Counted from the stretch's first letter, positions 1-64,000 are shown. The stretch: DNA of 64,000 nt from an uncultured Eubacteriales bacterium (GCA_964429695.1 CAYSCS010000003.1:6704-70703), one strand, 5' to 3'. The notes: generated by a model not told the origin, from the letters alone. Made by a program: numbers and translations.

Positions 1-6
1 TTCCTC

Positions 7-1530
7 TTGGCCACCTTGAGTGGCGTTCTGAGTGCCCTTTCTTTTCCTAAATTCAACCTCTTTTTTCTTGCCTGGCTCTCTCTAATCCCTCTACTTCTCC
101 TCATCTCCAAACACAGCCCGAAAGAATCTTTTTTCCTTGGCGCTGTGGCGGGAAGTGTCTTTTATGGAATACTAATCTATTGGATTCCCTCTGTTCCTGC
201 TCACTATGGTAATTTATCTCTAGGATTAAGCCTCCTTATCTACCTCATATTTTTTCTTTTTTTGGGACTCTTTTGGGGAATTTTCTCCCTTCTTCTCTCC
301 GTGATAAGGGGAGCCTTTCCTAAGATATTCTTAATTTTAGCCCCCTTCCTCTGGGTGTCTTTAGAATATATTCTGAGCCATATTTTCACCGGCTTTCCTT
401 GGGGGCTTTTAGGCAATACCCAATCTCAAAATCTCCCTTTCCTCCAGCTTGCTTCTCTAACCGGCGTCTATGGAATCTCCTTCATGCTGGTCCTCCTCCA
501 GAGCATGTTTGTGGCTTCTCTTCTTCAAAAAAGAAGAAAACCATTTTTTATTTCTCTAATCCTGGTGATTCTCATTCACGCATGGGGTGTTCTTACCCTA
601 AGAAATTCCATGGCCACTGATAAATCCTTAAGAGTAGCTGTGCTTCAAGGAAACGTATCCTCTGATATTTATTGGGACAGAATCCCAATCGAGGAAATTG
701 AGGAATTGTTCTTAGAGCATCTTGAAATGAGCTTCAAGGCACATAGACAGGGAGCAGGCTTAATCATTTGGCCAGAATTCTCGGTTCCTCTCTGTTTTAG
801 CTGCCCCGATGCTCTTTATCAAGATTTTAAAAATGAACTCTTTCAATTCGTAGCGGAGACAAAAAGCACGCTTCTTCTGGGGACAAATGAAACTTCAACT
901 CTATCTAATTCCAGGTTATTTTTTAACACGGCCCTCTGCCTGAGTCCAGACCTTTCTCTTACCGAGTATCATAAGATGCACCTTGTCCCTTTCGGAGAAT
1001 ACACTCCTTATGAGAAATTTTTTTCCTTTATTAAAAAAATAACCCATGCCATTGGAGACATTTCACCAGGAAAAAGTTACACCCTCCATAGTTACAAAAA
1101 TGTTAAGTTTGGTTCTCCAATCTGCTATGAAATAATCTTTCCCGATTTAGTCAGAAGATTTGTCAAAAAGGGGGCACAGTTTTTAGTAACCATAACCAAT
1201 GATGGCTGGTACGGAAAAAGTTCCGCTCCATACCAGCATTTTTCCATAGCAGTGATAAGAGCAGTAGAAAACAGACGTTATCTTCTGAGAGCGGCAACCA
1301 CAGGAATCAGCGGCATCGTCGATCCCTACGGCCGGATTATTTCTAAGTCAGAGCTAATGACAAAGACATTCCTTGTGGGAGATATCCACCCTCTTCACTC
1401 TTTAACTTTTTATACAAGATTTGGCAACTATCTTCCCCAGGGGTGCTTGACAATGACCCTTATATTTCTTATCCTTGCTCTAATAAAGAGGAAACATGGA
1501 AGAAAAAGTTCAGAGAGAAAGATTATCTGA
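7..1530 (+). CDS. lnt: Apolipoprotein N-acyltransferase. The N-terminus may extend upstream of the window start.
   Basis: The N-terminal half is multi-TM and hydrophobic. The C-terminal CN-hydrolase domain shows VAVLQGN, IIWPE and ICYEIIFPD (catalytic Cys) motifs, collinear with E. coli Lnt. The reading frame is open back to nt 1. Confidence 0.8.
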   Translation: MATLSGVLSALSFPKFNLFFLAWLSLIPLLLLISKHSPKESFFLGAVAGSVFYGILIYWIPSVPAHYGNLSLGLSLLIYLIFFLFLGLFWGIFSLLLSVIRGAFPKIFLILAPFLWVSLEYILSHIFTGFPWGLLGNTQSQNLPFLQLASLTGVYGISFMLVLLQSMFVASLLQKRRKPFFISLILVILIHAWGVLTLRNSMATDKSLRVAVLQGNVSSDIYWDRIPIEEIEELFLEHLEMSFKAHRQGAGLIIWPEFSVPLCFSCPDALYQDFKNELFQFVAETKSTLLLGTNETSTLSNSRLFFNTALCLSPDLSLTEYHKMHLVPFGEYTPYEKFFSFIKKITHAIGDISPGKSYTLHSYKNVKFGSPICYEIIFPDLVRRFVKKGAQFLVTITNDGWYGKSSAPYQHFSIAVIRAVENRRYLLRAATTGISGIVDPYGRIISKSELMTKTFLVGDIHPLHSLTFYTRFGNYLPQGCLTMTLIFLILALIKRKHGRKSSERKII

Positions 1531-2627
1531 GCTTCACGCTCAGGTTAAAGAGAGTTTTCAAAAACTAGAAGAGTTAAGGGGTTTTCTTTGAAGTTGAAAA
1601 TAAAAAAGCCGAAATAAAAAAATTAGAAGAGGAACTCTCTCTGCCTGAAACCTGGGAGAATCAGAAAAAATTCCAAAAGTTACAACAATCTAAGAGAAAA
1701 CTCGAAAGAGAGTTAGATTTCTTTTCAAAAATAATGGAAAAGAAGGAAGAAATCGAAGTGCTTACCGAACTTCTTGAAGAAGGCGAGAGCGTAGAACAAG
1801 AATTGAGGAAAGCATTAGACTCATTCACCGCAAAGCTTGAAGAGGCGGAAACCGAAACGCTTTTCTTCGAAGAAGATGACTCTCGAAATGCCATCCTTAC
1901 CATCCATCCCGGCGCAGGAGGAACAGAATCTCAGGACTGGGCTCAGATGCTACTCAGAATGTATCTAAAATATGCTGAAAGAAAAGGTTTTAAAGCAGAA
2001 ATCCTAGATTCTCTTCCAGGGGAGGAAGCGGGTTTAAAGAGTGTAACAGTGCGCATAGAAGGAGATTATGCTTATGGTTATTTCAGCCAGGAAGTGGGAG
2101 TCCACCGTTTGGTCAGGATTTCACCCTTTGACGCCAATCGAAGAAGGCACACCTCCTTTGCAGCAGTTTTCGTATATCCTGAAGTAGAAGAAGATATTGA
2201 GATTGAGATAAACCCAGAAGATTTGAGGATAGATACTTTCAGGTCTTCTGGAAGAGGTGGGCAACATGTCAATGTCACTGACTCTGCAGTAAGGATTACT
2301 CATATTCCCACTGGGATTGTGGTTCAATGCCAGAACGAAAGGTCCCAACATAAAAATAAGGCATCGGCGATGAAGGTTCTCAAGGCTCGACTTTATGAAC
2401 TTGAGAAGAAGAAGCAGCGAGAAAAACTCGAGAAGCTTGAGAATACAAAAACAGAAATCGGTTGGGGAAATCAGATTCGCTCTTACGTTCTTCACCCTTA
2501 CCGGCTCATAAAAGACCTTAGGACAAAGGTTGAGGTAAGCAATGTAGAAAGAGTTTTGGATGGTGACCTAGATGAGTTTACCAAAGCAGCTTTAAAGTTG
2601 AGGAAGGAAAAGAAGCCTTCTCCATGA
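1496..2627 (+). CDS. prfB: Peptide chain release factor 2, encoded in two frames joined by a programmed +1 ribosomal frameshift. Frame A is 1496..1588 and the +1 frame is 1590..2627.
   Basis: The short N-terminal ORF MEEKVQRERLSELHAQVKESFQKLEELRGFL ends at the in-frame UGA within CTT TGA A, immediately after an SD-like AGGGG. The +1 frame continues into the 297-aa track ORF, which carries the RF2 SPF and GGQ motifs (SPFDANRRRHTS, RSSGRGGQHVNVTDSAVRITH). E. coli prfB has LRGYL-stop at the same place. Confidence 0.9.
1572..1592 (+). promoter_or_regulatory. prfB +1 programmed frameshift site: an internal SD-like AGGGGU, a slippery CUU codon and an in-frame UGA.
   Basis: The sequence is agggguuuuCUUUGAa. 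The UGA at 1589-1591 terminates the 31-codon frame. The +1 frame from 1590 is contiguous with the RF2 body. Confidence 0.85.
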
Positions 2628-2640
2628 TTCTTCAAAATTC

Positions 2641-3435
2641 CTATTCTTTAATTCTTTGCTTTGACTCCTGCCAAATCCTATCCATCAAGCTTGCATCTAC
2701 TTCTTCAACATTCATCCCTCTTTGACGTATGATATCCTCCATCATCCTGAACCTACGGATAAATTTTTTTATTGCCCCCTTAAGGGCAATCTCCGGATTA
2801 ACGCCGCAGAGTCGGGAGACGTTAGCCAAAGAGAAAAGTACATCCCCTATTTCTTGATAAACTGCTTTCTCATTCTTCTCTTCGAGAACCTTCTCCAACT
2901 CCATTAATTCCTCTTTAACCTTCTTGAAAGCCTGAGGGGCATCATCCCAGTCAAATCCACAGGATGAAGCCTTCAAGCCAACTTGAAAAGCCTCAAGAAG
3001 AGAAGGCAGATTTTTCACCATTCCATCAAATATGGAATGAATTTCTTTCTCTTCTTCTTTACGCTTCTGCCAATCTTTGGCCACCTCAGCAGGGGTCTTC
3101 TTCCTCTTTGATTTAGCGAAGACATACGGATGTCGATTAACCATCTTTTGATTTACACCTTGAAGCACATCTGAAATCTCAAACCTTTTCTTTTCTTTAG
3201 AAATCTGGGCTAAAAAAACTAGCTCCATCATCACATCCCCAATCTCTTCCTTGATCGCTCGTGGATCGTCTCTGATTATGGCTTCAGCTAATTCGTAAAC
3301 TTCTTCTAAGAGATAATTCATTATCGATTTTTCATCCTGAATTTTATCCCAAGGACAACCCTCTTCCCCCCTTAGCTCATCTAAAATCCTGACAAGTCTT
3401 ACGAATTCCTTCTCTGTTTTCTGATTTTTATTCAT
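2641..3435 (-). CDS. mazG: Nucleoside triphosphate pyrophosphohydrolase MazG, with tandem MazG domains.
   Basis: EEGCPWDKIQDEKSIMNYLLEEVYELAEAI in the first domain and a second EExGD-type repeat (VYQEIGDVLFSLANVSR) match the MazG family signature. Confidence 0.8.
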   Translation of the reverse strand: MNKNQKTEKEFVRLVRILDELRGEEGCPWDKIQDEKSIMNYLLEEVYELAEAIIRDDPRAIKEEIGDVMMELVFLAQISKEKKRFEISDVLQGVNQKMVNRHPYVFAKSKRKKTPAEVAKDWQKRKEEEKEIHSIFDGMVKNLPSLLEAFQVGLKASSCGFDWDDAPQAFKKVKEELMELEKVLEEKNEKAVYQEIGDVLFSLANVSRLCGVNPEIALKGAIKKFIRRFRMMEDIIRQRGMNVEEVDASLMDRIWQESKQRIKE

Positions 3436-3553
3436 CCTGATATACCTTGAATTAAATCAGGTAATATTGTAATATTTTTAATTAATCGTAAAAAGAACTA
3501 AATTCATTTCTCATTTAAACAAGCATCTCATCCAAAGCATCAGAGGAAAAGAA

Positions 3554-3874
3554 ATGCAAGAAAAAAATAAAGAGAACGAAGGAAAGACAGAAAAAGCAGA
3601 GGAAAAAGGACAGGTTCTTCCTCCCCTTGACTTTAGTTCCCTTGTCCTTCCCTTCTACACTCAAGCCTTGGTCTCTTTAGGAGTCATAATAAACCCAACT
3701 TCAAAAAAATTTGAGAAAAACTTGGAACTTACCAAGAGGCTTATTGACCTCCTAGACCTTTTGAGAGAAAGGACGAAGGGAAACTTAAAAGAAGAAGAAG
3801 AAAAATTCTTGAGCTCATGTCTTCACCATCTGAAGATGAGCTACATGCAAGAGGCGAATATAATCAAGTTGTGA
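3554..3874 (+). CDS. Small K/E-rich conserved hypothetical protein, possibly a DUF1844-type.
   Basis: It is a 106-aa ORF with a charged low-complexity N-terminus followed by LPPLDFSSLVLPF...LGVIINP...RTKGNL. I recall this pattern as DUF1844-like. The stop codon abuts the ribF start. Confidence 0.4.
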   Translation: MQEKNKENEGKTEKAEEKGQVLPPLDFSSLVLPFYTQALVSLGVIINPTSKKFEKNLELTKRLIDLLDLLRERTKGNLKEEEEKFLSSCLHHLKMSYMQEANIIKL

Positions 3875-3876
3875 AG

Positions 3877-4806
3877 ATGGAAGTCATTAATGACCTCAAA
3901 ACAATTACTCCTCTCAAGAAGAGCACTGCCCTCGCCATAGGGAATTTTGATGGAATTCACCTTGGGCATCAGAAAATCCTGAAGTTACTCCAAAAAGAAT
4001 CCCGCAAGTTAGGCCTACTTCCTGCTGTTCTCACTTTTTCTCCTCATCCCGAAAAAGTGTTGGGCAATAAACCCATAAAGATGATTCAAACGCTTGAACA
4101 AAGATTAGAAGAAATCAGCAAATATGGGATAGAACTTGCAATCGTGGCCACTTTTGATAAGAGTTTCGCCCTTCTTTCTGCGGAAGAATTCATCCTGGAA
4201 ACAGTCGCAAAAACACTTTCTGCTAGAGTCGTCGTTATCGGGGAAGATTTCAGATTCGGAAGAGACAGGGAAGGGGATATATCGCTCTTTAAATCCCTTT
4301 CTTCCACTCTCAATTTCAAGCTTCACGTTGTTTCTAGTGTAAAAAAGAATGGCACAGTAATCTCCAGCAGCCTAATCCGCACCCTGCTCGAAGAAGGAGA
4401 GGTCGAAAAGGCAAATTTTTTCCTGGGAAGGGCTTACCGAATAGATGGAAAAGTAATAAAAGGGAGCTCAAGAGGAAGGTCAATAGGATTCCCGACAGCT
4501 AACATCGAAAGCGAGAATGAAATCCTCCCTCCTGGAGTTTTTCTGACGACTGCGCAAATAAGAGGAAAACAATTCTCATCTTTGACGAATGTGGGAGAAT
4601 GCCCTACCTTTGATAAGACAGGAATCAGAGTAGAAACTCATCTCTTAGATTTTGATAGAATCCTTTACGGAGAAAAAATAAGAATCGTCTTTTTGAAGAA
4701 AATAAGGAAAGAAATAGAATTTAAAGACACAGAGGCTCTCAAAGCCCAGATTTCAGAGGACATCAAGAAAGCAAGGGCATTCTTCCATCGACACCAGGAA
4801 AAGTGA
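3877..4806 (+). CDS. ribF: Bifunctional riboflavin kinase / FMN adenylyltransferase.
   Basis: ALAIGNFDGIHLGHQKIL (the nucleotidyltransferase HxGH motif) is followed by a riboflavin-kinase half (GRSIGFPTANIE, ETHLLDFD). I prefer the start at Met 3877 (MEVINDLK) over the 3817 track start, which overlaps the upstream ORF. Confidence 0.85.
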   Translation: MEVINDLKTITPLKKSTALAIGNFDGIHLGHQKILKLLQKESRKLGLLPAVLTFSPHPEKVLGNKPIKMIQTLEQRLEEISKYGIELAIVATFDKSFALLSAEEFILETVAKTLSARVVVIGEDFRFGRDREGDISLFKSLSSTLNFKLHVVSSVKKNGTVISSSLIRTLLEEGEVEKANFFLGRAYRIDGKVIKGSSRGRSIGFPTANIESENEILPPGVFLTTAQIRGKQFSSLTNVGECPTFDKTGIRVETHLLDFDRILYGEKIRIVFLKKIRKEIEFKDTEALKAQISEDIKKARAFFHRHQEK

Positions 4807-4901
4807 AATTTAGCCAATTTCTTGACTTTTTCAAAGATATAATGCATGTTCTTAAAAGCATGTCTAAGCTTCAAAAAAATACTTAATCTCCGGAGCAATC
4901 G

Positions 4902-5456
4902 ATGAAAGAAAAAATTAAAGCAAGAGTAATGGATGGCTCTAAAATAAGAAGAGCGCTCCATCGGATGACGACTGAAATAATTGAGAGAAATCGAAACCTC
5001 AAGAACTTAGTCATAGTCGGAATCAGGACAAGAGGGATTTACCTCGGAAAGAGAATTTCTAAGCTTATCAAAGAAATGGAAAATGTTGAGGTTCCGGTTG
5101 GAGTCCTGGACATAACTCTTTATAGAGATGATTTCTCCGAGCTTGAAGCTCAACACATAGTCCAAAAGACAGAAATAAACTTCCCCATAGCCAAAAAAGA
5201 TGTCCTCCTTGTGGACGATGTTCTTTTCACGGGGAGGACAATTCGCGCCGCTATGGACAGTCTCATTGACCTGGGAAGGCCTGATACAATCCAGCTTCTT
5301 GTTCTTATCGACCGTGGCCACCGTGAACTTCCCATAAGAGCGGATTATGTGGGAAAATTTCTCCCTACCTCAAAGAGAGAGGTTGTTCAGGTGAAGCTTA
5401 AAGAAATAGATGGAAGTGACGAAGTCTTAATCACGGAGCCCGCAGGTCTGAAATAG
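4902..5456 (+). CDS. pyrR: Pyrimidine operon regulator / uracil phosphoribosyltransferase PyrR.
   Basis: The PRPP-binding motif [19 protein letters not shown], a 184-aa length and the position upstream of pyrB and pyrC support the call. Confidence 0.85.
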
Positions 5457-5466
5457 GAGAGGAACC

Positions 5467-6405
5467 TTGAGCTTCAAACACAAACATCTCTTAGGAATTA
5501 AAGACCTTACCCCGCAAGACATCCTGACCATCCTGGAAACAGCCGAATCCTTACATGAAATCTCAAAACGCGAAATTAAAAAAGTCCCCACACTAAGAGG
5601 AAAAACAATCATCAACCTCTTCTTCGAGCCCAGCACTCGAACCCGCAGTTCTTTTGAACTTGCTGCGAAGAGATTGAGTGCGGATATTGTGAATTTCAAT
5701 CGCTCCGCAAGCTCAGTCGTCAAAGGAGAAAGCTTAAAAGACACTGTCTTGAACCTCGAAGCCATGAATCCAGATGCAATCGTCATCAGGCATTCTGCTT
5801 CAGGGGCTCCGCACTTCATAAGCTCATTCTGCCGCTCGCATGTGATCAATGCCGGAGACGGCTCTCATGAACATCCCACTCAGGCACTCCTCGATGCCTT
5901 CACCATCAAACAAGAAAAGAAAACTCTGCAAGGCCTCAAAGTGGTCATAGTAGGAGACATTTTGCACAGCAGGGTAGCAAGATCAAATATCATGCTCCTA
6001 ACCAAAGTGGGAACACAAGTCGTCCTCTGCGGCCCTCCATCTCTTCTTCCCCAGGCTTTTAAAAAATTCGGTGTGGATATAGAGTACAACCTAGATAGAG
6101 CTCTTGAGGAGGCAGATGTGGTCATGATGCTTCGAATCCAGCTGGAAAGACAGAAAAAAAACTTCTTCCCTTCCATCCGCGAATACCGAAACCTCTACGG
6201 CTTGACCAAGGAAAGATTCAGAAAAGCCAAGAAAAACGCAATAATCATGCATCCCGGGCCGATAAATCGAGGGGTGGAAATTTCCACAGAACTTGCTGAC
6301 TCTGCCAAGTCGGTAATCCTAAAGCAAGTGGAGAATGGGATTGCGGTGAGGATGGCTGTCCTGTATCTTTTATTAGGAGGAAAAGAGAGTGAGGCTCTTG
6401 ATTAA
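5467..6405 (+). CDS. pyrB: Aspartate carbamoyltransferase catalytic subunit.
   Basis: [15 protein letters not shown] and HPTQALLD motifs are present. A TTG start lies 7 nt after an AGGAGAGG SD. Confidence 0.9.
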
Positions 6406-7669
6406 AAATGGAAGAGTCATTGACCCTTCTTCAGGAATTGACGAAACCCTTGATATCCTCATCGACAGAGGAAAGATCGTAGAAATTAAACCAAAGATTG
6501 ATAATCAAGAAGCAAAAATCATCGACGCTTCAAGGCTTGTCGTTTCACCTGGATTCATTGACATGCATACCCATCTGCGGGAACCGGGAGAAGAAGAAAA
6601 AGAGACGATTTACACTGGCTCTCAGGCTGCAGCTAGAGGAGGATTCACCTCGATCGCCTGTATGCCCAATACAAACCCTGTAAATGACAACCGCGGGGTA
6701 ACAGAGTTCATAATCTCAGAGGCAAAGAAAAGAGCAGTGGTCAACATCTTCCCCATCGCAGCCGTGACCAAGGAACAAAAAGGAGAAGAGCTTATAGATA
6801 TGGCAGATTTGGTTGAGGCTAATGCCATAGCCTTTTCTGACGATGGTTTCCCTGTGAAGACCAGTCTCATCATGCGTCGTGCACTCGAATATTCAAAACT
6901 TCTAAACACATTAATCATCGACCACTGTGAAGACCGCAGTTTAAGCGAAGACGGTGTGATGAATGAAGGCTATTATTCCTATCTTTTGGGCTTAAGAGGC
7001 ATACCTGATTCAGCAGAAGAAATCATAGTGGCACGCGACCTTATTTTAGCTGAGAAGACGGGTTCAAGGATTCACCTTGCCCACTTAAGCGTCAAAGGCG
7101 CTGTTGAGCTTCTCAGAGAAGCTAAGAAGAGAAGAGTCAAGGTAACGGCAGAAGTAACCCCCCATCATCTCATTCTGGATGACTCTTCCCTCCAGACCTA
7201 CGATACCAACCTAAAAGTTAATCCCCCTCTTAGGTCAAAAGATGATGTAAAAGCCCTCTTGGAAGCTGTGAAAGATGGAACCATAGATGTAATTGCTACA
7301 GACCATGCACCCCATACAGAGGATGAGAAGGCTGTGGAATTTGACCAAGCTCCATTCGGAATAAATGGCCTCGAAACTGCAGTTTCCCTTCTTTTAGATA
7401 GATTGGTAAACAAAAATGTGATTCCTCTTTCAAAATTCATCGAAATGATAGCCACAAAACCTGCTGAAATATTGGGTTTAGAGAATAAAGGGAAAATAAG
7501 AGTGGGAGCAGATGCAGATTTGACAATCCTCAATCTCCACAAGGAAATAGTAATTGACATAACAAAATTCAAATCAAAGAGTAGAAACAACCCCTTCCAC
7601 GGCTGGAAATTGAAAGGAGCCCCTACAATGACCATCGTGGGAGGGAAGATTGTCTATTCCTCTCTTTAA
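6389..7669 (+). CDS. pyrC: Dihydroorotase.
   Basis: [10 protein letters not shown] metal-binding motif and ATDHAPH are present. A GTG start follows an AGGAGG SD. The ORF overlaps the pyrB end. Confidence 0.85.
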
Positions 7670-7674
7670 TCTAA

Positions 7675-8415
7675 ATGAAGATAAAAATCCCGCAGATTGA
7701 AAAAAAAATAGGCCATATTTTCAAAGACAAGATGCTTCTTAAGACCGCACTCACTCACAGGTCTTATGCTCATGAATCCAAGAAAAATACCCCGGAAAAT
7801 GAAACCCTAGAGTTTCTCGGAGATTCTGTGGTAGGCTTCCTTATTGCCGATTTTCTTTACAGGAACTACACCGCACTCCCGGAAGGAGAGCTTTCAAAAC
7901 TCAAATCAACCGCTGCCAGCACCTCCTCTCTAGCCTCCTTCGCAAGAAAGATTGGCCTCGATAAAAGAATAATCTTGGGCAAGGGAGAAGAAAAAAGCGG
8001 CGGAAGAAAAAAAGAAACAATTCTTGCCGGAGCTTTTGAAGCACTTGTGGCTGCTTTATATTTAGATGCAGGGTTAAATGCGGCTCAGGACTTCTTTCTG
8101 CCCCTTCTTAAATCTCTGTTTAAAAAAGTGGATGTTCAAAAATTCATCATAAGCGATTATAAATCCGCCCTCCAAGAACATTACCAGAGGCAAAGCTTAC
8201 CTTCTCCAGTGTATAAGACAATAAAAATAGAAGGGCCAGAGCATAAAAAAAGTTTTGTCATCAAAGTCATTTCCGGAGATGAAACCCTTGCCGTGGCGAA
8301 AAGTCATTCAAAAAAAAGTGCCGAGCAAAAAGCAGCTCAGAAGGCCCTCAAAAAGATCTTAGGAAAAAGGATGAAATCTCTCACACCAGAAACATTTTTC
8401 CTTCAAAAAAAATGA
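7675..8415 (+). CDS. rnc: Ribonuclease III.
   Basis: The RNase III signature ETLEFLGDSVVGFLIADFLY is present, with a C-terminal dsRBD (KSALQEHYQRQSLPSPVYK...KKSAEQKAAQKAL). Confidence 0.85.
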   Translation: MKIKIPQIEKKIGHIFKDKMLLKTALTHRSYAHESKKNTPENETLEFLGDSVVGFLIADFLYRNYTALPEGELSKLKSTAASTSSLASFARKIGLDKRIILGKGEEKSGGRKKETILAGAFEALVAALYLDAGLNAAQDFFLPLLKSLFKKVDVQKFIISDYKSALQEHYQRQSLPSPVYKTIKIEGPEHKKSFVIKVISGDETLAVAKSHSKKSAEQKAAQKALKKILGKRMKSLTPETFFLQKK

Positions 8416-8750
8416 TTGAATCTTATGAATTTGGCAAGATAAAAATCAAAGGAGAAACCTTCACCCAAGACCTCATCATTTTCCCTGAGAAAATAAATCC
8501 TTCTTGGTGGCGAAAATCCGGACACAGAGTAAGCCTTCAGGACCTGGATGAGGTATTCGCTCAAGAACCCGAAATCCTCATCATTGGAACAGGATATGCC
8601 TCGCTGATGAAAGTAGATGAAGAGGTGAAAAAATGTGCCCAGAGAAAGGGAATAACCTTGATAGTAGAAAATACCAGGAAGGCGGTGAAAATCTTTAATG
8701 ACCTTCACTCCAAGAAAAGGGTAATCGCTGCATTTCACCTCACCTGTTGA
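8412..8750 (+). CDS. Mth938-like (DUF498) domain protein.
   Basis: It is 112 aa, with a pattern I recall for the Mth938 family: FGKIKIKGETFTQDLIIFP...PEILIIGTG. Confidence 0.5.
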   Translation: MIESYEFGKIKIKGETFTQDLIIFPEKINPSWWRKSGHRVSLQDLDEVFAQEPEILIIGTGYASLMKVDEEVKKCAQRKGITLIVENTRKAVKIFNDLHSKKRVIAAFHLTC

Positions 8751-8823
8751 ATTGCTACTTTTCATTTCCGTAGAGAAAAGATAAAATTAAGCACTAATAA
8801 AATACTGAATCTGCAGGTGCTAA

Positions 8824-9471
8824 TTGAAAAAATGTGTTAGATGTAAGAAAAGGAAAGGGAAACGTTATTGTCCTGCACTTAGGGAAACGCTGTGTAGCCT
8901 CTGCTGCGGTCTTCTCAGGGAAAAAAAGATTCACTGTCCTCCAGGATGCTTGTATCTCGCCCAGCATAAGTCTTACCAAGAAAAAAAGTCAATGGAAAAA
9001 AATCCTGATATTTCTTCCTGGGAGGATTTCAGGAAAGATGACATTTTGAAGGATGAAAGGATGGCTTGGCTAGCTCTCCACATCGAAATTCCTCTGGGAA
9101 TTTATGCAGCAAAAAAAGAATCCTTCACAGACAAAGATGCTCTTTTAGCCTTGAATTATGCAAAGGAAAAACTTCAGAAGGAAAAGAGCCTCATCCTGCT
9201 TTCCAGTGAAGAATCACAACCAAAGAACGAAATTGGAGAGGAGATTCTGCGGAGCATGGAAAACTGTAGCTTCCAAAGAAACATAATCATTCCCGGAGAA
9301 TCTCCTGGCTACAGAAAAGAGGAAAAAATCAAATGCTTGGAAAGAATAATACTTTCTCTGAAATTCTCAGCGAGGAAAAACCTGGAGGAAAGAAACTACC
9401 TGGAATCTCTCCTTGAAAGAATCGAAAAATTAAGGGAATTTTCAAAAAAAGGAAAAATATTGATTACTTGA
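8824..9471 (+). CDS. Hypothetical protein with an N-terminal Cys-rich (putative zinc-ribbon) segment.
   Basis: The N-terminus reads MKKCVRCKKRKGKRYCPALRETLCSLCCGLLREKKIHCPPGC, giving the pattern CxxC..C..CxxCC..CxxxC. The rest is K/E-rich with no family I recognise. Confidence 0.4.
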   Translation: MKKCVRCKKRKGKRYCPALRETLCSLCCGLLREKKIHCPPGCLYLAQHKSYQEKKSMEKNPDISSWEDFRKDDILKDERMAWLALHIEIPLGIYAAKKESFTDKDALLALNYAKEKLQKEKSLILLSSEESQPKNEIGEEILRSMENCSFQRNIIIPGESPGYRKEEKIKCLERIILSLKFSARKNLEERNYLESLLERIEKLREFSKKGKILIT

Positions 9472-9500
9472 TAAAATAGATTGAAGAATCATTCCCTACC

Positions 9501-10523
9501 TTATTCTTTGCTGATGAGCACCGCTACAAAATTGAGGGAAGGAATATTACTACAGATTATTTTTATGATAGAGGTAATCGGGACGGCAAGGACCATTCCA
9601 GGAAGACCCCAAAGCCAGCCCCAGAAAAAAAGAGAGAAGAGAACGGCAAGCGGGCTCAGTCCCAATCCCTCTCCCATGACCCTGGGCTCTACAAGACTGC
9701 CGAGAATCACCTGAATCGCACTCAGAATGATGAGTATCCATAAGGCCGGCCACGCGCTTCCAAACTGAAAAAGTGCCATGGTCGAAGGTAAAATAGTAGC
9801 CACTATCGAGCCGATATTGGGAATATAGTTCAGAATAAAGGTGAAAAAGCCAAAGACCAAGGCAAAATCAACTCTAAAGGCAGCAAGCACAGCAAAGGCT
9901 AATCCCCCTGTTATCAGGCTTATCACAGTTTTTATGGCGAGATATCTCTGAATCTGATTGTCTATTTTTTGAATGATATCCAAGATTTTCTTTCCCCTTG
10001 GGTCAGGGAAAGAGGTCTTTACCTTGGAAAGAATTTTTCCTCTTCCAGCTAAGATGAAGATGAGGAACACGAAGATCAAAAATAAATTAGAGATGAAGGA
10101 GAAGAAGGGACCGAGCGAAGAGAGGAGAAAGTTTGCCATCTTATTGAAATTAATTTGCTTTGTCCAATCAAACGGCTCTCCTTCAAGCCGATGAGAACCA
10201 ATCTTTTCCTGAAGAAGGTTCAGAATAGAATTTAATTTTTCTCCGTAGCCCGAAAGGTCCGAAGCAAATGCCTTCCCGCTTGAATAAAAAAGAGCCCCCA
10301 AAAGATAGCTTATGAAAAAAGATGCAATGAGAATAAAGGCGATGGAAATGGTTTTAGGAACCTTATAACGGGTTAAGAACACGAGAATCGGCGAAAGGAT
10401 GAAAGAGAGAAAGATAGCCAAGAAAAAGGGAAAAAGCACGGGCTTAGCCACGCGAAGCACAACCCCAGAGATGAAGATGACGATTATGACCAAAGAAGAA
10501 GTTATTACTTTATTATCTTGCAT
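9501..10523 (-). CDS. AI-2E family (UPF0118/PerM-like) transporter.
   Basis: The protein is multi-TM with the conserved C-terminal motif VEPRVMGEGLGLSPLAVLFSLFFWGWLWGLPGMVLAVPI. Confidence 0.8.
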   Translation of the reverse strand: MQDNKVITSSLVIIVIFISGVVLRVAKPVLFPFFLAIFLSFILSPILVFLTRYKVPKTISIAFILIASFFISYLLGALFYSSGKAFASDLSGYGEKLNSILNLLQEKIGSHRLEGEPFDWTKQINFNKMANFLLSSLGPFFSFISNLFLIFVFLIFILAGRGKILSKVKTSFPDPRGKKILDIIQKIDNQIQRYLAIKTVISLITGGLAFAVLAAFRVDFALVFGFFTFILNYIPNIGSIVATILPSTMALFQFGSAWPALWILIILSAIQVILGSLVEPRVMGEGLGLSPLAVLFSLFFWGWLWGLPGMVLAVPITSIIKIICSNIPSLNFVAVLISKE

Positions 10524-10735
10524 TCTATCCTTTTTTTAATAAATATTACTACCTCTTCCAAGAGTAAGTCAAAAAATATCCCTTCTTCTGGCTAAAGATT
10601 TCCCCCTCAAAAGGTGAGGTCGAGAAGATGAATATCACCCCATTTTTCACCCGCAAAGGCGATTGACCAATCCCTTGCGAAACTTAAAATCAGAAAAGAA
10701 AATCATGAAGGGAATTTCTCTGAAAGGCTCATCGA

Positions 10736-11212
10736 ATGAAAAACAGCAAGGATAAGAACCGAATGAAAGTTCTTCTTGCCGAGGATGAAACCATTTCCTG
10801 CAAAGCCCTTGAAAAGGATATAAAAAACTGGGGGTTTGAAGTCATTGCCACTCATGACGGAAAACAGGCGTGGGATACACTGCACAAGGAAGAGATCAGT
10901 ATTGCCATCTTAGACTGGTTGATGCCTGGTATGAGTGGCATCGAGCTGTGTAAAAAAATTCGCAGGGAATATCCAAGGGATATCTACATCATTCTTTTAA
11001 CCGGGAAGGATGAAGAAGATGATATCTCTCAAGGAATTGAGGCCGGTGCTGACGATTACATGACTAAACCATTCAGCTTCCTGGACTTAAAATTAAGACT
11101 CGAAAATGCTAGAAGAGAAGTCAAGCTAAAAGGAAGCAGGAAAATATGGAAAAACACATGCCCGTTGGAGGAGATTGAGAAAGTAAATTCGGGAAATAGT
11201 AAGGCACCTTAA
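10736..11212 (+). CDS. Single-domain CheY-like response regulator.
   Basis: It contains KVLLAEDE...ILDWLMPGMSGIELCKKIR...ILLTGK, i.e. a receiver fold with its phospho-acceptor Asp and conserved Lys. Confidence 0.8.
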   Translation: MKNSKDKNRMKVLLAEDETISCKALEKDIKNWGFEVIATHDGKQAWDTLHKEEISIAILDWLMPGMSGIELCKKIRREYPRDIYIILLTGKDEEDDISQGIEAGADDYMTKPFSFLDLKLRLENARREVKLKGSRKIWKNTCPLEEIEKVNSGNSKAP

Positions 11213-11261
11213 GATGAGGCTAAAAAACTAAATCTTTTGATGAAAAGAGGAACTCATCCCC

Positions 11262-12068
11262 ATGAATGAGAAGATGATGCTTAGAGTGTTGGAAGAAATT
11301 GATAAAATCCATGGGTTTGATGCGAGGCACTACAAGCTTTCCACGCTCAAGAGACGCCTCTGCCTCCGACTCCTGGCAACTCAGACTAATTCATATGAGG
11401 AATATCTCAATTTTATAAAGAAAAACCCCTCAGAATGCGAAAAATTCCTGGAAACATTGACCATCAACGTCACAGATTTCTTCCGTGAGAAAAATGTTTT
11501 CCTCTCCCTTAAGCAAAAAATCCTTCCCGCCTTACTCGATAGTCTCTCCAGGAAAAAAAGAAAAACCCTTCGCGCTCTCTCTATCGGGTGTGCAGAGGGA
11601 CAGGAACCATATTCTCTAGCCATTATCCTGAGCGAAATCAGGGAAAAAATGGAGAGTAAAATTAAAATTTTTATCCATGCGACTGATATAAACAGGAATT
11701 GCTTGTCTCGAGCCAAGAAGGGAAGGTATGGAATGAATCAGGTTAAAAGCGTGCCTCGAACATATCTTCTCCGCTATTTTCAAAACCATAAAAATTCATT
11801 CGAAGTAAAACCGAGCATAAAAAAAATGGTTAGGTTCAAAAGGCACGACATCATAAAAGGCAATAATCTAGGGAAATTTGACCTCATTTTGTGCCGAAAT
11901 CTCTTCATCTTTTTTGAATCTGAACTTCAAGTTTTCCTCTTGCAAAAGATTCATTCTTATCTAAGAAGCAGGGGAATCCTGATTCTCGGAAGTTGCGAAT
12001 TCCCTAAGATTGAAGGTCTTTTCCGCCCTCTTTCTGCAAGAGAAAGGATTTATGAAAGGTTGAATTAA
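11262..12068 (+). CDS. cheR: CheR-type protein-glutamate O-methyltransferase.
   Basis: The CheR N-terminal helical domain is followed by a SAM-MTase domain with [21 protein letters not shown] and [13 protein letters not shown]. The stop lies 1 nt before the hybrid kinase start. Confidence 0.8.
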
Positions 12069-12069
12069 A

Positions 12070-15000
12070 ATGGCTCCCATGGAAGGAAAGGGAAAGGAAA
12101 TCGTCTCCTTCGATCAACTCATCGAGACACTCGGGGAAGATATACTCTCCTTGAAAAAAATTTGTACTGATATCGAACAGACCCGGCGCAACATACATCA
12201 AAAGCATAATGAAATGCTTCTTCTCCATTCAAAACTTGAAGCCCAGGAAGAATTGAAGGCAATGAATGAAGAGCTCGAGGCAACCACAGAGGAACTTAAA
12301 GCCGCGAATGAAGAACTCCGTGTCATGAATGAGGCATTAAAAGAAGCCCAGAAAAAACTGGAGGAAGAAAAGGCTTATCTTGACCAGCTCTTTGAAAGCG
12401 CTCAGGAAGCAATCGTGATGATAGATGGCGAAGAAAGAGTGATCCGGGTCAATGGGGAATTCCTCAAAGTCTTCGGATATTCAAAAAATGAGGTGATGGG
12501 GAAAAAAATTGATGACCTTGTGGCGCCTCAAGAAAATCATGAGCAAGCGGTTTCAATCACCCGAAAAGTTGCTGGCGGAGAGAAGGTTGCCTTCGAAGCT
12601 TTAAGAAGACGTAAAGATGGGACCTTGATCAACGTCTCGGTGCTCGCCTCTCCCATCCTCATCGATAATAAGCTCCAGGCAACCTATGCCATCTACCGTG
12701 ACATCACTCAGGAGAGAAAATTCTTCGAAAAACTCAAAGAGTCGGAAAAGAGATTTCAGGACATTGCCCTCAGTTCAGGAGACTGGATCTGGGAAACCGA
12801 TAGAGAGGGACGCTTTACCTATGTCACAGGCCGGGTTAAAAACTTCCTTGGCTATGAGCCTGAAGAAGTTCTGGGAAAAAAATTCTCCGATTTCATGCCA
12901 GAGGAGGAGGCTCTTCGAGTTACTCCAATTTTTAAAAGAATCGTCTCAGAAAAAAGTCACATCGAAGATTTTGAATGCTGGTGTCTGACAAAGGAGGGAA
13001 AAAGAGGCTGCCTCCTTATCAGCGGTGTCCCCGTAGTGAATGAGAAGGGAGAGCTTTCTGGTTATCGGGGAGTCACCAAAGACATAACTGCTCAAAAGAT
13101 GATGCAAACTTATCTTCGGGAGAGCGAGGAGAAATACAGGATGGTAATCGAACAGAGCGCAGATTGTATTTATGTTATGGAGATCGAAACAAAGAAGATT
13201 CTAGACTCCAACAATTCTCTTCGAGCTCTCCTTGGATACACCCTGGAGGAAATAAAGAGACTCACCATCTACGATTTTCTCGCCCTTCCTCGAGAAGAAA
13301 TAGAAAGAGACATCGTGGAGACAAAAGCCAAGACAAAACTTCTCCTTGGAAAACGGCCCTACAAAAGGAAAGACGGAACAGTTGTGGAGGTTGAAGAAAG
13401 TTCAAGCCTGATAAACTATGGAGGGAAAGAGGCACTCTGCTTTGTGGGAAGGGACCTTTCTTTAGACTCTGTAAAAGTAAAAGAATTGATTCAGAGAGAA
13501 GCAAATAAACTCTCGACGATGATTTCAAGTTTTGAAGAAGGAATAATCTTCACTGACTCAAGAGATTCTATCGTTGAAGTCAACGAATATTTTTTAAGAC
13601 TTATAAAAAAAGAAAAGAAAGAGATAGTTGGAAAATCTTTCTGGGAGTTAGAACCGCTGCTCAGACTCCTGGAGAACGAAGAATTGAAATCTAAGATATC
13701 AAATTTTAAGGAGTCCATACCCGCACCTCCTCTTTCTCTTCAGAAATCGTTGAATGGGGTGGAGGCAATCTTCCGCTTTTATCCCATTTATCACAGGGAA
13801 TGTTACCAGGGCTTTATCTTAAAAATCACAGATGTCACCGAAATCGTAGAAGCTAAGAAGCAGGCTCAGGCCGCATCTCAAGCAAAAAGCCAATTTCTGG
13901 CAAACATGAGTCATGAAATACGCACCCCTATGAACGGGATCTTGGGTATGACTGAGCTGGCCCTCAACACAAACCTCACCCCCGAACAGAGAAAATACAT
14001 AGAAGGAATAAAATCATCCGCCGAATCTTTGATGGATATCATCAATGACATCCTCGATATCTCCAAGGTTGAAGCCAGGAAATTTGAAATCGAAAAAACG
14101 CCCTTCAATCTCCATGAACTTATTTATGAGACAGTTTCCTCTCTCTCTTACCAGGCTTACAAAAAGAAGCTTGAGCTGGCCTGTAAAATTCCTCCTGAGA
14201 TTATTAAGGAAGTAATCGGCGATCCTGTAAGATTACGTCAGGTTTTGATAAATCTTCTCTCCAATGCCATAAAATTCACTGAAAAAGGCGAAGTACTTCT
14301 AGCAGTAAAAGAAGAAGCAAAGAAACAAGATGAAGTGATGCTTCATTTTTCGGTTAGCGATACAGGCATAGGAATTCCTGAAAATAAGCTCGAGATAATT
14401 TTTGACTCCTTTGTTCAAGCGGATGGTTCCATGACCAGGAAGTTTGGAGGAACAGGCCTCGGACTCGCCATCTGCCGCCAGTTTGTTGAACTCATGGGAG
14501 GAAAAATCTGGGCTGAGAGTAAGGTTGGAGAAGGTTCAACTTTTCACTTTATCCTTCCTCTTAAAATAGGAAACCAGGCTGAAGATGAAATTCTTCCTAG
14601 TGAAGAATTTAAAGGGCTTACAGTCCTCATTGTTGACGACAGCCCCAAGAGTCGGAGCATCTTAACAGAAATTTTGAAGAGCTGGAAAATGAAACCCACA
14701 GAAGCAGATTCAGGAGAGGAAGCGAGGGCCTTGATCGAAAGAGCAAAAAGCGCGGGCAACCCCTTTTCTATGGCAATCATCGACGCCTATATGCCTGGGA
14801 TGGACAGTTTCATCATTGCCCAAGAACTCAAGCATCACTCTGAGCTTGCCAAATCAACGATAATCATGCTCAGTGCTGCAGAGAATAAAAACGATGCCTC
14901 TCCTTGGCAAAGATTAGGAATAACTTCCTTCATCACCAAGCCCATAAACCAGAAAATCCTGTACAGGGAAATGCTCAAGATTGTTGGAAATAAAAAGGAA

Positions 15001-15450
15001 GAAGACTCAAGAATCCCTGAAATTTCAACACCTCAACATGCCCCCTCCCGCGAGTGTTACAGAATCCTCCTTGCTGAAGATAATATCATCAACCAAAAAG
15101 TTGCTTTCTACATGCTTGAAAAACTTGGGCATCAAGTCAAAGCCGCCCACAATGGCGAGGAAGCAATTTCTGCCTTGGAAAAAAACATCTTTGATTTAAT
15201 CTTGATGGACGTTCAGATGCCCAAAATGGATGGCTTTGAAGCCACAGCTATTATCAGGGAAAAGGAAGCAAAAACCGGTAAGCATATTCCTATCATTGCC
15301 ATGACAGCTCATGCCATGAAAGGGGATCGAGAAAAATGTTTGGAAGCTGGAATGGATGATTACATCTCCAAACCTCTCAACTCAGACGAGCTCTCCAGGA
15401 CTATAGAAAGAGTGATGAGGAAGTTCAAAGAAAACCAAAAAAATCGATAG
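12070..15450 (+). CDS. Hybrid sensor histidine kinase with five parts: a coiled coil with NEEL repeats, three PAS/PAC domains, HisKA, HATPase_c and two receiver domains.
   Basis: The N-terminal coiled coil reads [34 protein letters not shown]-like blocks follow. The H-box is [21 protein letters not shown], and the ATPase part shows DTGIGIP and [10 protein letters not shown]. The two receivers are [10 protein letters not shown]...[10 protein letters not shown] and [12 protein letters not shown]...[12 protein letters not shown]. Confidence 0.9.
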
Positions 15451-15455
15451 AAAAC

Positions 15456-16376
15456 ATGAAGCACTCAAACCTTAAAATTCTCATCGCAGACGATGACATC
15501 GTTTCTCGTAAAATGCTGGAAAAGGCTCTCAAAGATTGTGGATATAAATTAGTCATCACTCGGAATGGAGAGGCAGCCTGGGAGGCCCTTATTGAAGACA
15601 AAGACATTCAATTGATAATTCTTGATTGGATGATGCCCAAAATTGATGGAATTGAACTATGCCGCAAGATACGTAATTTGAACAAGGATAAAAATACGTA
15701 TACCTACATCATCCTCCTCACCTCTAAGGACACGCCAGAAGATGTGCTCAAGGGCCTTTCTTCGGGAGCAGATGATTATATAACCAAGCCCTTCCATCAT
15801 CTTGAGTTAAAGGCTCGCTTGAATACGGGTATCAGAATCATCGAACTTCACAATAGGCTTACCCAAGACAGTCTCACCAAACTTCCCAACAGAAATAAAA
15901 TAATTCAACACCTGGATGAAGAGTTAAATAGAAGCTTGAGGGAAAAAAAGCCAGTGGGGGTGATAATGGCTGATATAGATAATTTTAAGATGATTAACGA
16001 TACCTATGGCCATCAGGTTGGAGATGAGGTGTTGATTGAAATTGCTTCTCGTCTTCAAAGAAATCTTCGGCGTTATGATAAAATTGGACGTTACGCAGGT
16101 GACGAATTGCTGATTGTCATCCCCAACTGCAAACATTCAAACCTCAAAGGTATCGCTGAAAGGTTAAGGAAAAATGTCAGCGACAATAAAATAACCACAG
16201 GTGCTGGTCTGCTTGAAGTTACGCTAAGTTTAGGGTGTGCTTCATCTGAGCATTTCCCTTTCATTTCCACCGGGGAACTCATCAAAGCCAGCGACGAAGC
16301 CCTGTACATGGCAAAAAGAAACGGTCGCAACTGTGTAATCGTGAGTAAAATAAGTACTTCTAAAATAGAGGATTAA
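15456..16376 (+). CDS. Response regulator with a GGDEF domain whose A-site is degenerate (AGDEL) and whose RxxD I-site is intact.
   Basis: The receiver domain reads KILIADDD...ILDWMMPKIDG. The GGDEF domain contains RRYDKIGRYAGDELLIVIP. Confidence 0.85.
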   Translation: MKHSNLKILIADDDIVSRKMLEKALKDCGYKLVITRNGEAAWEALIEDKDIQLIILDWMMPKIDGIELCRKIRNLNKDKNTYTYIILLTSKDTPEDVLKGLSSGADDYITKPFHHLELKARLNTGIRIIELHNRLTQDSLTKLPNRNKIIQHLDEELNRSLREKKPVGVIMADIDNFKMINDTYGHQVGDEVLIEIASRLQRNLRRYDKIGRYAGDELLIVIPNCKHSNLKGIAERLRKNVSDNKITTGAGLLEVTLSLGCASSEHFPFISTGELIKASDEALYMAKRNGRNCVIVSKISTSKIED

Positions 16377-16377
16377 A

Positions 16378-16725
16378 ATGAATGAAAATGATTATTCGAA
16401 AAAAGATGCCCCCATTGATTTTTCCTCAGCCCTGGAAAGAACAGGAGGGGATAGGTCCTTTCTCATGGAACTCATCAATCTTTATCTAGATGATTTCAAG
16501 CAGAAATTTGAGGAGTTACAGAAAGCAATTACTGAGGGAAATTTCTCCTCAATCCAGGAACTCGGGCACAGCCTCAAAGGAGCTTCTGCAAACTTAAGCA
16601 TGCCATATTTGCAAATTGCTTCTCATACTATGGAGCTCGCGGGAAAAGAGAAAAACATAGAAAAAGCCCAAAAGACACTCCAGCTTTTGGAACAAGAATT
16701 TAAAAGATTGAATGACTTCCTCTGA
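16378..16725 (+). CDS. Hpt (histidine phosphotransfer) domain protein.
   Basis: It is 115 aa with an HSLKGASANLSM motif, which I read as the HxxKG phospho-His signature. Confidence 0.7.
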   Translation: MNENDYSKKDAPIDFSSALERTGGDRSFLMELINLYLDDFKQKFEELQKAITEGNFSSIQELGHSLKGASANLSMPYLQIASHTMELAGKEKNIEKAQKTLQLLEQEFKRLNDFL

Positions 16726-17098
16726 TTCATTCTGGTGCGCTAAAGAAATGATGAAAAGGGAAAAAACAAGAAAAGAGAAAGTATCAAAGAATCGAGTTTC
16801 CTCTATAAATGAATTGATTCCGCTTTACCTCGAAAATGTCCACCTTTATCTTGTCACCCTAAGGCGTGCTCTTGATGAAGAAAATTTTGACGAAATCGAA
16901 AATATAGGTCACAAGATGAAAGGCTCGGGAAAAAGCTTCGGTTTTGAGAGAATCTCAGAATTGGGAAAAGAAATTGAGGAACGTTCCAGAGAAAAAAATA
17001 AAAATACACTCAGAAAGCTGGCCAAAAGTATGGAGGATTATCTTTCTGATGTGTATCCGCCGCTTAAATCTTCAGATGAGAACAGAAAAACGATTTGA
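16712..17098 (+). CDS. Second Hpt domain protein.
   Basis: The Hpt motif GHKMKGSGKSFGF is present. It sits in tandem with the first Hpt gene, with a 14-nt overlap. Confidence 0.65.
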   Translation: MTSSDSFWCAKEMMKREKTRKEKVSKNRVSSINELIPLYLENVHLYLVTLRRALDEENFDEIENIGHKMKGSGKSFGFERISELGKEIEERSREKNKNTLRKLAKSMEDYLSDVYPPLKSSDENRKTI

Positions 17099-17120
17099 AT
17101 CGTTTTAAATCATAAGTTCG

Positions 17121-17143
17121 CCTCTCCTCAAAAAGAGGAAGAG
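17121..17143. terminator. Candidate bidirectional terminator hairpin between two convergent genes.
   Basis: CCTCTCCTC-AAAAA-GAGGAAGAG is an imperfect inverted repeat lying between the end of the Hpt gene and the end of the minus-strand secreted-protein gene. Confidence 0.3.
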
Positions 17144-17165
17144 TAATTAGCTTTGAAACAGAAAT

Positions 17166-18092
17166 TTACCTCTCGAGAGATTGAATAAGCAGGTTAAGAT
17201 ATCCCTCACCTATTTCTTCAAATCCATCTCTTATTTTCAGGATCCCGCAGAGATAATTCCCTACCTTGGCAAGAAAGATGTTATGGTAATAACGGTCTTT
17301 TATGAGCCATATAGACTCTCTTTCTTCAACCGAGTGATTGTTCTTAGCTTCAAGGTACATTTTGAGCATTCGCTGTGCATCCTCTTCATCCTCCCCTTCG
17401 ATTATAAAACAATCAAATTCCAACAAATCCAGCTTATAGTTTACAAGATACCCATTTTTGAGAAATGCATAGCCTAAAAAATTTTTTAAAACGAACTTTT
17501 CGCTATTGGCAACCCTTCCTTCTTGAGGAAAAAAACTGAGGAGAGAAGGAAGTTTACCCTTTTCTTCTACCTTTTCGATGATCCGATGGGCAAAGGTTTT
17601 CAAATTATCTTCAACCTCTTCCTTAGCTTCGAAACAAAGGAGCTTGACATAATATTCTCCGATGATGAAATTTAAAGTCCCCTCTTCAAGATAGCCATGA
17701 TTTCCTACAGATAGGAATTTGCTCTCAGGATATCTCTCTGCACTGTATATTCCGAAGGCATTCTTTTCATTCCCCATATCATATATTTCAATCAAAAGGC
17801 TTGTTTCTTCTTCATCTGCATACTGTACGACGATTAACTCTTCAAAATCATAGGCTAAATATGCCTCTGCAGCTCCATCAAGGTATTCAAAAAGATCTTC
17901 TGGATAATAAATCCGAGGTTTCACAGACATTTTCCATCCTTCCACAACGGGTAACAACTCATGGAGGTTAGAGGGTTTCTTTTCCCCATTTCCTGCCTGT
18001 ACCATGGGTAAGCAGAGGCTCTCCATAACTAGGATGAAAATCGTTATTTTCTTTATTTTCATCTTTAATCTCTCTCCAAGATTAGGCTTCAA
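17166..18092 (-). CDS. Secreted hypothetical protein.
   Basis: It has an N-terminal signal peptide, MKIKKITIFILVMESLCLPMVQA. The mature part is acidic with no motif I recognise. Confidence 0.5.
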   Translation of the reverse strand: MKPNLGERLKMKIKKITIFILVMESLCLPMVQAGNGEKKPSNLHELLPVVEGWKMSVKPRIYYPEDLFEYLDGAAEAYLAYDFEELIVVQYADEEETSLLIEIYDMGNEKNAFGIYSAERYPESKFLSVGNHGYLEEGTLNFIIGEYYVKLLCFEAKEEVEDNLKTFAHRIIEKVEEKGKLPSLLSFFPQEGRVANSEKFVLKNFLGYAFLKNGYLVNYKLDLLEFDCFIIEGEDEEDAQRMLKMYLEAKNNHSVEERESIWLIKDRYYHNIFLAKVGNYLCGILKIRDGFEEIGEGYLNLLIQSLER

Positions 18093-18171
18093 CTATAAAG
18101 CATAATGTTTATTTTAGCAAGAGGTACCGATATTGACTTAAACTCGGAAGGATAGTAACTTAAGAAAAAGG

Positions 18172-19065
18172 ATGAAATCAAAAGTCATTATACTCAGAAC
18201 AAACAAGTTACGGAATCAAAACGGAAACATAGATTTTAATCGAGTTTTAGAAGCATACCGAAAAGGATTTCAGAGACTCACCAATTTTAATCGCATCAAA
18301 GATGCCCTGGAGAGCCTCTTCCCTTCCAACGAGAAAATAGGGATTAAAGTCAACACTATTGGAGGAAGAAGCCTTTCTACCCTACCCGAAGTATCTTTTC
18401 CCTTGGGGAAGGCTCTCACGGAGGGGAAAATAAAAGAGGAAAACATCGTCATTTGGGACCGAACAGAAAGAGAGCTAAAAGAGGCGGGATATCGACTCAA
18501 CATGAATCGAAATGAAATCAAAGTCCTCGCTACAGACTCTCCTGGGGTGAATTATGAGCACGAACTAATTGCTCATTTGAACATAGGTAGCCTGTTTTCC
18601 TCGATTCAGACGCGCTGGATTAATTCCTCAATCAGCCTTGCTCTTTTAAAAGATCATGGACTTGCCGGAGTCACAGCAGGGATGAAAAACTATTTCGGTG
18701 CCATCCATAATCCCAACAAATACCACGACTCAAACTGCAACCCCTTTGTAGCCGAACTATTCGATACAGAGCCAATCAAAAAGAAACACAAAATCACAAT
18801 TCTTGACTGCACGCTTGTTCAGTTCCATAAGGGTCCTGCATACCATTCGCGGTGGGCAAAAAAATATGACTCTTTTGTTTTCAGCCTCGACCCTGTGGCA
18901 GCTGATTTCATAGGCTGGAAAATAATAGAAGAATTGAGGGCAAAAAGTGGGCTTCCTTCTCTAGAAGAAGAAAAGAGGGCTCCTCTTTACCTCTATGCTG
19001 CCGAAAGAATGGGTCTGGGAAAGGCAAATCTCAACATGATAGAAATCATAGAAGAGGAAATATGA
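18172..19065 (+). CDS. DUF362-like protein.
   Basis: A KIGIKVNTIGG block, analogous to the KPN motif, and LKDHGLAGVTAGMKNYFG resemble the DUF362 family as I remember it. Confidence is moderate. Confidence 0.45.
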   Translation: MKSKVIILRTNKLRNQNGNIDFNRVLEAYRKGFQRLTNFNRIKDALESLFPSNEKIGIKVNTIGGRSLSTLPEVSFPLGKALTEGKIKEENIVIWDRTERELKEAGYRLNMNRNEIKVLATDSPGVNYEHELIAHLNIGSLFSSIQTRWINSSISLALLKDHGLAGVTAGMKNYFGAIHNPNKYHDSNCNPFVAELFDTEPIKKKHKITILDCTLVQFHKGPAYHSRWAKKYDSFVFSLDPVAADFIGWKIIEELRAKSGLPSLEEEKRAPLYLYAAERMGLGKANLNMIEIIEEEI

Positions 19066-19124
19066 AAAAGAATACGTATCAAAAAAATCCAATCATCTGC
19101 CGTGCTCCGTCATTATAGGGTGAA

Positions 19125-20246
19125 ATGAAGAGAAGGGAATTTTTTAATTCAATCGGAGGGGCAATTCTTGCCTCCAAATTAAAAATTTCTTTTTCTCGCG
19201 ATGGGTTTTATGGCCTTTCTGGACAAGAAAATCTTTCTAAAGTTGAGGCCCGTTACTATAAGAAGCTAGCAGATAGAGAAATCGAGTGTCTCCTCTGCCC
19301 TCGGTATTGCAAGTTGGGTGATAGAGAGAGAGGATATTGCGGAGTCAGGGAAAACAACGATGGCATCTATTATACTCTTGTCTATGGAAAGGCATGTGCA
19401 ATCCATATCGACCCCATCGAAAAAAAACCTCTGTTCCATTACCTACCAGGTAGTCAAGCCCTTTCCATCGCTACGGCTGGATGCAACGTGAATTGCAAGT
19501 TCTGCCAGAACTGGGAAATTTCTCAGGTAAGGCCTGAACAGGTTCGACACTATGATTTCCCTCCCGAGATGGTGGTCGAATACTCCCGACAGCAGAGTTG
19601 CCCGATAATAGCCTATACCTATACGGAGCCTGTTGTTTTTTACGAGTACATGTATGACACCTCTCTCTCAGCAAGAAAAGCAAACTTAAAAAGTGTGGTA
19701 ATCACTGGAGGTCATATCAATCCTGAACCCCTCGAAGAGCTGACCAAGGTCGTGGATGGGATCAAAATCGACCTTAAATCTTTCTCCGAGAATTTTTACC
19801 ACAACTATGTTAGAGGAGAGCTGAAACCTGTCCTGGAAGCGATAAAAATCGTTCATAGAAGTAAAGCCTGGCTGGAAATTGTGTATCTCGTCATTCCTAC
19901 CTTGAACGACAGCCCTTCTGAAATCCGCTCACTCAGTCGCTGGATGATGAAAGAAGTGGGGCCTGATGTGCCAATCCATTTTTCAAGATTTCATCCAATG
20001 TATCTCATAAAAAACCTTCCCCCTACTCCAGTTTCAACTCTCGAAAAGGCAAGAAAGATTGCTTTCGAAGAAGGACTTCACTACGTCTACATTGGAAATG
20101 TTCCAGGTCACGAAGGAGAAAGTACGTTCTGCCCGAAGTGCCAGAATAAAGTTGTGGAAAGATATGGATTTCAGGTAAAAAAGATTAACCTCAAAAGAGG
20201 GAATTGTAATCGCTGCGGTAATCCGATTCCCGGAATCTGGGTTTAA
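19125..20246 (+). CDS. AmmeMemoRadiSam-system-type radical SAM enzyme (PFL-activase-like) with an N-terminal twin-arginine-like signal.
   Basis: An N-terminal CLLCPRYCKLGDRERGYCGVR Cys cluster is followed by the radical SAM CX3CX2C motif in TAGCNVNCKFCQNW. A C-terminal CPKCQ...CNRCGNP zinc ribbon closes the protein. The N-terminus MKRREFFNSIGGAILAS resembles a Tat signal. Confidence 0.85.
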   Translation: MKRREFFNSIGGAILASKLKISFSRDGFYGLSGQENLSKVEARYYKKLADREIECLLCPRYCKLGDRERGYCGVRENNDGIYYTLVYGKACAIHIDPIEKKPLFHYLPGSQALSIATAGCNVNCKFCQNWEISQVRPEQVRHYDFPPEMVVEYSRQQSCPIIAYTYTEPVVFYEYMYDTSLSARKANLKSVVITGGHINPEPLEELTKVVDGIKIDLKSFSENFYHNYVRGELKPVLEAIKIVHRSKAWLEIVYLVIPTLNDSPSEIRSLSRWMMKEVGPDVPIHFSRFHPMYLIKNLPPTPVSTLEKARKIAFEEGLHYVYIGNVPGHEGESTFCPKCQNKVVERYGFQVKKINLKRGNCNRCGNPIPGIWV

Positions 20247-20291
20247 TTCTTAAAAGATAAAGGAGATATAGTTTCAGTCTCAAAGGTCAAG

Positions 20292-22442
20292 GTGAGAAAG
20301 TTAATCCCTCCCTTTTTCTTGGGGTTTATTGCCCTCTCTTTTCAGGTATTACTCCTTAGAGAGTTCTTCGCCTATTTTTATGGAAATGAAATCACATCTG
20401 GAATTCTCTTGGGAACATGGCTTTTCTGGGGAGGTATAGGAAGCATCCTAGCCTCAAGAATAAAATTTAGGCCTGAGATATTACCCCTGATGTATTACTT
20501 CACTATCCTTCTCTTCCTTTTTTGTCTTGCAGGGCTGAGGTTTTCGCGCCTTATTCTCAATATTCTGCCCGGGGAATTGACAGGAACAACAACCATTCTC
20601 ATTTATTCAACCTTGCTTTCGCTGCTCATAAGCTTTCCCCTAGGGATGCTCTTTGTCTTCAACACAAGGCTTCTTGAAGGTAATGTTTCGGAAGTTTATT
20701 TTCTAGAGAGTTTAGGTTCGGCTCTAGCCGGAACTTTCGTCTCTCTTTTTTTTGTCCCCACCTTCTCCAATTGGGAAAGCACCGCCCTAATAGGAGCCTT
20801 ATCTTCAATCTTTATTTTCCTTTCCTCAAGAAAAAGAAAACATATCTTCCTTCTCTTACCTCTTTTGATCTTCTTGGCTCTCTTCAGCCTTTTTGATTTC
20901 AAGAGTGAGAAATTATACTGGAACCCTTTCAACCTGATTCAAAGTAAAGACACACCATATGGCAAGCTTCAACTCATAAAAACAGAAGAACAAATTTCCC
21001 TTTACAACAACTCCCTTCTCGAATATTCATACCCTGACCTTCTGGCTGCAGAAGAATCTGTTCATTTCGCCCTTCTTCAGCTCCCTGAGGCTAGGAAGAT
21101 TCTTCTTCTAGGAGGGGGAGCTGGAGGGGGTTTAAAGCAGGTTTTAAAATATCCTCAAGCAGAAGTGGATTATGTTGAAATCGACCCTGAAATCATTCGT
21201 TTTTCTCTGCGCCATCTCCCTCCTGAAGAAAGAAAATCAATCCAAGCACCCCGAGTGAAAGTCTTTTATCAAGACGGAAGAGCCTTTTTAAAAAAAGTAA
21301 GAAAAAAATATGATGCGATAGTTCTCAACCTGCCTGAACCAGCTACGGCTCAGATAAATCGCTTCTACACAAAAGAATTCTTCCAAGAGGCAAGAAAAAA
21401 GCTTTCTTCAGAGGGAATCCTCTCTCTTCGTCTCCCTTCGGCTGAAGATTACATAAGCAGGGAAAGAGGCGATTTTCTTTCAGTCCTCTACCATACTCTA
21501 AAAGAGGTTTTTCCTCATCTTGAAGTAATCCCTGGGGGTACGAATATCTTTCTTGCTTCCTCGCGACCTTTAATCTCAGATGCAGAATCATTCGCTCAAG
21601 CTATGGAGAAGTTAAATCTTCAAAATACATTCATCACCCGCCATTTCCTCCTCTCACGCTTGAGCCCCTTGCGCAAGAAAACTTTAGAAGATTCTATGTT
21701 TTCTCGAGAAAAAAAGATAAATCGAGACCTAACCCCCATAAGCTACTTCTTCAACAATGTGCTCTGGGGAACCCAGTTCAGAGGCATAGAAGGGAAAATT
21801 TTCACTTACCTTTCTCGAATCTCAAGGTTTTGGCTTTTAGATTTCCCCTTAATAATTTTTCTGCTTCTCCTTTCCTGGTTCTGGCAGGGGAGAAAAAGGG
21901 CCTCCTTCTTACTAACCCCCTTAGCTCTCATGGGATTCAGCACTATCACTTTTGAAATCATCGTCCTCATTTCCTTCCAAACCAAATACGGGTATCTTTA
22001 TCAGAGGATAGCACTCCTTCTTGCAAGTTTTATGGCAGGGCTTTCCCTGGGTGCCTTAAGAGGCATGAAGAGGAAAAAAATCTATTTTCCCCTCCTCCCT
22101 CTCATTCAATTTGGGTTTGTTCTCATTTTTTCTTTCTATTCCCTTCTTCTCAATTCCCATCCTCCAGAAACATTTTTCTTTTTAGCCCTAATCCTCATTG
22201 GCTATTTCGGGGGCGACCTGTTTATCATCTCTAACTCGCTCTTCCTTAGAGGGAGTTCAAATTATGGCCTGGGATACGGGCTCGACCTCCTCGGCGCTTT
22301 CTTGGGGGCGCTGGTGTGTTCTTCCCTACTGATACCTCTCCTTGGGCTTCCAATCCTTCTCCGTTATCTTATTCTTATTAATTCATTCTGCGTTCTCTTT
22401 CTCATCTTGGGAATGTGGCGTTTTAAATTCGAAAAAATTTAG
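20292..22442 (+). CDS. Polytopic membrane protein with a central spermidine-synthase-like (aminopropyltransferase-fold) domain.
   Basis: There are about 6 predicted TM helices at the N-terminus and several at the C-terminus. The central soluble domain reads ILLLGGGAGGGLKQVLKYPQAEVDYVEIDPEIIRF...DAIVLNLPEP, the SpeE-type SAM/dcSAM-binding pattern. Confidence 0.75.
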   Translation: MRKLIPPFFLGFIALSFQVLLLREFFAYFYGNEITSGILLGTWLFWGGIGSILASRIKFRPEILPLMYYFTILLFLFCLAGLRFSRLILNILPGELTGTTTILIYSTLLSLLISFPLGMLFVFNTRLLEGNVSEVYFLESLGSALAGTFVSLFFVPTFSNWESTALIGALSSIFIFLSSRKRKHIFLLLPLLIFLALFSLFDFKSEKLYWNPFNLIQSKDTPYGKLQLIKTEEQISLYNNSLLEYSYPDLLAAEESVHFALLQLPEARKILLLGGGAGGGLKQVLKYPQAEVDYVEIDPEIIRFSLRHLPPEERKSIQAPRVKVFYQDGRAFLKKVRKKYDAIVLNLPEPATAQINRFYTKEFFQEARKKLSSEGILSLRLPSAEDYISRERGDFLSVLYHTLKEVFPHLEVIPGGTNIFLASSRPLISDAESFAQAMEKLNLQNTFITRHFLLSRLSPLRKKTLEDSMFSREKKINRDLTPISYFFNNVLWGTQFRGIEGKIFTYLSRISRFWLLDFPLIIFLLLLSWFWQGRKRASFLLTPLALMGFSTITFEIIVLISFQTKYGYLYQRIALLLASFMAGLSLGALRGMKRKKIYFPLLPLIQFGFVLIFSFYSLLLNSHPPETFFFLALILIGYFGGDLFIISNSLFLRGSSNYGLGYGLDLLGAFLGALVCSSLLIPLLGLPILLRYLILINSFCVLFLILGMWRFKFEKI

Positions 22443-22463
22443 CCAAAAAATCGAGGAAGATTC

Positions 22464-22492
22464 TTGACACTCTTTTGAAATTGTGCTTTACT
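22464..22492 (+). promoter_or_regulatory. Candidate sigma70-like promoter upstream of hdrC.
   Basis: The sequence is TTGACA-N17-TTTACT, sitting about 80 nt upstream of the first gene of the 13-gene cluster. The -10 hexamer is weak. Confidence 0.3.
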
Positions 22493-22569
22493 TAAAGGTA
22501 AATTTTTCTGATTTACAAATCCTATAGCGATAATAGGTTTTTAAAACCAGCGCAAAAAGAGATTATTAG

Positions 22570-22977
22570 ATGAGAATTAACTTATCCCAAAAAAAAATAA
22601 GAAATCCATTAGTCCAAAAAGTCCAGGAACTCAGCGGCCAAAACCTTCTTGCCTGCTACCAGTGTGGAAAATGCTCTGCTGGGTGCCCAGCTATCTCTGA
22701 GATGGATATTCTCCCTAACCAGATTATTCGTTATGCTCAACTAGGCCTGAGCGATGAGCTTTTAAGGTCGAAAGCGATCTGGATCTGCGCTTCATGTTTC
22801 ACCTGCAACGCTCGTTGTCCAAAGGGGATTAATATAGCTGAAGTAATAGAAGCCTTGAGACAGATACTCCTCCGCAAGAGGGAGGACCACGTTAAAATTG
22901 AAAAACTCTCTGAGAAGGAAAAGAAAGAAGTCCCTCCCATTGCCCTCATCAGCAGTTTTAGAAAGTTTACTTCCTAA
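22570..22977 (+). CDS. hdrC: Heterodisulfide reductase subunit C-like protein with two [4Fe-4S] clusters.
   Basis: The two cluster motifs are CYQCGKCSAGCP and CASCFTCNARCP. Size and context match HdrC. Confidence 0.8.
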   Translation: MRINLSQKKIRNPLVQKVQELSGQNLLACYQCGKCSAGCPAISEMDILPNQIIRYAQLGLSDELLRSKAIWICASCFTCNARCPKGINIAEVIEALRQILLRKREDHVKIEKLSEKEKKEVPPIALISSFRKFTS

Positions 22978-23037
22978 CGAGAAGCGGGTGTATGGAAAAA
23001 GAAATCATTAATTATTTAATTAAAATAAGGTCTAATA

Positions 23038-23916
23038 ATGAAAATAAGTTATTATCCTGGCTGTACCCTGAAGAACCATGCAAAAAATTTTGAAGATTCA
23101 ACCCTTTGTGCCCTAAAAGCTCTAGGCATAGAAGTCGAAGAACTGCGGCGTTGGAACTGTTGTGGAACAGTTTTTTCCTTAGCCACGGATGATTTAATTC
23201 ATCATCTGGCTCCCATCCGAAACCTCATCAGAGTCAAGGAATCTAATTCTAACCGAGTAATGACCCTCTGCGCCATGTGCTACAATACCTTGAAAAGAGC
23301 GAATGAAAGACTCAAGCAAGACCCAGTAAGCCTCGAAAAAATTAACAAATTCATGTACCTAGAGAAAATCGATTATGAAGGAGATGTGAAAATCTTTCAT
23401 CTTCTAGAATTTTTGAGAGATGAGATAAGCTTCGAGAATATTAAGAAGAAAGTAATTAAGCCCCTGAATAATCTGAAAGTAGCGAATTATTATGGATGTC
23501 TCCTGATAAGACCCAAAGAAATAGGCTTCGATGATGTTGAAAATCCTGTGATAATGGAGAATTTAATGCTTTCCCTGGGCGCTACACCCATAGATTTTCC
23601 TTACAAAACAGAGTGCTGTGCAGCCTATCAGACTGTTGACAAACCAGAAATTGTGGCAGAGAGAACCTTCCAGATCATCACTGCGGCACGGCTCCACGGA
23701 GCTGAAGTCCTAGCAGTGAGCTGTCCTCTCTGCGCCTTCAACCTCGACCAAAGGCAGAAAAAAACCCTGGAGAAATATCCTGATTTTAAAATTACCCCAG
23801 TCCTTTATTTCACGCAGCTCATGGCCATAGCACTCGGTTGCAAGGAAAATGAACTGAGATTAGACCTCCATTATATAGACCCTAAGCCTATTCTTGAAGA
23901 AAAAGGTCTGATATGA
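23038..23916 (+). CDS. hdrB: Heterodisulfide reductase subunit B-like protein with two CCG domains.
   Basis: WNCCGT..., YYGCLL... and ECCAAY are the hallmark CCG-domain Cys patterns. Confidence 0.85.
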   Translation: MKISYYPGCTLKNHAKNFEDSTLCALKALGIEVEELRRWNCCGTVFSLATDDLIHHLAPIRNLIRVKESNSNRVMTLCAMCYNTLKRANERLKQDPVSLEKINKFMYLEKIDYEGDVKIFHLLEFLRDEISFENIKKKVIKPLNNLKVANYYGCLLIRPKEIGFDDVENPVIMENLMLSLGATPIDFPYKTECCAAYQTVDKPEIVAERTFQIITAARLHGAEVLAVSCPLCAFNLDQRQKKTLEKYPDFKITPVLYFTQLMAIALGCKENELRLDLHYIDPKPILEEKGLI

Positions 23917-23923
23917 GGCTCAA

Positions 23924-24199
23924 ATGATTTACTTTGGAGATTTAAAAGAGAAAAAGGGAAAAATCCATATCAACAGGGATAGATGCAAAGGATGCGGATT
24001 TTGTGTGGAATATTGCCCTAGAGATGTGCTCGAAATGTCAGACGAATTCAACATCAAAGGATATCATCCTCCCTTTGTCAAAAACGAGGAAAAATGCCTC
24101 TATTGTCAACTTTGCGAGGCAATATGTCCTGAATTTGCCATATTTGTGACTCTCAAGAAAGAGGAGGAAGAAGGTGAAAAAGGTGAAAGCCGACCCTAA
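23924..24199 (+). CDS. korD: 2-oxoacid:ferredoxin oxidoreductase delta subunit (2x[4Fe-4S] ferredoxin).
   Basis: It is 91 aa with the motifs CKGCGFCVEYCP and CLYCQLCEAICP, immediately upstream of the alpha, beta and gamma subunits. Confidence 0.7.
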   Translation: MIYFGDLKEKKGKIHINRDRCKGCGFCVEYCPRDVLEMSDEFNIKGYHPPFVKNEEKCLYCQLCEAICPEFAIFVTLKKEEEEGEKGESRP

Positions 24200-25340
24200 G
24201 GGAGTCTTAACAGGCTCACATTACTTAGACGGAGATTATGCCATCGCCGAAGGAGCCCTTGCTGCAGGTTGTCGCTTTTTTGCTGGTTATCCTATTACTC
24301 CCTCCACTGAGACGGCTGAACGGTTTGCCGAAAGGATTCCGATGGTGGGAGGGATTTTCATTCAGATGGAAGACGAAATTGCCTCCATAGCAGCCCTGAT
24401 TGGAGCAGTATGGGGCGGGATGAAAGCTATGACGGTGACCTCAGGACCAGGATTCTCGTTAATGATGGAGAACATAGGGCTCGCCTGTATGCTGGAAACC
24501 CCTCTTGTCATCGCCAATGTCCAGAGAGGAGGACCCTCCACCGGGCTTCCTACTCTTACCGGGCAGCAGGACATGATGCAAGTAAGATGGGGTTCCCACG
24601 GTGACTATGAAATAATTGCACTTTCTCCTGATTCCCCTCAGGAATGCTTCGACCTTACCATAAAAGCTTTCAATCTTTCTGAAATGTACAGGGTGCCAAC
24701 CTTCATCATGACCGATGAATGTGTGGGGCACATGCATGAGAAGGTAGTCATCCCTCCTGCTGAAGAAATAGAGCTTGTAGAAAGGAAATGGTACACCGGC
24801 CCCAAGGATAAATATCTTCCTTTTAAACCTGATAAAGATATGATTCCTTTCATGGTTAAAGTAGGGGAAGGTTATCGCTTTCACATCACAGGACTCACCC
24901 ATGATGAGAGAGGCTATCCAGTGATTAATGCCGAATGCCAGAATAAATGTGTCCCTCACTTGGTGGATAAAATAAAGCTCAATGCAGAAAAAATAATCGA
25001 GTTTCAAGAAGATGAAACCGATGACGCAGAGGTTGTTGTGGTCTCCTATGGGATAACTTCTCGGGTTTCTATAAGAGCCGTTCAACAAGCCCGAAAAGCA
25101 GGCATAAAGGTAGGAACACTGAGGTTGATTACTGTCTGGCCTTTCCCTGAAAGAAGAATAAGAGAGCTAGCAGGAAAAATAAAGGCCTTTGTGGTTCCAG
25201 AAATCAACTATGGTCAAATGGTCTATGAAGTAGAAAGATGCGCCGCAGGTAAAGCTTCTGTGTACCATGTACCCCACTGCGGTGGTTGGGTTCACGACCC
25301 CAAAGATATTTTCAAGGTTATCAAGGAGGCAGCAAAATGA
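24174..25340 (+). CDS. korA: 2-oxoacid:ferredoxin oxidoreductase alpha subunit.
   Basis: This 388-aa protein has the POR/KOR alpha fold signature (GYPITPSTE, GFSLMMENIGLACMLETPLV). It overlaps the delta and beta genes. Confidence 0.85.
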   Translation: MKKVKADPKGVLTGSHYLDGDYAIAEGALAAGCRFFAGYPITPSTETAERFAERIPMVGGIFIQMEDEIASIAALIGAVWGGMKAMTVTSGPGFSLMMENIGLACMLETPLVIANVQRGGPSTGLPTLTGQQDMMQVRWGSHGDYEIIALSPDSPQECFDLTIKAFNLSEMYRVPTFIMTDECVGHMHEKVVIPPAEEIELVERKWYTGPKDKYLPFKPDKDMIPFMVKVGEGYRFHITGLTHDERGYPVINAECQNKCVPHLVDKIKLNAEKIIEFQEDETDDAEVVVVSYGITSRVSIRAVQQARKAGIKVGTLRLITVWPFPERRIRELAGKIKAFVVPEINYGQMVYEVERCAAGKASVYHVPHCGGWVHDPKDIFKVIKEAAK

Positions 25341-26209
25341 AAGAAGAAGATCGCCTCGAAGAAAGAAATCCAATTGAAGATTTCCTCAGGATGGACAGAA
25401 TTCCCCATATTTGGTGTCCGGGCTGCGGGATTGGAACTGTTGTCAGCTCCTTTGCTGAAGCGCTTCGCAAGAGCAAGCTTAATCTGGATAAAGTAGCCAT
25501 TCTTTCGGGAATCGGGTGCACAGGCCGGGTGGCTGGATACGTCAAACTCGACTCCATCCACACCACCCATGGCCGAGCCATTCCTGTAGCCACAGGAGTG
25601 AAGCTGGCGAATCCTGAGCTCAAGGTTGTTGTCTTTAGTGGAGACGGAGACATAGTAGGAATTGGAGGAAACCATTTCATTCACGCAGCAAGGAGAAACA
25701 TGGACCTCATCGTCATCTGTGTCAATAATTTCAATTACGCGATGACAGGAGGACAGGTAGCAGCTACGACTCCCATCTTAGCCAATCTTTCCACAGCACC
25801 TTACGGGAATTTCGAATATCCCTTCAATCTCCCCTATCTCGCCGAGGCTTCAGGTGCTACCTATGTGGCTCGCTGGACAGCACTCCACTTAAGACGAGTG
25901 ACCAAATCCATTCAAGAAGCCTTGGAACACAGAGGCTTTTCCTTTATAGAGGTCATCACTCCCTGTGTGACCCTTTATGCAAGAAGAAACCGGCTTGGGG
26001 ATGGGCTGAATCTTCTCAAATACTACTATGAGAATTCAGAAATACAACACGGAGCAGATACGCGTACTCTGGATATTTCCTACCAGGGGAAAATCATCGT
26101 GGGTAAATTCGTCCACAAGCAAAAGCCCACTTTCCTTGATTGTATGAATGAGCATCTCTCCAAAGTGTTGGGAAATAAATATAAACCCTATGGAGTAAGC
26201 CATGACTGA
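25337..26209 (+). CDS. korB: 2-oxoacid:ferredoxin oxidoreductase beta subunit (TPP-binding).
   Basis: WCPGCGIG is near the N-terminus, and the TPP motif GCTGRV...VVFSGDGD is present. I prefer the Met at 25337 (RBS AAGGAGG, ATGA overlap with the korA stop) to the longer 25286 track ORF. Confidence 0.85.
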   Translation: MKEEDRLEERNPIEDFLRMDRIPHIWCPGCGIGTVVSSFAEALRKSKLNLDKVAILSGIGCTGRVAGYVKLDSIHTTHGRAIPVATGVKLANPELKVVVFSGDGDIVGIGGNHFIHAARRNMDLIVICVNNFNYAMTGGQVAATTPILANLSTAPYGNFEYPFNLPYLAEASGATYVARWTALHLRRVTKSIQEALEHRGFSFIEVITPCVTLYARRNRLGDGLNLLKYYYENSEIQHGADTRTLDISYQGKIIVGKFVHKQKPTFLDCMNEHLSKVLGNKYKPYGVSHD

Positions 26210-26792
26210 GATAAGGTTTTCAGGTTTTGGAGGACAGGGAATAATTCGCTGTGGCTTGATAGCCGGAAAGGCACTTTCTCTCTTCGATAATAAGCATGCC
26301 ACAATGACTCAAAGCTTCGGTCCTGAGGCAAGGGGAAGTGCATGTAGCTCTCAGCTTGTCGTCTCTGAGGACCGTGTCCTTTATCCTTACATCACCAGAC
26401 CTGAAATCCTCGTAGCCATGTCTCAGGAAGCCTATGATAAATATGAGCCAGAGCTTCGAGAAGGAGGTATTCTAATCATAGACAGGGACCTAGTTAAACC
26501 CAAGGCCTCCAAGAGAAATATCAAGATTTATTCCATACCTTCCACTCGTTTTGCTGAAGAACTTGGTAACCGCATCATAGCTAACTTAGTCATGCTTGGG
26601 TTTTTCACTGCAATCACAGGGGTTGTCTCTCCAGAGGCCATGAAAAAGGCCCTTCCTGGACTTGTTCCCCAAAGATTTCTCGACCTTAACATCAAAGCGT
26701 TTGAAAAAGGTTACGATTATGGAATGGAAGTCCTCGCCGCAGAGAAGGACACGGAAAAGAAATCTCAGAAGAAAGAAAAGCCTCAGACCTGA
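26202..26792 (+). CDS. korC: 2-oxoacid:ferredoxin oxidoreductase gamma subunit.
   Basis: This 196-aa protein has a POR/KOR gamma-like N-terminus, IRFSGFGGQGIIRCGLIAGKA. Confidence 0.8.
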   Translation: MTEIRFSGFGGQGIIRCGLIAGKALSLFDNKHATMTQSFGPEARGSACSSQLVVSEDRVLYPYITRPEILVAMSQEAYDKYEPELREGGILIIDRDLVKPKASKRNIKIYSIPSTRFAEELGNRIIANLVMLGFFTAITGVVSPEAMKKALPGLVPQRFLDLNIKAFEKGYDYGMEVLAAEKDTEKKSQKKEKPQT

Positions 26793-26806
26793 GGGAGAGG
26801 ATTAAG

Positions 26807-28753
26807 ATGAGGAGAACTGGAGTATTTGTTTGTCATTGTGGAATAAACATCGCAGGAACAGTAGATGTTAAAAAGGTAGCCAAAGAGCTCTCCACCCATC
26901 CCAATGTGGTTCATTCTGAAGACTACGTTTATATGTGTTCTGACCCCGGCCAAAACTTAATCAGCAATGCCATTAAACAAAAAAAACTCGATAGCGTAGT
27001 GGTCGCCTGCTGTTCCCCTACCCTTCACGAATCAACCTTCAGAAACTGCGTTAAATCAGCCGGAGTAAATCCTTTCCATTGTGAAATAGCAAATATTCGT
27101 GAACAATGCAGCTGGGTCCATAAAGAGATGGAAAAGGCGACAAGTAAGGCCATAAAAATAACTAGAAGCACCGTGGAGAAAGTGACGCGCAACGAGCCCC
27201 TTGAACCAATAAGTGTCCCAGTGACCAAAAGGGCACTGGTAATTGGAGGAGGAATCGCAGGTATTCAGGCCTCGCTCGACCTTGCTAACAGCGGTTTCGA
27301 GGTTGTTCTTGTCGAAAGGTCACCCTCCATTGGAGGGCACATGATCCAGCTCTCAGAAACATTTCCTACCCTTGATTGTTCTCAATGCATCCTGACACCA
27401 AAGATGGTGGAAGTCGCCAAACATCCTAAGATAAAACTAATGACCTACAGTGAGGTTCAGGAAGTCTCGGGATATGTAGGAAACTTCAGGGTCAAAATAC
27501 TCAAGAAACCCACCTACGTGGATCCCGATAAATGTACCCTCTGCGATGAATGTACTAAAGTCTGCCCTGTAGTCACAGAAAATGAATTCGACTTAGGCCT
27601 CACTGGCCGTCGCGCCATATATATCCCATTTCCTCAGGCCATCCCTGCCTCTTATACCTTGGACATAAACTCCTGCCCCGGTCTTTTGCCCATTGCTTGT
27701 GGAAAGTGTGCCGATGTCTGTGAGCCAAAAGCCATAGATTACGACATGAAGCCAAAAATCATAGAAATGGATTTTGGGGCCATAATTGTCGCTACCGGTT
27801 ACGACCTCTATGGAAAGGAAAACATGGCAGAATACGGTTATGGAAAGTACCCTGATGTCATAGATGGCCTTCAATTCGAGAGACTCTGTTCTGCTTCAGG
27901 CCCAACGAAAGGAAAAATTCTCCGCCCTTCTGATCATAAAGAACCCAAAGAAGTAGTCTTCATTCAGTGTGTAGGCTCTCGCGACCCTGAAATGCATTGC
28001 TCCTATTGCTCAAAGATTTGCTGCATGTACACGGCGAAACATGCCATGCTCTATAAGCATCATGTTCCAGATGGCCAGGCTTATATCTTCTACATAGACA
28101 TAAGGTCTGGGGGGAAGGGGTATGAAGAGTTTGTTCAGAGGGCAGTGGAAGAAGATAGTGTCCTGTATCTTCGCGGTAAAGTCTCCAAAATATTTGAAGA
28201 AAGAGGAAAGATAAGGGTCTGGGGCGTAGACACCTTATCCGGAAAAGACATCGAAATAGACGCCGACATGGTGGTTCTGGCCATGGCCATGAGACCCTCA
28301 AAAGGAGCAGAAGAATTAGCCAAGAAACTAAAGATTGCGCTGGATAAGGATGGTTTTCTTGCCGAGGCCCATCCCAAACTAAGACCTGTGGAAAGTGTTA
28401 CCTCTGGGGTTTTCCTCGCTGGCGCAGCCCAAGCTCCTAAAGATATTCCAGAGGCCGTTGCTCAAGCAAGCGGCGCAGCCTCAAAGGCAATAGCCATATT
28501 ATCCCAGGAAAGGCTATTCCATTCTCCCACTGTGGCCAAAGTCAACACAAATCTCTGCACAGGTTGTGGAATGTGCGTCTCTGTATGTCCCTATGAAGCC
28601 CTCTCCCTTAAAGATGGAAAGGTGGAAGTAAAAGAAGTTCTTTGCGAAGGATGTGGAACATGTTCAGCAACATGCCTGAGGGCAGCGATTCAGGTAAAAA
28701 ACCTGACGCCAAGACAAGTCTACGATATGATTAACGCCTCCCTCGGAGGATGA
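26807..28753 (+). CDS. hdrA: Heterodisulfide reductase subunit A-like flavo-iron-sulfur protein.
   Basis: It has the typical HdrA start MRRTGVFVCHCGINIAGTVD, the FAD motif VIGGGIAGIQASLDLA, several CxxCxxCxxxCP clusters and the inserted ferredoxin domain. Confidence 0.9.
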   Translation: MRRTGVFVCHCGINIAGTVDVKKVAKELSTHPNVVHSEDYVYMCSDPGQNLISNAIKQKKLDSVVVACCSPTLHESTFRNCVKSAGVNPFHCEIANIREQCSWVHKEMEKATSKAIKITRSTVEKVTRNEPLEPISVPVTKRALVIGGGIAGIQASLDLANSGFEVVLVERSPSIGGHMIQLSETFPTLDCSQCILTPKMVEVAKHPKIKLMTYSEVQEVSGYVGNFRVKILKKPTYVDPDKCTLCDECTKVCPVVTENEFDLGLTGRRAIYIPFPQAIPASYTLDINSCPGLLPIACGKCADVCEPKAIDYDMKPKIIEMDFGAIIVATGYDLYGKENMAEYGYGKYPDVIDGLQFERLCSASGPTKGKILRPSDHKEPKEVVFIQCVGSRDPEMHCSYCSKICCMYTAKHAMLYKHHVPDGQAYIFYIDIRSGGKGYEEFVQRAVEEDSVLYLRGKVSKIFEERGKIRVWGVDTLSGKDIEIDADMVVLAMAMRPSKGAEELAKKLKIALDKDGFLAEAHPKLRPVESVTSGVFLAGAAQAPKDIPEAVAQASGAASKAIAILSQERLFHSPTVAKVNTNLCTGCGMCVSVCPYEALSLKDGKVEVKEVLCEGCGTCSATCLRAAIQVKNLTPRQVYDMINASLGG

Positions 28754-29178
28754 AGATGAGAGAAGATTTTGAGCCAAAAATTATGGCATTCCTCTGCAAA
28801 TGGTGTTCCTCGGCAGGAAGTGACCTCGCTGGAGTCTCTCGGATGGAATATCCGCCCAACGCAGTCCCAATTACTGTGATGTGCTCGGGAAGTGTCTCAC
28901 CCCTATACATTTTCAATGCCTTCAAAAGAGGGGCAGATGGAGTGCTTGTCTCAGGTTGTCATCCTGGTGATTGCCATTATATAAAAGGAAACTATTATGC
29001 ACGCCGAAGAATAGCCCTCGTGAAGAAACTCCTTGAATTCATAGGCCTTGAACCCCAGAGGTTCCAAATGTCTTGGGTTTCCGCAGCTGAAGGCCTCAAG
29101 TATACCCAGATAATCAAGGACTTCGTAAAAGAAATAAAACCCCTTGGACCCCAAACTAAGCTGAGGAGAGAAAAGTAA
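28750..29178 (+). CDS. mvhD: MvhD/FlxD-like protein (methyl-viologen-reducing hydrogenase delta-subunit family).
   Basis: MAFLCKWCSSAG...MCSGSVSPLYIFNAFKRGADGVLVSGCHPGDCHY is the canonical MvhD motif set. Confidence 0.85.
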   Translation: MKMREDFEPKIMAFLCKWCSSAGSDLAGVSRMEYPPNAVPITVMCSGSVSPLYIFNAFKRGADGVLVSGCHPGDCHYIKGNYYARRRIALVKKLLEFIGLEPQRFQMSWVSAAEGLKYTQIIKDFVKEIKPLGPQTKLRREK

Positions 29179-30209
29179 TGGTTAATCCTGAGGAACTTAA
29201 AAATGAAGCCAAGAAAGCACTGAAAGAAGGGAAAGTAAAATACATCATCGGATATAGAAAAAAACCAGAAGAATCAATGGCTACCCCAGCCTTCATCAGG
29301 AGAGCCGAAGATTCAGAAATTCTTATTTGGGATCCAACGTGCGTTCACAATCTAGTTCGATTCCTGAGTGATGAGAAGAGGAGAAGAAAGAGAGAAAAAA
29401 ACCCTGAACAAAGGCCTGTGGGGATAGTGATAAAAGGCTGCGACAGCCGGGCGATAAACGTGCTTCTCCAGGAGAAATTCATAGCCCGAGAAGATGTTTA
29501 CCTCATCGGCATTTCCTGTGAGGACAATGGAGTTATAGATGAGAAAAAATTACGAAAAAAACTAAACGGGAGAAAAGCCAAAAGAGTCGATTTCAAAGAA
29601 GGACAAGAATTAATCATCGAAACTGAGGAAGGCAAAATTTTCCTTCCTGCCAAGGAAATCCTCGCTGAAAGATGTCTTGAATGCAAAGTTAATTTCCCCA
29701 TAGTATACGATGTTCTTTTAGGGGATAAAACAAAGCGAAAGCCAGAGAAAGAATTCGCTTCAGTTGAAAAATTCGATTCACTCTCAACCTCCCAAAAATG
29801 GGATTTCTGGAAGAATCAACTCGAGAAGTGTATCCGCTGCTATGCTTGCCGGTCTGTTTGTCCCATGTGCTACTGCGATGAATGTGTAGTGGACACCATA
29901 AGCTTTGCCGTGAGCGCGGATACAACGGCAGAGGAAAAGGCAAATAAAATTAAATGGATAGAAAAATCTCCAGTCCTCTCGGAAAACATTGTCTATCATA
30001 TGGTCAGAGCAATCCATCTTGCGGGTCGATGCGTTGACTGCGGAGAGTGCGAAAGAGCATGCCCTGTAAACATCCCCTTGCGTCTTTTGAATAATAAAAT
30101 GGAAAAAGAAGCCAAAGAGCTCTTCGGGTATGAAGCAGGTCTTGATTCTCAACAACCATCCCTCGTTGCCTGTTTCAGAGATGAGGACCCGCAAGATTTT
30201 ATCAGGTAA
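29178..30209 (+). CDS. Fe-S oxidoreductase subunit, AsrA/HydB (sulfhydrogenase-beta)/FlxC-like.
   Basis: CIRCYACRSVCPMCYCDEC and CVDCGECERACP are two [4Fe-4S] motifs whose spacing matches the AsrA/HydB family. It is a paralog of the next gene. Confidence 0.55.
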   Translation: MVNPEELKNEAKKALKEGKVKYIIGYRKKPEESMATPAFIRRAEDSEILIWDPTCVHNLVRFLSDEKRRRKREKNPEQRPVGIVIKGCDSRAINVLLQEKFIAREDVYLIGISCEDNGVIDEKKLRKKLNGRKAKRVDFKEGQELIIETEEGKIFLPAKEILAERCLECKVNFPIVYDVLLGDKTKRKPEKEFASVEKFDSLSTSQKWDFWKNQLEKCIRCYACRSVCPMCYCDECVVDTISFAVSADTTAEEKANKIKWIEKSPVLSENIVYHMVRAIHLAGRCVDCGECERACPVNIPLRLLNNKMEKEAKELFGYEAGLDSQQPSLVACFRDEDPQDFIR

Positions 30210-30214
30210 GAAAG

Positions 30215-31255
30215 ATGGATAAAGTACTCCACAAAAAGGCGTTACCTAAATGGCTTAAAGAACTTGAATCATACGAAATCTATGCTCCTCAAGAAAATGA
30301 TGACCTCTGGAGCTTTGAGTTAGTCAAGTCCTTTGAATTCTTGGATTCAAATTATTCAAACTGCATCCAGTCCCCAAAAAAAATAATCTTCCCTCAAACA
30401 GAGACCCTGCTCAAGTTTGAGAGATTAGAAAATGGAAAGCTCGAGGTTGAAGAACAATTACCAGAAGACAGAAAAAAAGTCATCTTTGGAGTAAGACCTT
30501 GTGACGCAAAAGCACTCACTCTCATGGATAAGGTCTTCACAGGAGATTTCGAAGACCTATATTACACAAAGAGAAGAAACCAGACCACTCTAGTTGGGCT
30601 AGGTTGTAATACTCCCCCCTCTCCACAGTGTTTCTGTGTTTCTGTCGGTGGCTCACCCCATTCGAATGAAGGGCTTGATATTCTGATGACTGACCTTGAA
30701 GATAAATATTACCTTCAATCATTTACCGCTAAAGGCAATGAACTCTTGATCCTGGGAAAGAATATTTTCGAGGAACCGAACCCAGATGAAAAAAGCATGC
30801 TTAAGCGCATTCATCAGGAAGCAAAGAATAAATTCAAAACTAAGCTCCGTGAAATTGAAAAAATACCGGATAAATTAAAAGGAATGTTTGACTCTTCCTT
30901 CTGGGATGAGGAGGCCATGAGTTGCATCCGTTGCGGAATATGTACATATCTCTGTCCTACCTGCCACTGTTTTGATATAAATGATGAAGTTTACTCTACT
31001 TCTTCCCTGAGAGGAAAGCGCATCAGAACCTGGGATACATGCCAGTTCCCTGATTTCACTATGCACTCTTCTGGGCATAATCCACGGCCTGACAAGGCAT
31101 CCCGGCTAAGACAGAGGATTTTTCATAAGTTCCAGTATTTTGTGGAGAAGTTCAATGCCTACCAATGTACAGGGTGCGGAAGATGCATCTCCAAATGCCC
31201 GGTAGGTATAGACATAACCGAAATTCTGGAAAAGGTGAAAAATTATGGCTCATAA
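30215..31255 (+). CDS. Fe-S oxidoreductase subunit, AsrA/HydB/FlxB-like.
   Basis: CIRCGICTYLCPTCHCFD and CTGCGRCISKCPVG are present. The length of about 345 aa is typical of AsrA/HydB. It overlaps the next gene by 11 nt. Confidence 0.6.
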   Translation: MDKVLHKKALPKWLKELESYEIYAPQENDDLWSFELVKSFEFLDSNYSNCIQSPKKIIFPQTETLLKFERLENGKLEVEEQLPEDRKKVIFGVRPCDAKALTLMDKVFTGDFEDLYYTKRRNQTTLVGLGCNTPPSPQCFCVSVGGSPHSNEGLDILMTDLEDKYYLQSFTAKGNELLILGKNIFEEPNPDEKSMLKRIHQEAKNKFKTKLREIEKIPDKLKGMFDSSFWDEEAMSCIRCGICTYLCPTCHCFDINDEVYSTSSLRGKRIRTWDTCQFPDFTMHSSGHNPRPDKASRLRQRIFHKFQYFVEKFNAYQCTGCGRCISKCPVGIDITEILEKVKNYGS

Positions 31256-32069
31256 CCCATACATTCCGAGGCTGGCAAGAATAATTGAAATTAAAGAGGA
31301 AGTAGGCGGCACAAGACCAATCAAAACCTTCAGAACCAAGTTTCTCAACGAAGATGGCTTCTCCTTCCGATGTGGCCAATGCGCCATGCTTTCTGTCTTC
31401 GGCAAAGGAGAATCAATGATCTCCATTTCATCCAGCCCTCTTGAGAAGGAATTTATTCAGTTCAGTGTCCTGAAAATGGGAAGAGTGACCACGGCGCTTC
31501 ATGAGATGGAGGTAGGAGATATCATTGGAATAAGAGGGCCTTATGGGAATGGTTTTCCGATAGAAGAATGGAAGGGGAAAAATCTTATTTTCATCGGCGG
31601 TGGAATCGGACTGGCTCCCATCTGGTCAGTTTTACAAACGGCCCTGGCAAAGAAAGAAGAATATGGAGAGCTGATGCTCATCTACGGAGCCAGAACTTCC
31701 CGAGATTTAGTTTTTAAAAAAGAATTAGAGGAATTAAAAAGAGAGATCAAAGTCCACCTTTCAATCGACGTGGAGGAGCCTGGATGGAAGGAGTATGTTG
31801 GTTTTGTTCCCCTCAACGTGCTTGACAAAAAACCATCGCCAAATAACGCAATTACCGTCACTTGCGGTCCACCAATCATGATTAAATTTGTTATAAAAAA
31901 TCTTCAAGCTCTAGGTTTCCAGGACGATCAAATTTATACTACAGTAGAAAATAAGATGAAGTGTGGAATAGGAAAATGTGGACGATGTAATATAGGGGTT
32001 AATTATGTTTGTAAGGATGGCCCTGTCTATTCTTGGGCTGTGCTAAAAAAACTTCCTCAGGAATATTAG
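31245..32069 (+). CDS. FAD/NAD(P)-binding oxidoreductase with a C-terminal [2Fe-2S] cluster (HydG/AsrB/FlxA/PyrK-like).
   Basis: It has an FNR-like fold (RPIKTF...FRCGQCAMLSV; GGGIGLAPI NAD motif) and a C-terminal CGIGKCGRCNIG cluster. Confidence 0.75.
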   Translation: MAHNPYIPRLARIIEIKEEVGGTRPIKTFRTKFLNEDGFSFRCGQCAMLSVFGKGESMISISSSPLEKEFIQFSVLKMGRVTTALHEMEVGDIIGIRGPYGNGFPIEEWKGKNLIFIGGGIGLAPIWSVLQTALAKKEEYGELMLIYGARTSRDLVFKKELEELKREIKVHLSIDVEEPGWKEYVGFVPLNVLDKKPSPNNAITVTCGPPIMIKFVIKNLQALGFQDDQIYTTVENKMKCGIGKCGRCNIGVNYVCKDGPVYSWAVLKKLPQEY

Positions 32070-32085
32070 AAGAAAGGAGAAAAAA

Positions 32086-32820
32086 ATGGAAGAAAAGAAA
32101 CCTAAGCCAGCTCAAAAACAGAAATACACACCGCTAAAAAATGAAGAAAAAAGAGAATTTGTAACCGTGTTCATCATGGGTAAAGCCTATAAAGTCCCGG
32201 CCGATGCCACAATCATGGGAGCCATCGAATACGCGGGATATCAAATAAAAAGAGGGGCAGGGTGTCGCGAAGGTTTCTGCGGAGCCTGCGCAACTGTTTT
32301 CCGACTTCCCGGAGATTTCAAGATTTATACAGGACTCGCCTGTACCACTCTCGTCAAAGAAGGCATGTGGCTCTCTCAGCTTCCTGCCATCCCTGACAGA
32401 CGCGCCACCTATGACATAAATAAGCTCGTGCCCAGTGTGGTCACCTTCCAGATCCTCTACCCAGAAATTTTTCGCTGCGTCGCCTGTAATACTTGCACTA
32501 AAGCTTGCCCCCAGAACCTAGAAGTCATGGATTATATCCAAGCTGCAATGAGAGGTGATATCGAAAAAGTGATGGACCTTTCCTTTGACTGTCTCTGCTG
32601 CGGGCTATGCGCCATCCGCTGTCCAGCAGAGATAGTCCAATATAATGTGGGGATTCTCGCTAAAAGGCTTTATGGAAAGTATCTTTCAAAGAAAAGCCTT
32701 CAACTTGAAAAAAGAATAAAAGAAATTCAGAAAGGAATTTATGACAAAGAATATAAAAAATTGATGCTTATGAGCAAAGAAGAGCTTAAAAAATTATATT
32801 ATGAAAGAGACATTGAATGA
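32086..32820 (+). CDS. Succinate dehydrogenase / fumarate reductase iron-sulfur subunit-like protein.
   Basis: The N-terminal [2Fe-2S] motif is CREGFCGACATVF. Downstream are CVACNTCTKACP and CLCCGLCAIRCP, the SdhB/FrdB cluster arrangement. Confidence 0.75.
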   Translation: MEEKKPKPAQKQKYTPLKNEEKREFVTVFIMGKAYKVPADATIMGAIEYAGYQIKRGAGCREGFCGACATVFRLPGDFKIYTGLACTTLVKEGMWLSQLPAIPDRRATYDINKLVPSVVTFQILYPEIFRCVACNTCTKACPQNLEVMDYIQAAMRGDIEKVMDLSFDCLCCGLCAIRCPAEIVQYNVGILAKRLYGKYLSKKSLQLEKRIKEIQKGIYDKEYKKLMLMSKEELKKLYYERDIE

Positions 32821-32863
32821 GGAACGAAGAAGAAAAAAAACTTTTAACTTTAAGGAGTAACAA

Positions 32864-34531
32864 ATGTACCCAGAATACATGAGGCCATCCCTAGAAAAAG
32901 TTGCCCAAACTCGCCCCAAGAGGTTTGAGCTCGAAAAATCAGGAAAACCAGTTTTTCCTCCCATGAAAGCCGAAGAAAGAGAAGAGGTTCTCAAGAAATT
33001 TCATCCCGATTATAAACCCGATGCCAGGCGAAAGATTCGCATCGGAGTAAATAATGGAGAAGAAATAACCACAGAAGTGGCAGATATGCTGGAATCACAC
33101 TCGAGAATAAAGCCTGAGCTATTTAACCTTACCAATCCTGATTTTGAAACGGATATTCTAATCATTGGAGGAGGCGGCGCAGGATGTGCAGCAGCCATAA
33201 TCGCCATGCAGAACAAGGCAAAATCAATCATCTCCACAAAACTGCGCCTAGGAGATGCGAATTCGATGATGTCACAGGGAGGGATGCAAGCCGCTGTTAC
33301 TGAACAGGACTCCCCTACCCGCCATTATCTGGATGCAATGGGAGGTGGCCATTTTGACAACAAACCTGAACTCGTAAGAGCCTTGACAGAGGATGGCCCT
33401 GAAGTTGTTAAATGGCTTGAAGAGCTGGGTGTAATCTGGGATAAATATGAAGATGGCTCTCTCCAGGTCCTCCATGGGGGAGGAACATCCAGAAAAAGAA
33501 TGCACTCCTGCCGCGATTATACGGGAGCAATAATCATGCGCACGCTGATGGATGAAGTAAGAAACCACCCTGATATGATTCGCGTCTTGGAATTCATGCC
33601 CACAGTTGAGCTTATCATGGACAAGAGAGGCAGATGCGCGGGAGGTGTTCTCTATAATCTGGAGACAGAGGAATATTTTACGGTCAAGGCCAAGGCAGTC
33701 ATCATCGCTACAGGAGGATACGGAAGGCTTCACATCCGCGGCTTTGACACCACCAACCACTACGGGGCAACTGGAGATGGGCTTGTCATTGCTTACCGCG
33801 CCGGGGCAAAGCTACTCTACATGGACTCAGTTCAATATCATCCTACGGGAGCAGTCTTCCCTGAACAGATTGCCGGTTTTTTAATCACCGAAAAAATCAG
33901 AGGAGCAGGGGGGCAACCAATAAATAAATTCGGTGAACTTTTTGTCTTCCCTCGGGAACCAAGGGATGTTGAGAGTGCGGCTATCATCAGGGAATGCGTA
34001 GAACGAAAAAACGGAATTGAAACCCCAAGCGGCCGCGTGGGTGTCTGGCTGGATTCCCCCCTAATTGAAATGATTCAAGGCGAGGGATACATAAATAAAC
34101 AATTCCCGGCTATGCATCGCCAATTCATTCGCTATGGGATTGATATAACTAAAGAGCCGATGCTCATCTATCCCTCCCTCCATTACCAGAATGGGGGAAT
34201 CGAGATTAATGAAAGATGCGAAACCAACATTCCCGGTCTCTACGTTGCTGGAGAAGCCTCAGGAGGAGTCCATGGCCGTAATCGACTGATGGGAAATTCG
34301 GTTCTTGACTACAATGTGTTTGGAAGAAGAGCGGGTAAATATGCAGCAGAATACATAAAATCAGTCAAGATAGGAACCTTGACCCTTGAGCATGTAAATG
34401 CGTATGAACAGGAATTGAAAAAAGCAGGGATTAAAACAGATAGAATCGCACCTGTCCTTCTTCCCTCTTATACGCCCGAGGATGTGAGAAGACGACAGCT
34501 CACGGCTCACTATGAAGGAACGCTGAGATAG
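32864..34531 (+). CDS. Fumarate reductase / succinate dehydrogenase / L-aspartate oxidase-family flavoprotein subunit.
   Basis: The FAD motif is ILIIGGGGAGCAAAI. There is no His at the covalent-FAD position (SQGGMQAAV). The conserved LHYQNGGIEI...GLYVAGEASGGVHGRNRLMGNSVLD block is present. An unusual roughly 100-aa N-terminal extension precedes the FAD motif. Confidence 0.8.
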   Translation: MYPEYMRPSLEKVAQTRPKRFELEKSGKPVFPPMKAEEREEVLKKFHPDYKPDARRKIRIGVNNGEEITTEVADMLESHSRIKPELFNLTNPDFETDILIIGGGGAGCAAAIIAMQNKAKSIISTKLRLGDANSMMSQGGMQAAVTEQDSPTRHYLDAMGGGHFDNKPELVRALTEDGPEVVKWLEELGVIWDKYEDGSLQVLHGGGTSRKRMHSCRDYTGAIIMRTLMDEVRNHPDMIRVLEFMPTVELIMDKRGRCAGGVLYNLETEEYFTVKAKAVIIATGGYGRLHIRGFDTTNHYGATGDGLVIAYRAGAKLLYMDSVQYHPTGAVFPEQIAGFLITEKIRGAGGQPINKFGELFVFPREPRDVESAAIIRECVERKNGIETPSGRVGVWLDSPLIEMIQGEGYINKQFPAMHRQFIRYGIDITKEPMLIYPSLHYQNGGIEINERCETNIPGLYVAGEASGGVHGRNRLMGNSVLDYNVFGRRAGKYAAEYIKSVKIGTLTLEHVNAYEQELKKAGIKTDRIAPVLLPSYTPEDVRRRQLTAHYEGTLR

Positions 34532-34706
34532 GAAGACGAGGTTTCCCCCTCCTCAAAAGGAGACATCCTGAAGAAAACAAAAGAACCTCTTCCTTTGACC
34601 GTGAGGGCCAGAGCCTCTCTCTCTTTTTGACTTTTTGGAAAAATTGTTATATCTAATAAAATAGTTTAGTTTACTATTCCCTCTTGTAAAGGGTGGGAGG
34701 CTTTAA

Positions 34707-35138
34707 ATGGAATACAACGGAATCGAAAGAAGGGCATGCATCAGGTTCAAAATACCCGGCTCAACAGTCAGCTATAAAAAAAGTCCTCTCTTAAGCGATA
34801 AGGAAGAGTACGGAGAAGAATTTTGCCCTATTCTGGATATCAGCCGAGGAGGAGTGAGGTTTTTATCTCAGAAGCCTCTTAAAATTAACACCCAACTCAC
34901 TCTCAAGATTTCAGTCCCAGGAGAAACAATACCTCTCAAACAACTGGGAATTGTGCGCTGGTCAACTTACAATCCAGGAAAAAGCTATAAATATCAAATT
35001 GGGGTCCAGTTCAATCCTTATGGTGAAAAAAAGGAAGAAAATTATCCTGGAAACCTAGTTAAAATCATTGCTTTTGAACAGAAGTTCGCCCTCCCGAATC
35101 AGTTAGAAACTGACGAATTTGAGACCGATAGCAGTTGA
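34707..35138 (+). CDS. PilZ domain protein, a putative c-di-GMP receptor.
   Basis: It contains RRACIRFKI (RxxxR) and DISRGGVRF (D/NxSxxG), both PilZ motifs. Confidence 0.7.
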   Translation: MEYNGIERRACIRFKIPGSTVSYKKSPLLSDKEEYGEEFCPILDISRGGVRFLSQKPLKINTQLTLKISVPGETIPLKQLGIVRWSTYNPGKSYKYQIGVQFNPYGEKKEENYPGNLVKIIAFEQKFALPNQLETDEFETDSS

Positions 35139-35179
35139 AATAAGCTAGGTTAAATAAACTTCTTTTTGGTTCAAAAACC

Positions 35180-37243
35180 CTATCCCTCGGGGACGATTTG
35201 AGAATAATCTGCTATCTTAAAAAAGAGGGATTGAATGCTCTGAAGAAGGGCGAGGCGATTCCTTCTGATTTTCCTGTCTTCTGCCATGACCAGGACCCCA
35301 TCAAAAAATTTGTCGATAGAAGGAGATAGATTAAAAATCATCCTCTGGGCCTTGGCAAAATCTCCACTCAAAAGCATGCGATTAACATTTTCTTTGATAA
35401 TGTTGAAACATGTATATAATTCTTTCTCTTCCTTTTCAATCAATAAGTCTGGATTGAGCTTGTAAAGAGGATGATCACGTAAAATGTTAGTAACTCTTTT
35501 AGCGACATGAATAAAAGTAGTAAATTGCTGGCTTTTTCTAAGATTATCCAGAGCCTGAATCCTAAGGTAGGAATCATAGATACTCTCCAGCCCAATAGCC
35601 AAGGAAGCTTTGATCAAATCATACCTAAAACCATTGTTTTCTAACAGGTGATAAAGACGATTTGAAAAAAACTCAAGGCAGGAATTCTTGACTTCATCCT
35701 TCGGCTGCAGGAGTTTCTCTCCGTAAAGACGGATGGCTCTTTCAATGACCTTTGGGAGTGAAAACCTGAGTTTTTTCTCTATCGCCATCCTGCAGACCCC
35801 ATGAGCACTTCTTCGAAGACCGAAGGGGTCTTTGGAGCCTGTAACCTTCACTCCTATACCTGTGGCACCTACAATCGTATCAACCTTATCAGCCAGAGAA
35901 AGAATTACTCCCGCCAACGAGGAGGGTATCTTATCTTCAGAGCCCAAAGGTTGATAATGTTCGTAGATAGCCTTCCAGACTTGAGCCGAGTACCCTTGCG
36001 CCGCAGCATAGAGCCCTCCTATCTTTCCCTGAAGAAGAGGAAATTCCCTTACCATTTCTGTCAATAAGTCAGCCTTTGCAAGCTCTGTGGCTTCAAGAAG
36101 CTCTTGTTTCAATTCCCTGGCTTCTAATTGGTCAGCAAGATAATAAACAAGTTTTTTCAGCCTTTCAACCTTGTCCTTGTAAGTCCCCAGTCTCTCCTCG
36201 TAGATAATCGAATCCAGGCTCTTTGCTCTTTCCTTTAAAGAAACCTTTAAGTCGTTTTCCCAAAAAAACTTAGCATCCTCGAGCCTCGCCTTAAGGACCC
36301 TCTCATTCCCCTTGCGGATGAGGCCCTTGGGATCATCTGGCGCATCAGCTACTCCCACAAAATAGGGAAGTTGGCGTTTCCCTTTTACCACCGAAAAAAG
36401 ACTCTGACCTTCTCTCATAGCCACACTCAAGACCTCAAGGGGAAGGGAAAGGTACTTTTCAGGGAATTCCCCCATGAAAACGAAGGGCATCTCAACATCA
36501 AAAACAATTTTGTTTAAAAGGTCCTCGTCGTGGTAAAGCCGGGCTTCTAGTCTTGAAAGCACCTTCTCAACTTGCTCTAAGATAATCTTTCTCCGCTCTT
36601 CTGGGTCTATCACTACCTTATTTTCCTTTAAGAGCGAAATATACTCTTCGCAAGACTTGGGCTTGAGCCTCTGGAAAGAATGAATCTTATGCCCATAGGT
36701 TGAATCAGAAGAAGACAAGCCTTCGCATGAAAACGAAAGATGTTCCCTTCCTAAGATGCAGAATATATTCCGCAAGGGACGAGAAAATTTGAATGATATT
36801 TCCCCCCATCTCATCATTTTCGGGAAAGAAAGGGAGAGGATAATTTTAGGAATTAACTCTGCCAAAATCTCTTGTGCTCTTTTCCCTTTTGCAACTTTTT
36901 TAAAACCTAGATATTCCCCTTTTTCTGTTTTTATTATTTCGAGGGAATCCGCGCTTATTCCCTTAGCCTTGGCAAAACCTTCAGCTGCAGGAGAAAGCCT
37001 TCCATCTTGGAGAAAAGCAACAGACTTGGGTGGACCAAGGATTGTTTCTTCCCTGTCCTCCTGGAAGGGAGCAACATCGCCAACTACCACCAGTCTTCTG
37101 CATGTTGCGAAAACCTTGAGAGTGCTTAATCCAAGGTTTGCTTTTTTAAGTTCTTCGGTAAATTTTGTCTTTAACTGAAAAATCGCCTCTTGGAGATGAG
37201 AGGTAGGCATCTCTTCGCAAATAATTTCGAGCACAAACTCCAT
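35180..37243 (-). CDS. glyS: Glycine--tRNA ligase beta subunit.
   Basis: This 687-aa protein begins MEFVLEIICEEMP, a typical GlyS N-terminus. It overlaps the glyQ stop. Confidence 0.9.
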   Translation of the reverse strand: MEFVLEIICEEMPTSHLQEAIFQLKTKFTEELKKANLGLSTLKVFATCRRLVVVGDVAPFQEDREETILGPPKSVAFLQDGRLSPAAEGFAKAKGISADSLEIIKTEKGEYLGFKKVAKGKRAQEILAELIPKIILSLSFPKMMRWGEISFKFSRPLRNIFCILGREHLSFSCEGLSSSDSTYGHKIHSFQRLKPKSCEEYISLLKENKVVIDPEERRKIILEQVEKVLSRLEARLYHDEDLLNKIVFDVEMPFVFMGEFPEKYLSLPLEVLSVAMREGQSLFSVVKGKRQLPYFVGVADAPDDPKGLIRKGNERVLKARLEDAKFFWENDLKVSLKERAKSLDSIIYEERLGTYKDKVERLKKLVYYLADQLEARELKQELLEATELAKADLLTEMVREFPLLQGKIGGLYAAAQGYSAQVWKAIYEHYQPLGSEDKIPSSLAGVILSLADKVDTIVGATGIGVKVTGSKDPFGLRRSAHGVCRMAIEKKLRFSLPKVIERAIRLYGEKLLQPKDEVKNSCLEFFSNRLYHLLENNGFRYDLIKASLAIGLESIYDSYLRIQALDNLRKSQQFTTFIHVAKRVTNILRDHPLYKLNPDLLIEKEEKELYTCFNIIKENVNRMLLSGDFAKAQRMIFNLSPSIDKFFDGVLVMAEDRKIRRNRLALLQSIQSLFFKIADYSQIVPEG

Positions 37244-38091
37244 CAGGAAATATCCCCCTTTGAGGCATATTTTTGAGCTATTTGAGAAACAAGTTTCCTG
37301 ATTTCAGCTATCATGTTTACTCTTTCCGTGACACTTATCGCTCCTCTTGCATCCAAGATATTGAATAGATGAGAGCATTTGAGACAGAGGTCATAGGCGG
37401 GAAAGAGGAGGTTTCTATCGATGAGTCTTTGTCCTTCTTTCACATTTTTCAGGAATGAATCTCGAAGCAATCTAACTGAAGCTTGATTGAAATTGTACTC
37501 TGAAAATTCCCTCTCATCCCCCAATCTCAGCTCTCCATAGCTCACTTCCTCTGACCATTTTAATTCATAGATGTTATCCTTTTCTTCCAAGAACATCTCC
37601 AGCCTCTCCAGTCCATACGTAATCTCTACAGGAACTGGAAAGAGGTCAATTCCTCCCGCCTGTTGAAAATAAGTAAATTGTGTAATCTCTAAGCCGTCCA
37701 GCAAAACTTGCCAGCCTACGCCCCATGCTCCTATCGTAGGCGACTCCCAGTCATCTTCATCAAAACGAATATCATGCTCTTTAAGGTCAATTCCTAGCCT
37801 TGAAAGGCTGGAAAGATAAGTCTGCTGGATATCGGGAGGAGAAGGCTTAATAATTACCTGATATTGGAAATGCTTTTGGACTCTGAGGGGGTTTTCTCCA
37901 AATCTTCCATCTCTGGGCCTTCGGGATGGCTGCGTATAGGCAACCTTCCAGGGCCTCTTATCCAGAACCCTGAAGAATGTGTCTGGAGTCATCGTTCCTG
38001 CACCCACCTCGAGGTCATAACTCTGAGCGAGGTAACAGCCTTGTTCAGCCCAGAATCTATGTAATTCCAAGATTAACTCTTGAAAAGTCAT
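37243..38091 (-). CDS. glyQ: Glycine--tRNA ligase alpha subunit.
   Basis: MTFQELILELHRFWAEQGCYLAQSYDLEVGAGTMTP is almost invariant GlyQ sequence. Confidence 0.95.
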   Translation of the reverse strand: MTFQELILELHRFWAEQGCYLAQSYDLEVGAGTMTPDTFFRVLDKRPWKVAYTQPSRRPRDGRFGENPLRVQKHFQYQVIIKPSPPDIQQTYLSSLSRLGIDLKEHDIRFDEDDWESPTIGAWGVGWQVLLDGLEITQFTYFQQAGGIDLFPVPVEITYGLERLEMFLEEKDNIYELKWSEEVSYGELRLGDEREFSEYNFNQASVRLLRDSFLKNVKEGQRLIDRNLLFPAYDLCLKCSHLFNILDARGAISVTERVNMIAEIRKLVSQIAQKYASKGDIS

Positions 38092-38157
38092 CCCTTCTCT
38101 CCCTCACCTTCTCAAAGCCTTTTCTCTAATCTATTTCCCGCAGCAGGGAGGTTAAAT

Positions 38158-39618
38158 TTATATACTTTGATTTGATTTTCTCTCCCAGCGCAAGACTGGA
38201 TTCCTTGCCGCAAGCGTCTCATCCAGCCTCCTCAAGTAAGGCTCATGAGGTGCCTCTTTCAACAACTCTGGCTTTTCTTCGGCTTCCTTTGCAATCTGCT
38301 TCATGGCTTCTATGAACATATCCAGGTCCCTCTTGCTTTCCGTCTCTGTGGGCTCAATCATCAAAGCACCATGAACTATCAAGGGAAAGGAGACAGTAGG
38401 AGGATGAAGGCCAAAATCTATGAGCCTCTTAGCGATGTCTATGTTTGTAACTCCATATTTTCTCTGATTTTTATCAGAAAACACACACTCATGGAGGGTG
38501 GGTGTGGGATATTTAAGGTCGTATTCATTTTCTAAACTCTTGCGTATGTAGTTTGAATTCAAAACAGATATTTCTGATATTTCCTTAAGACCCCGAGCTC
38601 CAAGGGAAAGGATATACGCAAGAGCCTTGACAATGACCAAAAAATTCCCGTAATAACTCCTCACCCTACCAATAGATTTAGGCCTCTCGAAATTAAAAAA
38701 GAACTCTTCTCCTCTTTTTTCAACTACAGGGACAGGAAGAAAAGGCTCGAGTCTCTTCTTGACTCCAACTGGGCCCGAACCCGGTCCTCCTCCTCCATGA
38801 GGAGTAGAGAAAGTCTTATGCAGATTTAGATGGATAACATCAACATCCATGTCTCCCGGCCTCGAGAAACCAATCAAGGCGTTCAAATTAGCACCATCCA
38901 TGTACAGGAATCCGCCATTATCATGCACAATTTTTGCTATCTCTTTGATTTCCTCTTCAAAAATCCCCAGGGTATTCGGGTTGGTAATCATCAAGGCCGC
39001 CACATGTTCATTCATGACTTCTGAAAGGTGCCTTATATCCACAGTACCCTTCTCGTTCGACCTTATTTCCTCCACTCTATAACCACAGATATGAGCGCTT
39101 GAAGGATTTGTCCCGTGGGCTGAATCAGGAATAAGGACGATCTCCCGGGGGTCTCCTCTTTCTTCCAAGAAAGCGCGAATCATCATCATTCCTACTAATT
39201 CCCCCTGTGCACCAGCTGAAGGCTGAAGAGTAAAGGCATCCATCCCGGTTATTTCTGCGAGTAACCTCTCAGTCTCAAAAAGAATTCGCAGATTCCCCTG
39301 CGCTAAATCTTCTGGGGCATAGGGATGAACCTGGGTAAAGCCATCAAGAGAAGCAATTTTCTCATTTATCTTGGGATTATATTTCATGGTGCAGGAACCG
39401 AGAGGATAGAGGCCCTCATCAACACAATAATTCATCTTGGAGAGCCGGGTGAAATGCCTTATTATTTCTACCTCAGAGACTTCGGGAAAATCCTGAATGT
39501 CTTCTCTAAGCGGAATTTCCTTGAGAAAATCATCTTTTGAAACGATGTCAAGGGGAGGGAGGATGAATCCTGTTTTCCCTTGACCGCTGAGCTCAAAAAT
39601 CAAAGGTTCTCTAATCAT
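38158..39618 (-). CDS. gcvPB: Glycine dehydrogenase (decarboxylating) subunit 2.
   Basis: The PLP-dependent P-protein C-terminal half is present (SAHGTNPSSA..., HLNLHKTFSTPHGGGGPG). Confidence 0.9.
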   Translation of the reverse strand: MIREPLIFELSGQGKTGFILPPLDIVSKDDFLKEIPLREDIQDFPEVSEVEIIRHFTRLSKMNYCVDEGLYPLGSCTMKYNPKINEKIASLDGFTQVHPYAPEDLAQGNLRILFETERLLAEITGMDAFTLQPSAGAQGELVGMMMIRAFLEERGDPREIVLIPDSAHGTNPSSAHICGYRVEEIRSNEKGTVDIRHLSEVMNEHVAALMITNPNTLGIFEEEIKEIAKIVHDNGGFLYMDGANLNALIGFSRPGDMDVDVIHLNLHKTFSTPHGGGGPGSGPVGVKKRLEPFLPVPVVEKRGEEFFFNFERPKSIGRVRSYYGNFLVIVKALAYILSLGARGLKEISEISVLNSNYIRKSLENEYDLKYPTPTLHECVFSDKNQRKYGVTNIDIAKRLIDFGLHPPTVSFPLIVHGALMIEPTETESKRDLDMFIEAMKQIAKEAEEKPELLKEAPHEPYLRRLDETLAARNPVLRWERKSNQSI

Positions 39619-40984
39619 TTTTCCCCCTTCCTCTCTCTTTCTTCAGAATCTCTCTTAAAGCCTCCTCAAGTCTTTCTATATCCTCTCTTTTATACACTTC
39701 TGTCACACAAAAAAGGGCACAATTTTTGAGCTCCGGATAAAATTTTTCAAGATCTAAGCCTCCGATTATTCCCTTTTCTCTAAGCTCATGCTGAATATCT
39801 TCATATTTTTGGGGGAACTCGACGACAAATTCATTAAAAAATTTTCCACCAAATTTCTGTCTTATACCTCCGATAGCTACCATCTTCTCCAGGGCAAAAT
39901 GAGCCTTCTGAATATTCTGCCAGGCCATTTCCCTTAAACCCCTTTTCCCCAAGCATTCCAGGAAAATTGTCGCCCGCAGGGCACACCAAGCTTGATTGGT
40001 ACATATGTTTGAGGTGGCTCTTTCTCTTCGGATATGCTGCTCCCTTGTTGAGAGGGTTAAAACATACCCTTTCTTTCCATCAGCATCCTTCGTCTCTCCC
40101 GCAATTCTCCCCGGGAATTGGCGAAGAAACTGCTTTGCACAAGCCATGAAACCAAGCGATGGACCTCCAAAACTCAGGGGCATCCCCAGAGCCTGACCTT
40201 CTCCACAAACAATATCCGCTCCTAATTTTCCTGGTGCTTCTAAAACACCAAGAGAAACGGGGTCTGTCACCACAACCACTGAGAGAGCACCCATTCCATG
40301 GGCAAGCTCTGAGACTGTGCTCACATCTTCTATTTCCCCAAAAAAATTCGGGGATTGAACCACAAACGCACATGTCTTTTCATCCAGACTTTCTTTGAGC
40401 TCTTCTAAACTGACCGTCCCCTCCCTTCCGTATCCAACTTCTTCTACAATAAGCCCCAGATTTCTCGCATAAGTTCGTACCGTGGCTCTGTACTCAGGAT
40501 GAAGCACAGAACTCAGAATGACCTTTGATCTTCCTATTATCCGGTTTGCCATCAACACAGCCTCTGCTACGCTCGAAGCTCCATCATAGAGAGAAGCGTT
40601 TGAGATCTCCATTCCTGTGAGTTGGCAAATCAGCGTTTGAAATTCAAAAATTGTCTGGAGAGTCCCCTGGCTTATCTCTGGTTGATATGGTGTGTAAGGG
40701 CTTAGAAACTCGCCTCTCGTGCTGAGATAGTCAACGCTCGAAGGAATGAAATGACGGTAAGCTCCTGCACCAAGGAAAGAGAGGAATTCCTGATATTTAT
40801 TCTCCTCTGCAAGGCTTTGGAAGTGCTGGAGAAGCTCAGGTTCTCGAAGAGGGGGTGGCACGTTGAGCTCTTTCTTTAGCCTCAGTTTTTCTGGAATCGA
40901 CTTAAAAAGCTCCTCAATAGACCCCACACCAATCTTCCCCAGCATTTCTTTCTTATCTTCCTCACTCAACGAAATATAGCTCAT
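39611..40984 (-). CDS. gcvPA: Glycine dehydrogenase (decarboxylating) subunit 1.
   Basis: This is the P-protein N-terminal half (FLGAGAYRHFIPS, LSTREQHIRRERATSNICTNQ). It overlaps gcvPB by 8 nt. Confidence 0.9.
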   Translation of the reverse strand: MSYISLSEEDKKEMLGKIGVGSIEELFKSIPEKLRLKKELNVPPPLREPELLQHFQSLAEENKYQEFLSFLGAGAYRHFIPSSVDYLSTRGEFLSPYTPYQPEISQGTLQTIFEFQTLICQLTGMEISNASLYDGASSVAEAVLMANRIIGRSKVILSSVLHPEYRATVRTYARNLGLIVEEVGYGREGTVSLEELKESLDEKTCAFVVQSPNFFGEIEDVSTVSELAHGMGALSVVVVTDPVSLGVLEAPGKLGADIVCGEGQALGMPLSFGGPSLGFMACAKQFLRQFPGRIAGETKDADGKKGYVLTLSTREQHIRRERATSNICTNQAWCALRATIFLECLGKRGLREMAWQNIQKAHFALEKMVAIGGIRQKFGGKFFNEFVVEFPQKYEDIQHELREKGIIGGLDLEKFYPELKNCALFCVTEVYKREDIERLEEALREILKKERGRGKND

Positions 40985-41014
40985 TTATTCAATCCTTTTC
41001 TAAAGTAAAATTTT

Positions 41015-41401
41015 TTAATCTTGGATTCCCTCCAAATAACTCTCGTACTCCGCCGCTGACATCAATTTCTCCAATTCACTTTTATCTTTTATTTTAAGAC
41101 GAATGATCCATCCTTCTCCATGGGGGTCTTGGTTTACTATCTCTGGAGAATCATTCAATTTTTTGTTAACCTCGATGACCTCACCAGAAAGCGGTGAATA
41201 TATATCAGAGACAGCCTTCACCGATTCTATCACACCTATCGTCTGATGAAATTCAAGTTGAGTTCCCACTTCTGGTAATTCGATATAGACTACATCGCCC
41301 AGCTGTTTTTGAGCAAAATCTGTTATCCCCACAACTGCCTCTTCTCCTTTAACCTGAACCCACTCATGGTCTTTAGTATAATAATAATCATTGGGATACA
41401 T
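41015..41401 (-). CDS. gcvH: Glycine cleavage system H protein.
   Basis: The lipoyl-lysine motif ESVKAVSDIYSPLSGEV is present. The protein is 128 aa. Confidence 0.9.
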   Translation of the reverse strand: MYPNDYYYTKDHEWVQVKGEEAVVGITDFAQKQLGDVVYIELPEVGTQLEFHQTIGVIESVKAVSDIYSPLSGEVIEVNKKLNDSPEIVNQDPHGEGWIIRLKIKDKSELEKLMSAAEYESYLEGIQD

Positions 41402-41523
41402 AGAGGTCCTCCCTTTTATATTTTAATCTAAAAGAATTTCTAAACCGAGTTTTAGGTTTATATTCTCCATTTCTCTCTTATAGAATCTCAAAGATGCATG
41501 GTTTGCAATTTAAGGCCTCCAGG

Positions 41524-42618
41524 CTATTTTCCGTTTTTTCTCTTGTAAAAAGGCGTGGGGACGACTCTAGCCTTGAGGCGTCTTTCTCTTACCCCAATCT
41601 CGAACTCCGTTCCTGGAGCAGAGTACTCCAGAGGGAGATAAACTAAACCTATACTCTTCTTTAGATAGGGAGAATAGCTCCCTGAAGTTACCTCTGAAAC
41701 TTTTTTACCTTCGATAAAAACAGGATAATGGGGTCGAGCAATCCCCCTGCTGATAATTTCAAAACCGACGAGTTTTCTCTTGATTCCTTCTTTCTTTTGA
41801 TTCAAGAGGGCTTCTTTTCCTAGGAAATCGGACTTTTCGAACTTCACCATCCATCCCAGGCCTGCCTCAAGGATAGAAGTTGTCTCATCTATATCGTTTC
41901 CATAAAGCATCAGCTTTGCTTCCAAGCGCAGGGTATCCCGGGCTCCCAGCCCTGCAGGGAGAAGCCCAAAGCTTTCTCCCCTCTTCAAGATTGCCTCCCA
42001 GATTAGTTCAGGATGAGGGGAGAGTGTATAGATTTCAAAGCCATCTTCACCAGTGTAACCAGTTCGAGAAATCATCACCTCCTCACCCTCAATCTTTCCT
42101 CTTGCTGACCAGAAAGGCCTCATCTCTTCCAAATTAATTGTGGTGAGTGGCTGAAGAATTTGTTGGGATTTTGGCCCCTGTAGGGCAATCTGGGTATAGT
42201 CATCGCTTTTGTTTACGACTTCAACCTCAAAATTTTTGGCATGAGAGAGAATCCAGGCAAAGTCTTTCTCCGTATTTGCAGCATTAGTCACCAACAGATA
42301 TTCTTCCCCTCCAAGATTATAAACAAGAATGTCATCCACAAAAGTTCCTTTAGATGTTATCAGGGCTGAATATTGAGCCCTGTTAGGTTCGAGCCTCGAA
42401 ACATCATTCGGAGTGAGATACTGAAGGAAGTCAAGCGGCCTCTTCCCCCGGACTATTATCTCTCCCATATGGCTAACATCAAAAAGACCGGCTCTTTCGC
42501 GTACAGCCAGATGTTCCTCAATTATGCCCTTGAATTCGAGAGGCATTTCCCAGCCAAAGAATTCAATCATTCTTGCACCAAGCCTCTTATGAGAAGAGTA
42601 AAGGCGTGTTCTTTTCAT
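41524..42618 (-). CDS. gcvT: Aminomethyltransferase (glycine cleavage T protein).
   Basis: The GcvT family pattern is present (GLFDVSHMGEI, RLEAKLMLYGNDI). Confidence 0.9.
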   Translation of the reverse strand: MKRTRLYSSHKRLGARMIEFFGWEMPLEFKGIIEEHLAVRERAGLFDVSHMGEIIVRGKRPLDFLQYLTPNDVSRLEPNRAQYSALITSKGTFVDDILVYNLGGEEYLLVTNAANTEKDFAWILSHAKNFEVEVVNKSDDYTQIALQGPKSQQILQPLTTINLEEMRPFWSARGKIEGEEVMISRTGYTGEDGFEIYTLSPHPELIWEAILKRGESFGLLPAGLGARDTLRLEAKLMLYGNDIDETTSILEAGLGWMVKFEKSDFLGKEALLNQKKEGIKRKLVGFEIISRGIARPHYPVFIEGKKVSEVTSGSYSPYLKKSIGLVYLPLEYSAPGTEFEIGVRERRLKARVVPTPFYKRKNGK

Positions 42619-42740
42619 CGTTTTCCCTTTTTTGTTCTTATTGAATTTAATTTACTATCATATATTCCTCTTCGATGCAAGGGTGATTAATTATTTCGGC
42701 TTGTCCGCCATAAAAAATTTGTTATAATTAAACAAACAAG

Positions 42741-44678
42741 ATGATTGGATTTAAGAATTCTTTAAGAAAAGAAATATTCAGAAGGCTGGAGCAAAAATAT
42801 CCATTAGCCCTTGAGGACCTTGATTTTAGCTACACGCCCAAGCCTGAACTAGGAGACTTGGCCCTCTCTTTTCCTTTTCAGCTTGCCAAAAAATTAAAGC
42901 TACCAGCCAACAAGATTGCAGCAGAATTGATTCCTTTTTTTTCTAATCTCAAAGGAGTAAAAGAAGCCCAAGTGGCGGGAGGTGGATATATCAATCTACA
43001 TCTTGACAGAGAAAAATTTTTCATCTCTCAACTCTCTTCATACGAAAAATCTTTCTTGGAGCCTGAAGAAGAAAAAATAATCATCGAGCACACAAACATC
43101 AATCCCAACAAGGCTGCTCACATCGGTCACTTACGCAATGCTTGCCTCGGGGACACACTCGCAAGATGCCTCCGTTACAAAAAAGAAAAGGTTGAAGTCC
43201 AGAATTACATAGACGACACAGGGGTTCAGGTCGTGGATGTAGTCTTCGGGTTTATGGAAATGGAAAAGAAGTCCCTCGAAGAGATAGAGAAAATACAAGG
43301 CAAATTTGATTATTATTGCTGGGACCTCTATACGCGAGTCTCTTCTTACCTCAAAAATCACCCCGAAGCACAGCAGAAAAAGTCAGAGATTTTAAAAAGA
43401 GTTGAGGAAGGAAAAAATCCAGAAGCCCAGATCGCAGCCCACATCTCCCGCCGAATTCTCAAGGCACATCTAAGAACCATGAAAAGAATAGACGTCAGTT
43501 ATGACCTCCTCCCCTGTGAGAGTAGTATTCTCAGGCTAAAGTTCTGGGAGAAAGCATTTGAAAGCCTCAAGGAAAGGAAGGCCATCTATTTAGCTAAAGA
43601 AGGGGCGAATAAGGGATGCTGGGTGATGAAGGTTGAGGGAGATGAAGAAAAAGAAAAGATTATCGTTCGCAGTGACAATACAGTCACCTATGTGGGAAAA
43701 GACATTGCCTACCAGCTCTGGAAATTTGGTTTGTTAGGAATGGACTTCTATTATGAGCCTTTCCTTCAAGACAACGGGAGAACAATCTGGATAACGACTT
43801 CTTATCCAAGATACGAAACACCTTCTTTCGGAAAAGGAAGCCTTGTCTACAATGTCATAGATTCAAGACAGGCTTATCTCCAGAAGATTGTCGTCCAAGG
43901 TCTCAAAGCTCTAAAATACCTCTCTCAAGCAGAAAAATCAATCCACTTCTCCTACGAAATGGTTGCCCTCTCCCCCAAGAGTTTGAAGGAGCTCAACCTC
44001 AAGCTCTCTAATGAAGAAAAAGAAAAGGCCTTCCTTGAAGTCTCCGGAAGAAAAGGAGTTGGGATTAAGGCTGACGACCTTCTGGATAGCCTAGAAGAAA
44101 AGGCTTTTCGAGAAGTCGAAAAAAGAAACCCCCATCTTACTTTCGAAGAGAAAAAAAGCACTGCTTGGAAGATCGCCTGTGGTGCCTTACGCTATTTCAT
44201 GCTCAAATTTGCTCGGAATTCTCTCCTCGTTTTCGACTTCGAAGAAGCCTTGAATTTTGAGGGTGAAACAGGTCCCTACCTTCAATATACCCTGGTAAGG
44301 TTAAACAGCATCTTCCGCAAGTTGGAAGAGAGAGAGGGGAAGGAAGAAAGACAAGTCTTTGAGATTCTCAACAGCGGTGAATTTTCGCTTGATTCACTCG
44401 GAGAACAGGAAAAAGCGGATTTCTGGGATCTCTTTCTCTTCGCTTCCCAATTCGAAGAAGAAATACTCCATTCAATTCGCTCCCTTGAATTCTCTCACCT
44501 TGCCAAATTCACTTTCAACCTTTGCCAAAAATTCAATTCATATTATCATCTATATCCGGTTCTGGCTGAAAAAGATATTATTATTAAAAATACTCGCATC
44601 TTAACCATTTTTTACATTAAAGAAGTTCTCAAGCGCATGCTTTCCCTAATGGGGATTCCTCAACCAGAGAGGATGTAA
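42741..44678 (+). CDS. argS: Arginine--tRNA ligase.
   Basis: The class I HIGH motif sits in NPNKAAHIGHLRNACLGD. The DALR anticodon-binding C-terminus ends ...PERM, as in E. coli ArgRS. Confidence 0.85.
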   Translation: MIGFKNSLRKEIFRRLEQKYPLALEDLDFSYTPKPELGDLALSFPFQLAKKLKLPANKIAAELIPFFSNLKGVKEAQVAGGGYINLHLDREKFFISQLSSYEKSFLEPEEEKIIIEHTNINPNKAAHIGHLRNACLGDTLARCLRYKKEKVEVQNYIDDTGVQVVDVVFGFMEMEKKSLEEIEKIQGKFDYYCWDLYTRVSSYLKNHPEAQQKKSEILKRVEEGKNPEAQIAAHISRRILKAHLRTMKRIDVSYDLLPCESSILRLKFWEKAFESLKERKAIYLAKEGANKGCWVMKVEGDEEKEKIIVRSDNTVTYVGKDIAYQLWKFGLLGMDFYYEPFLQDNGRTIWITTSYPRYETPSFGKGSLVYNVIDSRQAYLQKIVVQGLKALKYLSQAEKSIHFSYEMVALSPKSLKELNLKLSNEEKEKAFLEVSGRKGVGIKADDLLDSLEEKAFREVEKRNPHLTFEEKKSTAWKIACGALRYFMLKFARNSLLVFDFEEALNFEGETGPYLQYTLVRLNSIFRKLEEREGKEERQVFEILNSGEFSLDSLGEQEKADFWDLFLFASQFEEEILHSIRSLEFSHLAKFTFNLCQKFNSYYHLYPVLAEKDIIIKNTRILTIFYIKEVLKRMLSLMGIPQPERM

Positions 44679-44811
44679 GAGGAGAAAGAGAGAAATCATG
44701 CATGAAGCTAAGAGTTTCAGGAAAAGGGATTAACAAATCAGAACTCAATTCTGTATAATTAACCTTAATTAACTTTCTAAAAATTAAGAACAATTGAAAT
44801 AAAGAAATGAT

Positions 44812-45762
44812 TTGAACTCGATAAGGAGTTTGAAGATGATTAAGGTAGAGCATCTTACCAAGAAATATGGCGACTTGATTGCCATTCAGGACTTAAGTTT
44901 TGAGGTTGAAAAAGGGAAAATTTGGGGGCTTCTCGGTCCCAACGCAGCAGGAAAGACTACCACAATGAGGATCCTCACTGGCTACCTTCCTGCTACAGAA
45001 GGAAAAGCTTCGGTGGCCGGCTACGATGTCTTTGAAGCGCCCAAAGAAGTGAAAAAGGTCACAGGATACTTACCTGAAAACTTGCCTATTTATCCTGAAA
45101 TGACAGTGGAATCTTACTTAAAATTTGTCTCTGAAATAAAGCAGATCCCTCAACCTAAAAGAAAACAGTCTCTAGAGAAAGCCATCGAAATAAGCGGTCT
45201 TCAACCTGTGAGGAAGAGGTTGATAAGGAACATTTCCAGAGGATTCAAGCAGAGGGTAGGCATAGCCCAGGCTTTAATCCATTCTCCCCAGGTTTTGATT
45301 TTGGATGAACCGACCATCGGGCTTGACCCTGCTCAAATCATCGAAATTCGAAAACTCATCAAATCCTTAAAGGGAGAGCGAACTATAATTCTCTCGACAC
45401 ACATTCTTGCTGAAGTAACCCAAACCTGCGATGGGGTGGTGATAATCAACGAAGGTAAATTGATGGCCTCAGGCTCTATTGAAGAGTTGACTGCTTCCTT
45501 CAGGGATAAAGAAGGAGTATTTTTAAAAGTTAAAAAGGGTGGGCTAGAGACCTTCTACCTCCTTAAAGGGATTAAAGGAGTGGAAAATGTGACTCAAGAA
45601 GCGGATGGGTTTAAGATAGAGTGGTCGAAAGGGAACGACATCAGAGATGAGCTCATTAAAATGATCGCTCAAAAAGACTTAGGCCTGCTGGAGATGAGGC
45701 CTCTCGCCATGAACATCGAGGACCTTTACTTAAAAGCTATCTCTGGAGGTATGGAAAGATGA
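44812..45762 (+). CDS. ABC transporter ATP-binding protein (GldA-like).
   Basis: Walker A is GPNAAGKTT, the signature is ISRGFKQR, and Walker B is LILDEPTIGLD. Confidence 0.85.
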   Translation: MNSIRSLKMIKVEHLTKKYGDLIAIQDLSFEVEKGKIWGLLGPNAAGKTTTMRILTGYLPATEGKASVAGYDVFEAPKEVKKVTGYLPENLPIYPEMTVESYLKFVSEIKQIPQPKRKQSLEKAIEISGLQPVRKRLIRNISRGFKQRVGIAQALIHSPQVLILDEPTIGLDPAQIIEIRKLIKSLKGERTIILSTHILAEVTQTCDGVVIINEGKLMASGSIEELTASFRDKEGVFLKVKKGGLETFYLLKGIKGVENVTQEADGFKIEWSKGNDIRDELIKMIAQKDLGLLEMRPLAMNIEDLYLKAISGGMER

Positions 45763-46526
45763 GAAACATCTGGGCAATTTTTAAGAAGGAGGTAAAAACC
45801 TATTTTACCTCTCCTATTGCATATGTGGTCATTACAGTTTTCATGGTGCTGGTGGGATTTTTCTTTTACAGCCTTATCTGGTGGTTCAACTCTCAATCCC
45901 TCCAAATGGCTCGCAACCCTTATTATCTCCAACAACTCAACATAAATCAGATGGTGTATGCCCCTCTTTTCCACAACATAAGCATAGTGCTTCTGCTGAT
46001 GCTTCCCTTGCTCACAATGCGTCTCTTTTCTGAAGAAATAAAGATTAAAACCGATGAGCTCCTTTACACTTCCCCCCTCTCGGTGGGAGAAATCATCCTT
46101 GGTAAGTATTTTGCTTCCCTCTTTGTCCTCTTAGTGATGCTCTTTCTCTCTGGAATTCTTTCAATCTTTACCTTTGTTCATGGTAACCCAGAAATTGCCC
46201 CTATTCTTATCGGATATCTAGGATTATTTTTAATGGGAGCTGCCTTCATAGCCGTGGGGATCTTTTTCTCCTCTCTAACAGAAAATCAGATAGTTTCCGC
46301 CATCCTGACTTTTGGTGCACTCCTCCTTTTCTGGATTCTCAACTGGGCTTCTTATTCAGCGGGTGGTGCCTGGAAGGATATCCTGAATTATCTCTCCTTC
46401 TTTCAGCATTTCGATGATATGACAAAAGGAATCCTCGATACGAGCGACCTCATTTATTATCTAAGCTTTGCTTTCTTCGGGCTTTTCCTGACCCACTCTG
46501 TGATTCAATCCCGAAGGTGGAGGTAA
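45759..46526 (+). CDS. ABC-2 type permease (GldF-like).
   Basis: It has six predicted TM helices and is translationally coupled to the ATPase gene. Confidence 0.7.
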   Translation: MRNIWAIFKKEVKTYFTSPIAYVVITVFMVLVGFFFYSLIWWFNSQSLQMARNPYYLQQLNINQMVYAPLFHNISIVLLLMLPLLTMRLFSEEIKIKTDELLYTSPLSVGEIILGKYFASLFVLLVMLFLSGILSIFTFVHGNPEIAPILIGYLGLFLMGAAFIAVGIFFSSLTENQIVSAILTFGALLLFWILNWASYSAGGAWKDILNYLSFFQHFDDMTKGILDTSDLIYYLSFAFFGLFLTHSVIQSRRWR

Positions 46527-46529
46527 AGC

Positions 46530-48119
46530 ATGGAAAAAATCAAAAAAAACATGAATTACATCGCCATTGCCCTGATATTCATATCTTTCGTGTTGTTTAA
46601 GATATGGCCATACAAAAAGTTTCTCTCCTTAATCTTTCTTGTCTTGGGAGCTCTGGTTTTAGTAGTCTATGTGCTCATCAACATTTCAACCCTAAGGCAG
46701 AGCCTCAAGAGAAAATCATTCTTATATTCGAGCAACCTTCTTCTTATCATTCTCCTCGTTCTGGGCATCCTGGTCCTCATCAATTCCTTTCTCGCCCGAC
46801 ATCACTACAGGTTTGATTTCACCGAAGCAAAACTCCATAGCCTTTCTGACCAATCAGTCAATGTCCTCAAAAACCTGAAAGATGAGGTCCGCATAAAGCT
46901 CTTTTTCAGAGAAGATAACTTCAGCCGACAGAAAATGGAACACTTGATGAAAATCTATGCTTATCATTCAAAAAAAATTAAATATGAATTCATAGACCCT
47001 GATAAAAACCCTGGGCTTGTCAAAAGATACGAAATCTCAGAAGATGGGACGACCATTTTCGAATATGGAGACAAGGAAAGCCGTATCACTTCTTCTAACG
47101 AAGAGGACATAACCAATGCCATCATCAAGATAACACGAGAAAAGAAAAAGGACATCTATTTTCTCGAAGGACATGGAGAAGCAAGCATAGAGGAAACCCG
47201 GGAGAGAGGGTATTCCCAAGCTAAAAGCGAGCTTGAAAAATTAGGATATGAAGTCAAAAAACTCAGCTTAGCCCTTTCTGAAACTTTTCCTAAAGACTGC
47301 ATGCTTCTCGTCATCGGAGGACCCGAAAAAGACCTGCTTCCTCATGAACTTGAGACAATTAAGGATTATATTTTCCAAGGTGGAAGGGTTTTCTTGATGG
47401 TTGACCCGGAGAATTCCCCTGGGCTCAAGCCTTTCCTCAAGGATTTTGGAATAAAACTCGAAGATGACCTTATCGTGGACCCTGTTTCCCGTCTCCTAGG
47501 AGGAGATTATTTCATGCCAGTGGTGAGTGAGTATGAATACCATGAAATAACCAAGAGGTTTCGCTACGCTACCTTTTTCCCTTATGCTCGCTCTGTGGAT
47601 AAGGCAGATGAAGTCCCTGAAGGATTAACAGTGGAAGTAATTGCAAAAACAAGTTCCAATGCTTGGTCAGAAAGAGAACTCGATCAAAGACAGGTTAGAT
47701 TTAACAAGGATAAAGATAAAGGAGGTCCAATACCCGTGGCGGTTGTGACTAAAATAAAGCAGAAACAGGAAACTCAGGAGAGCAACAGAGCAGAAGATGA
47801 GGAAGAAATTCAAGGCGAAAAGAGTGCTGAAAAAGAAAAATCAGGAACAGAAGGACGCCTTGCGGTTTTTGGGGATTCAGACTTTGCCACAAATAATTAT
47901 TATAATTTATCCGGGAACGGAAATTTGTTCCTCAACACAATCAACTGGCTGACAGAGGAAGCCGACCTCATCTCCATCCAGCCCAAAACCCAGTCTCCAA
48001 AGACCATCCATCTTACTCCATCTCAGGGAAGAATGATTTTCTTCGTTTCTTTAATCATCCTTCCCCTTATCATCCTGGTAAGCGGTGTCTCAATCTGGAT
48101 AAGGAGGAGAAACCTATGA
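46530..48119 (+). CDS. GldG-like ABC-transporter auxiliary component.
   Basis: It has an N-terminal TM segment, a large periplasmic domain and a C-terminal TM segment. The size of about 530 aa and its position after the ABC-2 permease match the GldG family. Confidence 0.6.
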   Translation: MEKIKKNMNYIAIALIFISFVLFKIWPYKKFLSLIFLVLGALVLVVYVLINISTLRQSLKRKSFLYSSNLLLIILLVLGILVLINSFLARHHYRFDFTEAKLHSLSDQSVNVLKNLKDEVRIKLFFREDNFSRQKMEHLMKIYAYHSKKIKYEFIDPDKNPGLVKRYEISEDGTTIFEYGDKESRITSSNEEDITNAIIKITREKKKDIYFLEGHGEASIEETRERGYSQAKSELEKLGYEVKKLSLALSETFPKDCMLLVIGGPEKDLLPHELETIKDYIFQGGRVFLMVDPENSPGLKPFLKDFGIKLEDDLIVDPVSRLLGGDYFMPVVSEYEYHEITKRFRYATFFPYARSVDKADEVPEGLTVEVIAKTSSNAWSERELDQRQVRFNKDKDKGGPIPVAVVTKIKQKQETQESNRAEDEEEIQGEKSAEKEKSGTEGRLAVFGDSDFATNNYYNLSGNGNLFLNTINWLTEEADLISIQPKTQSPKTIHLTPSQGRMIFFVSLIILPLIILVSGVSIWIRRRNL

Positions 48120-49468
48120 AATTCAAGACAACGATTATCCTCTTCGCAATCTTCATCGCTCTCCTCGGATTTTTCTTCTTCTTCGAGCGCTTGAACATAT
48201 CAAAAAAGAAAGAAGAAGAAAAACTCGTCTCCCTTCCCAAGGAGGACATCCAGAAGATTGCCTTCAAAACAGACGACGAGAACATCGTCTTTGAGAAGGA
48301 GAAGGAAGAGTGGCTGATCAAGGTTCCCCTTGAAGCAAAGGCAGATGGCTATGAAGTCAATCGTTTAGCAGAGAACTTCTGTGATTTGAAAATAGAGAGG
48401 GTAGTTGAAAAAGATGCCCAAGACTTAGAGAAATATGGAATACCAGGCAAAGAAATAAAATTGTATTCCAAGGGAAAAGAGCAACCTCTGACAATTCTGA
48501 TTGGGAATGAGAATCCAATTGACAAGACTTTCTTTGCCAAGAGAGAAGATGAAACAAGGGTTGTTCTTATTCCCAGCTATCTCAGCAGTCTCCTCGATAA
48601 CAAGGTCTTCGATTTTCGCCAGAAAGATATTTTCAAATTTGAAACGGATGAGGTAAAAAGAATAAAACTTCGGGCAAAGGAAATAACCTGGGATGGAGAG
48701 AAGAGAGAAGACGAATGGTTCCTTACTAAGCCTGTAGAGGCTCTAGCTCGAAAATCCAGGATTGAAGACATTCTCTATTCTCTTTCCAATCTCAAGGCTA
48801 AAGAATTCATATCGGAAAAAAAGACCGATGAGGAGCTCAAATCTTACAGGCTTCAAGAACCGGAGTATGAAATCGTCCTCTCGATGCCTTCTAAAAACCA
48901 AGAAGTAACTTTTCTCCTCAACAAAAAAGATGAAAAACTTTATGCAACTACTTCACTCTCGACAAAAATCATTTCTATTGAAGATTACATCCTTTCTGAC
49001 CTTGAGAAAAAGGTCGAAGAGTTGCGCGAAAAAAAGGTGGCGGATTTCTATGCTTGGGAAGTGAATAGAATCTATCTGAAAAAGGGAGAAATCGAAATAG
49101 ATGCAGAAAAAGGAGAGGGGGAAAAATGGCACCTCAAAACTCAACAAAAACAAGAATTAGAAAAAGATAAATTAGAGGCATTCATTCGAAAAATAGAGGG
49201 ATTAGAGGCAGAAGAATTTATCGACCCTCCTTTTAAGCTGGAAGATTATGGTCTCGTCAACCCTCAAGGGCAGATAAAGATAGGGATAAAGGAGAAAGAG
49301 AAGCTAAAAGAAATAGTCATTTTCTTAGGCAAGGAAGATAGTGAAAATAAAAAGATATTTGTGAAGAACGAAAGGCTCGGATACCTCTTCCTTGTTCCTT
49401 CTTCTTTTCTTGACGAATTTCCAAAAACGCAAGAGGAGTGGATAGTAAAGAAAGAGAAAAAAGACTAA
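48116..49468 (+). CDS. DUF4340-like protein, a GldG-associated component.
   Basis: It has an N-terminal TM anchor followed by a long K/E-rich repetitive domain, and it overlaps the GldG-like gene. DUF4340 proteins typically follow GldG. Confidence 0.5.
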   Translation: MKFKTTIILFAIFIALLGFFFFFERLNISKKKEEEKLVSLPKEDIQKIAFKTDDENIVFEKEKEEWLIKVPLEAKADGYEVNRLAENFCDLKIERVVEKDAQDLEKYGIPGKEIKLYSKGKEQPLTILIGNENPIDKTFFAKREDETRVVLIPSYLSSLLDNKVFDFRQKDIFKFETDEVKRIKLRAKEITWDGEKREDEWFLTKPVEALARKSRIEDILYSLSNLKAKEFISEKKTDEELKSYRLQEPEYEIVLSMPSKNQEVTFLLNKKDEKLYATTSLSTKIISIEDYILSDLEKKVEELREKKVADFYAWEVNRIYLKKGEIEIDAEKGEGEKWHLKTQQKQELEKDKLEAFIRKIEGLEAEEFIDPPFKLEDYGLVNPQGQIKIGIKEKEKLKEIVIFLGKEDSENKKIFVKNERLGYLFLVPSSFLDEFPKTQEEWIVKKEKKD

Positions 49469-49496
49469 ATTTCAGAGCCATAAATCAACCTTATAG

Positions 49497-49738
49497 AAAA
49501 TTTAGCTCTTCTCCAAATTAGTTGGTGAAAATATGATATCTCATAGAGGAGAGAAGACTAATAACTTCTTCCTTTTGTTAGAGTTCTGCCAATTCAAAAC
49601 GCTTAGGAGATACTCCCTTCGTACTCACTTTGATATTTTGAATCTTAAGCCTCCCTCTTATTCCAATGAAATCTTATAGTTACGCGTCCAGATATTCAAT
49701 TTTTTATCAACTAATCGGGAGATAATCCTAAAATTTTT
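49497..49738 (+). repeat. Copy A of a roughly 240-bp intergenic repeat family with imperfect terminal inverted repeats.
   Basis: About 90% identity to the copies at 58307-58548 (minus strand), 60044-60285 and 63076-63316. The 5' end is AAAATTTAGaCTCTTCTCCAAATTAGTTGGTGAAAATATGATATCTC and the 3' end is TTTTATCAACTAATCGGGAGATAATCC. The reverse complement of the 3' end pairs with the 5' end. Confidence 0.7.
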
Positions 49739-49826
49739 ACTCCTTAATTATCTCAAAAATAAACCACTGACTCGACAATCAATTTCTTACTCGATATAAT
49801 CAAAATCAATAAAATTTAAGAAAAAA

Positions 49827-50894
49827 ATGGAGAAGATAGAACCAACTTATTCATTCGTCCCTTATGGAAAAGAGCTCTTACCCGAAAAGAACACTCTCGT
49901 TTTAGACGTGGGGATGAAAACTATGCCCGGAGTCATAGACCATCATCACCCTCATGCTGAACCAGAGTGCACCGCCTCCCTCATTACAAAATACCCTGAG
50001 CTTGTTCTTCACCATCTGAAGAGAGAGGAAATTTTTCCCAAGGACCCGCCGCAAATCCGGATCATCACTCACCGTCTCCCTGACTTTGATTCAATTTCTT
50101 CGATCTTCCTCTCCCTCAAGTTGCTGGAACAAGGAAATGTAGATGTCTCAATGGAAAAAATTGCTCACTATGCAAAGATTGTGGACTCTGCTTCCCTGCC
50201 AAGAGAAATTGACCTTGCTTCTACCCCTTATTCTATCCTTCGTGCCTTGTTCAGAAAAATCCATAAAGAAGAAGAATTGACTAATCTTGAAAGAGTGAAT
50301 GAAGGCCTGAAGTTGATGCGATTCCTTCATGCCAGACTGAAAGAGGGTTACGAAATACTAGAAAACAGGCCTCTTTTCCGGAGCGTGGAAAGATATCAAA
50401 AGGCAATGGAAGCTGTCGAGGAAGATTACTTTGACTACCTTGAGGATTTAAAAAGAGCACGGATGATTTCCCTCCATCTCCCTTTGATTGAAGGTCAAAA
50501 GTCAAGAAGAGTAGAAGGGCTCATCATAAAAAACCCTAGGTCCTTTCTCCTCAAGGAATGGGCGAGAAGAGACAGGGTTAATTCTACTCAAAGACAGGGA
50601 TTTTCATTCTTAATGACAAATTTTGGGGACAGAAGATACATCCTTGGAGTCTATCCTGAAACCGGAGTGTATTTGTATGGACTGGGAGAACTTTTAAACA
50701 TCGAAGAAGAAAAAAGGAGGATTGCTTGCTCTCGTCCTCTCGCTTATAGATGGTATGATGGCAATTGCCCCTTTTTCAACTTCCGAATAATCGATTCTCC
50801 CCAGGATGGGACAAGCCTTTCTCAAGAAGAAATAGAAACTATTCTCTTTAACTTCAGCCAAGAAATAGAGAGAAAATTCTCGAGAAGAGCTTAA
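49827..50894 (+). CDS. Hypothetical protein.
   Basis: It is a 355-aa ORF with good coding appearance. It contains GVIDHHHPHAEP but I recognise no confident family. Confidence 0.5.
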   Translation: MEKIEPTYSFVPYGKELLPEKNTLVLDVGMKTMPGVIDHHHPHAEPECTASLITKYPELVLHHLKREEIFPKDPPQIRIITHRLPDFDSISSIFLSLKLLEQGNVDVSMEKIAHYAKIVDSASLPREIDLASTPYSILRALFRKIHKEEELTNLERVNEGLKLMRFLHARLKEGYEILENRPLFRSVERYQKAMEAVEEDYFDYLEDLKRARMISLHLPLIEGQKSRRVEGLIIKNPRSFLLKEWARRDRVNSTQRQGFSFLMTNFGDRRYILGVYPETGVYLYGLGELLNIEEEKRRIACSRPLAYRWYDGNCPFFNFRIIDSPQDGTSLSQEEIETILFNFSQEIERKFSRRA

Positions 50895-50936
50895 GCCTTA
50901 AGAATTTACTCCCTGAGTTACTCCAGAAAACAGGAA

Positions 50937-51030
<94 letters not shown>

Positions 51031-51178
51031 TTAAAATTTCTTGTGTTATTTTAACATTTTTTTCCCTTCGGTCAAAATCTCCTTTTCTTCAAGGAGAAAA
51101 TTTTCTCTCCATTCCTTGAGAATAGAGAAATTTGAAGGTCTTTCTCTTGTTTTTAAGAGGTTATGCTTCAAAAGTTTA

Positions 51179-51268
51179 TGGCGGAGGGAGAGGGATTCGA
51201 ACCCCCGTCCCGATTGCTCGGGAAGCGATTTTCAAGACCGCCGCCTTAAACCACTCGGCCATCCCTCC
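51179..51268 (-). tRNA. tRNA-Ser (anticodon UGA), class II with an encoded CCA.
   Basis: The reverse complement reads GGAGGGA...GCGGT-CTTGAAA-ATCGC-TCCCGAGCAATCGGGA-CGGGGGTTCGAATCCCTC-TCCCTCC-G-CCA. Confidence 0.85.
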
Positions 51269-51291
51269 ACCAAGAAAAGGGATTTCATTCT

Positions 51292-52569
51292 CTACGACTC
51301 AGTTATCTTCTCCAACCCTCCAGTATAAGGTCGAAGGGCTTCAGGAATGCGGACAGAGCCCTCTTCTTCTTGATAACTTTCAAGAATGGCACTCACTGTC
51401 CTGCCTAGCGCCACTCCTGACCCATTGAGGGTATGAACAAACTCTAATCTGGATTTTGCCTCTCTTCGAAACCTGATGTTTGCTCTCCGTGCTTGGAAAT
51501 CCTCACAGTTAGTACAGGATGAGACTTCAAGATATTTTTTTTGAAAAGGCATCCACACTTCAAGGTCATAAGTCTTTGCTCCGGAAAAACCAAGGTCTGC
51601 GGTACAAAGGCTCACTACTCGATAATGAAGGTCAAGTCTCTTGAGAACTTCCTCTGCATCATTTGTCATCCTCTCCAACTCTTCATAGGATTTTTCGGGT
51701 AAAGAAAAAGTCATGAGCTCAACTTTATTGAATTGATGCTGACGAATGAGTCCTTTTATATCTTTCCCGTAAGAACCGGCCTCACGTCTGAAACAAGGTG
51801 TATAGGCGACAAATCTAAGGGGAAGAGAATCAGAGCTTAAAATTTCGTTTCTATAATAGTTTGTCAGCGGCACCTCTGCCGTAGGTATGAGGTACCATGA
51901 ATATCCCTTTAGCTTGAAGAGGTCATCTTCGAACTTGGGTAAATTCCCCGTTCCGATCAAACTTTCCTCATTGGCTATGAAAGGAGGAATCATCTCTTTA
52001 TATCCTCTTTCGCGGGTATGGATATCGAGCATGAAATTAATCAGAGCCCTTTCCAGCAAGGCTCCTCCACCCAGATAGACTGCAAATCTTGAGCCTGCAA
52101 TCTTAGAAGCTCGATCGAAATCAAGAATGCCCAGGTTTTTCCCTATTTCCCAGTGTGGCTTGGGATCAAAATTAAACTCTGGTTTCTTCCCAAACTCCCT
52201 GACGACAAGATTATCTTCAGAACCTTTACCATAGGGAACAGAAGAATGGGGAATGTTTGGTATTCCGAGTAAAATTTGTCTAAGCTCTCCCTCATTTTTC
52301 CTTAATTCATCTTCTAAATCTTTCAATTTTCCTGCTACTTCCTTCATTTCTAGAATCAGAGTTCCTGGATTCTTCCCCTCTTTTCTCATCCTTCCAATCA
52401 CCTCGGAAGCCTTATTCTGCCTCGAGCGAAGAGCTTCGACCTCTCTCAAGATAAACTTCCTCTTCTGGGAAAGTTGCACCAACTCTTCCCATGGAATTTC
52501 TATCCCTCGCGAGGCAATCCTCTCCCTCACAAACTGTATGTTTTCGAGCACAAACTTAGGGTCTAACAT
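51292..52569 (-). CDS. serS: Serine--tRNA ligase.
   Basis: The SerRS N-terminal coiled-coil arm is [22 protein letters not shown]. The class II catalytic core includes [25 protein letters not shown]. Confidence 0.9.
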
Positions 52570-52685
52570 GGCAAAAATTATAGCATATCTTTTTCAGGCT
52601 TGTAAAAAATATGGATGGGTCAGGAGATTGTGGAGAATTTTGGCCCAAAGTTTAAAAAAGAATGACTTCTTCACGAAGGGCTCTA

Positions 52686-52725
52686 TAGATCGCAAAAAAA
52701 GAAGTGGTAACTGGTAACCCACCAA
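52686..52725 (-). terminator. Candidate intrinsic terminator / attenuator in the serS leader.
   Basis: The minus strand reads GGTGGGTTA-CCAG-TTACCACTT followed by CTTTTTTT. There is no upstream gene on this strand, and the element lies about 120 nt before the serS ATG. Confidence 0.35.
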
Positions 52726-53613
52726 TCAACCTAAGATAAGAAATATTTTAAATGAGGGCTTTTCTAAAGCTCCCAGGTATCACTAAAGTGACTAATTCAG
52801 CCCAAAATGGGGATGAAGAAAAATTAAGTCATTTGGAGGACATTTTGCTCTACCTACCCACTGACACCACCTTCTATGCCAAAGAATGGATAGGGAAATG
52901 AGCCACATTTTCAGCCTCTCCCCAAGGTCCTCAACTTGAAGAAGAGGTAATCACAAATGAATTATCATCTTAAGCCTCTTAACGATTTTCGGTCAAAAAT
53001 AGAAGCGGAGAATACTTCTCTTCGATTAAAAGCTTTTTTGGACCACCTTTCTTATTGGGAAAAAAGATATTTTCAAAAACTGAGCATAGATTCAGAACGA
53101 ACGATTTCATTATGGAAGAGGCTAAGGGAAAGTCACTAATAAAAAGAGAGGCGATCCTCCATCTATTTTGCTCTAAAACATTTCATCTCAACCTCCTCAA
53201 CAAGCTTTCTGGCAATCCGTAACACAAAATTTGGAGGAACATGTTCTTCTCTCAAATAATCAGATAAGATAATTTTTCTGTAATTTTTATTCTTTCCTTG
53301 ATGATTTCATTTTTTTCTAGCAAGCGATCCCCTTTTGTTGAGAAAAATAGGCATATTTGACATGCGGAAGGCTTTTCTCCTCACTTGATTTCCAAAAAAG
53401 AGGCAACTCAAAGAGACCTCACTTCCGGCTCTTCTCTGATTTTGTGGGGTGAGCGCTAGAGAAGTCTCAGATTCTTAACTCCACACCTCTGACACAGAGA
53501 AGGTGATAAATCCGCTTTTTTATAATCCAAAGAAAAAAGGCTCGGTTATTCAAATATTCAGGTTCTTTTTTAAGAGGTTGACTCAAATCTCTCCTTAAAA
53601 TATATTAAGTAAA

Positions 53614-54156
53614 ATGAAAAAAGCTCCTGCCTTCTTGAAGGGTTACATTCAAGTCTATACTGGAAACGGAAAAGGAAAGACAACCGCCGCACTTGGTCTT
53701 GCCCTTCGAGCCGCGGGTCATGGGGTAAAGGTCTTCATAGGGCAGTTTCTCAAAGGTCAGCATTATGGAGAGCTTGATTCTATAAAAAAGCTCCATCCCT
53801 TAATCATCATCAAACAATTTGGACGAAAGGGTTTTCTCCATGTTACTGAAAACCCTGATGAAGAAGACATCAAACGAGCAAGGAAGGGTCTTCAAGATTG
53901 CGAGAAGGCAATGCTTTCAGGAAATTACAAAATCATAATCCTGGATGAAATAAATGTTGCCCTCCATTTCAACCTGATCTCAGAGGAGGAGATCTATAAA
54001 TTCCTGGACCGAAAACCAGAAGACGTGGAGGTAGTTCTTACTGGAAGGTACGCGCCTCTCTCCCTAATCAAGAGAGCCGACCTTGTAACCGAGATGAAAC
54101 AGAAAAAACATTATTACCAGAAAGGAATAAAGGCAAGGGTTGGGATAGAAAAATAA
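53614..54156 (+). CDS. cobO: Cob(I)yrinic acid a,c-diamide adenosyltransferase (CobO/BtuR/PduO-independent type).
   Basis: GYIQVYTGNGKGKTTAALGLALRAAGHG is the CobA/CobO P-loop family signature. Confidence 0.85.
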   Translation: MKKAPAFLKGYIQVYTGNGKGKTTAALGLALRAAGHGVKVFIGQFLKGQHYGELDSIKKLHPLIIIKQFGRKGFLHVTENPDEEDIKRARKGLQDCEKAMLSGNYKIIILDEINVALHFNLISEEEIYKFLDRKPEDVEVVLTGRYAPLSLIKRADLVTEMKQKKHYYQKGIKARVGIEK

Positions 54157-54160
54157 AAAG

Positions 54161-54532
54161 ATGAAAATAGAAAAGTTTGAATCCTTGGTCGAGGAAGCCC
54201 TCGCGGAAATCCCTGAAAAATTCAAAAAGTATATCAAGAATCTTGCCATCCTGGTCGAAGAAAGGCCCCCAAAAAAAATCTTTAATTTTCGAGATATATC
54301 TCCAAAAAGCTTAATCCTTGGCCTCTATCACGGAGTCCCCTTTAAACATCGTGGACCATACTACGGAAATTTGCCACCCGATGTAATCGTGATTTATAAA
54401 GAGCCAATCGAGAGCGTTTGTCGCAATGAAGAAGAGGTGCAGCAAAAAATAAAGGAGGTAGTCTTTCACGAGATCGGACACTATTTTGGGCTGAGTGAGG
54501 AAGATTTGAAGCTCAAAGAAGATGAAGGGTAA
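54161..54532 (+). CDS. Small zincin-like metallopeptidase-fold protein.
   Basis: It is 123 aa, with the HExxH motif in VVFHEIGHYFGL near the C-terminus. Confidence 0.6.
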   Translation: MKIEKFESLVEEALAEIPEKFKKYIKNLAILVEERPPKKIFNFRDISPKSLILGLYHGVPFKHRGPYYGNLPPDVIVIYKEPIESVCRNEEEVQQKIKEVVFHEIGHYFGLSEEDLKLKEDEG

Positions 54533-54574
54533 TCTAAAGCCTTTTAACCAAATATATTATTGAGAGAAGGAAAA

Positions 54575-55474
54575 ATGGAAAAGAATTTCAGAGGAATCTT
54601 CGCAGCCTTAACCACACCCTTTTTAAACGACGAGGTTTCCTTCGAAAAATTCAAGCAAAACATCGAGAAGTATAACCTGTTTCCTCTTTCCGGGTATGTG
54701 GTAGCTGGCACTTCTGGAGAAGAAGTTTTTCTTTCAGAGGAGGAAGTGGAAGGATTGACGAGGGTAGCCAAAGAGAATTCACCTTTGGAGAAAAAAATCA
54801 TCGTCGGAGTGGCCAAAGAATCAACGCGAGCCACATTTGTCCAAGCAAAGCAGATAGCAAACTTAGGAGCCGATGCTCTCTTGATAAGGACACCTTCTTA
54901 TTTCCGGACAAAAATGACTCGAGAGGCTCTCGAAAAACATTATCTCTTCATCGCAGATAATTCAAATATTCCCATAATCATCTACCATATTCCCCAACAC
55001 ACAGGCCTTTCCCTAGAGCCAGAATTAATCATAAGACTCTCTGAACATCCAAACATATGGGGAATAAAAGATAGTTCAGGCTCCCTGAGTCTCCTGGAAG
55101 AAACGATTCCTTATCTTCCTCGAGATTTTTATTTCCTTCTTGGAGCTGCCAGTCTCTTACTCCCTGGCTTAATTCTGGGTGCCTCAGGAGGGATTCTTCG
55201 TCTAGCAACCATTCTGCCGGGCCCGTGCCTCAAACTCTACAATTTGATTCAGGAAGGAAAAATTGAGGAAGCAAAGAAAATTCAGCTTGCCTTAAATCCT
55301 GTTAACAAGGCCATCACCCAGACATTTGGAATCGCGGGGACAAAGTTCGCTCTCGACCTTCTGGGGTTTTATGGAGGTCTGCCTCGCTTACCCCTCACCC
55401 CTCTTTCTGATGAGCAAAAAAAGGAGATGGAAAAGACCCTCCACTCTTTCCTCAAAAGGGATGAACCACTTTAA
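54575..55474 (+). CDS. DapA/NAL-family class I aldolase (dihydrodipicolinate synthase-like).
   Basis: GIFAALTTPF...GTSGE and the Schiff-base Lys context GIKDSSG are present. I prefer the ATG at 54575 (SD GAGAAGG) over the TTG at 54560. Confidence 0.7.
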   Translation: MEKNFRGIFAALTTPFLNDEVSFEKFKQNIEKYNLFPLSGYVVAGTSGEEVFLSEEEVEGLTRVAKENSPLEKKIIVGVAKESTRATFVQAKQIANLGADALLIRTPSYFRTKMTREALEKHYLFIADNSNIPIIIYHIPQHTGLSLEPELIIRLSEHPNIWGIKDSSGSLSLLEETIPYLPRDFYFLLGAASLLLPGLILGASGGILRLATILPGPCLKLYNLIQEGKIEEAKKIQLALNPVNKAITQTFGIAGTKFALDLLGFYGGLPRLPLTPLSDEQKKEMEKTLHSFLKRDEPL

Positions 55475-55509
55475 GACACAAAACCAGAAAGCTTGAAGAA
55501 ATAAAAAAA

Positions 55510-56718
55510 TTGACAAGGCGTTCTTTTCTCAAGAATATTCTCTCCCTGACAGCCTCTTCATCTCTTCCAGGCTCAACAAGAATCTCTGAGAAGACAAAAT
55601 CCCTAGCCCGGAAGAGAAAAGGAAATATGTTCTACAGACAACTGGGAAGAACTGGCGTCTTTATCTCTGAAATCTCTATGGGGGGAAGCCCAGTTCCGGA
55701 AATGCCTGTGCTTCTCCGTGCTTTCGAAAAAGGGGTAAACTTCATTGATACCTCTCACAACTATATGAATGGTAATAGCGAGCGTCGGATTGGTCAGTTT
55801 CTAAAAGAAGTGGGAAGAGAAAATGTGTATGTGGGGACAAAATTTCACGTGCACAAAAACTCCAGCGTAGATTCCATCATCGAAACCGTGAACGGCAGTT
55901 TGAAAAGACTTGAGACAGATTATCTGGACGTACTCTGCATCCATGGGGTCGATGACGAAAAAATTGTTAGGGATGAAAGGGTAATTGAAGCATTCGAAAG
56001 GCTGAAGAAATATGGGAAATACAGATTTAGAGGAATATCGTGTCATTCAAATCACCACAGTGTAGTGAGCAGTACCATCCAGACTTCCTATTATGACCTC
56101 ATTCTCCTTGCTTACAATGCATTTGACATCCAGACTCCGCGAAAAGAAATTGAAGTTTATGAGGACTATCTCAAGCAATGCAACCTTAGCCACTTGATTT
56201 CTCTGGCCAATTCAAGGGAGGTAGGCATCATTGCCATGAAAACCTTAAAAGTAGGTGCAAAAAGGCAGGACCTCACCAAGTATAAAACAGGTACTACCTC
56301 TTTGATCCAGGCTATGTTGAAATGGGTCCTTTCCAATCCAGGTATTACTTCCGCGCTTACGGAAATGTTGACCTTCGCTCAACTCGAGGAGGACCTGGGA
56401 GCGGTGGGAAAGGAACTCGATGAGAGAGAAAGAAAAATGCTCTTTCGCTATGTAGCGGAGAATGACGTAGATTACTGCCGACTCTGCGGCGAGTGCGGAA
56501 AGCATTGCCCTTCAGGAATCCCAACAACTAAAATACTCCACATTCTGATCTACTATGAGAACTATGGCAAGAAAGAACTCGCGCAGACTGAGTATTCACT
56601 CCTCGAGCCTTCTCAGAGAGCCAACCGCTGTATGGGTTGTGGGAATTGTGAAAGAGCTTGTCCTTACGGGGTTAGGATTCGGCACAAATTAAAGGAAGCT
56701 TCTCTTTATTTCTCATAG
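55510..56718 (+). CDS. Aldo/keto reductase fused to a C-terminal 2x[4Fe-4S] ferredoxin domain, with a twin-arginine signal.
   Basis: The N-terminus MTRRSFLKNILSLTASSS resembles a Tat signal. The AKR core is present, followed by C-terminal CRLCGECGKHCP and CMGCGNCERACP. Confidence 0.8.
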   Translation: MTRRSFLKNILSLTASSSLPGSTRISEKTKSLARKRKGNMFYRQLGRTGVFISEISMGGSPVPEMPVLLRAFEKGVNFIDTSHNYMNGNSERRIGQFLKEVGRENVYVGTKFHVHKNSSVDSIIETVNGSLKRLETDYLDVLCIHGVDDEKIVRDERVIEAFERLKKYGKYRFRGISCHSNHHSVVSSTIQTSYYDLILLAYNAFDIQTPRKEIEVYEDYLKQCNLSHLISLANSREVGIIAMKTLKVGAKRQDLTKYKTGTTSLIQAMLKWVLSNPGITSALTEMLTFAQLEEDLGAVGKELDERERKMLFRYVAENDVDYCRLCGECGKHCPSGIPTTKILHILIYYENYGKKELAQTEYSLLEPSQRANRCMGCGNCERACPYGVRIRHKLKEASLYFS

Positions 56719-56992
56719 ACCGTGCACCTTGATCCGACCATGCTTTACCTGCGTCATCCCTGGATTTAGCTCAGGCAAGGCTTACCTGCAGCACAAGAAT
56801 TGACCCTGCTACCGCTGCTACCTTCCGGTCCTGACGGGCTTCACAGGGCATTCTTTGCACAGGGCCCTGACCGTCAACACCACTTCCAGAAACCCAGACC
56901 AGACAAAGCATAGCCTCGTCAAGGAGTTCAGCCCCACTATAGCGGATTGTGGGTTACAGGGCACCGCTAGCTCCCCGCCTAGCACGGCCTTT
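56718..56992 (-). ncRNA. ffs: Signal recognition particle RNA, long (Alu-domain-containing, Bacillus/archaeal-type) form.
   Basis: The minus strand contains GUCAGGACCGGAAGGUAGCAGC, the helix-8 GGAA tetraloop consensus. Its 5' part, GCCGUGCUAGGCGGGGAGCUAGCGGUGCCCUGUAACCCACAAUCCGCU, and its 3' end, AAGGUGCACGGUC, closely parallel B. subtilis scRNA. Confidence 0.8.
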
Positions 56993-57038
56993 AAATCTTA
57001 ACTTTCTCCCCTAAAACATGTCAAATCCAGCTGAGGAA

Positions 57039-58289
57039 TCAGAACCTTAAGGCAAGACCAACCCGAAGCAATAAACCATCCCAGAATCCCACCTCGCCTC
57101 TCAAAATCAAGGGATGAAAAATCTCGGCTCTCACTCCGAGATTAAGCTGGAAGAGAAGGAAAATGTTGGGGATATTGAAATCTGCCTCCTCCTCTGCTTC
57201 CTTGAAGCTCTTTGTCTCAGAGCTTTCAATCTCTTCTTGAGGACCTAGCCAGTTATAATTTCCAGAAAATTCGTAATGCACTTCTCCCTTAAGAGATGCG
57301 ATCCCAGCCCCTAGCACAAAATAGGGTGTTACTTTCCAGTTAGGTTTTATCTCCCAGCGAAAACTCAAGTTCGTAGTCAAGGGCGAAAGCCTGAGATAAG
57401 CATCTGTTTCGACATCAGCATATGTTCCATCGGCGAATCTTTGCTTAAAAGGACCCTTCAGGGTAAAACGCAGATTAGTCTTTTCCAGAGATAACCCCAG
57501 ACTGAAGCTTCTTTTTTCCCCATGAGGAAAAAACCTCATCTCGATCCCATAGTTTGAACCGCCCGTGTCTAAAACAAAACTTTGTTCACCTGTGGTGCTA
57601 ATAAGAGCCGGGTGCGACTCCCTTACCTTACCAGAAACTTTTTTCCCTATCTCCTCACTCACTTCTTCAATCAATCTCTCCTCAAACAAGCCTTTGAAAA
57701 TGTCAAAACTCCATGAGCCACAATGAACCTCAACTTCCCATTTCCCACCTTCATAGGAAAATTTGGGGGAAGGACCTACAACCTCCTGAGCCGGAGGTGA
57801 TGAGACAGGTGAAGGAGGACTCTCACCTTTAAGGGAACTCTTCATCATCTTTTCTTTTTTTATTTTTTCCTTTTCTTCAAAGAAGAAATCCACGAACTGT
57901 TGTGGATAAAACAGGGGAGAGATTTCTTTCTCAGCGTCGATTTCTAAGACCCTTTGCAACCACTCTCTTGATTTATCTAAATCCTCACTCATGAAATACG
58001 AGAGAGAGAGCCCAAAGTATACCCTGGATAAATTCAAAATGTTATCTGTAAGAGGAATTGCCTTGAGAAAGAATTGAATTGCTTTTTCGTATTCTCTGCT
58101 CTGAAGAAAATACTCAGCCTGTATCAACACCTCTTCGAAAGAATCGTCCTTCTCCTCAGGATAAAGACTCATAGCCAGATTAGAAAATAACCACACCGCT
58201 AAAAACAGAATAAAATTTTTCTTTAAACCCATAAGCATCCTTCTCATCTCAAGAGCTAAAATCCTAACTTCATGAGAAATCTTTGTCAA
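57039..58289 (-). CDS. Putative outer-membrane protein (a TPR-like N-terminus plus a beta-barrel-like C-terminus).
   Basis: A signal/anchor segment is followed by TPR-like helices. The C-terminal half has alternating hydrophobic residues and ends with an aromatic terminal residue (…GLALRF), as in OMP beta-barrels. Confidence 0.45.
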   Translation of the reverse strand: MTKISHEVRILALEMRRMLMGLKKNFILFLAVWLFSNLAMSLYPEEKDDSFEEVLIQAEYFLQSREYEKAIQFFLKAIPLTDNILNLSRVYFGLSLSYFMSEDLDKSREWLQRVLEIDAEKEISPLFYPQQFVDFFFEEKEKIKKEKMMKSSLKGESPPSPVSSPPAQEVVGPSPKFSYEGGKWEVEVHCGSWSFDIFKGLFEERLIEEVSEEIGKKVSGKVRESHPALISTTGEQSFVLDTGGSNYGIEMRFFPHGEKRSFSLGLSLEKTNLRFTLKGPFKQRFADGTYADVETDAYLRLSPLTTNLSFRWEIKPNWKVTPYFVLGAGIASLKGEVHYEFSGNYNWLGPQEEIESSETKSFKEAEEEADFNIPNIFLLFQLNLGVRAEIFHPLILRGEVGFWDGLLLRVGLALRF

Positions 58290-58306
58290 TATGAGTTAAA
58301 TTTTTT

Positions 58307-58548
58307 GGATTATCTCCCGATTAGTTGATAAAAAATAGAACATCTGTGCGCGTAACTATAAGATTTCATCGGATTAAGAGGGGGATTCAGATTCAAAATA
58401 TCAAAGCGAATACGAAGGGAGTATCTCTTAAGCGTTTTGAATTGACCGAACTCTAACAAAAGGAAGAAGTTATTAGTCTTCTCTCCTCTACGAGATATCA
58501 TATTTTCACCAACTAATTTGGAGAAGAGCCAATTTTTTTCTCTTTTCA
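58307..58548 (-). repeat. Copy B (inverted orientation) of the roughly 240-bp terminal-inverted-repeat family.
   Basis: Its reverse complement aligns end to end with copies A, C and D. Confidence 0.7.
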
Positions 58549-58985
58549 TTCCCCTTTGAATATCAACCTCTGCTCAGAATTTAGCCCTGTTTTAAACAAA
58601 TTTTCCTCTTCCTGCTCTCTTGGCTCTTCTTGCCCAAATCTTTAGTCGGATGATGCCTAAGCTCATCAAAAAATATATACTTCTGGCATAATCAACTCTC
58701 TTTTTTCAAGCTGGATTTATGGTTTTGTTCAAACAAAAAAACCATGAGCATAGCCTTAAAGAAAATCAAAGCTTGGTTTGCAATCAATTTACATCAAAAG
58801 AGGTATGGTGTCTGCCGAGTTTAAGTGGAAGTATGAATGCTTACGAAAATTTCTTCCTTCTCCAAGGGATAGAGAAAAGCAGAAGAAGAAATTAAATTTT
58901 CAGGCAAATCATTAAGGAAAAGGAAGAAGATATTGATTAAAAAAGATAAAATTGCTATATTTTAAAATTAAGAGAGGAGAAAAAG

Positions 58986-59675
58986 ATGTTTTTTTGGGAT
59001 TATACGTTCGTCTTATTGATTCCGCCTCTTCTCCTTGCTCTCTATGCTCAACAGAAAGTGAGAAGCACCTATAAACATTTCAGCACAAAGATTGCCTCCT
59101 CCCGAGTCACTGGTTCTCAGCTGGCTTGGCAAATCTTAAGGTCGGCGGGTGCAAATGAGGTTAAAGTCGAAGTAATTCCCGGTCAGCTAACTGATCACTA
59201 TGACCCGCGGAAAAAAGCACTTCGCCTTTCAAAAGCAGTCTCAGCGAGTAATTCTTTGGCTGCACTTGGAATCGCAGCCCACGAAACAGGACATGCCCTC
59301 CAGCATCACATGGGATATTTCCCTTTACAAATAAGAAATGCCATCTATCCTCTTGCAAGTTTCGGCTCCTCACTTGCCTTCCCCATATTTTTCATAGGCT
59401 TCATCTTCAGCAGGCAAGGTCCAAGCATCCTCATGGATATAGGGATTTTTCTTTTCGCAGGAGCAGTCCTCTTCAGTGTGCTTACCTTACCTGTGGAATT
59501 CAATGCCTCATCCAGAGCATTGAATCTTCTTAAAGAAGGAGGCTATTTAAGCAAGGCTGAGCTCCAAGGAGCAGGCAAGGTCCTCTCGGCAGCAGCTCTG
59601 ACTTATGTAGCGGCGACTGCGATGGCTGCCATGCAATTATTGAGGCTCTTCCTGATAAGGAACTCAAGGAGATAA
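58986..59675 (+). CDS. Membrane-associated neutral zinc metallopeptidase (Zn_peptidase_2-like).
   Basis: HExxH sits in AAHETGHALQH, flanked by TM helices. The 229-aa size is typical of this family. Confidence 0.7.
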   Translation: MFFWDYTFVLLIPPLLLALYAQQKVRSTYKHFSTKIASSRVTGSQLAWQILRSAGANEVKVEVIPGQLTDHYDPRKKALRLSKAVSASNSLAALGIAAHETGHALQHHMGYFPLQIRNAIYPLASFGSSLAFPIFFIGFIFSRQGPSILMDIGIFLFAGAVLFSVLTLPVEFNASSRALNLLKEGGYLSKAELQGAGKVLSAAALTYVAATAMAAMQLLRLFLIRNSRR

Positions 59676-60043
59676 TCCCTTTTTAAGAAAAACGAAATGG
59701 AGGAAGGTCAGTCTCTTAAATTTGAAGGTTAATCCGCTTTTATTGCAAGTATAAAAGAGATATTTTCATGACTCGGGAAGGAATTCAATCTCATTGAATT
59801 CATTTTTTAAGAGGTTAATTATTTGAATATCAATAAGAGAAGGGCCATTCATCATAAATTTTTCTCTAAGATATCTCCTTTAAAGCCTCTCTTTAGGCTT
59901 TTTGAAGAACTTGATTCTCAAAGTTTACCCAGTAAAATCAGCAGAACAAATTTAAATGATTTGACTCAATAAAGATTGCACATAAAGAATAAACAATTTA
60001 TCATGAATTAATCCCATTTAGGTAGATATGTTAGAGAGAAGTA

Positions 60044-60285
60044 AAAAATTTAGACTCTTCTCCAAATTAGTTGGTGAAAATATGATATCTCATAGAGTAG
60101 AAAAGACTGATAATTTCTTCCTTTTGTTAGAGTTCGGCCAATTCAAAACGCTTAGGAGATACTCCCTTCGTATTCGCTTTGATATTTTGAATCTGAATCC
60201 CCCTCTTATTCCAATGAAATCTTATAGTTACGCGCCCGGATATTCTATTTTTTATCAACTAATCGGGAGATGATCCATAATTTTT
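60044..60285 (+). repeat. Copy C of the roughly 240-bp terminal-inverted-repeat family.
   Basis: It aligns with copies A, B and D. Confidence 0.7.
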
Positions 60286-60301
60286 AAAGAGAGGAGTTAA
60301 T

Positions 60302-62908
60302 ATGGAAAAAAAATTAATTAAAAGAAATGTTATCTTTGTCCCTTTCTTTCTTCTCATCTTCTCCATATTTTCACTCGCTCAAACAGAGCCCCAACAATTT
60401 TTAGGGCACATGGTTGGTGCGGATCGAAAGCTTGCTGACTATGGGCAGATTCTGGCTTACTTTGAGAAGCTCGATCAGGAATCTGAAAAAATTAAAGTCA
60501 TAGAAATAGGAAAATCAACGCTAGGAAAGCCCATGATTATGGCTATCATTACCTCTGAGAAGAACATGGAAAATCTGGATGAATACAGGCAAATTTCAAA
60601 GAAACTAAGAGATGCGAGAGACATCGAACCTGAAGAGGCAAAACAGCTTGCCAGAAGAGGAAAAGTAATCCTCCTCATAACCTGCAATATACACGCTACA
60701 GAAATCGCCTCCTCACAGATGGCTCTGGAATTTGCTTATAACCTCGCATCGGGTAATACTCCTTTTGACATTGATAAAGTCCTCGAAGATGTAATCGTCC
60801 TCCTTTGTCCTACCATAAATCCTGATGGCCAGATGATGGTTACTGATTGGTACAGAAAATATGTGGGAACAAGATACGAGGGAGGACAGATGCCCTGGCT
60901 CTATCATCATTATGCAGGACATGACAATAACAGAGACTGGTTCATGTTTAACCTCAAAGAAACCCAGGCAGTAACAAAAGTTCTCTACCACGATTGGATT
61001 CCTCAAATTCACATAGACGAACATCAAATGGGTTCAACAGGTGCGCGGCTTTTCATTCCCCCTTTCATGAACCCTCCCATACCAAACGTTCATCCTCTCT
61101 GCTGGCGTGGGGTCAATCTCTGTGGGGCAAATATGGCTTATGACCTCCAAAAAAAAGGTTTTAAAGGTGTTGTGCACGGAAGAAGTTATACTGGGTGGTG
61201 GATTGGAGCATGCGATGATACTTCCTGGCTCCACAACTGCATCGGTCTTCTCAGTGAAATGGCATCAGTTAAAGTGGCAACCCCGATTTATATTGAGCCC
61301 ACAGAGATTCCTGAAGCTTATTATAAAAAGCAGATGGAATTCCCCGACCCCTGGCCGGGAGGATGGTGGAAGTTGAGAGACCTTGTGGACTATGAGCTAA
61401 CTCTCTCGATGAGCCTGGTCAAGACGGCTCATCTTCATAAAGAGGACTTTTTGTTCAATTTTTATAAAATGTGTAAAGACTCAATCGAAGAAGGCAAAAA
61501 AGGTAAACCTTTTGCCTTCGTCATTCCCAAAGAGCAACCAGATTATCCAACCACTCTGAGAATGCTAGAAATATTGAAGTTCGGCGGAGTGGAAATCTAT
61601 AAAGCGAAAAAAAGTTTCATCGCAGATGGAAAATTCTATCCCGCTGACTCTTTTGTAGTGCTCATGTCTCAACCCTACAGAGCATATGCCCAGGCACTTC
61701 TTGAAAAACAGAAATATCCTGATATTCGTCAATATCCGGGAGGCCCTCCCGTTCCTCCCTACGATAATGCGGGCTGGACCCTTCCTTTACAGATGGGAGT
61801 CAAGTGTGAGCAGATTGAAAATCCGTTTAGCGCAGAACTCGAGAGTTTAGAAAATATAACATATTCTTTCAACCTTAAAGAACTTGACTCTCCCTACTTA
61901 GTGTTCGATTCAAGAAAAAATGCCTCATTTGCCGTTATTTTTAATCTCCTCAAAAAAGGAGTAGAGGTACGCAGAGCAAGAGAATGTCTGAAGTCTCGAG
62001 GGATAGATGCTGCAATAGGAAGCTTTATCATCAAAAACTCTCCAGAAATAAGAGAACACCTGAAACCACTTCTTGAGAAATGGAGAGTCTCCTGTGAGGG
62101 GCTTGATGATATTTCCTCTATTTCTGCATCTACGATAAGAAATCCTCAAATTGGCCTGTATCAATCCTGGCGAGCCAATATGGACGAAGGTTGGACAAGG
62201 TATGTTCTTGATGACTTCGGAATCTCGTACTCGACACTGCACAATGAAGATTTCAAGGTTTCAAAAAAAGAGAAGAAAAAGCTCAGCGAAAGGTTTGATG
62301 TACTTATTTTCGCAAGCGAAAGACCGGAAATCATCAAGACTGGTAAGCCATCTCCTGAGTCACGCTATGCGAGATACTTCACGGCAATGCCTCCAGAGTA
62401 TGAAGGCGGTATCGAGAAAGAAGGAGTCGAGGCTTTGAGGGAATTTGTGGAGAATGGAGGAATTCTGGTTACTCTGAACCAAGCATGTGAGCTAATTCTC
62501 AAGGAATTTGAACCCCCTATTTCTAATGCCCTGGAAAAAGTGGAACAGACCAAATTCTTCTGCCCAACCTCTCTTTTAAGGATCAAGGTAGATAACACAA
62601 ATCCTGTAGGATACGGATTGGCGGAGGAAACCGCAGCAATGTTTTCTGATAGTCTGGCTTTCTCCACATGGATTCCCCCAAGCGGAGATTGGGAGAGGAA
62701 GGTTGTCGCCAGCTATCCTGAAGAGAATATCCTCTTGAGCGGATGGTTGATTGGAGAAGACATCATTGCTCGCAAGGCTTCTGTGGTTGATCTCAAGTAC
62801 AAGAAAGGCCACTTTATCCTCATCGGTTTTTGCTCTCAACACAGGGCTCAATCTCATGGCACGTATAAATTTCTCTTCAATTCCCTTCTCTACCCTGTTG
62901 AAAAATGA
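60302..62908 (+). CDS. Secreted M14-family zinc carboxypeptidase-like protein with a large C-terminal extension.
   Basis: It has a signal peptide. HATE is the M14 HxxE zinc ligand, and TINPDG and the conserved downstream His region are present. The 868-aa length implies extra C-terminal domains. Confidence 0.7.
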   Translation: MEKKLIKRNVIFVPFFLLIFSIFSLAQTEPQQFLGHMVGADRKLADYGQILAYFEKLDQESEKIKVIEIGKSTLGKPMIMAIITSEKNMENLDEYRQISKKLRDARDIEPEEAKQLARRGKVILLITCNIHATEIASSQMALEFAYNLASGNTPFDIDKVLEDVIVLLCPTINPDGQMMVTDWYRKYVGTRYEGGQMPWLYHHYAGHDNNRDWFMFNLKETQAVTKVLYHDWIPQIHIDEHQMGSTGARLFIPPFMNPPIPNVHPLCWRGVNLCGANMAYDLQKKGFKGVVHGRSYTGWWIGACDDTSWLHNCIGLLSEMASVKVATPIYIEPTEIPEAYYKKQMEFPDPWPGGWWKLRDLVDYELTLSMSLVKTAHLHKEDFLFNFYKMCKDSIEEGKKGKPFAFVIPKEQPDYPTTLRMLEILKFGGVEIYKAKKSFIADGKFYPADSFVVLMSQPYRAYAQALLEKQKYPDIRQYPGGPPVPPYDNAGWTLPLQMGVKCEQIENPFSAELESLENITYSFNLKELDSPYLVFDSRKNASFAVIFNLLKKGVEVRRARECLKSRGIDAAIGSFIIKNSPEIREHLKPLLEKWRVSCEGLDDISSISASTIRNPQIGLYQSWRANMDEGWTRYVLDDFGISYSTLHNEDFKVSKKEKKKLSERFDVLIFASERPEIIKTGKPSPESRYARYFTAMPPEYEGGIEKEGVEALREFVENGGILVTLNQACELILKEFEPPISNALEKVEQTKFFCPTSLLRIKVDNTNPVGYGLAEETAAMFSDSLAFSTWIPPSGDWERKVVASYPEENILLSGWLIGEDIIARKASVVDLKYKKGHFILIGFCSQHRAQSHGTYKFLFNSLLYPVEK

Positions 62909-63075
62909 GAGTTTTCTAAACTCGATAGATTCAGAAATAAGAGAAAATTTATCTTTGGTTGCACTCAATTCTGGGAATAACAATTCATTTCTCCCTTTTT
63001 CAATCATAAATAATTAAGAGAATAACTTGTGCTTTAAGGATAAAGACTCTGCCTCACGCCTTCGAAGAAAGAGAT

Positions 63076-63316
63076 AAAAAATTTAGACTCTTCTCCAAAT
63101 TAGTTAGTGAAAATATGATATCTCATCGAGGAGAAAAAACTAATAACTTCTTCCTTTTCTTAGAGATCGGCCAATTCAACACCTTTAAGAGATACTCCCT
63201 TCCTATTCGCTTCGATATTTTGAATCTGAATCCTCCTCTTATTCCAAAGAAATCTTATAATTACGCACCCAGATATTCTATTTTTTATAAACTAAGGGGG
63301 GAGCTAATCCAAAATT
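63076..63316 (+). repeat. Copy D of the roughly 240-bp terminal-inverted-repeat family.
   Basis: It aligns with copies A to C. It is the most diverged copy. Confidence 0.7.
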
Positions 63317-63519
63317 GATTTAAACATTTTTCTCTCTACCCGTTCTTCTTACTCTTTGGAGGGAATTATAAATACATGAATTTGAATTATATTTTTACAA
63401 CCTAAAAATATGAATAAAATAAGTTTCCTCCCTTTATATGCTAAAAGAATAAATATTTTCCAGAAACGAAAAGATTCTTGATATTTTTCGAATATTATTA
63501 TAATCTAATATAAAATAAG

Positions 63520-63855
63520 ATGAATAAAAAACTTTTCTATGCACTTTATTCAGAATTTTGCAAAACCCTTGCCAATCCCAAAAGACAAGAAATTCTTGAT
63601 AATCTACGAAGGAAAGAAATGCCAGTAAAAGAATTGATGGAAACTACAGGAATTCCCCAAGCAAACCTCTCCCAGCACCTTTCTCTCTTAAGGTCAAAAG
63701 GAATAGTCACTGCTCGTCGGCAAGGGAATACAATCTATTATTCTCTCACTCACCCAAAAATCATCAAAGCCTTTGATTTGATAGGTGAAGTCTTGAGAGA
63801 TTTACTGAAGTCTCAATCAGAAACAATTTCCTCTGTTACAAGGAGAAAGAAATAA
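63520..63855 (+). CDS. ArsR/SmtB-family transcriptional regulator.
   Basis: A winged-HTH is present: LANPKRQEILDNL...VKELMETTGIPQANLSQHLSLLRSKGIV. Confidence 0.8.
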   Translation: MNKKLFYALYSEFCKTLANPKRQEILDNLRRKEMPVKELMETTGIPQANLSQHLSLLRSKGIVTARRQGNTIYYSLTHPKIIKAFDLIGEVLRDLLKSQSETISSVTRRKK

Positions 63856-63857
63856 GC

Positions 63858-64000
63858 ATGGAGCACGAATCGACTCAAAAGAGAAAAAGACTGGCAATGA
63901 TTGTATTCAGCGGGGATATGGACAAACTCTTTGCAGCCTTTACCATTGCTACAGGTGCCGCTGCCTCTGATATGGACGTAACCATGTTTTTCACTTTTTG
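63858..64000 (+). CDS. DsrE/DsrF-like sulfur-relay family protein (partial, running off the window end).
   Basis: LAMIVFSGDMDKLFAAFTIATGAAASDMDVTMFFTF matches the DsrE-like N-terminus. It begins 3 nt after the ArsR gene. Confidence 0.5.
   Translation, partial: MEHESTQKRKRLAMIVFSGDMDKLFAAFTIATGAAASDMDVTMFFTF

Follow-up and report, generated by a model that had tools for sequence, protein, structure and literature searches.

A family of short intergenic MITEs, probably mobilised by ISL3-type transposition, in a hot-spring bacterium related to Aminicenantes

The four repeats found within the window, i.e., the whole 64-kb stretch of DNA analysed here, are with a probability of about 90% copies of a non-autonomous MITE of 224 to 225 bp that encodes nothing and is mobilised in trans by a transposase of the ISL3 family. 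A MITE-like element had been the first choice of an earlier sequence-only reading of this region, and it is favoured by the terminal repeats, by a separate 8-bp duplication at each copy, by the dispersal of the copies, by the absence of the repeat from syntenic loci of the nearest relatives, by the existence of ISL3 elements with the same ends, and by an ISL3 end fragment on the contig of one copy.

Repeat finding in the window recovered the same four repeats as the sequence-only reading, each 224 to 225 bp in length, and nothing else of this kind. A 25-nt core pattern likewise matched four times, versus 0.00 matches expected by chance. Copy limits were set from an alignment of eight copies together with an analysis of the flanks (Table 1). 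The previously reported loci were correct, but their limits overshot the copies by 7 to 11 bp at either end, since they took in the target-site duplications and AT-rich flanks. Pairwise identity among the window copies was about 85 to 94%, near the earlier estimate of 85 to 90% and slightly higher at the upper bound. As had been claimed, all copies (4/4) were intergenic. Copies B and C form an inverted pair around a Zn-peptidase gene; since B has its own perfect 8-bp duplication, it was inserted independently, and a composite transposon was ruled out.

Table 1. Positions of the MITE copies and target-site duplications in the window, and related elements in other genomes
Feature	Location	Strand	Size	Remarks
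MITE copy A	49504-49728	+	225 bp	Left end AGCTCTTCTCCAAATTAGTTGGTGAAAA, IRR-like; right end ...TTTTATCAACTAATCGGGAGATAATCC, IRL-like
Copy A target-site duplication	49496-49503 and 49729-49736			GAAAATTT and TAAAATTT; 7/8
MITE copy B	58307-58530	-	224 bp	Inverted relative to A, C and D
Copy B target-site duplication	58299-58306 and 58531-58538		8 bp	AATTTTTT on + strand; perfect
MITE copy C	60053-60276	+	224 bp	25 nt upstream of M14 peptidase ATG (60302)
Copy C target-site duplication	60045-60052 and 60277-60284			AAAATTTA and ATAATTTT; 6/8
MITE copy D	63086-63310	+	225 bp	Most diverged copy, 84-87% to the other copies
Copy D target-site duplication	63078-63085 and 63311-63318			AAAATTTA and AAAATTGA; 7/8
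Related elements	L027, L030		223-224 bp	MAGs labelled Acidobacteriota STD1_135
Related elements	L068, L089		223-224 bp	MAGs labelled 'Eubacteriales' SRP231805_co4_39
Related elements			357-421 bp	Candidatus Saccharicenans Yes71-14

The search for copies beyond this locus, which the sequence-only reading had proposed, revealed four more (E to H) on other contigs of the same hot-spring metagenomes, so that the family is not confined to the window. In total, at least 8 dispersed copies were spread over at least 5 different contigs from the Cone Pool metagenomes. The copy-bearing contigs were similar in GC content (39 to 42%), and all of them would belong to one genome. The closest named relatives of the host are Aminicenantes, and the host itself is probably an Aminicenantes bacterium. 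A blastn search with one copy gave no match in a plasmid collection. A 23-nt pattern of internal and terminal-repeat sequence had no match in the genome collection, which places the species outside the GTDB representatives.

Imperfect terminal inverted repeats of 27 nt (GGCTCTTCTCCAAATTAGTTGGTGAAAA / GGATTATCTCCCGATTAGTTGATAAAA) were conserved in all eight copies, and the two ends of the element matched each other at 20 of 27 positions; the inverted repeats described earlier were thus real, and longer than stated. Target-site duplications, another of the features proposed for checking, were 8 bp long, with a separate one at each copy. Over the eight distinct copies, the AT-rich 8-bp flanks matched at 53 of 64 positions, or at 56 of 64 after a one-base boundary correction for copy E. 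When flanks were re-paired between copies, the mean was 33.6 and the maximum 46, and no derangement reached 53. The flank-match signal peaked only at length 8 and offset 0. The duplicated sequences themselves varied from copy to copy (ATCTCTCA, AAATTCGA, ATATTTTT, AAAAAATT). In copies C and F, and to a lesser degree in D, the duplication was imperfect (6 to 7 of 8 positions); old insertions would be expected to look like this, but each such case is weaker evidence when taken singly. Small size, lack of coding capacity, terminal inverted repeats, duplications of fixed length and varying sequence, and dispersed copies were all found together, as in a MITE.

The link to ISL3 came from the ends. 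The terminal-repeat core TCTCCNNATTAGTTGNTNAAAA was found in 83 stretches of other genomes (84 matches); the unspecified prefix GGNT was carried by 64 of these matches, and 33 lay at the ends of contigs or loci, where a repeated insertion sequence (IS) would be expected. The same core is borne by two 1344-bp paired-end elements, L074 (333-1676) and L085 (1119-2462), whose ORFs matched Zn_ribbon_ISL3, HTH_Tnp_ISL3 and DDE_Tnp_ISL3 (E = 3e-6 to 1e-24). L085 is flanked by a perfect 8-bp duplication (AAATTTAT), and 8/8 duplications also occurred at six shorter elements in other genomes. The repeats of L074 and L085 (GGNTCNTCTCC..ATTAGTTG.T.AAAA) matched the two MITE ends at 24/27 and 23/27 positions, and the right end of copy C matched the left inverted repeat (IRL) of a 1344-bp ISL3 element at 26/28. 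Moreover, the left-right asymmetry of the MITE ends is the IRL/IRR asymmetry of ISL3 elements. The MITE repeats are also similar to published ISL3-type ends (GGCTCTT...): in the ISL3 element ISArsp7, the inverted repeats are GGCTCTTCGCGGTTGGTGGTGAAT and the direct repeat is 8 bp long (PMC6305408), and a MITE from Microcystis, with ends GGCTCTTCG and direct repeats of 8 nt, has been attributed to ISL3 (PMC11448079).

Traces of ISL3 transposases were present on contigs with MITE copies. On the contig of copy G, a segment (L005:66-239, minus strand) comprised an IRL, a 5' UTR and the start (13 codons) of a gene for an ISL3 transposase; it shared homology with L074 over 50 nt (80%, E = 2e-6), and its repeat core ATCTCCCGATTAGTTGA was identical to the MITE right end. 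A C-terminal ISL3 remnant of 46 aa, whose Pfam match (E = 0.004) fell short of the cut-off, was situated 50 bp from copy E; a search for the parent element through this remnant returned one 39-aa partial match only, and the ORFs to the right of copy E did not encode a transposase. Among the contigs available for the organism, there was no intact transposase with the ends of the MITE, only decayed fragments, and for this reason the copies are probably inactive or immobile today. L074 and L085 come from MAGs of other phyla and have only the terminal repeats in common with the MITE. Internal similarity to them was not above shuffled controls (Smith-Waterman versus 500 shuffles, z = -0.5 to 1.3), by which the 1344-bp IS was ruled out as the direct parent. 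When an ISL3 transposase was compared by tblastn with every reading frame of the MITE, no alignment was significant; the best one (52 aa, 27%, E = 0.05 in a tiny database) was rejected, as its strand misfits the IRL/IRR assignment. Since a parent was not found and sub-terminal homology was lacking, we classified the MITE as ISL3-mobilised and not as a derivative of L074 or L085.

Judged from these sequence features, mobilisation would have taken place in trans, by a transposase supplied from a full-length insertion sequence. A DDE transposase of the ISL3 family is predicted to bind and cleave at the 27-nt repeats; in the nomenclature of insertion sequences, plus-strand copies would have an IRL-type right end and an IRR-type left end. 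This enzyme would join both ends of the element to AT-rich intergenic DNA cut with an 8-bp stagger, and the 8-bp direct duplication seen at every copy would arise when the cuts are repaired. The copies, which differ by 6 to 16%, are probably old. The sequence-only reading had called them maintained, a word not borne out by their divergence, since old insertions decaying neutrally would diverge in this way. Any effect of the MITE on neighbouring genes would be incidental.

Other families that generate 8-bp duplications (e.g., IS6/IS26, IS256 or IS66) might in principle have mobilised the MITE, because a duplication of this length alone is not unique to ISL3 and the genome, as far as its contigs are available, yielded no intact partner. 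We consider such a mobiliser very improbable, given that ISL3 was the sole transposase inside elements with this terminal-repeat core, that the repeat begins with GGCTCTTC like published ISL3 ends, and that the ISL3 fragments in the same contigs bear the same core. The idea that the repeats are a family of small-protein genes with a 63-aa ORF (MISHRGEKTNNFFLLLEFGQF...) is close to refuted. The start codon of this ORF (MISHRGEK...) was conserved in all eight copies, the frame was open for 63 to 67 codons in B, C, D and F, and gene callers had annotated two copies as proteins. Against this, the frame was broken in three of the eight copies (A, G and H; in A by a 1-nt shift in a C-run) and read through in E; its open state in B, C and D and its disruption in A agree with the earlier description. 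Variable columns were distributed 15/19/23 over the codon positions, without third-position excess. A Pfam search gave no match, and a homolog search in 5.8 billion sequences returned only two protein clusters, both from the MITE itself. Colinear relatives in other MAGs had stops in every frame. The codon-position counts, the broken frames and the missing Pfam match bear out the earlier rejection of protein coding.

As an alternative to a MITE, the sequence-only reading had offered an RNA with a long terminal stem. On such a view, the repeats would be small non-coding RNA genes with a structured product, or a leader repeated at several loci and regulating in cis, and the stem would be the functional feature. 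The ends can indeed pair over about 30 nt, the plus strand folded somewhat better than shuffled sequences (z = -2.06), and several left-right differences are G-U compatible on that strand. However, neither the Rfam search nor the covariation analysis, both proposed by that reading, supported an RNA. Rfam gave no match at the gathering threshold and only noise at E up to 10. The RNAalifold covariation term was -0.39 kcal/mol (12 sequences from three lineages), double changes affected only 4 of 40 pairs, there was no covariation beyond the terminal repeats, and the stem is the invariant terminal repeat rather than a covarying helix. Internal helices were lost in the relatives with 57 to 68% identity, and the minus strand folded no better than chance. 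An RNA gene would also leave unexplained the 8-bp duplication at each copy, a signature of DNA transposition, and the asymmetry of the ends is that of IRL and IRR in ISL3 elements; we thus give an RNA very little credence. A further reading, which is compatible with an ISL3-mobilised MITE and does not exclude it, is co-option: the IRL-type end would supply or modify a promoter, operator or 5' stem and so alter expression or mRNA stability. The right end faced a gene start 14 to 207 nt away in 6 to 7 of the 8 copies, the IRL end did so in 15 of 22 elements of this terminal-repeat class, and read-through RNA could form the long terminal hairpin on the better-folding plus strand. Yet the orientation bias in co-directional intergenic regions (8 versus 4) was not significant, and copy F runs antisense to the genes on both sides. 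Promoter- or terminator-like sites were not enriched in the MITE (28 versus 24.7 expected in the region), and a promoter or terminator cargo was rejected; the best promoter-like site at copy A lies downstream of the MITE, outside the element. Syntenic relatives (L094 to L097; SerRS 73 to 75% identical) keep the same gene order with no trace of the MITE in the corresponding intergenic regions, which are too diverged for exact empty-site alignment. On balance, co-option is unlikely. The bracketing of peptidase and outer-membrane genes by three copies appears incidental, since the relatives have the same gene order without the repeats.

As mobile DNA, the MITE described here is genuine but ordinary: its kind is already known, and what is new is this MITE itself. 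Its value lies mostly in annotation, as the repeats are called hypothetical proteins of 63 to 83 aa in public databases, where they ought to be masked as a MITE. Assemblies of several uncultured lineages are broken by this terminal-repeat class; in one Desulfobacteraceae MAG, dozens of contigs end in it. A 22-nt signature recovers related MITEs and IS in many MAGs, and the MITE documents ISL3-type mobile DNA in a bacterium from a hot spring that has Aminicenantes as its closest named relatives. No new biological question arises, unless conservation of the interior across lineages proves functional. It is conceivable, if rather doubtful, that the 223- to 225-bp element is one horizontally spreading MITE lineage whose length and internal blocks (e.g., AAYTATAAGATTTCATTG and AACTCTAAYAAAA) have been kept in MAGs from three distant groups, namely Aminicenantes, another Acidobacteriota and 'Eubacteriales'. 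If so, the interior would carry a function; candidates would be sub-terminal binding sites for the transposase or a host factor needed for mobilisation or, alternatively, an outward regulatory signal explaining the mild tendency of the IRL end to lie upstream of gene starts.

Like the MITE, Correia elements of Neisseria, RUP and BOX of Streptococcus, ERIC, TIMEs and PATEs/REPs are small, intergenic, repeated, hairpin-forming and non-coding. Correia and RUP elements, however, duplicate TA, Tn3-derived TIMEs have ends of about 38 bp (GGGG...) and 5-bp duplications, and IS200/IS605-derived PATEs and REPs have sub-terminal hairpins but neither terminal inverted repeats nor duplications. None of these fits an 8-bp duplication combined with GGCTCTTC ends, and a PATE/REP identity was ruled out by the terminal inverted repeats and the 8-bp duplication of the MITE. 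The elements from STD1_135, SRP231805_co4_39 and Saccharicenans (Table 1) have the same terminal repeats and 8-bp duplications, but belong to other subfamilies in other genomes. Those of STD1_135 and SRP231805_co4_39 are colinear with the MITE at 57 to 68% identity, without indels and with the internal blocks in common, whereas in the longer Saccharicenans elements the similarity is limited to the outer 80 to 176 nt. An M14 peptidase homolog near one Saccharicenans element (L078) is a coincidence, being 3 kb off and on the other strand. ISArsp7, with ends GGCTCTTC...GGTGGTGAA (PMC6305408), and L074 and L085, with terminal repeats of the MITE's type, resemble the MITE in their 8-bp duplications at AT-rich sites; unlike it, they are autonomous IS of 1.3 to 1.45 kb with a three-domain ISL3 transposase, while the MITE lacks coding capacity and, inside the ends, any detectable similarity to L074 and L085. 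The ISL3-associated MITE of Microcystis aeruginosa PCC 7806 differs in host phylum and sequence, has the terminal repeat in common only over the first ~8 bases, and occurs beside matching ISL3 copies in the same genome, in contrast to the decayed fragments in the contigs studied here. Like the present element, it is short and non-coding, has GGCTCTTC ends and 8-nt repeats, and lies between genes in many copies; its attribution to ISL3 was based on full-length ISL3 copies with the same ends and duplication length (PMC11448079).

Repeat finding over the last 17 kb and over the whole window revealed one family only, with three copies in direct and one in inverted orientation, and a 25-nt core pattern matched four times in the window (0.00 matches expected). 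Alignment of these copies (A to D) together with their flanks showed sharp unit boundaries, with homology beginning at G[G/A]CTCTTCTCC and ending at GGGAGATAATCC. Each copy was 224 to 225 bp long, pairwise identities were 85 to 94%, and all four copies were intergenic. The sequence-only reading, which had described four intergenic repeats of ∼240 bp, was thus right about the family, but had drawn its boundaries 7 to 11 bp too wide, the exact limits coming from the eight-copy analysis. Between copies A and B lie a large-type bacterial SRP RNA (56720-56987, minus strand, 201.7 bits) and two long tRNA genes of 87 to 91 nt, i.e., of class II length (50940-51030 and 51182-51268, both on the minus strand), which are ordinary and unconnected with the repeats.

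Coordinates of the MITE copies, the complete ISL3 elements and related loci (A to D, window positions; L numbers, contigs or loci outside the window)
Feature	Location	Strand	Remarks
MITE copy A	49504-49728	+	8-copy analysis
MITE copy B	58307-58530	-	8-copy analysis
MITE copy C	60053-60276	+	8-copy analysis
MITE copy D	63086-63310	+	8-copy analysis
MITE copy E	L006:7232-7454		
MITE copy F	L008:6669-6892		same locus as L007 of another sample
MITE copy G	L005:4141-4364		same contig as L010
MITE copy H	L009:4958-5182		
1344-bp ISL3 element	L074:333-1676		Zn_ribbon_ISL3, HTH_Tnp_ISL3, DDE_Tnp_ISL3 domains
1344-bp ISL3 element	L085:1119-2462	-	Zn_ribbon_ISL3, HTH_Tnp_ISL3, DDE_Tnp_ISL3 domains
Colinear 223-224-bp relatives	L027, L030		Acidobacteriota STD1_135
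Colinear 223-224-bp relatives	L068, L089		MAG labelled Eubacteriales
Desulfobacteraceae contigs ending in IRL	L016, L019, L021, L025, L029, L039, L048, L052, L064, L066, L070, L075, L079, L081-L083, L086, L087		

When a 24-nt pattern from the MITE interior was searched for in contigs of JGI metagenomes, four additional distinct loci (E to H) were recovered, on contigs with a GC content of 39 to 42%, like that of the window. The family is therefore not restricted to the window locus, and comprises at least 8 copies, a lower bound since the scan missed some contigs known to carry the MITE. Target-site duplications, a check proposed along with the sequence-only reading, were present at every copy: in the eight-copy alignment, the 8 bp just outside both ends formed direct repeats in 8/8 copies, with sequences varying between copies (left/right, e.g., ATCTCTCA/ATCTTTCA, AAATTCGA/AAATTTGA, ATATTTTT/ATATTTTT and AAAAAATT/AAAAAATT). 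Paired flanks matched at 53 of 64 positions (56 after a one-base boundary correction in E). Re-pairing flanks between copies gave a mean of 33.6 matches (standard deviation, 3.1; maximum, 46), no derangement of the flank pairs reached 53, and the score dropped at every length other than 8 and at every other offset. These duplications are the signature of transposase insertion via 8-bp staggered cuts at AT-rich targets. A stretch of ∼95 bp located 650 bp from copy H (L009:5841-5935), which starts with GGCTCTTAATCC and ends with ...TTTTTATCAGCTAATATGGAGATGAACC, had no matching 8-bp pair in its flanks, and probably represents a relative of the MITE that has decayed or lost internal sequence.

The MITE ends are 27-nt imperfect inverted repeats, alike at 20 of 27 positions (left end, GGCTCTTCTCCAAATTAGTTGGTGAAAA; right end, reverse-complemented, GGATTATCTCCCGATTAGTTGATAAAA). 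Ends of the GGCTCTT type together with an 8-bp duplication suggested ISL3. When one genome per species was scanned with the positions common to both ends (TCTCCNNATTAGTTGNTNAAAA), 83 stretches were recovered, and the prefix GGNT, which was not part of the search pattern, was present in 64 of 84 end-core matches. Pairing of inverted ends around the core delimited short elements (175 to 421 bp), a single 1034-bp element, and a pair of 1344 bp, the latter being ISL3 elements in other MAGs (L074 and L085). At L085 the 8-bp duplication is perfect (AAATTTAT), and six short elements of other genomes likewise had 8/8 duplications. The right end of the MITE matched the left inverted repeat (IRL) of the 1344-bp elements at 24 of 27 positions, and its left end their right inverted repeat (IRR) at 23 of 27. 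IRL and IRR of these elements are distinguished by an A/T difference at position 6, and the MITE shows the same difference; thus, the asymmetry of the supposed "stem" is inherited from IS ends and no RNA explanation is required.

Of the end-core matches, 33 were no more than ∼50 nt away from where a contig or locus ends, which is the classic footprint of multicopy IS elements breaking assemblies. About twenty contigs of the Desulfobacteraceae MAG SRP323688_co1_105 stop 22 to 50 nt inside the same IRL (GGATCATCTCCAGATTAGTTGATAAAAATAAG), and this assembly is fragmented by a high-copy ISL3 element; the pattern also occurred in several Thermodesulfobacteriota MAGs and one SAG. In each of the two 1344-bp elements, which are independent MAG copies, the transposase gene falls into two ORFs that part at one and the same A8 run (GTT AAA AAA AAC TGC; L074:1120-1160); the canonical ...KKK LPQAAIAFDLFHV... 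continuation is recovered by a -1 shift on A AAA AAA. Programmed frameshifting or transcriptional slippage is thereby suggested, and to our knowledge neither has been described for ISL3; a shared assembly error or pseudogenization may also account for the split.

ISL3 traces were found near two MITE copies. The contig of copy G carries, 3.9 kb from the MITE and running into the contig end (L005:1-239), an IRL (AGAATAATCTCCCGATTAGTTGA) whose core is identical to the MITE right end, then a 5' UTR and the 13 first codons (MSSLSIVHYFPFP) of a homolog of the L074 transposase gene (MSELSISPYFPFR), with one 50-nt block of 80% identity (E = 2e-6); the homology stops at a TGA, 65 nt before the contig ends. 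This end represents a truncated IS or, alternatively, a further deletion derivative. At a distance of 50 bp from copy E, 46 codons are left of the C terminus of an ISL3 transposase (...IRRKAYGYRDMEYFKLKI...) (tblastn, E = 1e-4; Pfam DDE_Tnp_ISL3, E = 0.004, below the curated cutoff). No intact transposase was seen among this organism's reachable contigs. We rejected the MITE as a deletion derivative of L074/L085: its interior was no more similar to the 1344-bp IS than shuffled controls (z, -0.5 to 1.3), and no convincing transposase trace was found at the protein level. The MITE was therefore filed as ISL3 mobilized rather than as derived from these two IS by deletion.

Other readings of the repeat fared less well. 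An ORF from a conserved ATG is open for 63 to 67 codons in copies B, C, D, and F, as in a family of small-protein genes, but copies A, G, and H have a shifted frame and E reads through, variable columns per codon position numbered 15/19/23, Pfam gave no match, 5.8 billion sequences held only two protein clusters, both being the MITE itself, and related elements have stops in all frames. Protein coding was therefore rejected, and the counts and broken frames uphold the sequence-only reading on this point. That reading's alternative, an RNA with a long terminal stem, was not supported: the plus strand folded with z = -2.06, but the minus strand with only -0.61, Rfam returned no match, and in a consensus fold of 12 sequences the covariation term was -0.39 kcal/mol and the terminal helix invariant.

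Secondary co-option as a leader or regulatory cassette is possible, though unproven. The IRL end is oriented toward a gene start in 6 to 7 of 8 MITE copies and in 15 of 22 elements overall, but the 8-versus-4 split among codirectional cases was not significant, copy F is antisense, and promoter or terminator signals were not enriched. A composite transposon B-gene-C was ruled out because B has a perfect duplication of its own.

Proteins of the window were matched on contigs of IMG metagenomes 3300022548 (Cone Pool) and 3300010284, one ENA assembly and one Logan assembly. No relative of its seryl-tRNA synthetase (SerRS) exceeded 77% identity, and named relatives at ∼70% were "Candidatus Aminicenantes" and "Aminicenantaceae" MAGs; a published mat study counts Aminicenantes among the mat's taxa. 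A 23-nt pattern found four times in the window had 0 matches in the genome collection (one genome per species), from which the species is thus absent. On the parent contig (73.6 kb), ORFs that match rve (integrase core) weakly (L002:15489-16718) are located ∼2 to 3 kb past the window, near where the contig ends; they belong to a different, IS3/IS481-like type, which may explain why the contig ends there.

Elements of 223 to 224 bp in two other MAGs were colinear with the MITE without indels, at 57 to 68% identity and with internal blocks in common, whereas those of Candidatus Saccharicenans are 357 to 421 bp long and have only the outer 80 to 176 nt in common with it. Together they are a broad superfamily traveling with one ISL3 clade, in MAGs whose taxonomic labels were assigned automatically and may be loose. 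The 1034-bp element (L011:922-1955, Candidatus Saccharicenans Yes71-14) has the same terminal repeats, a GC-rich interior without transposase, and an internal duplication, with the same ∼40-codon stretch twice in its ORF list, and looks like an expanded MITE. Contigs of relatives with 73 to 75% identical SerRS keep the order SerRS - CobA - Zincin - DHDPS - aldo/keto reductase - TPR - Zn-peptidase - M14 peptidase - DsrE - YjbQ. No MITE match was found on these syntenic contigs, where intergenic regions are shorter and too diverged to align exact empty sites. An ArsR/HTH_20-family regulator gene (63520-63855) between the M14 peptidase and DsrE-like genes of the window is missing from the syntenic locus of one relative (L094/L095). 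There, its two neighbors are 145 nt apart; therefore, ∼820 nt (MITE D and the ArsR/HTH_20 gene) are lineage specific in the window.

The repeats make up a MITE family that is real and well defined: its ends are of ISL3 type, its target duplications are AT rich and 8 bp long, and at least 8 copies are present. The host is an uncultured hot-spring bacterium, with Aminicenantes as its closest named relatives, and the MITE-like nature first proposed from sequence holds. Given a divergence of 6 to 16% between copies and nothing but decayed transposase fragments close by, the copies probably represent an old, now silent burst. As far as we found, neither this family nor its relatives in other MAGs had been described earlier. 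ISL3-associated MITEs are already described as a kind, to which the present family adds a new member. In its ISL3-type ends and duplication length the family resembles ISArsp7, an ISL3 element whose inverted repeats read GGCTCTTCGCGGTTGGTGGTGAAT and whose direct repeat is 8 bp long (PMC6305408). It also resembles a MITE of Microcystis that has GGCTCTTCG at its ends and direct repeats of 8 nt, and that was ascribed to ISL3 copies sharing those ends (PMC11448079).
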